A stretch of DNA of 63,937 bases, counting the filler, from Choristocarpus tenellus KU-1152 (lineage: Eukaryota; Protista; Phaeophyceae): the NCBI GenBank assembly GCA_964200185.2. It is 7 parts of 7 records of this genome, joined end to end, with 100 filler letters (N's around TTAATTAATTAA, not from the genome) between each part and the next. Parts side by side here need not be neighbours in the genome. Positions count along the whole stretch, not along the records: positions 13,748 to 40,858 come from CAXNAD020000152.1; 6 more parts are not named here. One strand, 5' to 3'. The notes below the pieces were generated by a model. It worked only from the letters and a program-made list of their open reading frames with translations. It did not search any database and had not been told where the DNA came from. Made by a program: the position numbers and the translations under genes. This document shows, in pieces, positions 1-63,937 of the stretch; position 1 is the stretch's first letter, and each line of letters starts with the position of its first letter.

Positions 1-28
1 GGGGCATTCAATGTGTACCCCTGGGAGA

Positions 29-212
29 GGCTCAAAGTATCTGGGGGGGAGGGGGGGGGGTCGACAACAGGGTGTCCATTCGGGTCCTGACCAGGAGAAG
101 TGCACTTACTTTATCCATCCGACGAATGCAACCAAATCACAAAAAAAAGGCGACAAGGAAAAATGGGCCCTGAGTGGATAGCCGCACACACACACCCCAG
201 ATACTTTGAGCC
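29..212 (+). mobile_element. MITE family A, copy 1 (~180 bp; TIR GGCTCAAAGTATCTGGGG; 3-bp TSD AGA)
   Basis: Begins ggctcaaagtatctgggg (29) and ends ccccagatactttgagcc (212). AGA flanks both sides. Homologous copies at 13549, 33183 and 35313. Confidence 0.85.
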
Positions 213-2135
213 AGATACTAGAGTGTATCTGGCAGGGCCTCTTCAGTCTACGGTGAAGCCCTGGGGTCAAAGGGTCATAACATCCTCAAAATTCCCCATC
301 TCAGCAAGGGAAAGCCTGAGGAGGTGGGCAAGCTCCCCCCAACTGCCCCAGTGGATGTGGCGAAATATTGTGCTGGAATAGAGTTTTGGAGGACTTTCTG
401 GGGCGGAGTCATAGCTAGGTGTAGGCTGCTCCTTTCTTCTTGAGATTTTGGTGGGCAACCTTCTATTGTCTGCACAATACACCTATAATATATGAACATG
501 TAAAAAAAATCTTACTTCTTCGCTGGGACTCCAAAAGTTATGCTGCGTTTAATTCTGAGTGGAGAAAGTTGCATAAAATACTTGAGTATATGGTATAAAG
601 CTCTACTTCTGTAGTTCCCTCAGTGTTGTTGGAATTGGGTAGGATTATTGTTAGGTGGTGCAAATTGTTCACAAATAAGATTTCCTGCATCTTTAAAGCG
701 GTCCTGGGTGCGGTGATGATGAGGTGGGAAGATAGATGTCCATCCTGTGATGCTGAATTTTCAGCGAAGACTATTGTTTACTAGTAGCGTATAGCTGTTG
801 GATCCCACTTTGTTGTTGGGCGAGATTTGTTTGTGTCCTTGTGTGGGGCCGTTTCAAGTTGACTGCTTTAGGTTTGACTTGTCGCTATGGATTACTACTA
901 TCATTTCTGTACGTAATGTGTCGAGAAGAAGGGAGTGAATGAGAACATGATAACAACATGACCAAGCTGTTGTTGATTAGGAGGTAGAGAATGACACATA
1001 CCACTGTTGTGTCTCCACAATTTGACTTCCTGCAGCTCAACTTCAAGTACATCCAGACCTAACAACGACGTGTACTTTAATAGGACCTCCGAAAGTCATT
1101 CACTGTACCACATATAATACGTGTATTGCGTCTTGTGCATGTTGGCCTGGTCTTACCCATTTTTTTCAATCACCACACACGTACTGGTGGTGACGTCAAT
1201 CAGTACAGAGGCCGTATGACGTACGGCGTACAGGTATTACTCCGGGAATACATGTAGAAAGGCAGGTGGTAGTACCGGTACAATTGTTGTGAGATTTGGT
1301 CCTGATTGTAAATGCAAGAGGTTTGTCGGGCACTCAGCAGGCAGCCAAGTTTTACAGAGGCACCCACTCATATTTGGTGTTGTAGCGCAATGTAGTCTGT
1401 ACCTTTGCATTTGTATTTTGAAGGTTAGAGTTAAAATGAATTGCACAAGCAAATATGAGTGGGGAGCCTCTATAGACTTGGCCACCTGCTACGTTCCTGA
1501 TAAACCTCCTCCAATGTAAACTCCCTTCTTCCCCTACTTTCACTGGAGAAGAGAAGACTCCAAGTGAAAATGTTTTTTGGACAGGAAATAAATATATCCT
1601 GGAAACAACTATTATCACAGGTAGCTGTGGTAGTTGAATGGGTTGTTGATACTGCTAGTTGGAGAAACGAAATTCTTTATTTGGATGTGGGTGTCCAAAT
1701 TCCTTGATGGTCTGGCGCCTATTCAGTTCTTATTCGTGATGCATTGAATGGTGGCTATGTGGGTGGGAGGGTTGTATCCTCTTTTTCCAAAACAATAATG
1801 ACAAAATACAAATATGTACTTCGAACTATTAAATTCGACTTTCTATGGAACCAAGTTAATATCAATAATGAGGGTCAATATCCAGAGTGCTTCTACGACA
1901 TCTTATGTTGTGTGTCCTTGCTTCACCCTTTCTTTTCTTCTCTCCCTCCCCCCCCCAACACATTACGACAGAGAGCTCATCCCCTCTTTTCCATGTCATT
2001 CCCTTGAAAATACTGGATGCTTCACTCCAGAGCAATGTTACCTTAACCATCAGACGGAGAACAAGTAAGTACCATATCTAAATAATTTCAAGAAACAGCA
2101 ACAACAATGCATATTCCTGCAACTACTTCGGAATG

Positions 2136-5100
2136 TCACGTGATTCCAACAAGAAAATCAAGCTTGCTGCTATTCTCCTTTAGTGCACCCAGCAGCTCCT
2201 TCGTTTCAATATCAGCTGCCTTTCGCCCAAATACCCAGGCCTCGTCTCCCTTCCTGTATTGTTCGTTCATGTCACTTTGGTTGCTCCTCCAGCCGTTACC
2301 ATTGCCATCACCACCTCCATAAGAAGAGATCACTGAGGACGATGAGCCTTCCCCCCCCCCTTCTGCTGCAAAATCAAGAGGTCTAACAGATTGTTGATCA
2401 TAGCTTCTATCACCACTATACCTCCACTTTTGACATTTTCGTTGCTGACGTTGACTCCCTCCTCCGCTGTCTTCCAGATCTTGACTGTTGTGCGCCAGGG
2501 TGACGTCAGTGTTGCAACCCCTACTCTGGCTACCCAATCCTTTGACGATTCTTTCTCGCCGGGCAGCTGCTGTTCGTTTTTGGTGACCCATCCCTGATCT
2601 TTTCCAGGCATCTATTCCCGTATGCCCTGAAGAGGATGAGAAGGAGCAGCAGCTTGTTGAGATACATTCAGCACTCTGACATCCAGCGATACTCCTTGTC
2701 ACCTGCCCAAGGGCACCTCTAACTGTGGCTCCAAAGTTGCAATTCTTGCACCCGTTCGGGTAGAAGAGAGGGCTGTCACCAGGTATTGATTCTTTGACTA
2801 CGCCTGTGTGACCAAGGTCCGGGACAAGGACGGGCTCCACAAGGAGGCGACAGTGCGATTGATCCTGGGCAACGAATGGAAATAGCTCATGAATTGATCA
2901 TGACATCCATGTTACTCTCCTATAACATGACAAGGTTCCACACAGCGACCAGACTTCAGCCTACCGGTGCCAAACGCAAAATTACGAGTTGACACATTTT
3001 TCCTATAAACAACCAAGGCATCCAGTCAGCTGTGAGTGATGTCGAAATATACTGTGAAAAACTACGCATAGATAAGTACATTTGATTGAATGGCTCCAAC
3101 CCCAAAATTGCAACTTGCGACAAAGGACACCCACAAGTAGCTGTAAATATATATGTCTGTACCAATCCTATGCAAGAAGCGGTCTTTTATGGAGATTTTC
3201 GTTCACCTCCAGAGCGGCAGCGTCATCGATCGTAAGGTTATGCTTTACTGTCTGTACATCCAGGTACGGCACGTTGTTTGCACCCTCAAAGTGGTCCACT
3301 GCACACATGGTCCAAGTATTGCTGCTACTGGCACTTTCATTGTGGGTGCCGGTGCTGACGGACTCAGACATCATCCAGCGATCGATTGATTCCATACGAA
3401 AAGGAAAGTCAGGAGTTTGTGTGTTGGAAAACTAGCGGGCTTATAGAAAACTAGGTTAGTCACCGTATTTGCTCGCTGTAACCGTCATTCATGATTACCA
3501 ACAACCACTGATTTGGACCCTATCGTTTTTCTTGTTTCCAACACACTTTCAACCGCAATACTAATTACTTCTACACTTGTGTCTTACATTGGTCTCGGAT
3601 CCCCCGGGTCCCACCTGTATCTGTGGAGAACAGGTCAATTTGCTTGTAGAATCATGATGTAAGCATGCAAGAAGTGAACTTGGAGCTCGAGGATTGGAAA
3701 GGGGGTTTGCTCTTCGCTCTCTTGGCTCAAGTCCGTGTCGGATTATTCATGGATTTCATCTTATCATTGTAAAAGCGTCATAGACTTGAAACTTCTCCAA
3801 CATCGCAAGTATGGCAACCGCTTTGGACATGGCAGTGGGACCAAAGACGGCTAATGATGACACAAAGAAGTTTATTCGTGGCCTTGAGATATCCGCTCGA
3901 AAGGTGCGCTGCCCAAATGCCTGTCATGAGAGCTCAACCGTGAAGTAGGGGTTCTAACCTCTGCCATCAGGACTGCCCGAAGCAACAATGTGTCCCTTGC
4001 CACGTATCTTCCCTACTAATGTGTCGCCTGACATCCGTATCCACCCCTTTGTGCTTCGAAATATCGGTTTTCACGAGTCCCTAACATGCTGTCGAGATAA
4101 TATGTGATGCTATTGCCCTGCTCGCCCCCTCACAATTCCCGTCTGATATGTGGTTTCGAAAAGCTTGCCCTCGTCTTAGATTGTCAGAGTACTTCGACGT
4201 ACTTTTTCTGCCTGCTTTACGAGCGTTTGAACCTCGGGAGTCTATGTAGGTGCAGCAGGTGTATCAGTCGTGCCTGGATAGCGTAATAGGTTCGGTGTTA
4301 TAATTTGCCTCCAAGCTTTCTACATTCTCGACTGGTTCCATACTGGCCCCTATGTCGTTTTCTTGATGCTAAATTCCTTAGATCTTGGACCGTGCCAACA
4401 AAAAGAGGATGGAGGAACTGCAGAGGCACACAGGGACAGGGCAACGGGCCAAGTGTGCTGACAAAATAGCAGACGATGGACACCCTCCACGAAAGTATAT
4501 CCTACAGGTATACCATCCCGTCCTATGGGCATGAAGAACACACGCCTGCGCTGTGAAGATCAGTGGTATCAGCAAGAATGGCTCGCAGCTGCCCACTGGA
4601 CTTGAAAATATGTAGAAGGAAGAAATTCCCCACTATTATATCGCTATAAACGATATGCGTTTCTTGTACTAAGCATCGCCATGAGTGACCTGAAGCGTGT
4701 TTCTAATGACACTAATCCATACGAATTTTCTCCTCTTGGTCTGTTCGACAAAAAAACGAAGGTCCCTCATGAAGATGCAGCTTTTGCGGATTGCATGGTC
4801 TCCAAGACCATGGAACTAACGCCCAGTAGCATGGCAGTTGGAGTTCGCTCTACTCCCTCACACCCCCCAGCTCGTTCCTTATCAGCGAGTGTTGCCCTTC
4901 CTAGTGGCAGTAGAAAAGGGTTGGCTGGTGTGGATGGTGAAGTGAGCATACCTCATGGAGGTGAGGTGTAATGAAATAAGTGTACCCATACCCGTTTACA
5001 CCCACAGGACGAGTAGAGCTGTCCTACATGCCATGATTTCTCCCTACCCTCGAAAATGAACAATTTCATTGTAAGAATCGTCAAGGGCAAAACTGATAAC

Positions 5101-5390
5101 TGAAAACAGAGTACTCTTTGAGTGGTGTAGTATGATAGTTGTATGTAACCTTCGATTTGTATGTTTACTCTGTTCACCACTGCTCCAAGTGCTGAGAAAC
5201 AAGAGAGCAGCTAAACACCAACGAAAGGTCGATAGGTGTTACTTTGAGGCAGTGAGGGGAGTTTCCAAACCTATTCTTTTGTTCCTCTGGATCAAAACGA
5301 TGTCGGTTGAGTTTGCACCTGTGCCCAACTTCATCATCACGCCAATAAAAAAATACTGCTGCTCCTTGAAGGCCATCACAAGTTGATGCC
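2136..5390 (-). pseudogene. Degenerate coding-like relic of unknown identity (possibly a decayed TE)
   Basis: Several protein-like minus-strand ORF pieces (2136-2840, 2330-2611, 3168-3395, 4350-4541) broken by stops and frame switches. No family motif recognised. Confidence 0.25.
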
Positions 5391-5539
5391 ATAATATATT
5401 TGCAACATGATTGAGAAAGAATGCATGAGATACAGTTCAAAAATGAGGCAAGAGACTTCCTTATTCCAGACGCAGAACCTTAATGTCTTGTTTAAAAAAA
5501 CAAACAATCCTTGATATGCCTCTCAAAGAGCTTCCTCTG

Positions 5540-5797
5540 GAGTGAAAGCATCTTAGAGGGTAGGAGCTTCGCCCTATTTATCCATTTGGGGCTTGGATTC
5601 CCACGGGATTTTTATAACATTTTATCTACTCCGAATGTTTTGGAGTAGGTAAAAATGTGTATGTTATAAAAGGTGTGTCTGGAACAAGGATATTGACACT
5701 TACTAACAAAGATGGTAGCCAAAATTGCATCAAAAGTTCAACATTGGATTTTGGTCGCCAAATAGACGCGACTCTACCCTCTAAGATACTTTGACTC
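5540..5797 (+). mobile_element. MITE family B, copy 1 (GAG...CTC termini, 4-bp TSD TCTG; Sola-like non-autonomous element)
   Basis: TIRs gagtgaaagcatcttagagggtag and ctaccctctaagatactttgactc. TCTG at 5536-5539 and 5798-5801. Internal hairpin ctactccgaa-tgt-tttggagtag. Confidence 0.85.
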
Positions 5798-6847
5798 TCT
5801 GCACTTCTGTAATGGCCTTTTCCCTGTCCAAACACACCCTTCACTCAAAAAAAATATTTTGGGGGGGATACAGGTCCTGGTACAGGCAACAGGTCTGCCT
5901 CCATCCCAGCTTCGCCCGATAGTGGTGGACCAAGAGTTTATAAGCTACCTCACATAACCCAGAGCATGCCAGGACTGAGTTCCACGTGTGTTGAGGGTGA
6001 TATCTGTGGATGGCCAGATGAGAGATGGATAGGAAATGTGATAGGGGGCAGTTTAGAGTAGTGTAGTAGTTGCCTTCTGAGAGCTTTCCAGATTTGTAGG
6101 GGTTCTCATATCATTTTTCTTCTCAAATTCTTTTGACTGCCCTTATTGAGGAACTTGAAGTCTCTCTGCAGAATTGTTTTTTTCAGGATTTGTATTGCCC
6201 TTTGATTTCTCCTTTACCCCCCAACAGTTGCAATAGAAAAAAAATGAATACTTTTGTTCATGTTACAATAGTGTACCACAGCGTATGGTGAGATGATTTC
6301 TTCGTAAGGCATCAACCATCTCGCTCAACCTTGGTTCTTTTGTAGGAGGTTGACTTTTACCGCTGATCCCAACACTATCTCTGGTTCAATTACCATTCGG
6401 CACTCTTCCTTTTTTAGTATCAAACACCGCAAGATTTCCAAGAGTCCACTTCGCCCTCCCAAGCAAGGACCTGATTTATTCTACTTGCCTTTCATCGCCC
6501 AAAGATATCAAAAGAAAATTTTGACCCTGACTACCTCGAATTGCTGCCCCATCCATCGCAGTATGCCTGCAACAGCACCAATAGGAGGTTCAGGGTTAGG
6601 GAGAAATAACAGCACAGGAGGTGGACAAGGGGGCCATGGGGGTGGGGGTAGTAGATTCTCTCCAGCTAAGATTGATGGAAGGCTTGCAAACAGGCAAGTG
6701 AAATTGCTTGCTCACAACCGATTGGAATGCTGGGTAAAGGGAGGGGAGGCCAAGTTTGGGCGGGGTAGATGTGAAGGCACGGTATGAAGTGGATGATGAA
6801 GGGGTGTTCTTGGTTGATTGTGGAGTGGTGTTGAGTAGTGCGGGGGA

Positions 6848-6947
6848 NNNNNNNNNNNNNNNNNNNNNNNNNNNNNNNNNNNNNNNNNNNNTTAATTAAT
6901 TAANNNNNNNNNNNNNNNNNNNNNNNNNNNNNNNNNNNNNNNNNNNN
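6848..6947. other. Artificial contig linker (N44-TTAATTAATTAA-N44)
   Basis: The same 100-bp spacer, with stops in all six frames, occurs six times. Confidence 0.97.
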
Positions 6948-7575
6948 GGTTTTGCCCTTGGTTGTGGAGAGGTTGGCTGCACCCTGTGTTGGAGTTAGAT
7001 GCAAGCCGTGTGACCCGGCAGTACGTAGAAAAGGTGGATCTAAGTAGTATATCGAGTGGTGGATGTTCATTACTTTGACTGATCTGATATTATGGTTAAA
7101 AGAACATGTCAAGATTCATACAAAGTGCTATCTTTTTCGTTTACTATGTCGATATTTCAATATTCATGATGATACTCTTTGTCGATTTTACGAAGGAAGA
7201 CACAATAACTGTTATTTCAACGCCGAGCACACATACTTTGCGACCCCGGGCCTGGTCTGACATTGGTAGGAAAAGTGTGTAATTCGTATGTCTAAAGCGC
7301 TTCGCGATGATGATGATGATGATGGTAGATTCGCCTCCTTTGTCGCCTCTGCAAACGGCAGCGAGGCCCGAACAGAATGACGCTCATGGCAGATTTAATC
7401 AGATAATTTTAGTTGCTCTTTCGTAACGCATGATGTAAGCTTGCTTGATCCTGTCTTCCGCGTTCTCAGTCAAGTTATTGGTCAGCCCGCCTCCGAGAGA
7501 TCTTGCAGGGGTGTTCTTCGAGTATTCCTTCTCAATAACTCCTAACTTGCCCACACAACCAACATTTTTAATTAG

Positions 7576-10481
7576 GAGCTATACAAGGATTTTTCCAAAG
7601 AGGCAATATGGGTGTATCCTGACGACCCTTCCAAGCGGGTAAGCAAGGAGTACTTCCTCCGATTGCTCAGAGAGGACAGGCCCAACATCCGGGTGAGGGT
7701 AGGAAGCGAGTTTATGAAATGTGACCTATATGTCACGTTAAAAGAGAAGCGGCACGGTGCGCCTGGTGTAAAACCCACGAACGACTCCACCGTCCTCGAG
7801 TCCATCGATAAGGAGCTGTCAGACCATCTAGAGGTAGGTGTTCAGCGTTAATTTTGCAACAAGGGTACTGTGACAACATGTCGCCGTAATTGCCCTCCGT
7901 TTTGAAGTAAATCTGTGTCCTTTTGCGAATGAAGACTCCCACGTAGGTGTTTATGGCAGCAGCAGTAGCCTCACTCACGGCAAAACTTATTGTTATTAGT
8001 TGCCCAAACACCTTGTACGATAGACTGCTTCCTGGTCGTGTACAACGGGCTGTGGGAGGGACAGGTCATGTAGTGGTCTTCCGGCCCGGTACGTGCGTAC
8101 TTCCTACCGTCCCAATAACCCTGTGTTTGTCTTGAACGCAGCAATAAAAAACATATCCCAGTACAAACATCTATTGTTACCCAGAATACATTTTGTTACT
8201 AACTAACCTGATACGTGTGAACAAGTGGCATTTTTTTTTTTTTAATCTGAGCAGATTTATTTGATTAATTCACGTGATGTTACTGTCCCCCATTCGCCAG
8301 ATTATCCAAGCGGATCGGCCGGTCATCGCCAACAGCACCAGCAGCGCCATGCGGGCCAAAGCCGATGGCAAACCTCTTGGCTTCGTGTTCATGTCCATAG
8401 ACGCCGCGAACCAGACAGCACACGCCCTCCCAGCACTTTACCCACCTACCCACGGCAGTGACAGGTAACCACACGCATGCATAGTCCATCCAACAAGAAC
8501 TTTGCAGCCGCACGCGGAACAGAATAGACGACCATGTTTTATTCTACGAAATAGTGCAAAGTCCCAAGAAATAATCGCCAAAACAAACGCACATAATTCC
8601 ACTAACTATTCCGTTCATCATGATGACCTTTCTTTAAAAGTTCCTTTCGTTCATGTCCCCCTTATCAGGGGCTACTCCGAGCACCAGAAGATCATGGCTG
8701 CACAATTCGAAGGCCAGTTCGCGGAGGTGTTCTCCACTCCTATCAATCTTGGAGGCGGTACGTATTGTGGGTCGTGTCAAACAATCATATGACCGATTAG
8801 ATGCTGGTTGCGCATGCACCACTTGATTTATCATCGCAGCGAGTGGACTTGCCGTAGGGTAAATCCGTAAGGACGAGTACATCCTTACACGATGTGCCTA
8901 CAGATGCCGCAGGCCTAGTGAACAGTCGATTAACTGATGATGCGCTGTGCTCCCCTGCCCTCCTACGCCTCAGCTTAGGGATAGGGCGAGAGGAGCGTAA
9001 GAGCTAATCAACGGGTGGGCGAGATGGCAGACTTGTACATCAGCCGTATGGGTGTATGTCCTCTACATTGCATAAACAAATTACATTAACCCTCTTCTTA
9101 GCTCCAAATAAACAATGCGTAAATGAGCAGAGTACTTTTTGCCAACAGTTGCTGAACATCACTGTTCGCGCAGGTTGTAACCTTGTCTGCACAGCCACCT
9201 ACATTGCCCTCACAAGGCTTATCGACAAGTACCACAACAATGTCGATCACGCGGGGAATTGCATCATCCAGCACGCGCATTGGCAGGTAAGAAGGTTTCA
9301 TCTTGACACGACCTACTCAACACATACTCGCTGAATACCAGTCACCAAGTAACTAACTGCACGATCTTTAGTTTTGGTTAGTGTGTTGCAACCAGTATGT
9401 ATGATGGCGGTGATGTAGAGATTGTGCTCTAGCAATACTGGAAACCTACCCTGTTCCTCCACGAAACGCGACGAAATGGGCTGACATATCGGCCTCACGC
9501 CTATCCCTCCCTCGCTCCCAACTCCCCAAACTGGCCAGGTCGACAACTGCGTCTCAGAGAACAAGAACAATTTCTTTCTCGGATACACAGGGCTGTTGGT
9601 TGCGGCGAGTGTCATTCGTGTGGTCGAGATACATTTTATGATGGTGGGGCACACGCACATCAAATCGATCAGATCTTCTCCAGGTAACTAGGCAGGATAT
9701 GCAAGTTCGATAGCCACATAGTGTTTTTCTACGGACAGATACTGCCTCGAGGCTTGCAGCTCACGCTTGTTGCGTCTCTGGAAGGTTTATGGTCGTACGC
9801 TGGAATTGATCGATTGGCTTTTGATTTCACCACAACAAAATTGAACGATAAGAGCAGCTGCCAAAACTGTTTCGTAACATACTCTCGAAACAAAACAATG
9901 AAAAAAAATGTACGCATCACCCATTTTTATATCTATACTTCCATATACATGCATCAGAGCAGGTGCCTGCATACATATCTTGCTTCTCCACTTCGCTTCT
10001 TTCGCCCCCGCCTCAAAATTAACTTCCTTGCATTTCACCTTCAGGTTCTCATGTGGAATAAAAGGCAAGAACATATTCACAAGAACACAGCTGGGTGAAG
10101 AGCTGCAGGCCTCTTACACGGAGGTTCCAGTATACTACAAGACCCTGCGGAGCGAGGGCAACTTCAAGGGACTCCTTCGCGGTCGTGTCAACCGTGTTCC
10201 CAATATCACGAGCTGCAGGGCTTTTCGCGTTGAAAAAGGCGGTGATGGGCGGGTGAAGGTTAGCGTAAAGCAATACATGCACAACACCGAATGTAGTGGG
10301 ATAGGCGGCGACCTTGCTATGGACCCCAACACCCCTCCGCTCGACCTCTTCATCGGCCACCCGCCTCGTATCCAAGATGCACCACCCTACCAGCTCAAGA
10401 GCGTTCCCAAAGACGTCATCCTGAAGGTGGAGCAGCGGTACCAGGCGTCGCACGAGCGCCTCCCTGCTGCGTACCCACTGG
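7576..10481 (+). pseudogene. Intron-containing Sola-like (DUF7869-type) DDD transposase, frameshifted and partial
   Basis: GT-AG exons 7576-7833, 8301-8464, 8669-8757, ~9174-9286, 9539-9683 and 10045-10481 splice to EFMKCDLY...FMSIDAANQ...WQVDNCVSENKNNFFLG...HFMMVGHTHI(K)IDQIFSRFS. This matches the IDxxxQ / DNCxxENKN / VGHTHxxIDQxFS motif series. A 1-nt deletion near 9662 shifts the frame. Confidence 0.75.
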
Positions 10482-10485
10482 GTAA

Positions 10486-10585
10486 NNNNNNNNNNNNNNN
10501 NNNNNNNNNNNNNNNNNNNNNNNNNNNNNTTAATTAATTAANNNNNNNNNNNNNNNNNNNNNNNNNNNNNNNNNNNNNNNNNNNN
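10486..10585. other. Artificial contig linker
   Basis: N44-TTAATTAATTAA-N44. Confidence 0.97.
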
Positions 10586-11432
10586 CCTGGTGTATTGACT
10601 GCCCCCCCCCCCCCTCCTATCATGCCTTTCTTGATATTATAAATATATATTATTATTGTAGAAACCCTGTCCAATGATGTCCGTAGCAAGATTATTTCTG
10701 CAAAAGAGAATTATTGCTAAGAGAGCAAAAAAAACCCATCCCCTTAAGATTTTGAAATAATCCTTGATGTGACCAGCTGTTTAAAAAGGGTAGTTAGGAA
10801 GTTATCAATATACCATGTTATTTAAATGATAACAATTGATTCTTGGGGCATTTTCCTGTGCTCGTAGGTCTTCACTGGTATTACTATCCATTTTTATTAT
10901 CAGGCATCCCAAAGGCATAGTATCATAGTTTGGTCACATCAATATAATCGTTATGGATGTCTTAATGCAAATAATTCAGGTTAGCATTACACTCACTAAT
11001 ACTGGGTATAATAAGGGTCAATATGTATTGGGAAGAAGTAATTTATTATTATTATTACACAGTGTCTTCACTGAAAATTACAAGAGCAGAATTTTATTTA
11101 CGTAAAGACTAAAAAAAACTACACATATAGCCATTGGGTGAATCACCTTTTTCTTGTGACAACAGCCCTAACTCTAACCTGTGCTGTGACATAGAACTCA
11201 ACCACAAAAAAATCATAAAACTGGATACAAGACACTAAGTTTAGGATTTGGTCAATCCACTATCCACACCAATTATCTAAAATAGAACACATGAAACCAT
11301 CCAATCCTTCATAGCTAAAATTTAAAGAGCAGCAACAGCAGAGGGTGCAAACACAGCAAATTAGAACAACAATAACAAAGCAACTGTCAAACAAATTTTT
11401 AAAACAACGCCCAAGATTGTGATCTTTCTCAC

Positions 11433-13228
11433 CAATAGAGCAAAAGACTCATTCATCCTTTCTGTGATGAGCACCTTCACACCCCACTTTTCCACCTCTT
11501 GAATGACTTCTACAGCAACCCTGTTCAGTTGGGAAACATCAAAAAGAGCAGAAAAATAGCAAGGTTGGGAAGCAGCCAGTCAACACCTCATCACATTTAA
11601 GTACCAATTGTAGTAGGCCCAAAAACTGTCCACAGGACAAGTAGCACAATAATTTCACACTATGGCATATTCGAGGCGTTATCAAGGTGGGAAAAAAAAG
11701 AACATAAACAAAAGAACCTAGCCCTAACCCTAACCCTAACCCGACAGGGTCTGCTACATTGCTTGCAATCAAACGACCTTCCCACAATTTACACGAGCTG
11801 TCCTATTACATCCTGTGAAGGTATCCTCTGGTGTGGTTCCCACCCTAATTATTTACTATTAGGAGCACCTGTGGCATCACCTTAGAGAGACCAACTAAGG
11901 TTAGGGATACAACATTGGTGAATGTTCACCTCACATCAAATTGAAGAGAACAAACATGAAAATCCAAGATGGGGGGGGGGGATAGATTTGGTTGGTAACC
12001 TGCCCCAAATAGGCTTTGCTTTTATTTCACAAATATATGACAAGTTTTCAAGTCATAAGTGTTTTGATATTGATCACAGTACACTCATCAAACCTTTGAC
12101 GCAATCTATTACTTTCATCATACTATCCAATGAAAATAGACAAGCCAAATATACCATCAGACTGTCACTACTATTGGTACCCATACTATGTATATATATA
12201 CTTTGCTGTACTGTACTGTGAGGTTCATAAATACATACTATTAAAAAGGCATGATTGATTAACCCTCCTTGGTAATGCCATGCTGGGGTGCACCACAATC
12301 CCCCCTCCTGCTCATTTCTGTTGTATGTACACATTTTGTAACAACAGGAGGATTGTTGTGAGATGGGCATGTCCAATTCGAGGGTTCACATTGAGTTGAA
12401 TTGACATCCACCTTGTTGTACATAGCCCTTTTAAGGGGACTGGCAGAGCACAGGATAAAAAGTCTTTTCCACATTTATGTCCATCCTGGAAGCTGGGGAA
12501 GCTTCCTCACAAGGCTTTCTGACATACCAGTGACCCTAGACCGATCAAGACATTTGTATCTGTGCCAATGACAGCTCTAATTTGAATACTATTATATATA
12601 ACCCCAACACCAACACTAAGTCCAGAAGTAATTATACAATACTCAAATAGCCATGATAGTTCTTGGAACCTAACTCCAATATCAATACTGTGAAGAACAT
12701 AAGCACATACCAATATTATCAACACAATACAACACAAATGCTGCTCCTACAGATAATGTTAATAATATCACCAAATCTAAACTCAACCCTATGTTAAAAC
12801 CAGCACTACTGATAATACTATTAATAATAAAAATGTCAAAACAAACCCTAACCCCAATGATGCAGTGGTGTGTATGATAGTGTTACTGCCAATACTAAGA
12901 CTATCAATAATACTATTAACACCACTAATAATAATACTAATGATAATATGATGACGATACTGTTGATTAATCATAAAATTTCCTCATGTGCATATAATAA
13001 GCTATGGCATGCCAAAAAACTCAATATAGACAACCCTGTCAAAACTAAGTAATGATATCAACACTTAGTGTACTCAAGCACATAACTCTCAGCTTCCTCC
13101 TCATCCACCAGTGTGGAATAGTCAACATCCTTTCCAGACAGCATCCAAGCAAATTGGTTACAGAATGGACGAGCATCTGATTTGGATACCTGGCCTGCTC
13201 TGATGGCTGATATCAGAGCTACTGGAGT
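11433..13228 (-). CDS. Putative exons of an unidentified gene (13228-13058, 12485-12412, 11520-11433)
   Basis: GC-richer islands in an AT-rich contig, each preceded by an AG acceptor. They read TPVALISAIRAGQVSKSDARPFCNQFAWMLSGK..., DGHKCGKDFLSCALPVPLKGLCTTR and VAVEVIQEVEKWGVKVLITERMNESFALL. The last two end at GT donors and are phase-compatible. No family recognised. Confidence 0.3.
11722..11742 (+). repeat. Interstitial telomeric repeat (CCCTAA)3
   Basis: ccctaaccctaaccctaaccc. Confidence 0.85.
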
Positions 13229-13548
13229 CTGTGGGTGTAGGCAGGTCAATAGCACAGTGGGAAAATATGATCATTAGGGTTGAAGCTAAGGCGATACATG
13301 TATATGAAACAATGAAGCTATCAATGTCTAGGTTAGGGTAGGGCAAATAGGACAACCCTACACAGTGCAATGTTGGACTCTTGTGTAGTTGTCCTAAATG
13401 ATATTAAAGTGAATACTACGTAAGAAAAATGTGTCTGTATGTAAATTATAATACAATTTAGAGGGCATATATGTGTTTGTCTATGTCCATGTATGTCCAT
13501 ATATGTATATTAGATATTACTTCTTTGCATTGTATTGCCCAACCCCAA

Positions 13549-13647
13549 GGCTCAAGGTATCTGGGGGGGGGGGGGGCCTACCCCAGGGGGTCAATTTGGG
13601 CCCGGACTGGGAGAAGGGCACTTGCATTATCCATCCGATGCCTGCAA
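13549..13647 (+). mobile_element. MITE family A, copy truncated by contig end
   Basis: ggctcaaggtatctggggg...cattatccatccgatg aligns to 29-130. Confidence 0.8.
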
Positions 13648-13747
13648 NNNNNNNNNNNNNNNNNNNNNNNNNNNNNNNNNNNNNNNNNNNNTTAATTAAT
13701 TAANNNNNNNNNNNNNNNNNNNNNNNNNNNNNNNNNNNNNNNNNNNN
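13648..13747. other. Artificial contig linker
   Basis: N44-TTAATTAATTAA-N44. Confidence 0.97.
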
Positions 13748-13767
13748 GTAGGAGGCAGCAACAATGA

Positions 13768-16118
13768 ATGGGGCTTTGGAGCGCCTGGGGGGGGGATGGG
13801 GGAGGGGGCGAGAACAGTAGCGGGGCTGTGCTGGTGTTCATGCCGGGGACAGCAGAGATCGATCGACTATGCAGAGAACTGGACTATGCAATGGCAATGG
13901 GTGTGGGGGATGCAGGAGATTATGATGACTTTGCAGGGAGGCGGGGTGGGGGAGGGAATGCTTCTCTTCTAGTCCTCCCGCTGCATGGGTCGCTCCCCCC
14001 ACAGAAGCAGCGTGCAGTGTTTGACCGGCCTCCTTATGGAATGCGAAAGGTGGTTGTGAGCACCAACATTGCGGAAACCAGTATCACGATCCCGGATGTT
14101 ACTGTTGTGGTTGATAGCTGTCGTGTCAAGGAGATGGGTTACGATATCGCGCGGCAGATGCCCCGACTGCAGGAGGCCTGGGCGAGCCAGGATTCGTTGA
14201 CCCAGAGGAAAGGGCGTGCAGGGCGTGTTAGGGAAGGCGTGTCGTTCAAGCTTATCCGAAGGAAGACCTTCTCGCGATTGCCTGCGCATGGCACTCCAGA
14301 GATCAGACGGGTTCCCCTGGACCACCTTGTGTTACAGATTAAGTCTCTGGGCTGCGAAGAGCACCCTTCAGTGGTGCTGGGCAGGGCTCTGGACCCGCCA
14401 GATCCTAAGGCTATTCAGGATGCGGTGGATACACTTACGGGTCTCAAGGCACTAGGAGAGAATGCGGTGAGGGGGTTGGTTGGGGTCAATGGGTCCTTAG
14501 GAGGTGCTATGGGAGGATTTGTCTTGGAGAGGCGGAGTGGGTGTTTTGTCTGAAGGACATGGAAAAAGTAGAAACCGTTATATAGGTCATTAAACAATAT
14601 GCCTGAATGCTGTAGTTGATCCACTGATGATGAGATTAAAGCCCCACAGGTAACCGCTTGTTGGCATGGACCTTACTGTAGGTAACAAGAGAGTAATAGG
14701 ATATCCCACACTTGGTATTTAGTGCTGCAATAGTAACAGAAATGTATAATGAGAACCAGACAATCAACCAGAGGTGCTTCCTGGACAAGTGATGTTTTTC
14801 CTGGCATCAACTGACAGTATTTACTGTTATGTTGTCCTAATGTTGTCCTAACCTCATTCTATTACCCCCCACTCTCCTTCTCTCCCTTAGCTGAAGAAAA
14901 GTTTTTGTAGCAGTTTCTTGTACTCCAGGAAAGAGTTATTGCCCTACTGAGGTCAATATTTGGATACCTTAGTCAAACGACAAGCTCACCACTGCAACCC
15001 TTGCCCACCCTGCCACTCCCTCCCCACATTACACCCCGTTCGTTTATCATGTTGCCCTCTCTGGCTCCCTTCAGGAGCTGAGCCCGCTGGGTTGGCATCT
15101 CGCAGCGCTGCCATGTCCTGTGCAAGTGGGCAAGATGCTCGTGTATGGGGCTGTCCTTGGCTGCCTTGACCCCGTCTTATCCATAGCCGCAGGGCTTAGC
15201 TGCAGGTCCCCCTTCCTATCCTCAGGAGACCCCGAGAAGCGTGAGGCCATAGATGCCGCAAAGAGACGAGTGGCGGCTGCGGGCGGGGGGCGCAGCGACC
15301 ACACCCTTTTGGCTGTGACTGTGTCAGAATGGGAAGCGGCCGGGGATGGTGGGGGCGGGGGCGGGGGAGGGCGGAATGGAAAGGGTAGAGGCGGGGGGGG
15401 AGAACGGGGACGTTCAGCTTACTGCCGTGAGAATGGACTGAGCTTTGAGCGCATGCGGGAACTCGGGGAGGTTCGTCAACAGCTGGCGCAGGCGTTGGCT
15501 GGCATTGGGTTTATCTCAAGCCCTCGGGCGGCATTTGACTCATCTGCGAACGTGAACGCGCAGGCACGGAGCTGGCGTGTGGTGAAGGCTGCAGTGTGTG
15601 CAGGGCTCTACCCCCGTGTGATACGTGTGCACCGGCCGATGGAGAAATTTGTGGATCTTGTTGGGGTCGGGGCTGTTGCTGCACGGCACACAGCCAAAGA
15701 GTTTCAATTCTTCACCAGGCCAGTGGATGGGGGGGGCGGTCCTGGAAAGGATGACCGTGTGTTTATCCACCCGTCATCAACAAACTTCACGACGAATGAC
15801 TGGTCCTGTCCGTGGCTGGTGTACCATGAGCGTGTCCACACGAGTCGTGTATTTGTCCGGGATTGCACTGAGGTGTCACCCTATGCCCTCCTGCTTTTTG
15901 GTGGTCAGGTGGCGGTGCAGGCAGGGCTTGGGCGCATCACTGTTGATGACTGGGTGAGATTTGAGGCCATTGGTCGTATTGCGGCACTGGTGAACAAGCT
16001 TCGTCAGCGGTTGGATAGTATGCTGTTGGAGAAGATTGGCGACCCAAGGCTGGATATCGCGGGGTCGAAACTGTCGATGGCCCTTGTTGAGCTCCTCCAG
16101 ACTGATGGCATGGGATAG
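13768..16118 (+). CDS. DEAH/RHA-box RNA helicase (DHX57/DHX36/DHX29 group), 3' half: helicase C, HA2 and OB-fold; 5'-truncated
   Basis: AVLVFMPG, PLHGSL, STNIAETSITIPDV (motif V), QRKGRAGR (motif VI), PEIRRVPL. Exon ends 14466 (gtgagg); next exon 15075-16118 reads ELSPLGWHLAALPCPVQVGKML...CAGLYP...VFIHPSS...SPYALLLFGG. Confidence 0.93.
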
Positions 16119-18298
16119 GGGGGAAGGAGAGGGTAGTAGGTTATGTGATGTTGAAATGTGTTTGCTGTGGGGGAGTTTGAAAGCAAAAAGAGGTGATAAC
16201 TCCTTTTTGAGATTCTCAGACAAAATTTGGTTAGAACTGTTATTAACTTGCTCTTAGCATGTCCAGATACTAGGTAGCGGGTACATGAGAGAGATGATGA
16301 GGTGAGGTAGGAGTATCCCTTTTTCGCTATTGTCTACTTGTTCTCCTCTTGAAGGCAAACGGTCCCGAAAAATTGGGGGTAATGTTACAAAACTGTGACA
16401 AAGGATGTTCCTTGTCTACATTGATCATATCTGGAGACCAAGATAACTTAAGGTGGCAGGCAGACCTACAAGAAATGAAGGCATGGTATCATCGCACAGT
16501 CTTGGAGTGTGTTTCTATTACTGTGTCTGTTTTTGGTCGCCAGGAGTGTTTTAGATGGGGTTTCAGTTCAGTTGGTAGTACGGTATGACTAAGAAACTGT
16601 TGACGGTATATGTAGAGATACCTGTACCGTTCATGGTGAATGCATAATGTCATGTCACTCCATTGACAGCCAATTTTCAAGTTAGTTGGCAGCCCGTGCT
16701 GTGAGAGGCCTTGATTTAATGCACAGGTCACCACTCTTGGTCCTAATTATTTAGATTTGTGTAACTGTGAGGTGGAGAGTCGTTTGTAGTGTGGTTCAGC
16801 ATCTATAGTACCGTGACACCACCAGTACTTCTGCCTCTAAAGGCATATGCATATATAGTGAACGAGAGTGTTGCCCGCTTCCCAAAATATTCCAACTAGT
16901 TGTCCTCCAAGGACATTATGTGCAGAAATAGAGAGGAGCTACTTCTTCATTGTCACATTATTATCCACCTAGCAGTATGCCCGGGACCTGCAGTAGTTAG
17001 TGGGGATGGGCAGGTGGTCAATTGTTTGACAGAGGTTGGAATTGAATGCTTTACGCCACTTGGTTCCAAGTAAAAGCACTATATTGCAATAATAGCAACA
17101 GTGTTTACATGAGTCTTTCTTTGTCATTTAGGACTACTTGGCATTCTACTCATAGATAGTACAGTATGTGGAAGTATGTTATGCATGTACGCGCCTAGTG
17201 AGTGGAGAGGACGAGGCTGATGCAACATTTTTTAATGCTAAAATGAGTGACCGCTTCTCACGCTTGCTTTTAATCAGAAAGAGAGATACTTTAAAACTCC
17301 CCATGCTGTCTCCTGACCTGCTTTGCATGGGGACACGAGGTACAATTCATCACTAACCTGCAAAAGTGGTGGTGGGAATCATGAAGGGACCTTTTGAGTG
17401 AAGACTACCAACTCCTGTACTAATTCGCCGCTGCTGTAGCATGTTGGGTACTGCTTTAGGCTTTTGTTTTAGCACTGGACAAAGGCTAACTGCACACAAG
17501 CTACTTGACTGCGACGATTTTTTTATGTGTTGGAAACGTGGTCAAGAATACACGCAGGTGGTTCTTTTGTGTACAATAAGTATTACATAGTACATACATG
17601 CACAACAGTCTTGTGTTCCCAAGTGATTCCAATGTGCTGTTAAGTAGGAGGCGGTGTGTGTTAATCTGAAGCTGCACTATTTGGCTTCTCTATTTTTATT
17701 CTAAAAGAAAGTAACCAGTCAACAAAGAGAGTGGCAACTCTCGCTCTCTCCTCTTTGGTAAGACCAAATACCATCCATGTGAAGAAGCACACCACTGAGA
17801 TTCAGAGACCCTCACTATTTCGATGTACTTGAATGAGCTTTTTTCTCTGTAGGTCTGCCTACCTTGACAGCAGTGCTTATATTTAATGTTGCACCACTTG
17901 GAAATAATCGTAGCAATAGTGCATATATTCCTCCCTGTATGTAGAGGGCCATTGTGTTAGTCGGTGCACCAAAGGTTCCTTTTGACAAGCTGGTTTTAAG
18001 CAACCTTGATCAATGTTGGTAGTTTGATTCACTCTACCTTTCTCTTCTTTTTTGGTATTGCGAGGAAAACAAGTACTCCGTATCATAGTACATACTTAAA
18101 ACACTTTCAATTTAGAGGAAAGAATTCGCAAAAGTACAGTGTACAAAATGAAACTGTGAGTCTACCCTACTGGTAACTGTAGTTACGACTACTACCATAA
18201 GGAATCAACTGTACAAAATTGAGGTTTGGAATTGATGGACGAGCTGCTGCCCGGTTTAATTAGTAGTTGCTTAATTCTCAAGGGGTGGATCTCGGACC

Positions 18299-21200
18299 AT
18301 GGGAAGTGCGGTAGCAAAGGAGAAGCTGTGGGATGATGACCAAGACACGTCAGGACCTGACGACTGTCAAGACATTTCAGCCTTCGAGCACTCGTTTGCG
18401 GCGAATATAGAGGACTTCACTCCTGGCCTTCTGCCGTCTGTAGAACCAGCATCTGATTCTTCCAACCGTGCTTGCTCAGGTCGGGCAGTGACAGTTGAAA
18501 TGATGATGGAAAAGCTGGTGGTGCGAGAGGCCGTGCGGATGAAGGAAAACATCTTGTTGTCAGTGCCATACGAAGAGATCCACCAGTTGACTTGGGATCA
18601 TGCGCAATCCAGCCTGAAACTCCGTCATGGGGGACACTCGAGCGACAGTGTACCCGATTATACCTTCATATGCTTCCGAGTTGAGAACTCACTAGATCTA
18701 GAGCTGGAGCTTAAGCTACGTGCTAAGGCAGCGATCAAGAGGGGAAGGAAACTGGAAATCTCCTCATTCTATCTTGGCATATTCGCAGGTCCAACAAAGC
18801 CCAAGCCATTCCAACGCAAGCGGCCGAATCTCGCATTATCTGTACCCGAAGGAGAACTCCCATCACTGCTGGTATGGCTTGACTCTACCACCAGACCTAG
18901 AACTCGTGTTAGCGTTGTCATATGACCAGTCGCTTTCAGAATACCTGTAGGTATCTCGCCTTTCGACCTTCCAAGGGAATAATCCTAATACTTCAATAAC
19001 CTCATCAAACATGTAATTTCTTGCCCCGTTTCTAATCAAAGTGCTCCTGGTTCATGTTTTGGCTCACTCTGCTAGGATATGCGCCGTTGGGCACTAGAGG
19101 AGAACGCAGGTAGTGCGAGCCCAGTGCCATCTTGTTCGTCCCTCAGGCCAAAGCTTGCTCTAGGAATGATCTATCAGGGAGAGAATCGGTTCCCATTGTC
19201 AGTAGCAGACGGTGTCTATAATACGGGCAGCAGTAGCGACTCTGGACGTGGAGAGGGCGAGCTAGTGATGAATTTCTCTGCAATTAAGGTACAAATGACG
19301 GAGGGCGGTATACGCATCATTCCTTATGACGACATCAAGGACTGGGCGTTCCTTGACCTGGTGGGCACTAGGAGCTCTGCGGTGAGTGGCCTCAAAATCT
19401 GGATGGCTAATGGGAAGAACCTAGGCATAGATGTCAACAATGAGGAAGGGGGAGATGGGAACAACGGACTAAAGCAGAATCATATCTATCTTGGCATACC
19501 TGACGATTGGCTGCTACTTGCTCGCAACAGCATGGAGTTCTTCTGGAATCGGCATCGGGCAGACCAGTACTTGTTACCAAAAGCTGGGTCAATACTTGGG
19601 CGGCCTGTGGCTTCTGTCATCACGCTCACTGGGGAGGTGGTCTCCCCCAACCCACTGACGGGACTCCTTAATGCCATTGACCTTGATGGCTCACCTGTCC
19701 GGGTTGGGCAGGTGCTAAAGAGGTCAGGACACCTCCATCTCAGTCCTAGATCCTTGTTAGGTGTGGAAAAAAAGCAGCCTCTGAAATCAAATGCAACTGC
19801 CAAGTCAACGTGGGAACGGATTGTGTTGCACCAAGGATGGCTGCGTAAGCGTGGTGGTGGAGCCTTAAAGAGGTGGCTTTGGCGATACTTTGTAATCTTC
19901 AGTACGTGTCAGGGTCATTTCCTTGCCTACTATGCTGATGTGTGTGACATACCCCTATTCAGCACAATCCAGAAAGAACGTAGATTTGTGGACCTATGCC
20001 AAGTATGCTTCATACGACCCGAGACTAACCGAGAGTCAAGGGGCATACCCCCTCATGCATTCACCCTTGTGACCATGAAGCGGCAGTGGACCTTGAGTGC
20101 AGATTCTCAAGCAGGAGTACAGAAGTGGCTTATGATGCTCTCAAGGGCAGTTGATGAAGACGTGGCGGTCGTCACTGATGATGAAATGATATTCGAAGTA
20201 TTTTTGTATGTTGCAGTGGGGAGAGAAAAAACATACAGGTTTAAGGGATCTGCAACAGCACATATCGGGAGCAGAGGAATGAAGCTGGAACTCGAAGAAA
20301 AAGAACTAGGGGGAGGCTCTGGGTCGATCCGTGCACAACCCTGGGCAGGGGACACCTCTGAGATGCCACGTATTCATTTTTGGAGTTACACAGACTTCTT
20401 CAATTGGAGCGTTGTGAAACTTTCTGAGAGTGGTACAGGCTTGAGGATCAAGTGCTTCACCGATGCAACGTTCGAGAACAAACAGGTATGCTTGCGCAGC
20501 CCCCTTTACAACAATCTCTAGAGTGCGGTGACTCTGAACTCACACAGAAAACGAATACTACCTTTATGAATAAATTTTTCTAAACACCACTCTCTTGCAC
20601 ATTATACTTAGAATTTCACCAGCATGTGTCAGCTTCAACAAGCTGCGGTTTTGATTATCATGCGTAAGGTTTGCCCAAAGATTGGAGGAATTGACAAGAA
20701 ACCAACCAATGCTGCGTGCAGAGGAAAGTTGGTGGCAATCCTCCCAGTACATAAATGCAGTTGGATTTATGATATCTTGCTGGAGGATGGTAGATGCCAG
20801 ACATTTCAATACTGAATCCCGTCGAAACTGGCAGGGTGCTGATCATTTTCCCATGTGAGCTTTTTCCTGCTGTAGAACAAAGTATGAAAGACCCGAAGCA
20901 TTTAAGAGGGTAGGAGTTTTACGCTGTTAATCCGCTTGGGGCTTGACTTCCCGCGGGTTTTTTATGCCCTTTTTCGGTTTTCTGTGTGAACACACTTGCC
21001 TAAAGTGTATACATGACTATGAAAGGTGTGTCCGGAGCAAGGATATTGATACTTGCTAACAAATATCATAAATCGCAACATTGGATTTATGATCCTGAAC
21101 GAACGCGGCCCTGCCGTCTTAAATGCTTTGACTCAAAATGAAATTAATTCATATGTGTTGTTTAAGCAAAATACAGAATAAATGTAGACTCTGAATGTAT

Positions 21201-24200
21201 ATTGGAGCAAATAAAATATTTTGTTAGAGAAACTGCTATTGTAGCAATCCAAGTGTCCATGCCAGAGGTACATGCTGGCGGTAAGAATCTGAGACTTCCT
21301 AGCAAACAATCACAGAAAGGGATGAGAAAGCCTGCAGCACACAACAAGAGAGCATGTATCTACATGTAATGTACTATGTGGAGTACTTCAAAGTGTGCCC
21401 AATAACTTTCGTGCTCAATAGTAGTTCGAAGTATATTCTGAGTTTAAATGTCTGCTTCATGAGTCACATTGGAGAGAGCCACTTGTTGAGGAGCCTAGAC
21501 TAGAGGGTGTATACTGTGGAGAATGCGCAGAGAGTTCTTCATGGGTTGAACAAATACAAAGAAATATTACAAGAATGTTGTTTCAGCTACAATGTACAGC
21601 ATATTTACCTGTTCTTTTCCCCACCCACATATCCTTAACCTCATGCACCCCTGTCTGCCCCGCTGCTTTAGGATATGACACTGGTGACATCACAGGCCTC
21701 ACAATTGGCAATTGCGATTGAGCACCACATCGAGAAGTTCATGGCATTCATGCACCTCCGGCTTGAGACCTCACAGGGCATGGCGACTGCTCATGAAAAG
21801 TATCGACTAGAAAAAATATATACTGGACAGGAGACTGCAGTAGATGAGAAAACGTGCCTGCAGGGTCAACCACAAAGAAACATGAAAAACATTAGCACTG
21901 AGAAGGGGGAGGGGGGCAAGAAGGCAGATGGAGACACCAATGGGTTTGGCAAAAAGATGGCGGAGGGGTCAGAGATGATGAAGTGGGTTGAAGATCCTTG
22001 TGACACAGATCTGAAGGAGGTCACGGCAGCCTTGGCCCTACACAATCCATTCCAAGTAGTGGTGGGGCCTTCTGTAAAGGACAATGCATTGGATGGGTAT
22101 GGAGCACCTAAGCTCACCCTTACAGGTGGAGGGACGACTGGCGAGAGAATCAATCCGTTTGACCAATCTGACAGCAGTGAAGACGACGGCAATTGTGGGG
22201 AATTGAAGAGCAGGACCATTGGAGTATGGGAAGACATGGATTCTCACAGCTACCTTTCTGCAGGTGACATCACAACATTCTTCCCAGACGATGTGCCAGC
22301 TGACACTGAAAATACAGACACCCATCATCCCTTTAGCACCCCTGGTGCTCCTGCCCTGAGGACAGGACCACCACTTCCGACCAAGCCAGTGCCGCCGGCA
22401 GTAAACTTTGAATTATTGTTAATGATGGACGGACTTGACCAAGAGAGTCCCAAGGATCCAGGGAAGAAGGAGGCACTTTTCTTTGAGACAGTGAAGGATA
22501 TTTTGCCGGGAGGCTGTAGTACTACTCCCTCAACACCAGAGCCTTCTCCCATTGTACCCCAAGCCTTGCCCTTCAGTGGTGGGGTGGGGGAGATTGTTGG
22601 ACAATCGTTCCCAACGATAGTGGGAGCACCATCACAATCCAAGCCCCTGCCGCAATTGGCTGCAACGATGGGGCCTCCAAGCTGTCAGGTGTGGGAATTG
22701 AGCCCACCAGACTTTGCTAGGACATGTCCTGGTGCAGCAGGACAGTCCACATCGGACTTCTGTCCTTTTGCCGACCCAGATACAATGGGTATGCCTGGTG
22801 GGGACTTGAATCCTGGAGAGGGGCTAGGAATGAAGGTAATCATTATGAGTAAGTGACTGGAGCCATCTAAGAGGGGGTAATATTTTGGTCCTTGTGAGTA
22901 ATACGGTATTTTTTAACCCCATATAATATACACCATGCCCATGCCTCATATGCAGTTAGTCTCTGTTAGGATGGTGTTGTTGTAGAAGAGATTATAAGTG
23001 GACACACTTTTTGCTGAATGCTTCCTCCATAGTGCTCGAAGCAGATGCATCACCGGGGCAGTTATAGGGGTCCTTGAAACTCAGCAAACCCCCCTTCTTA
23101 GGTGGTCCCACTCAGGGCATCGTAGAAAGAAGCTAGAAATACTACTGGTATTGTTTTTATACTATAGTGTACAGCGCTTCTCTAGTACTCTACATCGTAA
23201 ACGTTTTTACACATTTGGAGTACCCTTACAAAAAATTGTTTGAATTAGATCGTTCAAAGTTGCTGCTCATGACGGGGCAGGTTGAACTGTGCGCACTACA
23301 AGAAATCAAAATCTAATGGGAGCGTTCATGGAGTACTACTCCAGAATTTTCCTGAAGGCCAGCAGTTCCTGCAGGCTGATATTATAAGAATCCCTCTTCA
23401 TGGTTTGGTCCCTAATTTCCACAATAATTATCGTTTGCCTTCAAACCCCAACTCCCAACCTTGAACAAGAAGTGACAAGCACACCCACCCACTTGTTTGT
23501 CTCTTCGTTCGCATCACACAGGTCATTTACTCCAGCCCAGACTTAAAGGTGACTGTTGAAAACTCAAAGAAGGAAAGCGATGGCCGCTACATGCTTACCC
23601 TCCTCTATGAGCGTCCACCGTCAGCACTGTCCACGGCCAACTTGACCACCTCTCTCCATGGAGAGTGTGTTTCGACCCTCAAGGCTTCTTTCCAGCCCAA
23701 GGTTATCTCAGCAAGGCTGGGGCCGAACACGGACCCTGTTCGTCACACTTTGTCACTCCGCTGCATCCGCCCTTTTTGCCACCCCCCCCAACTCTCCTTG
23801 CTGCTCCGCTCACCCCCACCCCCTCCCCCCCGTATCTCGTTTTCCCAACAACTCGACTCTTCCCCCCAAGACCTGAGGGTCGACATCCCGCTTGTCGGGA
23901 TCACCATGTCTTCCTTCGTCCAGGCCATTCCTGAGACAGCTGACTCATTCCGTCGAAAGTGGTCTGGACTCTCTGCCCCTGCGCAATCTGCACAAACCAC
24001 AGTATTAGTTGCAAATGATCTTTTTCCAGGGAATACTTTCCGTTCCTTGGCACACAACATGGGATTGGCAGAGGTGTCTGGGGTTGGAGAAGACACTCTG
24101 CTGCGAGCAGAAGGGTCACAGAGGGCTAAGCTTGTGGCAGCAGCGGGCTGCCTGCACACAGCCACCCGGTCAGTGTCTGGGGAGGAGGTGACCGTGGATT

Positions 24201-24379
24201 GTCTTGTTGGGGTGGAAGTGAGTCATGCCACCTTCACTCTCCCAGCAGCCTCCACCCCAACTACTGAGGGAAGTGGAGTGCCTGTAAGAGTAACAGTTAA
24301 GAGTGTTAACCACACCTTTGCAGACTGTTTGCTGCAGGAGATCGTGGCAGGGTTGCGGGCAGGGAAGGATAATCAATAG
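18299..24379 (+). CDS. Multi-PH-fold protein with NPF linker and C-terminal alpha-adaptin-like appendage (ear); ~1334 aa, 4 exons
   Basis: Exons 18299-18871, 19076-20485, 21672-22835 and 23522-24379 join in phase 0 via GT-AG introns. Canonical PH: VLHQGWLRKRGGGALKRWLWRYFVI...FTLVTMKRQWTLSADSQAGVQKWLMML. Last exon SSFVQAIPETADSFRRKWSGLS...AAAGCLHTA...DCLVGVEV...VRVTVKS resembles the AP-2 alpha platform subdomain. Confidence 0.8.
20890..21134 (+). mobile_element. MITE family B, diverged copy in intron 2 of the PH-ear gene
   Basis: gacccgaagcatttaagagggtag...ggatattgatacttgctaac...cttaaatgctttgactc. Flanks GAAA/AAAA. Confidence 0.8.
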
Positions 24380-27300
24380 TGACCTAGCGTAGGGGGAACA
24401 GAGAGGGGGGCTTTCAATGGGGGATTGGTGGTTGTTGTTGTTCAAGGTTCTGGTTTGCCACAAGGGCGAGGGGGGGATGTACTGTGAAAGGTGTGCGTGT
24501 CCACAAATTTTCGCTCTCTGCATTTGTTCCAGGTATATTGCCCATATGAAAAGGGGAGAGTAAGGGGGGAGGGTGCGCCTTGATAGAATGTCTATCTGCT
24601 AATCCGAAGTAGATGCTTTCGCATTCACTAGTAGAAGCAATAATGTCAGTACTGAACAATTTTTGTAAGCGCTTCGACACAATGTGGATGGGGGGATGTG
24701 GGTTCATGACAAGCACCACACGAACGGCTACGGTGGCTACGAAATAAATTGGGTCATTTTGGTAGGGCGAGCTGCAGGCTAATCTGGGGGATACACGATT
24801 TCTGTCAAATAAGAAAGGGAAGTCAATAGGATGGTGTGATGTTGAAGTTGTTGACGCAAGCTCTGGGTTAAATGCAGTTAGCATTTTCTTGCATAGTCAT
24901 ACCATACCGCTGACTAAACCCTAACCCTATCAATTTCCCTCCTCAGTGGGTCACATTCCAGTCGTTTCATGTCAGTAGGGACAGGTTGCGTAGTGACAAA
25001 CTCGACTCAACACTCAAAGAAGGGGTTTGAGGGTTCGATGTGCCAACATTTTTCTGGTGAACTTGAGTTACGGTGTGGCTTCACCTGTACTTTACTACTT
25101 GTAAGCATTCTAACAGCGAATATAGAACATTGATCTTGATTTCTCCTCACCCCAATGGGAAAAAAAGTCATTGCTAACTACTGAGTAACTCTGGACGATA
25201 TGAAGTTGCTCCAAGAACGGGAGGACCACAGTTTTGGGCACTTTCAGCCATGAATGACATTGCAGCACTTCAGGTGCAAATGTGACTATATTCCATTTGC
25301 AAGTCTCACCATAGTTAGGATTGCCTTATCGACTAGTAGCAAGCATAGATAGGCATGCAAAGCTGCTGAGCGTGGCAGCTACAGTAAACCATATTGTGCG
25401 GATCTTGTTTTTGATGGCGACCAAAGTCTACCATCCATGCACGTAGAGTTCTTCTCCTTTATTGTAATTGTTTCTTATTAGATTCCTCAGGTACGGGAAA
25501 GAGACCTATACAGCGTAACGTCTTTGTGAGAGGAGTGTGTGCACATCGAACATGCAAATTATCCATCGTAAAAAAATCGGCATCCAGTGGGTGGATAATA
25601 GATGGTCGACAGTCAGCATCATGCTTGACAGTCTCTGCAACCTGCTGCAGTGTATGTAGTCATTTGTCAAATAAAAAAAATGAATGCACCACCAACAGTC
25701 CAATCGCCTTGCTTTGGATAATAAAAAGAAATCGACACCAAATAGCAATTACTTGAAAGTCTGCTGTAAGCCCTGTTTTCCTACTCCTTAAATTGCGGCA
25801 AAGTGTAAAGATTAAACTATTTACTCAAACACTGCTTCCATTACCACTAGCACACTCAGTCACTAAAAACAAAAAAGTGCAGTAGAGGGAAAGATGGGCA
25901 CCACTTAACATACAATTGTAGCAAAATTATATTAATTTTCCATGCTGGTATTATCTTTCCTCAACTTGTACCCCACATCTCCTACTCAATAACTTTACCA
26001 TTTGTGCTTCAAAAGTGCAAACTACTCTCAGACATTCATATAACTCTCTCCCTAGTGATAGACTGCCTCTACCAAGAAGGGAGTCCAGATGGTTCTCATG
26101 AGCATACGGGTGCTGGGCCAAACCCTCAGTACAGCTGTGAGGCCATCCAAGGCCTTCTTCCGCCCCCCCTAAAGCACAGGCACACACACACAGACACAAA
26201 ACTCCAAATACAACAGCATATGAACCACCTGTATGGCAGGGTTTCACAAAGGGAGAACCTTTGACAGGGGGTTGCAGCATGACGGTGGCCATATTCAACA
26301 CAAAAACTGTCAGGCAACAACTATTTCCACAAGAAGTTCACAACAAGCAGGGGACCTATAACCCTCTCTGACATACAACTCACTGCCAACCAAGGAGGAA
26401 AATGCACACTACTGTGGGAATCAGCGTAAATTTGATATTATTAAACACACCGACCCCCAGACATTCCACTCGCATGAAGCGCAGGGGAGGGGCCGCAACA
26501 CCACACCATCAATATCTGACCTGAATGCTTCCACTCAGGTTGAACAATCTTCAACCTTGCCCATCTATTGCACCCTTCAAGACACAAAACACAAAAATTC
26601 CGAAAACACGCACTGGAACACAACAAATTCATATGTAGGGTAAAAACACTCAAGGCACATGCAATTCAACTGCCGAAGCAAGAAACCCAAACACATCTCA
26701 TTTGCCCCTTCCAACCCCAGGAACATACAACAAGCATGGTGGACTCATCATTGGCCCAGAAAAAAAAAATTGCACACCAAGGGGTCTGGAAAAGTGTACT
26801 ATGCAACATCCCCACTGTCGTATTTCCAACAAAACTCTCGGAACATTTTTACTCACACCTCGAGAGCCAAAAGATCTTCACAGCCAATCTCCAGAAATGA
26901 CACCCCCACTCTTAACCTCAAAATGAGTTGCACACGTAGACCACCTGAAATCCCTGTCCAATATCTGTAAGCGGCCTCCCCTGTGCTCTATTTTCTACAA
27001 CAGGAAATAAGAGTATCTCTTAGACAATTCATAAAAAGGCGTATATTGGCTTGTCACGTCTATCCAAAGCACTAGGGACCAGCAGCAATGTAGCTCCTTC
27101 TCGTTACATTCTCAATCTCATCGTATTCAATCCCCAACAACTAATAGTGGTTGTTTTTGTCCAATCACTTTGTGAGTAATAAAAAATACTATAAAAGAAA
27201 AACCTGTTCCTGCATCAACGGAGGGATGAATCATCTCTTGTCTCCTTGAGGTAGTTCCTAGTGATACCCCCAAGGGTCAAGTATCATAAAGATGCACCTC

Positions 27301-27729
27301 TCAACCCTTAGGCCGCTTACACCGACCTCAGGACCTTACAGGCAGGATAGGACATATGAGTCAACACACCCAGTGATACCACTCACTGCACCAGCAGAGT
27401 AGTAGCATTTCAAGTGTAGGCTAGGTTCTTTGCGGTGGACTCAGGATAACATAGCAGTCATACAACACCCCACTTCTACAGTAAGTCACCTCAACGGATG
27501 TAGGGACATTATGTTTGGATTTAGAATCACTAGTACATCTTCTGCCCAACATCACGCAGACGTCTTGCAATCTCTCATAGGCAAAAGAGCCTGTTGTCTG
27601 AGAGAGGCAGTTGATCGGACAGCTACTACAAAGGTTGATAGAGTTGAAACACAACTTGCCCCCAGCTTCCCTTGCCATGTTGTCATGTTTGTTCAGAGTA
27701 CGGTGGAGCTCAGGTGGTGCCCAGATCCT

Positions 27730-28509
27730 TCAGCACTCTCCAGACCTCAGCCTTTCCAAGCAGCTTAAGCATCCCTGGTGAGCAAAAGGAATATATGATA
27801 GGGAGTACCACACCATGGACACAAACTGCACCACCACTAGAATGAAAAGCACAATTCCCTGGAATGGAAAAGATTTGGTGCACGCCACAGCTATTGTCAT
27901 GACCAGAGTGGAGAGGTAAATAACAGTTGCAGCAATGCGTGTCGGGGCAAACATCTTCTTTATCTGTGCCCACGGGCCTGAAAGGAAGAAGGAACTGCAG
28001 ATGCTTACTACATTTCCGGCAGAGTAGAAGACTACAAAGGGCTCAGGGTTTCCCATTAGCAGCTTGACGATCCTGAGAAAGCATGGGATTGGCGAGCAAG
28101 AGTAGTCAGATCAGGCAGGGGGCGAGGGGTAGACCATGAATTTGGCACTGTCATGGATGTGTGTATGTTACATCATCAATCACACATTTTGCTTGATTGA
28201 CCATGTGGAAGGGAGCAGGGGGTCTTATGGTAGTGAATGATAAACAGAATAAGCCAGGTTGGTGTGTGCAAGGACCCTAAGGTCAAAGAATGCGATTTTG
28301 TTCGTGGAGGGGAGTGGGGAAGAGAGCACTCACCGGAAAGTAGAGCCGAATGTGAGGAGGAAACCGATGGTGAGACAGAAGCCGAAGCCCGCGATTCGCT
28401 GTTTCAGTGTCATTGAAGGGCAGACGCCGCAAACAGCCTCTTCCATTTCCTGCATTGCAGTCTTCTCTTCTGGTTCTTGCCCCAGCAGACGCCGAGAGCT
28501 TTCCTTCAT
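27730..28509 (-). CDS. SFT2: Vesicle transport protein SFT2 (Got1/Sft2 family)
   Basis: Exon 28509-28334 MKESSRRLLG...CPSMTLKQRIAGFGFCLTIGFLLTFGSTF plus exon 28072-27730 IVKLLMGNPEPFVVFYSAGNVVSICSSFFLSGPWAQIKKMFAPTRIAAT...WYSLSYIPFA. A small upstream exon is possible. Confidence 0.93.
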
Positions 28510-30899
28510 TGACTTTGTGAGACAAAGAGAAGTGAGAAGGGGCCAACAGGGCGAAGCTAGTCAAGATAGAAGGCATCACCATCCTATTGGCATTGCTCTC
28601 GCTCCGAGAACGAGGCAACTTTACACATAGTTTCGGTATCATTTTCTAGAAAGGATGAAATCGTGATAGGTGAAGACAAAACCGTTACGACACATTGTCG
28701 TTGCGGGTATATGTAATGAACAAGCGACTAAATCAACAACGTAACATGTTGTATGCTTGTCATATCCTTGTGGAAACTCACATCAAGTCAATGCACCATG
28801 ATCAGAGGTGACAGGGCGGTTGGTTGTGATCAATCTCTACATTGGCTATTTTTCGTCCACCAATATACAAGTAGCAAGAAGGGAAGAATTACCGACCTTG
28901 TTCAACACATCATTGCAAACACAACAGAAATGCTGACCATGACTAACAGACACCGACGAGTACAATAAAGTACGAAAATCGGCGATAACAACCACCGTCG
29001 AACTTAAAGGTGAGAAAAACAAGCACCTACTGGGCACAACGTAGTTAGAATGTCGTCAAAAGGCGAGATCAGAGACGTGGTTCGCAAATCACGGTACAGT
29101 AAGTAGTATCACCACCCGTCCTCACCTCAAACCATTCGCCTGACATCGACATTGCGTCTTCCACTCGAATCCACAGTCTTCTTACAGATTAGGAAACATA
29201 AAATGTAGTATCCCTCGCACACCTAGAGAACAGGGAACAACGGTGGAGTTGTAAATTGAAAGTGATATCTGCTTGGAACGAAAGGGTTTGTTTACACCTT
29301 GGAAAGCGTTTGCACGAGTGTTAAGAGGTGTAAGTGGATTGGTATTGTAGTGGAAAAAAGTTGGAAGGAGGATGTTCCCTGCATGAATTCCACAGGTTTG
29401 AACCCACATCAACCCCAGACTTCTTTCTGTAGGCATTTGGTTTCGACTATCCAATTCCGCGTACCAAGCAACGGAATGTACTACTGTGCCTAGCCCGTTC
29501 TATCCTATGTGTTGGTATGGAACAAGAATGCTGGACCAGAATCGAGGTACGAACGTGGATTGTTTGAGGGTGCTCGGGTACAAGAATCGAGGGAGGAGGT
29601 AAACTGGTAAGTGATGCGAGATTAATGAACTCAATTTGCGAGAAGCAGGGCATGAACGGAGGCAGTACAGTTAGTCATAGTGTAACAGTCAGTATAAGGA
29701 GTCGTGTAAAAGTGTGCCCTTGGCTCTGACCACGACTCAGGATAGTTGCCAGGCTAAAGATCAAGACAACAAGGCCGCGGACCACTCGCGGCATACGTGA
29801 AAATATGAAGGAGAGAGGCGAGGGTTGGAGAATGAAGGTGTGGGGGAGAGACTCAGTCAATCATAGTAGTGGCTTTAGAGTTCACTGGTACGCATCGATT
29901 GATCGCACATAAATTCGATGTATGCGATACAATGGTGGTCAAAACATTTTGTGAATATTGTTATGGAGCAAGAAGCAACATATGCCATACGTGTTAGGTC
30001 AAAGACAGCACAATAATGAGATGGAACCCACAATACCACGGGCAACAAGATATCCAAAACACTGCAGTATGATTTCCTTTGAAGGTAGATATGTGGCACT
30101 TCTTCATGTGTGCTCACTTCATTCACAAACAAATCGTCGATATGTATAGCCTCGACCTGTGGTGTAGAGCTAAGCTATATTGGAGGCATAGCAGCAGTGT
30201 ACACATTGTAATTACGAGCTTTGATGGGGCAGTGTAGTATACCTAGTAGTCAAATAGTGATAGATTGTGGAGAGATATCTTTTGCATTTACAAGCGTTAC
30301 TTTTACAGAGGTCCTTATGATATTGAATTGACTTTTCCCCTGACACATCTACAAAATGTTAAAGGGCATAATAATATAGGAGTATATGTTGCAGAGTAGT
30401 ACAACGACAGAATATTATTCTAACCCACACAACAAAACTTCACTGTCAAGTTTGGGTTTGATGGTATTGACCCCTGTATTTAAGTACACTCTTGTTTGCA
30501 GGGCCAGCTGCACACATACGTGAGGGATGGCGTTCTGCCAAACTGTTGATATTTGGAGGGGAGTGTGCAAAATAGGACAATAGTAAGGTGTACCCTGTTT
30601 AGTGTATGTGAGATTATGACATTTGATTGATTCATGTGATACGACTAATCAGATAGTACATCTGGATTATGTATGGGGATTATTTATGGGTTTGGTTCTG
30701 CATTTAACTACTCCGACATAACCAATGACTTATGTATGAAGCACAAAAAATGATAAAACAAGTAATAAGAAGACACCACACAAGGTCACTCTTCTTTTCA
30801 ACCATCTCATCATGTTCACCAATAATGGGGAATTGTGCGAGGCTCCACACCTTCTTTCCTTTGCTACTGATCAAATAGCAATACCTTCCGAGCTTAATT

Positions 30900-32490
30900 G
30901 CACGGGTTAGGAGTGTCGACAGCATGAAGAACGACATGAAGAAGTTGCCTATCTGGACTGGAGCACCAGCACGGTCAGTGGAGACCTGGACAAATGGAGA
31001 TAATCTGTGGTGGGTTGCGCTGATGGAAAGGGCCTGTAAGACATTTGCAGCGAAAATACATCGTCCTGAACTCACGGAGACACCATACGAACAGGAACAA
31101 ACATTGCACTATAACTATGAAAAAAGAGTCAATGGAGGATGCACAGAGGACGAGATCCCTGTGCAGCTGAACGGAGGACTAGAGGGGAAAGGAGCAGCTA
31201 CATCTGAGGTGCTTGCTGTGATGGCACACCTCCACAACCCCCCACTTGCCCGTAAGAGGCTAGAGTTAGGCCTCCAACTGCTGAGGGAGAAGGAGCCAAG
31301 CAACCAACCCTGGTAGGTTAAGGCATTGCTCTTTCCAAGGTGGTTGCCACAATGGCAGACCTTGATTATTCTTGCAGGGAAGTTTATTGGCAAAGGACTG
31401 CCTGCACAAGACTTGTAAGTCTGGGGAGAAAGTACTACCTACTCCAGACCATCAAGAACCATCTTCTATATCAGGGGCAACCTGGTGACGCAGGTTATCA
31501 GCAAAGGGCTGCCTGCACAACACTGAAAATCTGGGGAGTATGTACAATCTACTCAAAACCATCTAGACCATATTCTCTATCAGAGGCACTCGCGGGGCCT
31601 GATGCACAAGAATGGCACACGGTGATGGAGAAGATGAAGGGAACATTCATAGAGGAAGAAGTTTTGACATGAGGAAGGAAACCTGACAAGACTAAGTCCG
31701 AATTTAAGATAAAGCCAACAGCCGAGGGGACCATTGAATAGTTCAAGGCCAGGTTGGTGGCACAGGACTTCACTCAACGAGAGGGTATAAAAAAATCCAA
31801 ATATAATGGGCATCAAGCCTGGGGGAGTGAGTGCTATGTTCACCAAGAAAAGAGCAGAGAGGAGGCGGTTAAGTTTCACTGTCATACATCAAGCTGAAAT
31901 GCACCAGGGAGTATGTCAGCAAATATTTTTTTACAGTAAAGTATATACCCACATCACTACAACTTGCAGACATCTTGACAAACAAACAAAAAAGATACGA
32001 AAGAAACAGGTAAAAGTCTTCGTAGACACTGTGTTGACCAGATGAATGTTGTGTGCTAGAGTTGAAGCAATCTGTGTTCTTTTACTTCCGCTCTCATGGG
32101 GGGAGTGTGCAGAATAAGATACAAATCAAGGTAATATGTAACCGAAAGCATTTGGGACTATTCAGTCCAGTGGTGGGATTTGACATTTTATTCGGGCAGT
32201 CCTGGCTACAGCAGCCAACAGAAACTAAGTCATCAACTCCCTAGACTTTACTCAAGCCTACCTGAATTCACCTCTCCCTGAGGATGTATGGCTATAACTG
32301 CCCAACGGATCCATCGTGAAAGCTGCCAGGGCCATCCATGGGCTTTAGCAATCAGTGATGAAGTCTTGCAGGGAGCTCAAGGGGTCAATATTAGATGAGG
32401 TGTGGGTTATCAGCGACTTCGGTGCCTGCCTATATGTGAAGAGGGGCGAGGATGGTCGGATCACTGTCCTCTTCCACTATGTGGATCATG
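30900..32490 (+). mobile_element. Degenerate Ty1/copia LTR-retrotransposon pol relic (integrase C-term and RT)
   Basis: LWWVAL...TPYE; PYSLSEALAGPDAQEW; FKARLVAQDFTQREGI (31742-31789); LFSPVVGFD; LDFTQAYLNSPLPEDVWL; FHYVDH (decayed YVDD). Many stops. Confidence 0.88.
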
Positions 32491-32832
32491 CTCTTACCTT
32501 CCAAGGTTAATTGCACAGGGAGTATTGTTCAGTGGTTCGGCTCCTCCTGTGACTGCCTTCTGGTTCTTGATGCTAATTGAGATAACTTTCCGTTAAAATT
32601 AAGGTATAAAAATTGAAAACTTTCAAAAAACTCGATTGAACTATTGGAGTGTGATGGTGACGAGGCCGAACAACATGTCGATCTTGAAATGTCATGTCAT
32701 ACCACCTGGCAGAAAATGGGTCCCTGACTGGAATGGGGACCCCCTACAGACACGAATTTTTTACTCATACCACCTCTTTTCAGTGCTCTTTCGCCATCTC
32801 CAGAAGAGGCATAATCTCTTGTAGAAGTATCT

Positions 32833-33028
32833 GAGCCAAAGTATCTTAGAGGGTAGAGCCGCGTCCATTTGGGGGTCACAATCCAATGTTGTTTTCATAA
32901 CGTGCACATTTTACCTACTCCGAAATATTTTGGAGTAGGAAAATGTCAGAAAAAAACCCTTTGGAAGTCAATCCCCAAACGGACAAACAGGGCAAAACTC
33001 GTACCCTAACCCTAACATACTTTCACTC
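32833..33028 (-). mobile_element. MITE family B, shorter copy with perfect 4-bp TSD ATCT
   Basis: ATCT-gagccaaagtatcttagagggtag...catactttcactc-ATCT. Confidence 0.88.
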
Positions 33029-33182
33029 ATCTGAGGTGGACTATGACTTTCTTTTCTTTGGAAGGACTGAAAATATACTGTGGATTATATATGTATGTAT
33101 GTGACTATGATTGGTTAAATGCCAAAGGCGAAGGTTGCTTCAGTCATCATGACAATTTCAGTGATCATTTTCTTCTTCTATT

Positions 33183-33358
33183 GGCTCAAAGTATCTAGGG
33201 TGTGTTTGTGACAGCTGTCTATTCGGGGCCCATTTTTCCATGTCGCGATTTTTGGGTGATTTGGCTGCATGCATCGGATGGATGATATACATTCAATTCT
33301 CCTGGTCAGGGTCCGAATGGACACCCTGATGTAGACTCCCCCCCCCATACTTTGAGCC
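33183..33358 (-). mobile_element. MITE family A, copy with 3-bp TSD ATT
   Basis: ATT-ggctcaaagtatct...atactttgagcc-ATT. The interior is the reverse complement of 29-212. Confidence 0.88.
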
Positions 33359-34114
33359 ATTACTATACACCGCCTCCTCTTTCTACACTATATGGTCATA
33401 GCAATTCTTGAGATATCGCTGAAGGAGAGAAGGTACGTATAAAATACAACAGCAACCAACACAATACCTGTGAGTTGTGAGTATCGGCACCTTGTGGTGA
33501 GAAAGGCACTAGCTTGTGGGATATATGGTGCGTCTTAGAGAAAAAATATATGTAACTGAACAATCGAACCTTTTCAGTTATGATCTGGGTTATTCTCAAT
33601 ATATTGAGCTGAAGTAAATTGAACTGTTGCAGTACACAATACTTCTTCTGGTACATGTGCCCCTCAAATGCCCCAAATATAGACCCCCCTCACCGACATG
33701 TTCTATGTTAAAAGTGTAGCAGAGTGAGGCCGTCCAAGAAGATCATGAGGGCACATGCACACTCACTACAACGACCACCACTACCACCACTACTAATAAT
33801 AATACTTTGACTACGTCAACTACTACTGCCTTCTGACTGTTGCTTATCTCATTTTTAGTCTATTTCCTTTGAGTTCATTATTATTTTATTGTGTCCACGT
33901 TCCATCTGTGTGATATGTGATGACTGGCGTTTGGGTTAGATGGACCGATTGTGACGTTGAACTTTCTTCTCCCCTTTCTCCCGAAAGAACTGGTGGTGTT
34001 GGCGAAATTGTTGATGTTGTCCTGTCCCAGCTGTAAGGTGCTAGAGCATATGTATTGTCGTCTACGTTTTCTCCACTACTCTTATTAGCTATAGAGTTTT
34101 TTCTTTCTTTTTCC

Positions 34115-34367
34115 GAGTGAAAGTATTTTAGAGGGTACGAGTTTTGCCCTGTTTGTCCATTTGGGACTTGGCTTCCCATGCTTATTTTTATGACACTTTT
34201 CTACTCCAAATTTTTCGGAGTAGGTAAAATGTGTATGTGACGAAAAGGTGTGTCCGGAACAAGGATATTGACACTTCCTAACACGATAGCCAAAATTACA
34301 TCAAATTGAAACAATAGATTTTGACCTCCAAATGGACATGGCTCTACCCTCTAAGATACTTTGGCTC
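34115..34367 (+). mobile_element. MITE family B copy
   Basis: gagtgaaagtattttagagggtac...ctaccctctaagatactttggctc, colinear with 5540-5797. TSD not recovered. Confidence 0.85.
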
Positions 34368-34513
34368 TCTGTATTTTTTATTTCATTTCTGTAGTATTTT
34401 GTATTATTTCTCTCCAGTACTTCGTTCATGTTTTCGTTTTTCCTCTACGTTACGAGGATAGATCGGGACCATTTTCTTTCCATACACTAGATGAAATCAC
34501 AATTCAGCAAAAG

Positions 34514-34713
34514 AACAGCCGATTTCAAAAATTGAGGATGGATTTTTTCATTGAGGATGGGCTTGACCCTAAATTGACTGGGATAAAGTGTCGATATGTT
34601 TTTTTTTTTAATTACAATACAAAAATATATATATCGACACTTTATCCCTGTCAATTTTGGGTCAAGTCCATCCTCAATGAAAATGTCCATCCTCAATTTT
34701 GAAATCGGCTGTT
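34514..34713. mobile_element. Foldback MITE family C (~85-bp inverted arms, 4-bp TSD AAAG)
   Basis: AAAG-aacagccgatttcaaaaattgaggatg...catcctcaattttgaaatcggctgtt-AAAG, a near-perfect palindrome. Confidence 0.9.
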
Positions 34714-35312
34714 AAAGGCTCTCTCTGTAATTGCACAAAATAGCATATTTTTGCCCTTTCTTGGGATCCTTAAAATGCATCCCTGCCTACCTCTCCGCTG
34801 GTTTGACTCACGATCAAGGCATTTGATGAGGGGTACCTGATGGAGGAGTAAGACCAACCATTATTTGCAAGGTTTCGGATTATTTGAAATGGCATGATGA
34901 GTGAAATTCTATCGAAGGAGTGGAGAGCCAAGCTTGATAATCAGATCATTATCAGAATTTGGTGAGAATTTGCTAACATGTGGGGAGGGAGCTACCCTCT
35001 AAACTACAAAAAAAAGAAGAAGTAGGGAGGTCTTGTCTTGCTTGAAGAATGTGTACAGCGGGTATTTCTGTTTGTCTTTCAACTATCATCATGGTCTTAA
35101 AGAGCCCAGCATCCAGCATATCCGCTAATCTCTTCCTGTCTCAAAAATCAGTTTGACAACATACATCATTAAGTATTCTGTTGTGATATCTTCTTCAACC
35201 TTTAACCTTCAACCTCTCCACAATCAATCTTGGTAGTATCACAGAGGTTGTTCCCTCCATAAATCTCGCGAGTTCAACCCTGCTCACACGAGGGTTCTTT
35301 TAATGGAAATGT

Positions 35313-35492
35313 GGGTCAAAGCATCTGGAGGCGGGGGGGGGATCTACACCAGGGTGTCCATTCGGACCCTGACCCAGTGAAGTGAACTTACATTGTCCAT
35401 TCGACGTGTGCAACCAAAGCACACAAAAATCGCGACATGGAAAAATGGGTTCCAAATGGACATCCGGTACCCCCTCCCAGATACTCTGAGCC
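35313..35492 (+). mobile_element. MITE family A copy
   Basis: gggtcaaagcatctgg...agggtgtccattcggaccctgacc...cccagatactctgagcc. TSD not recovered. Confidence 0.82.
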
Positions 35493-35955
35493 AATACTGA
35501 TGTTGCCTAGACAATAACTTGACTCCGATTGTGGGAAGAGGTGTAAGTCGAGGTTCACATTAACTTCTCAGAAACCATAGTGGTGTGATGGTGTCCAACT
35601 TCAAATATGGGCAAATCGGAGAAGCAAGGAGTTGCTTTTCCTATCCACTCAAACTTAAAGTGTGTTTATTGGCCAGCCACTCATGCTCCAAAATGATCCA
35701 TTCTCCATATTTTAAGTTACAAGCCATACTGTGTATCTAGTAGTACCATCTTGTGAAGCAGTTTTTGTGGAACACAGTGGAACTTTTTTAGAGTTGTGAA
35801 CCGAGAGAATTTGCGACTTACGATAATATTTGATTCAGTTCGTGTTGCATAATCGATTAATTGTGTGGGTCAGAGTGCATGACATACTCACAAGAAATTA
35901 AACCCTCCTGGTATGAGGGGTCTTTGCCAGTGGCGAATGATGTCGGAGTTAACAC

Positions 35956-36501
35956 CATTCAGAATACGGTTTTAGTGAGTAGGCTTAACAGTCTGTCGTG
36001 AACACTACTTTGCTAGGAATTTGAAAACATGATGATTTTAGTGCGATAGATTGTCATGTTCACTAAATATCTCACAATGCATGTATTTTGGACAACTGTG
36101 ATGATGTGTACACTACTAAAAATTTATCCTTCCACCAGATAGATCAGAGTGAGGGGCAGTCACCCGTAGGTGCTTGTTGTGAAGGGCAGGCCCTGTTGGA
36201 CATTACAATGCCAGAAATCCGTTAAGCAGAACCCTGTTTGGTAGTTGATACAATCTGGTAGGTGAACACGACTTACTACCACGTATTGATAGCTATGTCT
36301 ACAACACGACTTCACCACTTTACTTTGGGAACTTTTTTGTAGTAAGTGTACATATCGTCACAGTTGTCCAAAAAATGTACACTTCTACGTTTTTTAGCGA
36401 ACACTACAATCTGTTACGGTCTGTGAAATGTTTTTAGATACCTAGTAAATTAGCGTCCAAGACAGATTGTTACGTCTGCAGAGTAAAACGTGTTCTGAAT
36501 G
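35956..36501. repeat. Long imperfect inverted repeat (~165-bp arms), probably an old foldback element
   Basis: cattcagaatac...ttggacaactgtgatgatgtgtacac pairs with gtgtacatatcgtcacagttgtccaa...gtgttctgaatg. Confidence 0.7.
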
Positions 36502-36964
36502 TATAGGGGAAAGATTACTTCTCATAATAGTTTGAAAAACAAGTACATCATATAGTAGTTTTAAAACAAGTATTCGATGATACGGTGATATATGTTGATA
36601 TCACACGTTGGAAGTAGAGGAATTGTATTTTTCTAATGAGTAATTCAAGAATATAACTAGAGCCTCATTTCTGTCATAAATATTTGTGCCTGTTATCTTT
36701 TGAGTACCACGTACAATAACTAGAAAGCCAAGTACTCACATAGTGTCGTCGACCTACTATCTCCTGGGACTGTGGCTGAGGGAGGAGCACTCAATACTCC
36801 TCTGCCTGTATCGTCAATCGATTCCCTTCTTAACGTTTCATATCATTCTGGTGGCCACCCTACCAATATGTATTTGTCAGTTTGAACTTTGAAGTAATAC
36901 ACCTGTACAAGGTCGCAGCCTGGAGCAGTGCCACAAACATTGGGTGGAGTGACGCTAGTGGGTC

Positions 36965-39900
36965 ATGCGTGAGTATAAATACCATCCCGAAGACCCTCGG
37001 TCCAGGTTGGATGGCTACCTGGGTAATCTCACCGAATCGCAGCAGGTGTGACACTCAACAAATTCATTTTTGCAGTTCGTGGGGAAACATGACCTCTCGT
37101 TTGGTTGTGCGACACTCATTCGTCGCCTTAAAATCAGCGTGAATAAAGCTAGCAGTTATTGTATCTAACCTGAACCAAACACAACGTTAATTAGGTTGCC
37201 TTGGCAGACCTGGAAAGGGCGGTCCAGGAAAATATTATGGACCTTACCATGGTCTGTGGCAGATGGGGCGAGGAGATTTCCCGCTCGACTGAGCCTGTTC
37301 AGCTCTGTCTTCTCCGCTTTCTGAGGGCGAATGACTTCATCGTGCCTAAAGCCCTTTCTCAGGTGATATGCTATCAAGCAAAGGTGCCAAGATCAAGATG
37401 CACAGGACTGCAAGAAGCTCGACGATGTATGTTGTAGTGTAGATGGATAATTCTCATTTCTTACCCTCACCTCTCGTAACTCTCCCTTAACTGCCTATGA
37501 TCCTGGCTCATAGCTCGAGGAGAATGTGATATACCGCTCCGAGCACGACGTAGGAGAGCTGGTGCGGAGTTCAATGAGGGAGATCTTGGGGTGTGACCCT
37601 GACAAAGTCAATAGGTATGCCAAGCGCGCGAGTGCTTACAGTGATAGCTCCAATATGTTGACCACTTTCACCTCTCTGTTATCGATTCTAGACTAAAAAG
37701 GGGGTAGTGCCCTAGGTGTGTTCTCCCAGACCCATATATCAATCGGAAGAGGAGATATCACTACATTCCTCCAGGACAACCCACAGCCCACCTGAGACTT
37801 CGATTTCTGCCTCTCCCTCCCCCCTGCATTTCGTGGGATAATACATAATTAGCAGCAAATTATAGCTCTGCTCAGTCATGTCAGCCCTTGTGTATCTCCA
37901 TGGTGGGTCCTATTCCATGATAGCTTCTGTTAACTTCCGAAATGGTACACCCCTCCCATCTATTACAGGTACTATCCGCGATGGCTCCTGGGTCATGATC
38001 GGCTTGGCCGTCCAGTTTTGGCCAAGCAGTATGGGGGGTTGAAGTTGTCAGAGCTAACGCAGCTCACTACTGTGGAGAAGATGGTGAACAGTCATGTGTG
38101 GGAGCAGGAGATGGTGCTCAAGCTACACCGGGAAAAGACAGCGGAGACAGGGATCATTGTGGACACGTCGGTGGTCATTATTGACACCAAGGGTCTGACC
38201 CTTCGCCATGTGTGTGAACTCATTTTTCTACTAGAGTATTGCAGTTTGAAATTTTTTGCGGGTATGACCTGAACCAGCTTTCATAAAAACCCCACACACT
38301 CAAGTACGAAGACAAAACGTATGTGACGAACGACGTGAGGGTTTTGTTTTGTGCGTATAGTACGAAGTGTGCTTATGCATGAGAAAACAACAAGTCGGAT
38401 CCTTCAATTACAATCTCGATTAGTCTTCAATCAATTGAACCATAGGGGCACAATTCACGGTACTGATATTTTTCTCGTGCAATACGAGTTCACACCTGTG
38501 GGAATTCCAGTGCATGCCATCGGGCGTTCTTAACAAGTTGAGAACAAGCAAGCCTTTTTCGCAAAAAACAGTGTGTTAGAAACAACGGGCGCAGAAGATG
38601 CGAAGGGAGATCAGTGCTTAGAAGAACGCCTCGCTGGAAAATCTCAATGCTTGCGAGTAGCGTGTCTTCGATATGCACGCAACAACAATGTGCTGGAGGT
38701 GTCACAGAGACAATACCGATGGAGTTGATAATTAACGCTGTACAACTGCAGACCCTGAGACATCCCAGCATTTGTGAAGTGTTTTCTTGTGGAGGTACCG
38801 AATCAATGATCACAAAAACGCCCGCTTCTTCCCGATTTTTGTGTTGCGTGTGTGTGATTGACTCTCTGTGTGGTGATGAGGAATATCCAGGTGACCAAGG
38901 ACTTCGTGCTTCTCCTCAAGTCCCTGGCTCACCTGGACCAGCTGATCTTCCCCGAGACACTGGGGAAGCTTTTCATTGTGAACACCCCAGCACTTTTTGG
39001 TTACGTCTGGGGGATCTTCAGCCCCCTGCTCGACCCCCGTACTAGGTCCAAGGTTTGCGCTTGTCCTTGATTTTCTCACTGTATTTTACTGGCGAGGCAC
39101 CTGTTACAATTTCTATCAGCTTTAAGTGTGCGTGTTTTTGTGTACAATCTTGTGCAAGAAGGCGTGATGGTGTGTGGAGTTCACTTTCAGGCGCGAACGT
39201 TATTGTCCCCCGCCTGCAGCTGTTTTAGGAATCCTTGACAAGTGACCATTATTTTGTTTCAGCTCTAGGGCATGGGACGAACTCTTGAACGGCGTGTTTG
39301 TCAACTTTACCTTAATCTGATCTTTTTCCTGCTTTTCAAGGTGTATCGTTAATAATATATATATTATGTTTGTACCTTCCGAGTAATCTCGGTTCAATAT
39401 TCACACACCCCCTTTCCCCCGATGCGTTCAACAACCTGCGGAGAGCTGGTCCCCTTCATCCCCTTGAAAACCGTTTGGCATTACCCCTGGCCTTGCTGAT
39501 CCTGTGCAGATTTCCATCCTCTCCCGACCCAAGGAGTGGAAGCCGGCTTTGCTGGAGATAGTGGATTCGAACCAACTGCCGCCAGAATATGGGGGAACCG
39601 GAACCCCTCTTGATGAGACACCTTGGCTGCCTGTTGTTTTGGCCCCATGGGGTAGTACTACCACTGGTGGTTGCATTAGTGGCAGCAACCAGTCACCCTT
39701 GTCTCCATCTCAGGAGGAGTCTTTGCTGTATGAGACTGGGAGTGGGGGCAGCAGCGAAGAACCCGGTGGTGAGGCTGTGGATTGTCGTGGGGAGTATGGA
39801 GGCGATGAGAAGCTAGAAGATTTTGAAAAGGAGATGGAGTCTACGAGTTCTGCAGCAGGGAGTGACATAACTGGAGCAAGGGTGTCGGGGAAGGGAACAG

Positions 39901-40079
39901 AGGCGAAGGCTGAATCTGGGGGTGAGGGGTGGCTGCTGAGCAGGAGGTTGGGTGGATTGTGGCAGTGGTGGGGAGGTGGTGGAAGTGATGGAGGTGGGAA
40001 GATTGGAGGGTCCAGGGGGGGAGGGGGGGAGGGCAGTGAGTCGTCAATAGACGAGGATGAGGTGAGTTGGCTGAGTTGA
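36965..40079 (+). CDS. SEC14/CRAL-TRIO lipid-binding protein
   Basis: Exons 36965-37045, 37195-37362, 37514-37614, 37969-38209, 38891-39052 and 39510-40079. Motifs GYLGNLTESQQ, LLRFLRANDF, GHDRLGRPV, VVIIDTKGL, FPETLGKLFIVNTP, LLDPRTRSKI, LPPEYGG. A further 3' exon is possible after gtgagt at ~40062. Confidence 0.93.
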
Positions 40080-40858
40080 GTATGTTGATGGAGATGAGAA
40101 GGGAGAAGGGATTGGTGAGAGTGTCAATGGGGAGGCGGGGAGGGATGGAATGTTTGGAGATAAGAGTGTAATATGCGTAGTGGTGGTGACACTGTGGTTG
40201 AAGGGTTTCTGTTGTTGGCTTGGGACTGTGGACTGCTTTTTTGTATGGGTTATCTGTTGTTAATTCCTCCAGGTACGAATGAATAGTGTTTGTTGATATG
40301 GTTCCTTTTCATTCCAAAAATACTAAAAAGGCTTTAAATATTTGGTCAACCGATTCTCTTTCACCTTTCAAGCAACTCTTGTTTTTATTATTATTAGTAT
40401 CATTAGCATTATTTATTTATTTTTTTGCATGTCGATAAGAAAATAAAAACGTTTTTCTTGTTGTTCAGCTTTTTCAACGGGGGGGACGTAATTAGCATCG
40501 GGGCTATTAAACAAAGTTGGCAGTACATTGTGTTTGTGAGACAAATCAACAACGGTATAATGGGTGTGGGTTATACCATCAGCGATATACCTCATACCGA
40601 TACACCATCTACCTGCTGACACCCTCCTGTTCTTCATCCCCGCCAATCTCTGATTTCTCAGGGAAACGATCGGGCTGCTGCTTTTTGTAGTCCCTCTTCA
40701 CGTCCCTCTTTTTTTAAACCTTTTGTCGGAAAACTGGACTTGGCAAGAAGCCGTACAACAGTGCTCTCATTTTTTGGATTCATACGTCGCAATTTTCATA
40801 TTTTGATCGTAATTTTTTTTTGTATCTGTTACTCACGTGCACAGGAGGGGGGGAGGGG

Positions 40859-40958
40859 NNNNNNNNNNNNNNNNNNNNNNNNNNNNNNNNNNNNNNNNNN
40901 NNTTAATTAATTAANNNNNNNNNNNNNNNNNNNNNNNNNNNNNNNNNNNNNNNNNNNN
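40859..40958. other. Artificial contig linker
   Basis: N44-TTAATTAATTAA-N44. Confidence 0.97.
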
Positions 40959-41063
40959 TCTCGTCACTGACTGCCCCACCCTCACCCCCCACCTTGCCCC
41001 ACCCCAACCTCTCCCCCACCACTATAAACACTGCTGTCTTCTACTTACTTACCTTCGGCTCAC

Positions 41064-44000
41064 CTTTCACCACCACCATTTACTGCCGCCTGAGCAAGTC
41101 TACATAAACCTCTCTCAGCTGCAACTCTTGCCTCCACATCCACATTTTTCATCTCCAAATCTCCTTTGAAACCTGACTCTTCCCCCTGCTGACCCTGCTC
41201 AGTCACCCCCCTGCTTCCCCCCCCCACAACAGGGAGAGTTCCTACTCCTTTCAGGCGTTTTTCTCCCCCGCCGGCTATGTTGCTGCTTCCACCCGACTGC
41301 ACACTATTTGTACATTGTTTTTCTTCTGCAGTACCTGTATGAATAGTAGAGGCATCTCTGCCCGTGGAAGGGTAGGAACACCCCACCTTTGCAATTATAT
41401 CTGATAGCCAAGGAAAGGCTTCTTCCCTCACTGCACTGGTAGTGTGCTCAAGGCCCAGGCAGTAGCTTTCATGTGGGGAAGAAGAAGAACATTTGGGGTT
41501 TCCATGTGCAGGCGTGCGTTTTTAAAGGGTGAAGGTAAGACAGTCTGTTAGTGAGCAGAAGGGGGTCTAGAGCATGGTGCGAGGGGAGGGGGGGGAGAGG
41601 GCCAGGGTCACTGTGTGTGTCTGTGCCTGTGTCTGTGGCAGAATTGAACTGAATGAGAGAACTGTGTATGGGGAGTGTGTCATGCATTCAAAATATACTC
41701 AGGCATTGAAAAGTCTGAAGTCAAATATATGGATCTTGATGTCATATTAAATATATATATAGTGTTGGATTACTACGCCATCAACGGACACAATCAGCTC
41801 TCATAATATATTTCATACATGCAATCATCGTCCAGAAAGAAATTATGTGGAAAAGAAAAAAGATCCTGAAATTGAAAAAGCAGATTTGAGCTCACAGCGA
41901 TTCACCTCCAAATCAAAAACAAAAACAAACAAGAAATTTTATCCCCAATTCCTACCACATGCTCCGCACCAGTTCAGTATAGGGCTCTATATTGAAAGCA
42001 CAAATCGCACACCGGTCCCAAACAAAAGGCGTCTTCACTACATCGGGCTTTCGAAAAAGCCTCTTTCAAAACTAGAAAACCAAGGACCAGAAGTTTTCCG
42101 CTCACCCACGCACGGAATCCTTTATTCTTTTCAATGGGTAAGCAATTAACTACACACTGCTGTGGATAGATCTGTTCAGTTGTTTCGGGAAGGGCAAACC
42201 TCGCTATGGGATACATGATGACATTGCCACACAACATAACAAACTACTTCCAACAAAACTCAACACACGTAGGGGACTTCTCCACAATAAATACATACAT
42301 ACATACATACATACATACATACATACATAATACATACATAATACATACATAATAAAATTTTAGCATACGTGAATCATTTTTTTTACAAACAAATAAAAAA
42401 TAAAAATACATGTTCTCCGGAGTACACAGTAAGAGATATGCCAAACACGCAGCTCTAACGGCATGGGGGTGAGAAGTGGCATGCGAAGATCACCCTCCCA
42501 CCCAGGCGAGCAAACAAACAGCAACGGGGCCCACCTTACTAGTGGCGAGGGCACAGTGAGGGGAGCAAGGTGCCTATCCAGTGCCCGAACCAGTCTTCTG
42601 TAAAAGTCCAGGCTTAGAGCAACGGAGTGCTCCGTCTCATCAACCCTGCTACTACCCATCACGAGAGACACATGGAGGAGGCCCCAGGTCTCCTCCATCT
42701 GGAAAACAGTTGAGGATATTTTGGGAACGGAATCGTTCACATGTACGAACTCATAGTCTCCTAAGACGCCAGCTGAGGTCATGACACACTCCACAGAGTA
42801 GTTGGGGAGGTGGGGAGATCTGCGTAACTGACAATCCTCAAGTTTTTTCTGATGGGTATACAGATACATATATATACAAGAAAAAAGATGGTTCTACATA
42901 GCATAGGGCACCAAAGCAGCGCTAGAACAGGACTGCTTTGCATTCGCAATGTCAATCAGGGCTTACCCAATTGCTTGCCACCAAGCTACTCCCTTCCCTC
43001 CCTCTCAAGATTCATGCCCCACCTCTTCATCTCGTGCCCCACCCGATAGCCTAGTAGTGGCAGCAACCTCGGCCTTTACACTTGGCAGGTTAGAATGTAA
43101 TGGCTTTGACAGCGGTGATGGCATCTGCTGGCCCTTCTCCTCCTCCTCCTCCTCCTTGTTGCGTCCAAAGGGTTCGTCCCACCCTCCAAGCGCCTCAAAC
43201 GGTCGAGTTTTTTCAGGGAGAGAGATTGCAGCTGCCACGGCTGAGGCTGCAATGAGGTAGGTCTCGCTTGTACTAAGGGCATACTTGTGGAACTCAAAGA
43301 GGGGGCTACCGATCATGGGTGTGGGTGGGAGAGAGCACCAAAAGGAAGGACAGGGATACATGGCTTCAGTGTGGTACAAGTCTTTCAGAGGGGAACTCTT
43401 GGCAAATGATCTTTGCATCCACAAGAAGCCTTTGTTGCTGAAGCAGCATGGCTTAACCATGCGGACTACTAATATACTGTGGATACCCAAATCTGCTTCT
43501 GTAGGCAGTATAATGCAACGCAATCATTCTCATATGGTGAGTACCCCAGAGTAAAATAATTCTATTATGCACAAGCGAAGAACCAAATTGTTGGGTCCAG
43601 GGTGGGGGAGGAAGAGAGGATGCATGGCACATGTTTTGTGATGAGAACCCTTGTGCACACAAGCTAATATACCACTCAATAGTGTGCATTGATAATACAC
43701 CCATGAGCATCCCACCCCTCAAAGCAGATAACCTGCAATCTCAGAGTCAACATCAGAAGCAAAAGGTGGCTCTTAGGCTTCCACAGGGTCTCTAGTCATA
43801 GGACAGGAAAAAAAACAGTTTCAATTTGCTTCACATGTGTACCGAACTGAATGTCTACGACACTCTTTTGGTTGCAGTGTGCTGTACTTCCCTCTCCCAC
43901 AAAAGGATCCAGAGTCACAGAAAAAAGACAACAGAGTAGGATGTATCTAACCAAGAGCTAATATTTGGACTCTAAAACTTCAGCGCCTTCCAGATCATTG

Positions 44001-45366
44001 GCCCAACAAGCATCCAGATCTAGGGAGTACAATTGCCAAAGTATTTCAGTAATAACTTCTCCCACACCACCACAAGCATGGAAAGAAAAAAACTCAAAGA
44101 AATATGACACAAAGCTCAAATGACTATGCAGTAGAGCTAATGCAGTCAAATTCTTAGTCTTTCCTCTCACCCAACCCACACATTTGGACCACTATTCCAG
44201 AACCCAAATGATACCTTGGTAAAGAGGTATAGCCTAAGACCCTCTACTCATCCAATGAGGCATGGTATTTGACCTCTGCAGCAATACAGTATACCGGTCT
44301 CAGCCCCAACAAGTTTCTCGAGGTATGAAGGAGTACCTGGTGATATTCTATCCCTCCCCCTTACCTGCCCTCTGCCTCATGAGCCATGCAGATGAGGTTA
44401 TGTCCTGCAGCTATTGCCTGCCTCCTGCAACCGTCACAGCAATAAATATCATCGCACCGCCCCACTTCCACACACCGACACGGTCCGTTTGTGCTGTCAG
44501 TTTTATCTTTCAAATTGCTACCGAGATAATTGCCTTTGCCGGGCTTCTTGGCCCCCATCTTAAGGTCGGGGAGACCCGGGAGATTATGAGGATCGGCCGT
44601 GGCAATATCGGTACGGAGGCTCCTGAACTTCCCTTTCGTTAAGCCTCTAGTCCTGCCCTCACTTTCGTCGTTGCCCCTGCTGCCGCTACTCTGACCTCGG
44701 TTGGAGAGGGCGCCTTCGAGCATGGCAAGCTGCGTGACTGGTGTCCCGATAAAGCGATGGCAGTTCGCACAGGTTAAGATCTGCAAAAAGAGAGAGTTAG
44801 AAGTGAACAAAAGTTGACGATGAGTAAGGTACTTCAGTATGGAAATACGTACCAAAAGTGGATCAGGACTGAACAGAGACATGACTGTCCCCGAGAGGTT
44901 CTGCATGATGTCATACAGGATAATGAGATGATCAATAGAAGGGCAAGGGCAGGTCTTTCGCAGGGATCAGAGGCAATTTCCACCATTATCACTAGCGCAT
45001 AGGTAACGGTCCTCATCTGTTGAAGACATGCAAGGTATCGAGCAGGTGAGTCGTTAGCTCAGGACCTCACCTGCTTCCTGTTGGCAAGGGTCTGATGCAC
45101 GAACAATGGAACACTAACAGCAGCTATCTCACCCTTTTTGGCTCCCCTGAGTGAAAATACCTGGCAAGGACGGTGACAAGGATGAAATTCAAACGATGTT
45201 GTGGTTGGTGCTCAAGTTGTTCTATAGAGGTCAAGGTTTCAGGAGCTTGAGGGCTATAAAGTACTACCTAACACTTATATTTTCAGACACTCACCGACAA
45301 TGACTTTATTGCCGACGGACAAGGCTCACACAGAAGGGATGAGTCAGCTGGTAGATGTTGAGCCAT
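41064..45366 (-). CDS. SET-MYND protein of ATXR2/SMYD5 type; 3'-truncated by contig end
   Basis: Exons 45366-45295, 45160-45071 (VFSLRGAKKGEIAAVSVPLFVHQ), 44780-44365 (CANCHRFIG...CDDIYCCDGCRRQAIAAGHNLIC), 43305-43023 (SPLFEFHKYALSTSETYLIAA), 42698-42535 and 41465-41064. Phases are consistent. Confidence 0.75.
42291..42350 (+). repeat. (ACAT)n microsatellite
   Basis: atacatacatacat..., inside an intron of the SET-MYND gene. Confidence 0.9.
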
Positions 45367-46055
45367 GATGAGGGTCACAGAGTAGCTCATTAGTGTTGTA
45401 TTGTGAAAGAGAGCCAGTGCCATGCTATTTTTATTAGGTGATAACCTTGATATTTTATTATTACTGGGATATTACTGCTGTTAGTATATTTTATTGTCAA
45501 GAAATTACTACCATTCCTAGTGACAGTGCACATGATCTACTTCTCACACTACTCTTCTGTCAGTTTTGTAGAGTATAATATGTTGTAACTCCCTCCATTC
45601 CTGCCTTCCTTCTCCCTCCTAGGGTTCACCATTCCCATCACTCATCTCTCCGTCTCCTCCCTAGAAGCTCCTCCTGTTCCCGTCCCTTAAAGTTTCCACC
45701 TTGATCTTCACCTGGCGTTTTGTAGTAGGGTACAGGCAGGATCTTACAGATGGACAATCCTTTGTCCTTGCCACGTGGAATTAGAATAATCGAAACCAGA
45801 TATCCTTGAAAACAAATCTGGCGTAGAAGGGGTTCCAATCCGGTGAATTAATGCAGGTAGATAATGTCTTGAGGATGCCCATAATACTTCTAAATGGAGA
45901 AAATAAGGTGTTCCCTAGGAAACTTGTGTCTTGTTGAGGGGAATAAGTATGTTGTGAAGTGATGGTTAAAGAAAATATACTAAAGTTGAAGTTAGAAAAG
46001 AGTTAGAGTATAGCGGGAGAGTGCCAAGGAAGTACAACATTCGGAAAGTAGAGAG

Positions 46056-46120
46056 AACAGCCTCTCACCAAAATTGAGGATGGAGCATACTATGGAGGAT
46101 GGGTTTGACCCAAAATGGTG
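46056..46120 (+). mobile_element. Foldback family C, left arm truncated at contig end
   Basis: aacagcc...aaattgaggatgga...gaggatgggtttgacccaaaat matches 34514-34575. Confidence 0.7.
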
Positions 46121-46220
46121 NNNNNNNNNNNNNNNNNNNNNNNNNNNNNNNNNNNNNNNNNNNNTTAATTAATTAANNNNNNNNNNNNNNNNNNNNNNNN
46201 NNNNNNNNNNNNNNNNNNNN
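46121..46220. other. Artificial contig linker
   Basis: N44-TTAATTAATTAA-N44. Confidence 0.97.
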
Positions 46221-46648
46221 TCCTCTTGTGAGGTGGAAGCTCGCTGTCTTGGGGGGGGGGGGGTTCTATTAGTCTATTCAGACTACCAATATGGGTAGGT
46301 GTGTTAGTTCAAGGTTAGATCGGTTCATAGTGGAAGTGCTGTGTTAATTTTTTTTTTTAGTTAGTTTAGCATGTACCTGTGCTGGTTGTGCCTAAACACT
46401 CTTTAATTGGCATGCATGGAACAGGTCGACGATGGATAGGGGTGTGAGCAAGTCGACGATGGATTGCAAACCTGATTCTTCAGTGCACAGCACATTGTTG
46501 TTTTTCCTCACCCAGTACTCAACAGAGAAAGGCAACACATTTGTTTTGTGAGGTGCCAGAAGAGATACGCTAGCTTGTGTCTCTGTATTACAACAGAGAA
46601 AGGCAACACCTAAACATTTTCTTTCATTCATTGCTCTCTGTATTGCAG

Positions 46649-48175
46649 CACAACTTGCTGGGCATGGCAGCTGTTGCTCAGCTTGAAAAGGACCCCAAAT
46701 TTGCTGCTGTTTATCAGCTGCTGCATATATTTTCTGTGGAGAAGCTTGATGCCTACATGGCATTCCACAAGGTAATTGCAGCCATTCATTCAAAAGTGTT
46801 CCAGAAATATATGAAAGTTGAGGTCAAAATGGGTAATTTGAACATCTGAAGAGTGAACCTTAACTTTGAGTATATGAAGGTGTGGGAAATTGAGATGTCT
46901 TTCACTCTACAACTATTTATGACACTGCCGTAACTATGGATCTTTTTATTCATTCCCTAGCCCTTCCTCTGTGAAGTGACCAAAGGTAGTTGTTAGTCTT
47001 GGTTTGGTTTCTGTTCTTGCTTCATTAATTTTGGTTGCCTGTTGACCATACTATATGATCTATCAATTTATGATATAATTTATCGATTTATGATACGATT
47101 TATGATTTATGTATTTATGATATGATATAACAGCAACATGGGGTAACTCTTGCGGAGAACAAGATTGACCATGACAGCTGCGTCTCCAGCATGCGGCTAC
47201 TTTCCCTGTGCTCCCTAGCAACAGAGCATGAGGAAATTCCATACCAGGTGAAGAGACTACTCAGTGAATGCCATGACTTAGTCATATGGACACTGTACTA
47301 CAAATCTATTAGTTGTTACTGCACCTGCATGGCAGAGAGTGCCTGGAATTGGATGGCAAGGGTCTATTATTTAAGCATGTATTACTATTGACTTGCTTTT
47401 GCTATTAAGGTCACAGTTAGCCTTTATTGCAATCTCTTTAAACACCATTGAAATGTGTATGACAACATCAGTTGTGTTCGGTACATTTTTGATCTGCTGT
47501 AGATTGTTGCAGAAACACTTCAACTGGAGGGCGATGAGGAGGTTGAGGAGTGGGTGCTGAGGTGCATACAGACTGGGTTGATGGAGGCAAAGATGGATCA
47601 GATGCAGAGGGTTGTGGTAATCAGTCGATGCACAAACCGTGTGTTTGGACCTGAGCAGTGGAAGGTGCGAATGTCATGTCTGTTGCATGTGGTTTATCAG
47701 GTGGTTTATCAAGAATGAAGTTGAGAGGCGATGAATACCATCATCTACTAGTGGTGCAGTTGTACTGGGGGTACATTAATTTGTACTGTAGGTGTTTATG
47801 GGTGGTTATTATTATTATTATTTTCAAGGATAGTAATTGTGAAATACATGGCAATATATACCTGCATCCTGGCAGGTACAGCACCGAAATATTTTGATTT
47901 TAGTAATAATACTGCAAATAGTATGCTGTATTGCTTCAGTATGAAGACGTTGTGTGACTGCAATGTAGGTGATGTCCAGGTAATGAATGTGTGGATGTCA
48001 CACTTGTTATTGTATAATGTCCACCCCTCTTGCAATAACAATGACATCAATAACAATAACAATAATAACCATAACATCAATGACAATAACACAGACGCTG
48101 CAAAAGAAGTTGAAGGCCTGGAGTTCAAATGTCAATCAGCTCCTGACTGCCATAACAAAGAGCAATGAGAGGTGA
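46649..48175 (+). CDS. EIF3M: Translation initiation factor 3 subunit M (PCI domain), 3' exons
   Basis: Exons 46649-46771 (NLLGMAAVAQLE...YQLLHIF), 47134-47247 (MRLLSLCSLATEHEEIPY), 47503-47664 (EEVEEWVLRCIQTGLMEAKMDQ...RVFGPEQW) and 48095-48175 (LQKKLKAWSSNV). Confidence 0.9.
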
Positions 48176-50820
48176 GAGAGGGAGAGATACATATCGTGTT
48201 GGGAGAGAATGTTTTTGCTTCAAGGAGCAGCCCTTTTCTTTGTTGGATATTACAAATAGATGCATACACAAAGCTTCACGGTTGGTCTTGTTATCTCCTG
48301 TCTGTCACTATCAAAAACTGTAAGCACCATGATCCATCCCGTTGGTTGTGATCAATGCAACAGGAGGGGGTTGTGTGTTACATGTCACACTCAGGCTGTG
48401 AGGATTACTTCATTACTGTGCTTATTTTGGTACCCTGCTTGATTATTGATCTTTGACTCAATGTTGATCTCCTTCACCCTGCAGTGATAATAGTATATAC
48501 CGACTTATAGTGTACATTGAGATTTCTTGTTCAACTCCATAGAGTAGAAACAACTCCAAGTGTTGCGTCTGTTGTGGCCAATAAAACTTAGGCCCAGGTT
48601 CCTTTTCGCCAGGAATGTTTCCCATCAAAGTTGTGGTCAGTGTGAGTGCTCAACTTGCATTAACTTGTGTCAACTTCCATTTTTGAGTATTGTGCTGGTC
48701 CATGTGTGACAGACCTCACCTTACACACTTGCAAAAATAAAACTGTTTTTAAGAAGTAGCAGTGCAAAAATGACAGGCTTAAGACTTGTCTCCAGCCATA
48801 AGACTTGTCTCCAATAACAAGTGTGGTGCACTAAATAACAAATACGCATGGATAGAATATCAGGTTTTTGAAATACTCTCACAGATTTCAAGAGCCAGTG
48901 ATGCTCAGTGACCTGATCTGTTCAAGTGTTCTTAGTTGAGTGGCTCGTGAACAGCAACTTCATTATAGGCATATGGCAGATACAACCCTGAAGTTGGACT
49001 GTGCACACCCCTCATATGATAGGTAACTATTGATGTAAAGTATTGATGTAAATTGTCAAAAAAACGCAGGAGGGGGAAAAGAAAATGTGTGTGAAGGGTG
49101 GCATTTCATTGAAGCACGTAAGGTAACATTTGCTCAAAAGAATGCTAAGTTATCAGTGAGGGCAAGCTACATAGGAAATCTTGTAAATATTGTACAACAA
49201 GCTTCCCATTGCACAAGTTATTAGGACCTTGGTAAACAGAATAACAAATGCTAAATTGTCTGTTTTACATATCCTACTATTTGTTTATGCTCGATGCAAC
49301 CTGTGATGCTACTTCTTTTGTGTTGGACAGGTACCATCAACAAGCTCTGATGAAGGATGACCGAGACTAGGAGTTGAGTTACTGAGTGTTAATGGCAGGC
49401 AGCATGAGAGCATACGGTTTCTTGTTTCTTTTTGGTAGTTTGGGGTCTTTATTTGTAATATGTGCAAACATAAAAAAGAGACCTCAGAAAATGTCTTTAA
49501 AATTGTGTTGGAGAGTCACACTATTTATCACCCCATCATACTCAAACACCACTCATGGTTTGTTTCACTGTAGAGTTTATTAATAATTGCATCACAATTG
49601 CTATGTACTCTACAAATTTACTACATATTATTCAAGGGCAAGTTGTGGTGTGGTCATTTCAAACAAACCTCACATATCTTTGCTGGATTCATGAGAGCCT
49701 ACAAGGTATGTATTCATTATGCTTTTTGGACCTACTATTACTGTATTACCCTATCTACAGATAGGTGTATCTATCTTGTCAACATTTGTCCTGTACTTGA
49801 CTTGCATCATCACTAGCGCCTATCATCTGGTCCAGGAAACCAAACTTCCTACATGCAATCCACATCTGTATGTGACCAAAATTGAAATAAACCTTGATAT
49901 ATTTTTCCTTGTATATTAATGTTCTGTTGTAAACATCTCAACAGAAGAAAAAACATTTGGAATCAAACCTTATGTAACCAAATTGTATGGTCACATTCCT
50001 AACTTAGGCATACACACACATAGGCATGGATTTGACTACTGATTGAGAGGTCTTGGTCTGCTGTGTACCTGAACACTACTTAGTTGAACCCTTCAAAACC
50101 TTGAGGAAGAGGTGGCTGATATCAATTCCTTTTTCTTAGCGTAAGGGGGTGCATTCAGGGGGATTGCAGTAATTTTCTGTCAAACACAGGAATCAAATGA
50201 GATATGAGAGAGTATGCTCCACTCAACATTTATGAATTGACCTTTTTTTAAGCAGTGAAGTATTTTTAGTTGAGGTTTGTCGTCATAAATATATTTTGTG
50301 TAGAGTGTAGTGTGATCAGGTTTTTCCAAACGAACTGTATATGTTCTAAAAAACTTTGTAGGTGAGGGTTGCTCAGGTCTAGTTCAACAGTACCAACTCA
50401 AACATCAAAAACAATCAATTACTGTTACGCACTAAGGAGTCCTGGTAGGTATGGGATGTATCTTGTGTTATGTTTTGAATCGCACCAAAATCCAATTTGA
50501 TTTTCCTAACTGATGTCAACAAAAGTGTTTCACGATATCAAAAATTGGCTGTTTTTACTTGAGCACTCTCATGAGGTGTGTGTAGGTACTACGACTAGAT
50601 CCCAACCTGGGTTCGGGTTATATTATGTTCAATTCACACACACTATGCATATACATCACACATCTTCCATCCTCTCTTTCTCTTGGTGCTATATCCTCAT
50701 TCACACATCCCACCTCAAATATTTCTATTTCAACAAGCTGCTCTGAACTTAAGCTAATCTACAAGTACAAAGGGCTCCCTATCCCTAGAGGAGACAACAC
50801 TGGTTTGAACCCCTCAAGTC

Positions 50821-53800
50821 TCATGTCTCTGAGAAGATCCGCAGGGGATGCGCTTCTGTGTTAAAGACTACTTTGGTAAGGTCAACAATATGGTCAGGGT
50901 CCTGAATGAGGAAGAGATATTTGAGAGTCTCTGCCAGGAAGAAAGATTCCAAGTTGTCCTCTGCCCTTGCACTTGGGTTGTTGACATCAGGGTGACTGCC
51001 ATACCCATTTGGTGTCTTGCAGTGCTTCTCAATTGCCTGGAGGAATGGAGACGGGTGTGGGGAGGGATCCATTTATTGACTGTATATCCTTCACAAGATC
51101 AACTGCATAATGATCAAAAAGGTCTCCTGTCTGTGGGGCTGACACAAAAACCAATCTATTGAGCAATGAACGGTAGAAATGTTAGCCAGGTGTACATGTA
51201 CATGTCAAAAGGAACAATCCACAAAATCACTGGATAGTGTAGAGGACACAATTTGTTCATCATGAGTAGGGAGGTATAACAAACGGCATAGTGTAACAAC
51301 AGCAATAGCAGGGTGTTGAATGATGCTCTGGTAACAGATCTGATACCATACTGGAAAATATTGTAATGGGTTGTGTCAGTCAGGGAAGGTGCCATGACCG
51401 CAGGTTGTGCCTTCATAAATTGATACTTCTGTTGTGAATTAAAAGTAACGTAACTTCTCCAAGAGTTCTCTTACCCATGTTCATATTTTCTGGGTGTACT
51501 GTGTAGACACTAAAACTTTGCCCACCAAAATCTCAACCAAATTGGGGCAGCCTTAACCTATCTATGAAATTGCCCCTGAAGCCCTCCAAAATTCCATTTT
51601 ACCACAGTATTTTGTCGCATCCACTGGGCCATTCGAGGGGAGCATGTCCACCTTTTAGCACTTCCCTTGCCAAGATGGGAAATTTAGTGTCACCTTAGAC
51701 CCCAGCACTTCACTGTAGACTGCAAAGAGACTCTGCCAGACGCACTCTAGTGTCTAGCGGGGGGGTACACACATCAAACGCTTCCATTGTGACCTCCACC
51801 GCCACCTCTGTGTTGGGTCACCCCCATGTCTTCCCTCAGTTGTTTTATGGAATGAAATAGTCCCAGGTCATTGGTGATGAGGTCATGTGAGTTGGCTGGC
51901 TGGGTCTCTCTGACAATCTCATCCCCCACCACCTCCCGATTGCCTCCATGATCCCCCTTTACATCCTCTATCATAAACTATATGTACCTCTCCTCGTCCA
52001 CCATAGCTGGCACCAGCACCTTGGAGCGCTGAGTGACCTTAGTGTCCATGATTGACCAGATCCGGATTTTCCCATCGAACCACAGCTGCACGAAACACCA
52101 CCTTTGTAATGTATCGCTTATTCTGTGCCTGTGGGGGTTTGAGGGGGTCCTCAGTGGGATGCAGGTACACATCTTACTCATCTTTGATGAGGATGTGAAA
52201 CCACTTCTCATCCACATCCACCCAGTCAAATAGACACCTAATAATACCCCACTTCCCCTCCTGTGCGTTTAAATGATGATGAAACCTACCCTGTTGACTT
52301 TCTGCTGGTCTGAGAGGACTGGCTTAATCCACCACTTGATCTTCACCTTCTCAAGCTTGCACATATCCCACAACGAGGCGAAGGAGACCCCCGCTTTGGC
52401 TGCCCATTTGTGGAAGGATGTGTGGTATACTGATGAGATATCCCAAACGTCAAGGATACTTGTACGGTGGCCACATCGCGCCTTGTGACATCTTATACAA
52501 GGTCCACGCATTTACCCCGTGTGATCTGGCTGTTATACTCCTTCAGATGATAAAACACGACAATTCGGGAAATTTCAAAGTCCGCCACCATGGCCACCAC
52601 TTTTCCCTATGGCATCCAAGTCTCACATCCTCTCACCTACAGGCATCGTGCCACCACACTGTTCTTTGTTGGGGTGTTCAATCCCTGACCTCAGACAGAC
52701 TTCTGTGCTGAAGATAGAGTTGGGATCAGATTGGGATCAAGCTGCAATGGGTGATAACAGGATGAGCAAGCTGCTCAAACGATGGGGGGGGGGGGGGGGC
52801 TTTGTCCTAGGCATCCCAAGAAACACCCACTTTGACAGTTCCATGAGGTTTTTGAAGCCTGTCAAACACATCTAGGTCAACTTTGCACTGGTGATCCTCC
52901 ACAGTCACAACAGCACACCATATAAAACTTTGCATACCTCCTAATCTATATGAGAACTAAGCCTCGTCCAGAGGGTTTATCATGTGGATTGTTCCTGAGC
53001 GAGAACAATGCTTGCAAAAGTTATGTTACATTTAATTCCAAACGGATGAAGTATCATATGTTAATTCCTTTTGACCAGAGCACTGTAGCACCAGTGTCAG
53101 TGTTAACTTAATGTATTTACAGTTAAATGAATCACTTCGTTGTGAATCACTTCGTTGTGAATCACTTGATCTAATCTATAAGAGTAATCAAGCCATCTGA
53201 AGCCTTGTCGTATTTTGTTGTGCATACATGTTGTGCAAGTCCTTTTGGACTTACTTGCAGTGTTTCTCACAACCCTTTTGGGACACTCAGTACCTTGTGC
53301 TGTACACACGCTATAATTTACTCAATCAAGCATAAGAAGTCTTGAGTGGATTTAACAAACTATTGTTAGAGACAGAATTTAATTCATTGTTGTACAAACC
53401 TGAAATATACTCCAGCTCCATTCTCGGTAGATTGGATCACCCGTGATTTGGTGGAGAATAAAGAGTGACTCAGCTGTCTCTGGCCTCAGTTTATAGTACC
53501 CTGCATTTCCTGGCACCACCATATCCTGTCAATGACCAGGTACTGAAGGTTGGACTGGCTCACTACAATGCTACACAATTTAGGGTGGATTTGATCAATG
53601 TATCAATACAGCTTGGAACTTAGGCTGTGTTTCATACGATAACTTCCTATGATAATTTCCTATGATAATTTCCTATGATAAATTCATCCAATGTGGCACT
53701 TGCACCGTGAGAGTTTTTTGAAATAAAAATATAGTCAGTGCAACATACATCCTCAATATATGGTGGGTAGATAGAGTTGACACATAGAAAGAGCTTTCAG

Positions 53801-56800
53801 CATCACCGGTGATCGATTTAAACTCTGCATTGGTCTTACTAGACATGTATGTATATGGAAGGTTCATGGGTTATTCATAGCAACATTTCAGCATCTTTTT
53901 GATAAGGTTGTAAAATGTGGGAACACATGTGTTAAATAACACCAAGCCTCATCACACATGCCATGCCACAACAAAACACTAGAGGATGTGAATCAGCTAC
54001 ATGAAAGATGCCTCAAGTGACATGTTAATACTCGTTGATGGAGCTACTCCATTGGATTTACCACAGTCATTTCTGGCTGCATGGAGCATTACACATACCT
54101 GCCCATCACGGAAGTTGACCATCTCTGGAGCAAGGCCTGTCTTCTGTCTAGAATACATGTTGTAACAAGTGAATGCCAGCGCCTGGGTTGTGGTGGTGTG
54201 TTGTAGAGTAGAGGTGGTGTAGAAGCATTCACATTGTTGAGGAGAAAAAGATTTCGATGGCAACAGACCAGGGTTAGGGTTAGGGTTAGGGGCAAATACA
54301 TTCCTAGACACTTTCATTATCAGGATTATAAAAGATATGATAAGATTTAGCTGTCAGTTATGAAGGAGAAAGAGTTATAAGACCATCCATTATGTAATGT
54401 AACCATAAATGTGGAAAATCATGCACTCACTACCCTTGGAATTAACTGTCAAGTACAGAAACAATATTGAATGTTTACAAAAAAACAGCGACAATTAAGT
54501 CTACAGACATGTGAGTATCTACAACATAGAAGACACAAAAAAAGCACTACACAGCTCGGCATACTTGTTACAATACTGTGGTACTTTGTGCATTCAAGAA
54601 ACAGATTTTGAGTCTACGCAGTACAATGGATCCCACAGTTGAAATTTTTAAATGAGTCACATTTGACTGCATTAATAATTGGAGTATATATTTTTTATAA
54701 ATGAAGACGATGGGGTGAGTTGTGTTGTGTTGTTAGTACCTTGGCAAGGCGTAGGTCACGCTCAGCCTTCTCAGGGTCTTCGTGAGTTGTTGATCCTAGA
54801 GCCAAAGATCCAGCCAAGAAGCACACAAGATGGTCCATCTGTGAGAGAGGGGTTGGAGTATAAATTTTGGTTGTTCTTGAGAAAGCAACTTTGAAACACT
54901 AAACTCAACTACCATGCATTGTTGTCATGATTATTATTACAACAAGAGGTATGACTTCCATATCCTATGAACTGCCGAATCACTATGTAATGGTTACAGT
55001 AAAAAGTTCAGGAACAAAAAATAAAATATTTTAAAGAGAAAAATAACATTGACCTACTAGATAGATACTACATCTGAAAGCAGAGCCAGCACAGTATAGG
55101 TTTAAGTAGAAATTCAAAAAGACTCGCCAATATCCACGCACACATTGTGTACAAATGCCCAAACATGCCAACAATCTCTATGCAAACCCAACTGATCCAT
55201 GCACTACAACATGAAGACCTAATTCCTTGAAATTAGTGCACCTTATTAGTATACCTTATTAATATTTCGAGAACCGTTCCAGTCACTGACAAAGGTCATC
55301 CCACTGGGATTGCTCTTCTTGATCAGAACTTCTGCCACACCATCCATAGCCCGGTCATACCTGAAAGATGCCACATGAGGACACACGAGAATCAAGGTTA
55401 GGGTTAGGGTTAATTGAAGAAAAAAAAAAAGTCATAGAAAAAACGCCATCCTCACTACTTATGTATTGCCTGTAGTGAGTACGACAGGAACAACTATTTT
55501 TTCAAAAAAATCATTCATCTTACATCTTACATCTTACGTTTGACGACTGATGACTTGATCTTCAATCATCTTTTTTACTCCCTTTTCACATCCTGAAACT
55601 GTATGTAAAATATACCAATTGAGTGTATCATTAATACTAGTAATACTATTATTGAAATTGTTGTGACAAGAAGTTAGGGAGTGGAGGGGTTGAGGTTTTG
55701 CAAGGACGATCCTGGTCACTCACATATCTCTGTAGGTGGACTCTGTCTTTCCTCCCTGTAACCAGACCTTGAGGAGATACTCATAGAATGAATCACCTAG
55801 TGCTCCAAGAGTGACCTGCATAACAGTCAAAGCACAGTCAAATAACAACAGTGCTTAAATAATGGTCTGTACCAGTCAAAACGTATCAATGGGAAAAAAG
55901 AATGCACCATATAGCCATATAGACAATCAACACCCAACTGAGGGCTGACCACATCACTATCACAATTTACATGTACAGCATGTCCCTTCTACAGGTTTGG
56001 ACTGTTAACCCTAACCCTAACCCTAACCTCTACAGTCTGGAATATGAAGACTAACCTGTGTTGTGGTTGACCTGCCATTGGTCGGACTGAAGTATATTGG
56101 ATAAAGTCCATGATTGCCACCGATCTGTGCTAAGTGCTCAAAGACATGATTGACCTTGTTGGCATACTTCGGGTCACCAGTGGCATGGCTCAGGTATCGA
56201 AACTCAACCTGTGTTCAGAGGGTACATGTCCACATACATCTAACATGAGAGCACAAGCTTCACTTTCAGAACATTTTCAGATTTCAATGTAAGGGACGTA
56301 AGAGGCCAGGGTGCTATCAAATCAAACCTCAACAACCCTAACAGTGAATGGTGGAAAATGGCTGAGAGATAGATAGATAGAGAGAGAGAAATCGCTATTA
56401 TTGATCAATTAAAACTTGTTTTCTAGTTCTACTAATATAAACCAACCAAAGCTTGTAGGTTATACATCTCTTCTAATGCACTATCCAGTCCAGCAAATCG
56501 TATTATTGTATCAATATCCGTATCAATATCAATATACTGCAGCACACACTCATGATGGATGATGGACATACAATGCCAAAAACCTCCCAACCATAGTTCT
56601 TAAAACCTAATTACTTGTAAGAGAATAAATAACAATAATAAAAAAATAAAAATAACAATACATATTAATCCTTTTCATTCCTGAAATGTTAATCAATACC
56701 ATCAGTATCATACCTAAGAATATTTCTTACCTGTAGTGTCCCTATCTCTGCCAGCACTGACTGAGACCTTCTTGCTGTTCCACTTTTAAAGTTAACATGT

Positions 56801-59785
56801 GATGTGGGAAGGCCACTGTTGGTATTGAAGGCAGGAAGTAGCTTGTCACCTAGCATCTGGGCCTGTAAGAGGTTCCAAAGATCAAGTCAGTCATACACTA
56901 CCGTGCACCAATCAGACACAAGACAAACACACACACACACACACACAAGTCAAACACATACACAAGACAAACACACATATCTATATATATCAAATGGCAA
57001 ACTAAGAGCAAAGGGCATGGTGCCTTATCTCTTAAAATGATCCAACACCTGGACTGTATGGAGTTGGGACCACTTATTTAACAAAGGGAGGACATCTCTC
57101 TACCAACTCCAGTATGTCCAGTGCAACATGATAGTGCATGTTAGGTAACCCTCACTTGTGAGTCCTATGACTATCCTCATAAACTCACCAATGTCTACTT
57201 ATTCAGTTATGATGCCTTTTGTCACCACTCCACCACACTGCATATTCTTATAAATAACCCTAACCGTAACCCTAACCCTAACCCCGAAGAAACAAAACCA
57301 CACAGCAAATATATTATTATTATATTGCTAAACAAGATCAAATCGAAATTCACACCTTGGTTAGGAAAGTCTTGTCCCCAGAGAGGTCATAGGCAGACAG
57401 GAGACCTCCCAGCTCACGGATGGTGGTCTCAAAGACACTCACACTGTTGGCTTTGTCAAATGTCAGTTTATCCCTTACCCAGTCCCTTGCTTCCCAGAAC
57501 TCGTCCTTCATGCCCATGAGCCACAGTGTGTCTAATCATTCCAAGATGATAATTTTGAACAGCATTGCTGATGAGAAAGAATATATATATATATATGTAT
57601 GAATTAACACTATCAATAAATAGTACAACATATAATCAGGATAGAATATTCAAGGTAGGACAACAAAAATTGATGCAGTGCACTAGAGACCACACTGAAA
57701 TGTTGTGTGTATGTGTAGAACCAAAGTGTTGTGAATCAGTAGGGTTAATTGCAGTGAAATTATCAACAGCCGCCGCAAAGGTCACAAGTCTCACATACAT
57801 AATAGTATTATCAACATACATGGTAGGTATGGCAACTGGTGTGTTAAGGGCAAACCAAAGCAGTACAGCAAGCCTTCAAATGGCTTAGAGTCACCTGCAA
57901 ATGTCGGTTTGATCAGTCCCAACCTTTTGTTTTTTGTAATTAAGTTGAAAAAATAAATTGTAAATTGAAAAGGAAAAGACAAATGAAGGGAATCCCGCCA
58001 AATCCCACCAGCTAAATATTAACAGTCAGCCCTTCCACAAGCTTTCTCTTTCTCAAGTGCACCACATTCAAGGCTTTAACCAAACACTGGCTTGGGGAGG
58101 CGATTAAATGGATTGAAGAGAGACTGCAACACCACACATACACTCCATCAGCAGCATAATCAAACCCTTTAACCACAATGAGGATGGTCATCAGAACACA
58201 ACACATGATACTTCAAACTATTGCCAGTGTACATCCAAATCAATTTGCTACATTGAGTATCATGTACATCGTGTCACCTTATCACTTTTGTCACCTTGTC
58301 ACGAACCTGTAATTTTTACTCAAGATCACTTGTTACTCAAGATCACTCCTTACATTGTCACTGTATCACAAAAATAGTATGGACTAGGTGGACACTAAGT
58401 ATCAACTACAGTAGTAGATTGAATCACTAATAAAAACACAATACACGTATACAATAATAATAATAATAAGCGTAAGTATGTCAACATAAATGTATCATAG
58501 GGGAAGGAGGCAAGAGATTTTTTCCTTTACTGTGGAGTCAACCCATTTTTTTATGATACTGAAGGGGGATACAAGTTGTATGCTCTATGACAACATCAAT
58601 TTGATTAACCTATCCCTTGAGGTAATCAAGTGCACACCAGTGCTGAATCATTCAAACACAGGCAACCGCCATTATTATGAAGACCGATACTGATAGTGAT
58701 AGTAATGTCATAATAATAATAGTGAAGGTATCTTAACCCCCTGGAAACTAAATGGACTAAAAGTAATGAAAAGGTAATGAAAACTGTACACATAATATTA
58801 AAATAGCAGGATAGTGACACTCACAATGAGCATCAACACACAATAAAATCAACAAATAAAGTTCATTATCATAATAATATCAAGATCTATCTATTTTGAC
58901 ACAGAGTTATCGGTTCCAAACATAGGGCAGAGCACAACCTACAAGCCAACTTATATATATATATATATAACAATGGTAACTAACCCTAACCCTAACCCTA
59001 ATCATGAATAGTACCACTCACCTAACGAGTCGACAAGAGTGACTCCCATTGATCCCCATGGATTCTTTCCCTTCTTAGTCCTTGGTGCGAGTTCATCCCA
59101 ACCCCATGCATATTGTCTGTAATTAGTCCAGACATGTTGCATGGCCGCCTTCACCTTTGCTGCTCTTTCTCTCCCTATCCTATCACTCTCTTCTCTCATT
59201 TCTGTAGTGACCTGAATGAATAGAACAATGAACAGGGTGTTAACAGGGTGTAGGAGTATTGAACTAGAGGCACATTGTTATGCTTTCAGTGTAGATATCT
59301 AAAAAAAAATAAATAATAAACATAATATATGTGTATGTATGTATGAGTCAGCAAAAAATAAAAATGAATCAATCTTAGCCATGGAGTCTGTGGTATGAAT
59401 GTACAAATATGTCAGAGCAGCATAATGACCATCACCATCACCTCCATTACTATCATCCCACACAATACTAATTGCTATTACTACTACTATGAGGTGTATA
59501 CAGTACCAGTGAACAACTTAACTAAAGAGTGCACTGCATGAAATGCATGACATGTAGCTAGAGAAGTGCAAGTAGCCCTCAGCATGATTCTATCACTAGC
59601 ATCATCTCACAAACATTGTACTATAATACACCACATTAATTATATACTCTTAAGGAGCATCTAGTCAATCAATTGCCAACTTTTGTACACACAACACAAC
59701 ATGACACGACTCACCTGTGTGTTAGTAAGTCCATCCCTCAGGTCAGTATCATAGCCAACCACCTCATAGCGGAAGGAGTATGTCC
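50821..59785 (-). CDS. GH47 class I alpha-1,2-mannosidase (MNS1/MAN1B-like), 11 exons visible, 5'-incomplete
   Basis: Exons 59785-59715, 59211-59022, 57531-57356, 56862-56731, 56208-56056, 55815-55724, 55360-55255, 54838-54740, 54182-54099, 53525-53400 and 51036-50821. Motifs [88 protein letters not shown]. Confidence 0.95.
51800..52450 (-). mobile_element. Decayed plant-type (DD39D) mariner transposase in the last mannosidase intron
   Basis: [10 protein letters not shown]...[13 protein letters not shown]...FDGKIRIWS...[23 protein letters not shown], against family motifs VHIDEKWF / KVMFLAAV / FDGKIGIW / QPxNSPDxNxLDLGFF. Stops and deletions present. Confidence 0.82.
53130..53168 (+). repeat. 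15-bp tandem repeat (gaatcacttcgttgt), ~2.5 copies
   Basis: Direct inspection. Confidence 0.8.
53635..53680 (+). repeat. 13-bp tandem repeat (atgataatttcct), ~3.5 copies
   Basis: Direct inspection. Confidence 0.8.
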
Positions 59786-59800
59786 CTAACCCTAACCCTA
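54270..59800. repeat. Six short interstitial telomeric arrays at mannosidase intron ends (54270-54291, 55396-55412, 56006-56028, 57255-57284, 58981-59001, 59784-59800)
   Basis: 2-4 units of TTAGGG/CCCTAA each, all within ~110 nt of an exon boundary. Confidence 0.85.
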
Positions 59801-60691
59801 TTGAATCCTCTGCTGTCATCCCATTCTGTGTCATTAGCAATGAATCATAATTCAAAATAAAATAAACAGCAACAAAAGTTAAATGTATCAAATAGTTAAA
59901 TAAATGTATCACACAGTTAAATAAAAAACAAACCAGTAACTGGCTTTAGAAGGGGCAGTAGTGTCAATTGCAAGATTTAAACTAAATAGATTATTATAAA
60001 TGTTATATATTTTAACCATTGAATATCTTCAGTATGTCACTTTTGGTTATAGACACCACCAGGTTAGTCATGTGCACTTATGCACCTCTGGAATGACACA
60101 CTTATTGGCACACATTTGAAAATTGTTAATTGACATGACATCAAATTGATGCAATTGCCAGGTTCAACGTGTAGTGGCTAGAGTGCTCCAGAAGTGAATG
60201 AATGAATAAATCACTCTTGATAGATATAACACCAAAGCACAGTAGTGGTCAAGGATCAGGTTGGATTGCCTACAATGCCACCAGCCTTAGGTGCATGTTG
60301 GTTGTGGACATGAACAGCATTTAGCGCTCATTTTCATCCTCCTTTACAGTCTACAATACACCAATATGTTTCTATTAACATCCTCCTTTCACTTTTTTCA
60401 CTTTTTTTTCTTTTTATAACCAGAAACTGTTGCACGGTCAATCAATATAACAATAAAAATAATAATAGTATTATCTGTAGTCCCCAACATTGTTATGGGG
60501 TGGTTATTAATTAGTATCTATATGATGAGGTTTGCCTGATTGACTTTCAATCGAGAGCACCCCCATGCTCAAGTGTTGATTCATCAAGTGTTGATTGCTT
60601 CAACCACAAAACAAACCAACCATTGCATTTAATCAACTGTTCATATTAATGCAATGGAAAGGTTATGACTGACACATTGTTTCCTGCTATA

Positions 60692-60822
60692 ATTCTACAA
60701 TTACCGAACCAAGTCAGAATATAAATATTCTGAATTAATATTACATTTATTTCTATTCTACAATTACCGAACCAAGTCAGAATATAAATATTCTGAATAA
60801 ATATTCCTTTTATTTCTATTCC
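60692..60822 (+). repeat. 63-bp tandem duplication
   Basis: attctacaattaccgaaccaagtcagaatataaatattctgaat at 60692 and 60755. Confidence 0.9.
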
Positions 60823-61159
60823 GCAGTTGCCTTCATTTTATTTTTGTATTTTAAACCTGGCTTTGTTCAACCCTCCAGTGTGCCAGATGTTCTTGTATTC
60901 AAACTTTATCTATTATTTCAATTGTGAGCACAAAAAACAAAAATAGATGCAATGGAGTTACACCTACATGTGACATATGACTAAGGAACAGGTTACATCC
61001 ACCAATACCATGATTATGGCTATTCATCTGCCCTTACCTAAAGAAAAAAAGTGTTAATAGGCACACTTCACCATGCCTGGCACTGCACATGATCACTATT
61101 GGAGAGGGTTAGAGAGGACAGAGCCCCCCCCCACCATCTAACCCCCATCCTACCCCACC

Positions 61160-61259
61160 NNNNNNNNNNNNNNNNNNNNNNNNNNNNNNNNNNNNNNNNN
61201 NNNTTAATTAATTAANNNNNNNNNNNNNNNNNNNNNNNNNNNNNNNNNNNNNNNNNNNN
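61160..61259. other. Artificial contig linker
   Basis: N44-TTAATTAATTAA-N44. Confidence 0.97.
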
Positions 61260-62225
61260 GGGAACCCCAAAAGGGGGGGCTCCGATTTGCCTAAAAGTTG
61301 CAGAATAAACTGTAACTCGGGTAGTTGCAGAGAGTCACGGATGGATGATCGGAAAGGGTTCTCAGATACATGCCAGTATATGCCAGTATTTGCAAACCCG
61401 AATAAACCCCTGACCGCAAATGATGATTAGAGTTCCTAAAAACGGCCCAAAACGGCTCAGTTATTCTGACCTAAAAAGACCCTCATAGCTCACTCTCTTT
61501 CTGATGTCAAACTTTATATACTTTTCTTATACTGATTGATTCATTTGAGATTACCCTTGTTCAGCTGAGCTGATGTTCGATAATCTGTGAATTGGACTTC
61601 TCTTGTACATCCTGGGAAGGTGAGCATTGAAGGGCACCTGTAACATGTCGTCATCATTAAAGCCTCACATATTATAGCAAATCGGTAGGGTTAGGTTCCA
61701 TTCATTTGAACAAGACCCTAACACTAAACCCCCACCTCAAATATCCATTAACCTAACTCAAACACACCCAACCTTTTTCTATCAGGCACACAACAAAATT
61801 CATTAACTTAAACAGTTCATTGGGAAACTATACGTAATTTATTTTTCGTCAAAGACGCACCCAATGCACATTTTCTCTCAAAATACGTCAGCCGACACTA
61901 CAAAAGTAACAATTCAACAGACCAGACGTCAATTGCTTGTCAAAAACAACCCTTATACACACATACTTTTATCCGGACGATTGAACTAGAGGAAAACGTG
62001 TAGCACGTCTATAAACATTTCTACCTCAAAAATGTTTTTGTGGGTAGAGAGCATACATACTCTATGCGTTTCGTCAATGACACGATAATTGTTTTTTTAT
62101 GGTTCACGTGCATTGGACGCAATAACAAACACATGTTCCTTCCTCATCTCTTCTGAATTACATATCTCATCCGGCATCCCGCCCAAACAGTCTACTTCTC
62201 TCCACTCCTCTATCCCCCTTTCCAG

Positions 62226-63564
62226 GAAGTGGGGGGTTGGGAGACCAACCAACAGCAGCACTCTCCGGTCATGGAAGAAGTCCAAGACGGATAAAATCCT
62301 CCACCTATTCTACTCCATGCTTGTCGACCAATATGGGCAGAACGAGGGACAAGGAGAAAGATACACTTGGAAGGACCTCGCCGCTTGGTTTTTGGACGAG
62401 GATAAGAAGTTTGTGCCATTGGCAAGGGCACTGCGAGAGTTATTGTCCGAGGAGATACGCACATCTGCAACCGACATGCAGGTCAGGACCTTCCTCGAAT
62501 TGTTGAAGGACCTTAACACAGAACACACTCGACAGGTGTACAACTCAATCCTCGTGGCCATTGCTCCCGATGTTAAAGTGCTTGACGATGGGCTGACGTC
62601 CACGTACCAACCCAGTCTGTCCAACACGGCCAAGCGATACAACATCAAGATCGACACCCTCAGATCATCGGCAGTTAAGCGCTCAGAATTCATCCACGAT
62701 AGGGAGCACTTTAGTGCTATGTACGTAGATGGTATTGGAGAGTCATGTCCAACTTCCGACAAAGAAGACGTACAGGCCTCTGCACCACCCCCCACCAGGC
62801 AAGTAAGGGTGTCCACCCCAATGGGATATGATTTTTTAGCTAAGGCTCGAACCCAGAAATCCAAGCAAACCCCTAAAAACAATTTCTTCCACCAGGGTTC
62901 GAACACGAAACGCCGTATCCTGTACACTCCTAAGAAATTGTCAACATATCACCAAAAAAAACAAGCAACATCCATCCCTTCATCCAAAATTCCCTCCTTC
63001 TTCTCGGTCGTGATTGTTAGGTTGAACAGGGACAGGGCAAGGATATTCGACGCGACAAGAGACAGTTCTTCGCAACGGTTCGATGTGCAGCACCCTGAAA
63101 CACGTGTCCTTGGCCTAACCGTCTGGGAGAGCAACAGCACAGCCCTGCCCCACGACCCGATCACTTCTCACGATCTTGCTGAGGGAATGCACTCCTTGGA
63201 GCCTAACACCAATAAAAGGGTGTGCCACCCAGATCCACTGTGTCAGCAACACGCTCAAAGGTAATGTATTCCAACCACCATAAAGCGAAAGCGCTTATAT
63301 TCTTCCTGCCCGCAATCTGCTCCTTCACCCCGACAAATTGTGTACACTCTCTCCTCGAAATACAACAACAAATACACGACGACATAAATATTTTATATCC
63401 TCCCTCTGTGCATACATTTAAAACAGGGTACAGATTGGAACCGACGACAACGTTTACGCAAACTTCAAAGAGAGGTTTGAGATGGAGGCAACAGATGGGC
63501 CGATACCGTGCCTGTCCACGTTCGTGAAGTGGAGACCCTTCTACGTCACTAAGGCAACTCAAAA
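62226..63564 (+). mobile_element. Intron-containing N-terminal part of a probable Sola2-like transposase
   Basis: Exons 62226-62798, 63021-63260 and 63427-63564 give ...QQHAQRVQIGTDDNVYANFKERF...PCLSTFVKWRPFYVTKATQK. This resembles the YxxFK...SxFxxxRPxxV segment that precedes the CxCxxH motif in Sola2-type transposases. The catalytic core is not in the window. Confidence 0.5.
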
Positions 63565-63594
63565 GTATGTAGAGAAACACAACCGTTTCACATT

Positions 63595-63937
63595 AATTGT
63601 TCAAACAGACGTACAGCATATAGGAAGGCGCCAACGCTCAACACTTTCCATGTACTACCACCAACTCAACTGCGATACACGTATCGATCTTTGCCCCTTG
63701 CAGAGTCATGAAAAATTATCGGGACCCTACCTGCCTTATCTCTTGCGTATAATACAGGACATGCGTTTGCGTTCACCACATGGCCAGCGACCTATTGGTC
63801 CTATGTCTGAATTGTTCGAACAGACGTACAGCATATAGGAAGGCGCCAACGCTCAACACTTTCCATGTACTACCACCAACTCAACTGCGATACACGTATC
63901 GATCTTTGCCCCTTGCAGAATAAAGAAAAATAATCGG
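63595..63937 (+). repeat. 215-bp tandem repeat running off the window end
   Basis: cagacgtacagcatataggaaggcgccaacgctcaacac... at 63606 and 63821. Confidence 0.9.

Follow-up and report, generated by a model that had tools for sequence, protein, structure and literature searches.

Adaptin ears are interaction hubs of clathrin coats and, to our knowledge, have been regarded as parts of heterotetrameric complexes, the γ-type ear of the GGAs being the exception. Can an AP-2 α-type ear also be carried by a single chain without the adaptin trunk, and what would such a chain do? This question is raised by a locus in a stretch of 63,937 nucleotides of Choristocarpus tenellus DNA (the window), for which the initial annotation had proposed a GGA-analogous adaptor with up to four PH folds, an NPF-containing linker and an α-adaptin ear. 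The endocytic machinery of brown algae and their relatives is, as far as we know, almost unstudied. Our preferred reading, to which we assign a probability of about 0.6, is that the locus is one four-exon gene of this stramenopile alga, and that its product, anchored to a membrane and carrying an α ear, serves in endocytosis as a scaffold or monomeric adaptor.

Gene structure and conservation of the locus

Four plus-strand ORFs (18299–18871, 19076–20485, 21672–22835 and 23522–24379) can be joined by three phase-0 GT..AG introns into 191 + 470 + 388 + 285 = 1334 codons with no internal stop, and both the ORFs and the junctions were found where the initial annotation had placed them (Table 1). 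Domain searches, alignments and structure models were made exon by exon.

Table 1. Features of the four-exon gene, numbered along the window.
Feature	Position	Strand	Description
Exon 1	18299..18871	+	191 aa; ORF and alignment of 12 relatives
Intron 1	18872..19075	+	204 nt, GTATGG...CTAG, phase 0
Exon 2	19076..20485	+	470 aa; core of membrane-binding module; ORF and relatives
PH-like domain	19151..19570	+	Exon 2 aa 26–165; seven strands and long C-terminal helix
Conserved segment	19571..19810	+	Exon 2 aa 166–245; many invariant residues, S172, G175, R176 ... N239
Canonical PH domain	19811..20164	+	Exon 2 aa 246–363; basic β1–β2 region GWLRKRGGGALKRWLWRYF
Third β-rich segment	20186..20485	+	Exon 2 aa 371–470; candidate PH-like domain; C-terminal helix at exon 3 start
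Intron 2	20486..21671	+	1186 nt, GTATGC...TTAG, phase 0
Exon 3	21672..22835	+	388 aa; conserved helix, then acidic Pro/Ser/Gly/Thr-rich linker
Intron 3	22836..23521	+	686 nt, GTAATC...ACAG, phase 0; acceptor conserved, donor inferred
Exon 4, first lobe	23522..23896	+	β-sandwich subdomain of appendage, aa 1 to ~125
Exon 4, second lobe	23897..24379	+	Platform subdomain, aa ~126–285, and stop codon

The observation is far beyond chance. Every exon has conserved relatives, with E values of 1e-30 to 1e-41 for exon 1, 1e-64 to about 1e-171 for exon 2 (n = 22, 40–61% identity, lowest E 3e-171) and 2e-6 to 6e-14 for the ear. Among the relatives with a name, the closest is a protein of the brown alga Discosporangium. 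ORFs for exon 1, exon 2 and the ear follow one another in this order on a single strand in the window, at the Discosporangium locus (L004) and at locus L012; at a fourth locus (L014) exon 2 and the ear do so. At all four loci Got1 lies downstream on the opposite (minus) strand.

The relatives also bear on the individual junctions. Intron 1 has the same position in P0001, a deposited gene model of Discosporangium (...PPLK|DMRRWALEE), and the exon 1 ORFs of all relatives stay open until just past ...LPSL[KQL]|GT. At the donor of intron 2, the ORFs of all relatives read an invariant CFTD..F..[KR][EQ] followed by a GT codon, and a conserved LVT.QA..LAIAIEH starts just 3′ of the acceptor; this intron divides the third β-rich domain, the helix of which is encoded in exon 3. 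For intron 3, the ear ORFs of the relatives read Q|V[IVL][HSY], so that the same first residue is immediately preceded by an AG. Its donor, GTAATC, is the weakest point of the model, being placed by frame compatibility only. Two alternative donors, GTAAGT (22849) and GTATGC (22789), were rejected, since an intron starting at either would be phase 1 and none of the AGs upstream of the ear would restore the frame.

It is at this donor that the locus might divide into two genes, one for a myristoylated multi-PH protein (exons 1–3) and another for a small, separate α-ear-like protein (exon 4). GTAATC is a weak donor, the out-of-phase GTAAGT 13 nt downstream matches the consensus, and the deposited Discosporangium annotation leaves exons 1–3 and the ear unjoined. 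We nevertheless consider two genes very unlikely, given that four genomes agree in order, strand and close spacing, that the first ear strand begins at the conserved AG, and that the ear ORF of the window has no ATG upstream of this strand while the linker frame is open as far as the proposed donor. The ear exon is collinear with the linker exon and adjoins it in two relatives: in Discosporangium the two ORFs share one frame with a single stop codon between them, and at L014 they overlap, so that a terminator and a promoter could not fit in between. In the deposited Discosporangium annotation the locus is split, the gene truncated and the ear omitted, and we flag this model as one that shortens the gene and misses its ear. 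This comparative evidence supports a single four-exon gene, in which exons 3 and 4 are linked through synteny, adjacency and frame logic.

The membrane module and the linker

The protein begins with MGSAVAK, which fits the N-myristoylation pattern G-{EDRKHPFYW}-x(2)-[STAGCN]-{P}. When exon 1 was aligned with its 12 relatives, M1 was invariant and G2, the basis of the MG start noted in the initial annotation, was kept in 11/12, with 8 of the 11 MG starts satisfying the pattern; an N-myristoyl glycine at position 2 is thus probable. Towards the C-terminal end of the exon, a basic motif, KPKPFQRKRPNL (aa 167–178, 18797–18832), is almost invariant in the 12 relatives. Between these, roughly at aa 60–150, lies a candidate PH/PTB-like segment; the language-model feature neighbours of exon 1 are PTB/PID clusters (0.83), which we treat as a lead only. 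An hhalign comparison of the exon 1 and exon 2 families found no similarity (Prob 0.1), so that an origin of the PH-like segments by internal repetition is not supported.

In exon 2, the canonical PH domain with GWLRKRGGGALKRW noted initially is confirmed: it scores 36 bits in Pfam PF00169, above the gathering cut-off of 25.1, and has the PH fold. Four basic residues of its β1–β2 region (K258, K265, R266 and R270) are invariant in the exon 2 alignment, and among solved structures its closest relatives are PH domains that the PDB lists as 3-phosphoinositide binders. The domain appears to carry a basic pocket of the phosphoinositide type, and is predicted to bind lipid. The third β-rich segment has six predicted strands (pLDDT ~70) in a pattern that fits a PH domain, together with invariant FWS.TDF..W and CF....F motifs; the fold list for exon 2 is filled by the canonical PH domain, and a match of the third segment's own is not among the entries listed. 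The conserved segment between the first two domains was modelled by AF2 with a pLDDT of 26–39 despite its strong conservation, and the exon 2 model is poor overall (pLDDT 55). The exon 2 model aligns with the dual-PH protein centaurin α-1 over 375–388 columns. A shape search of the ESM Atlas with this model returned generic PH proteins only, at TM <0.35. Of the four PH folds allowed for initially, two are established. This is a minimum for the protein, with the exon 1 segment and the third β-rich segment as additional PH-like candidates.

Exon 3 opens with a conserved helix (aa 8–33, 21693–21770), followed by a linker of ~350 aa that is 38% P+S+G+T, contains 51 acidic versus 27 basic residues, and is probably disordered. 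Both NPF motifs reported for this Pro/acidic region are present, HNPFQ at 22044–22052 and INPFD at 22152–22160. NPF is found in the linkers of 4/4 orthologous loci in one to three copies, most of which have acidic residues or Ser after them. NPF motifs are typical ligands of endocytic EH domains, and exons encoding EH domains occur on at least seven contigs of the same genome. A search of the four orthologous linkers for a conserved clathrin box found none.

The ear and the missing trunk

Exon 4 is a bilobal AP-2 α appendage, consisting of a sandwich and a platform, by both sequence profile and fold. When a profile of the ten-member ear family was run against the PDB, AP-2 α appendages were the sole matches (E 3.7e-11), compared with E 1.7 for an α ear when phmmer was given the single ear sequence. 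A word search with the ear exon gave no match within the range of lengths that it covered. The top eight Foldseek matches to the ear model were α ears (E 1e-10, TM 0.52–0.66), and 10/10 atlas neighbours were adaptin-ear clusters, so the structural match to an adaptin ear sought for this exon was obtained. Alpha_adaptin_C (PF02296) was matched by 9/10 family members at E ≤ 1, with a best value of 2.9e-6; the window's own exon 4 is too diverged to give a Pfam match. Its homology accordingly follows from the match of the family profile to AP-2 α ears, and not from a curated cut-off applied to the window sequence. The AF2 model of the window ear is of moderate quality (pLDDT 62), falling below 50 at aa 36–68, on the sandwich side in the region of the WxxF site.

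The resemblance of the platform pattern to that of AP-2 α, noted initially, holds residue for residue in HMMER alignments. FRRKW, at 23948–23962 in the platform, ends in W147 (23960–23962), which is invariant in the ear family alignment and aligns with W840 of AP-2 α, around which the ligand site of the platform is centred (PMC5694535). F143, the counterpart of F836, is also invariant in the family. The equivalents of R905 and F837, which we take to be ligand contacts in AP-2 α, are a Gly invariant in the ear family and an Arg, respectively. Ligand specificity may therefore differ from that of AP-2.

These substitutions lend some weight to a reading that keeps this architecture but has the ear re-used outside clathrin/AP-2-type endocytosis. 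It could then be a docking domain that binds ligands of its own, whether in a different trafficking step, at a contact site, or for signalling on a membrane marked by phosphoinositides. The lack of a conserved clathrin box in the four linkers would fit this reading. So would the identity to Discosporangium, at 37.5% for the ear versus 58.7% for exon 2, from which the ear appears to evolve much faster than the PH module. Appendage folds are, moreover, known in COPI, and lower-scoring matches were found by fold searches in BBSome and Fanconi core subunits. The sequence profile, however, picks AP-2 α ears exclusively, the pocket Trp and its flanking Phe have been kept without exception, and the same protein retains NPF motifs, a type of ligand for EH domains. 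On balance we judge such re-use to be unlikely, if far from negligible.

The AP-2 α subunit has an N-terminal Adaptin_N trunk (PF01602) of ~600 aa, through which it assembles with β2, μ2 and σ2. A Pfam scan of all four exons gave PH as the sole match and none to Adaptin_N, and a search of the genome located Adaptin_N exons on other contigs only, with none on the contig of this gene. A hidden trunk is excluded because the introns (204, 1186 and 686 nt) are too short. The claim that the ear comes without a trunk is thereby borne out, and the protein would therefore be unable to sit in an AP-2 tetramer.

A canonical α-ear exon (DFFERWEML, PF02296 E 4e-4) is located on contig C20625, where it was found by a motif scan and then by Pfam; searching the genome with PF02296 and the ear family profile reported no paralogous ear beyond the gene itself. 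The genome also encodes canonical AP-2. A tethered ear might then act as a decoy or regulator, competing with the AP-2 α ear for accessory proteins and so restraining or timing endocytosis, for which the shared pocket Trp and the α-ear exon elsewhere in the genome provide the ingredients. The sequence offers nothing to tell a decoy from a scaffold. A protein that is anchored to a membrane and bears NPF motifs could equally well, if not better, be a positive recruiter, and we hold the decoy to be very unlikely.

Possible function and comparison with known systems

In the preferred reading, that of an endocytic scaffold or monomeric adaptor, the steps would be as follows. Membrane anchoring: the protein would be held on a membrane defined by phosphoinositides, both by its lipid anchor and by its PH modules. 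Recruitment: the ear would recognise short aromatic motifs and so gather accessory proteins, while EH-domain proteins would be recruited by the NPF motifs. The protein would in this way form a membrane-tethered scaffold acting beside canonical AP-2. That the protein is myristoylated, binds lipid, engages EH domains and motif ligands, and serves in endocytosis is in each case predicted from sequence. The GGA-analogous adaptor of the initial annotation thus stands in its anatomy, with an ear, no trunk and an NPF linker, none of the findings that would have refuted it having been made, and its function is one that we infer. A more specific evolutionary proposal is tentative, and we would put it somewhat below even odds: that in brown algae and their relatives a duplicated AP-2 α appendage was moved onto a myristoylated multi-PH anchor with an NPF linker, giving a lineage-specific single-chain endocytic adaptor.

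The initial annotation did not recognise this architecture. Nor did our literature searches turn up a protein described as combining PH domains with an α ear, although their incomplete coverage makes this weak evidence of absence. Pfam, by comparison, detects Alpha_adaptin_C in 9/10 of the family, so wherever a gene model is complete the architecture is probably already listed in domain databases, and 'not recognised' should be taken to mean uncharacterised rather than undetectable. If the evolutionary proposal is true, this would be the first α-type ear working outside an AP complex, and it would imply that the 'hub' function of ears can be put to use in a module of its own, like the γ ear in GGAs. 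A conserved α-type ear on a PH-domain membrane anchor would add a second, independent example to the monomeric adaptors that have arisen from an ear. The ear also provides a concrete, testable handle on the accessory-protein network of brown algae and their relatives.

The known systems that the protein resembles each share part of its layout. AP-2 α shares the ear, which here is joined to PH domains and an NPF linker instead of an Adaptin_N trunk and hinge; the AP-2 α ear (PDB 1b9k, 1w80, 1ky6) has R905 and F837 where the present ear has Gly and Arg.

GGAs are monomeric clathrin adaptors of VHS-GAT-hinge-GAE organisation. As in GGAs, an N-terminal module for membrane or cargo, a flexible linker and a detached C-terminal adaptin-type ear are combined in one polypeptide. 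However, no Pfam match to VHS or GAT was found in any of the four exons, the ear is of the two-lobed α type, and no conserved clathrin box was found in the four linkers. GGAs bind membranes through Arf-GTP, whereas PH domains and myristate would serve here. The resemblance, as an analogy, is one of logic only.

Dab2, ARH, Numb and the scaffolds of the EH network likewise place a lipid or cargo module of the PH superfold before a disordered NPF region, a likeness in layout rather than in demonstrated sequence homology. These proteins carry ligands of the AP-2 ears (DPF, FxDxF, [DE]nFxx[FL]xxxR), whereas the present protein carries the ear itself. Finally, the tandem-PH proteins centaurin α-1/ADAP1, TAPP1 and cytohesin/GRP1 have a similar canonical PH domain, which here is accompanied by neither ArfGAP nor Sec7, and in which the K-Xn-(K/R)-X-R signature is kept only in part.

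Gene structure and orthologous loci

The four plus-strand ORFs listed in the initial annotation were found, and each of the three junctions that it proposed between them has GT..AG ends in phase 0. The joined reading frame is free of stops and comprises 191 + 470 + 388 + 285 = 1334 codons, without the stop. Family HMMs for exon 1, exon 2 and the ear (exon 4) were searched against the window, the Discosporangium locus (L004) and two further contigs from relatives (L012, metagenomic, and L014). In the window, L004 and L012, exon 1, exon 2 and ear lie on one strand in the same order; exon 2 and the ear were found in L014.

The exon 1/exon 2 junction of P0001, the deposited Discosporangium protein model (...PPLK/DMRRWALEE), lies exactly at the proposed position. 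At intron 2, each relative's ORF continues past the invariant CFTD..F..[KR][EQ] straight into a GT codon on the donor side, and the conserved LVT.QA..LAIAIEH begins just 3′ of the acceptor. The C-terminal helix of exon 2's third beta-rich domain is absent from that exon; exon 3 (the linker) opens with it, indicating that the two exons belong together. At the intron 3 acceptor, the ear ORFs of relatives read Q/V[IVL][HSY], which places an AG directly 5′ of the same first ear residue as in the window. The weakest element of the gene model is the intron 3 donor, GTAATC, and it is here that two separate genes might be proposed. In Discosporangium the linker and ear ORFs share one frame with a single stop between them, and in L014 they overlap, leaving no space for a terminator and promoter between linker and ear; two genes are thus very improbable. 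Comparative evidence of this sequence-level kind is strong, and we would put the probability that exons 1–4 form a single gene at about 0.85–0.9.

Two other intron 3 donors were rejected: an upstream GTATGC, which is in phase 1 with no fitting acceptor, and a perfect consensus GTAAGT 13 nt downstream of GTAATC, also in phase 1 and out of phase with every AG available upstream of the ear. In L012 and L014 an additional intron between exon 2 and linker splits the conserved helix LA(I/L)(A/V)IEH / ...EKFMA.MHLRLE. The window and Discosporangium are without it, implying intron gain or loss inside the family.

Contig C152, which carries the gene, is one of 27,310 in a 164-Mb assembly. The gene's upstream neighbour is a DEAH-box RNA helicase gene, present as its 3′ part (Helicase_C, HA2 ratchet and OB_NTP_bind). 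Downstream, a Got1 homologue on the opposite strand follows the gene in 4/4 loci, so that the pair is syntenic across four genomes. Among named relatives, exon 2 is closest to a partial protein from the brown alga Discosporangium mesarthrocarpum (59% identity), which places the host among stramenopile algae, within the brown algae or close to them. The deposited annotation shortens this orthologue: the partial P0001 loses a conserved strand to a predicted intron; it also leaves out the invariant CFTD..F segment at intron 2, apparently through an annotation error; a 245-aa gene has been placed within the linker; and the ear ORF is left uncalled. Elsewhere in the Choristocarpus genome, L016 holds a second, incomplete copy covering exon 1 and exon-2 aa about 56–117. 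The family-invariant Tyr and Trp of IPYDDIKDW are His and Arg in this copy, which departs after about 60 aa and, judged by its sequence, is probably a pseudogene fragment.

Coordinates of the PH-ear gene, its neighbours and related loci (window positions unless a locus is named)
Feature	Position	Strand	Remarks
PH-ear gene	18299-24379	+	four exons
Junction 1	18871/19076	+	GTATGG...CTAG, phase 0
Junction 2	20485/21672	+	GTATGC...TTAG, phase 0
Junction 3	22835/23522	+	GTAATC...ACAG, phase 0; donor in 22836-22856 region
Conserved stretch, exon 1 end	18797-18832		KPKPFQRKRPNL
Conserved stretch, exon-2 aa 166-245	19571-19810		
DEAH-box RNA helicase, 3′ part	13768-16118	+	cut by edge of piece; ends ~2.2 kb upstream of MG start
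Got1 homologue	about 27713-28515	-	at least two exons
Discosporangium orthologue	L004 5567-10647		CAXNAE020000206.1
Discosporangium ear ORF	L004 9856-10647		
Canonical alpha-ear platform exon	L001 (G000:C20625) 1483-1608	+	...AQDFFERWEML..., PF02296 E 4e-4
Partial second copy	L016 (G000:C7217:1883-5062), ORF 1306-1728 + antisense of 2495-2746	-	by eye about 70% identity to window

An alpha-type ear apart from the adaptin trunk

Searches and folds were run for each exon separately, and the results refer to exons rather than to the 1334-aa whole. Exon 4 of the window had no match in Pfam, and as a single sequence it found the alpha appendage in PDB only with E 1.7. Scanning 1.8 billion representatives in full with HMMER returned nine relatives of the ear, each a short exon-like ORF, and these were aligned with the window's ear to give a ten-sequence profile (A1). 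Against PDB, the profile matched seven distinct sequences, all of them AP-2 alpha appendages (E 3.7e-11 to 1.2e-9). Pfam Alpha_adaptin_C matched 9/10 members (best E 2.9e-6), the beta2 platform 2/10 (E 0.16). The AlphaFold model was moderate (pLDDT 62, pTM 0.59); its first eight Foldseek matches were alpha-ear structures (E 1.3e-10 to 1.9e-9, TM 0.52–0.66, about 280 columns), followed by COPI gamma and beta appendages and the beta2 ear. Language-model neighbours were adaptin-ear clusters throughout (0.93). Together these results indicate that both lobes are there and that they are specifically of alpha type; the C-terminal two-part ear first proposed is borne out by the profile and by Foldseek.

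Residues were mapped from the HMMER alignments, with AP-2 alpha numbers based on residue 701 as the start of chain 1b9k; the FRRKW coordinates were checked separately. In exon-4 numbering, F143, R144 and W147 correspond to F836, F837 and W840, C227-L-V-G230-V-E232 to C902-L-L-R905-L-E907, and R256 and K260 to R916 and R920. DPF/DPW and FxDxF motifs bind to a platform site with W840 at its centre (PMC5694535). Within the ear family W147 and F143 never vary, the R905 equivalent is an invariant Gly, and the F837 equivalent is Arg. If R905 and F837 contact ligands in AP-2 alpha, as we assume, the platform pocket would be kept and its specificity may be different.

None of the four exons matched Adaptin_N in Pfam, and the Adaptin_N exons found in this genome all lie on contigs other than C152, in agreement with the initial claim that the trunk is missing. 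The AQDFFERWEML type of sequence marks the platform of canonical alpha-adaptin as its hallmark motif, and the exon on C20625 that carries it indicates that the organism encodes an ordinary AP-2 alpha ear as well, divided among small exons. The PH-ear gene is therefore distinct from the organism's AP-2 alpha, and its alpha-type ear is an additional, diverged one. That this ear serves as a decoy in competition with AP-2 is the least probable reading considered.

The N-terminal module and linker

The Met-Gly start is kept in 11/12 relatives, and the myristoylation pattern suggested for it fits the window and most relatives. The canonical PH domain (exon-2 aa 246–363) has four invariant basic residues in its beta1-beta2 region, and among solved sequences it is nearest to TAPP1, cytohesin-2/3 and Akt. 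It fills the fold matches listed for exon 2, where the third beta-rich segment (aa 371–461; six strands, AF2 pLDDT about 70) has no listed match. Exon 1 gave PTB/PID clusters at 0.83, a weak lead, and profile comparison of exons 1 and 2 found no similarity. Of the up to four PH folds originally suggested, two stand; the third beta-rich segment and exon 1 are possible others. The end of exon 1 and exon-2 aa 166–245 are among the protein's most conserved stretches and are without an assigned fold or motif; the latter has AF2 pLDDT 26–39 despite many invariant Gly, Arg and Pro.

Beyond its conserved helix, exon 3 is net acidic, and Pro, Ser, Gly and Thr make up 38% of it. Both reported NPF motifs are present, and the orthologous linkers carry one to three each in 4/4 loci, in most cases with Asp, Ser or Glu next. 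Partners for NPF are available in the genome, which has EH-domain exons on at least seven contigs. Across the four linkers, neither a clathrin box nor a DPF or WxxF motif is conserved. That the ear has been repurposed and acts outside clathrin endocytosis is unlikely, yet the likeliest of the alternatives.

Proposed function and comparison with known adaptors

The evidence best fits a membrane-anchored scaffold or monomeric adaptor. The protein would be held on phosphoinositide-marked membrane by myristate and PH modules, the alpha-type ear would gather proteins via short aromatic motifs, and the NPF motifs would recruit EH-domain proteins. The idea came from the initial annotation; the anatomy supports it, and we infer the function from domain knowledge. 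A literature search found no paper describing the PH + alpha-ear architecture. Since Pfam detects the ear in most relatives, databases probably hold it where gene models are complete. Judged from comparative gene structure, the gene looks like a clean example of an ear redeployed, in a lineage that has been little studied.

The protein is not an alpha-adaptin, because the trunk is missing. Its layout is similar to that of GGA, but the two-lobed ear and the lack of VHS and GAT domains show that it is not a GGA. The layout also resembles that of a PTB-type CLASP, except that the PH-ear protein carries the ear itself rather than ear ligands.
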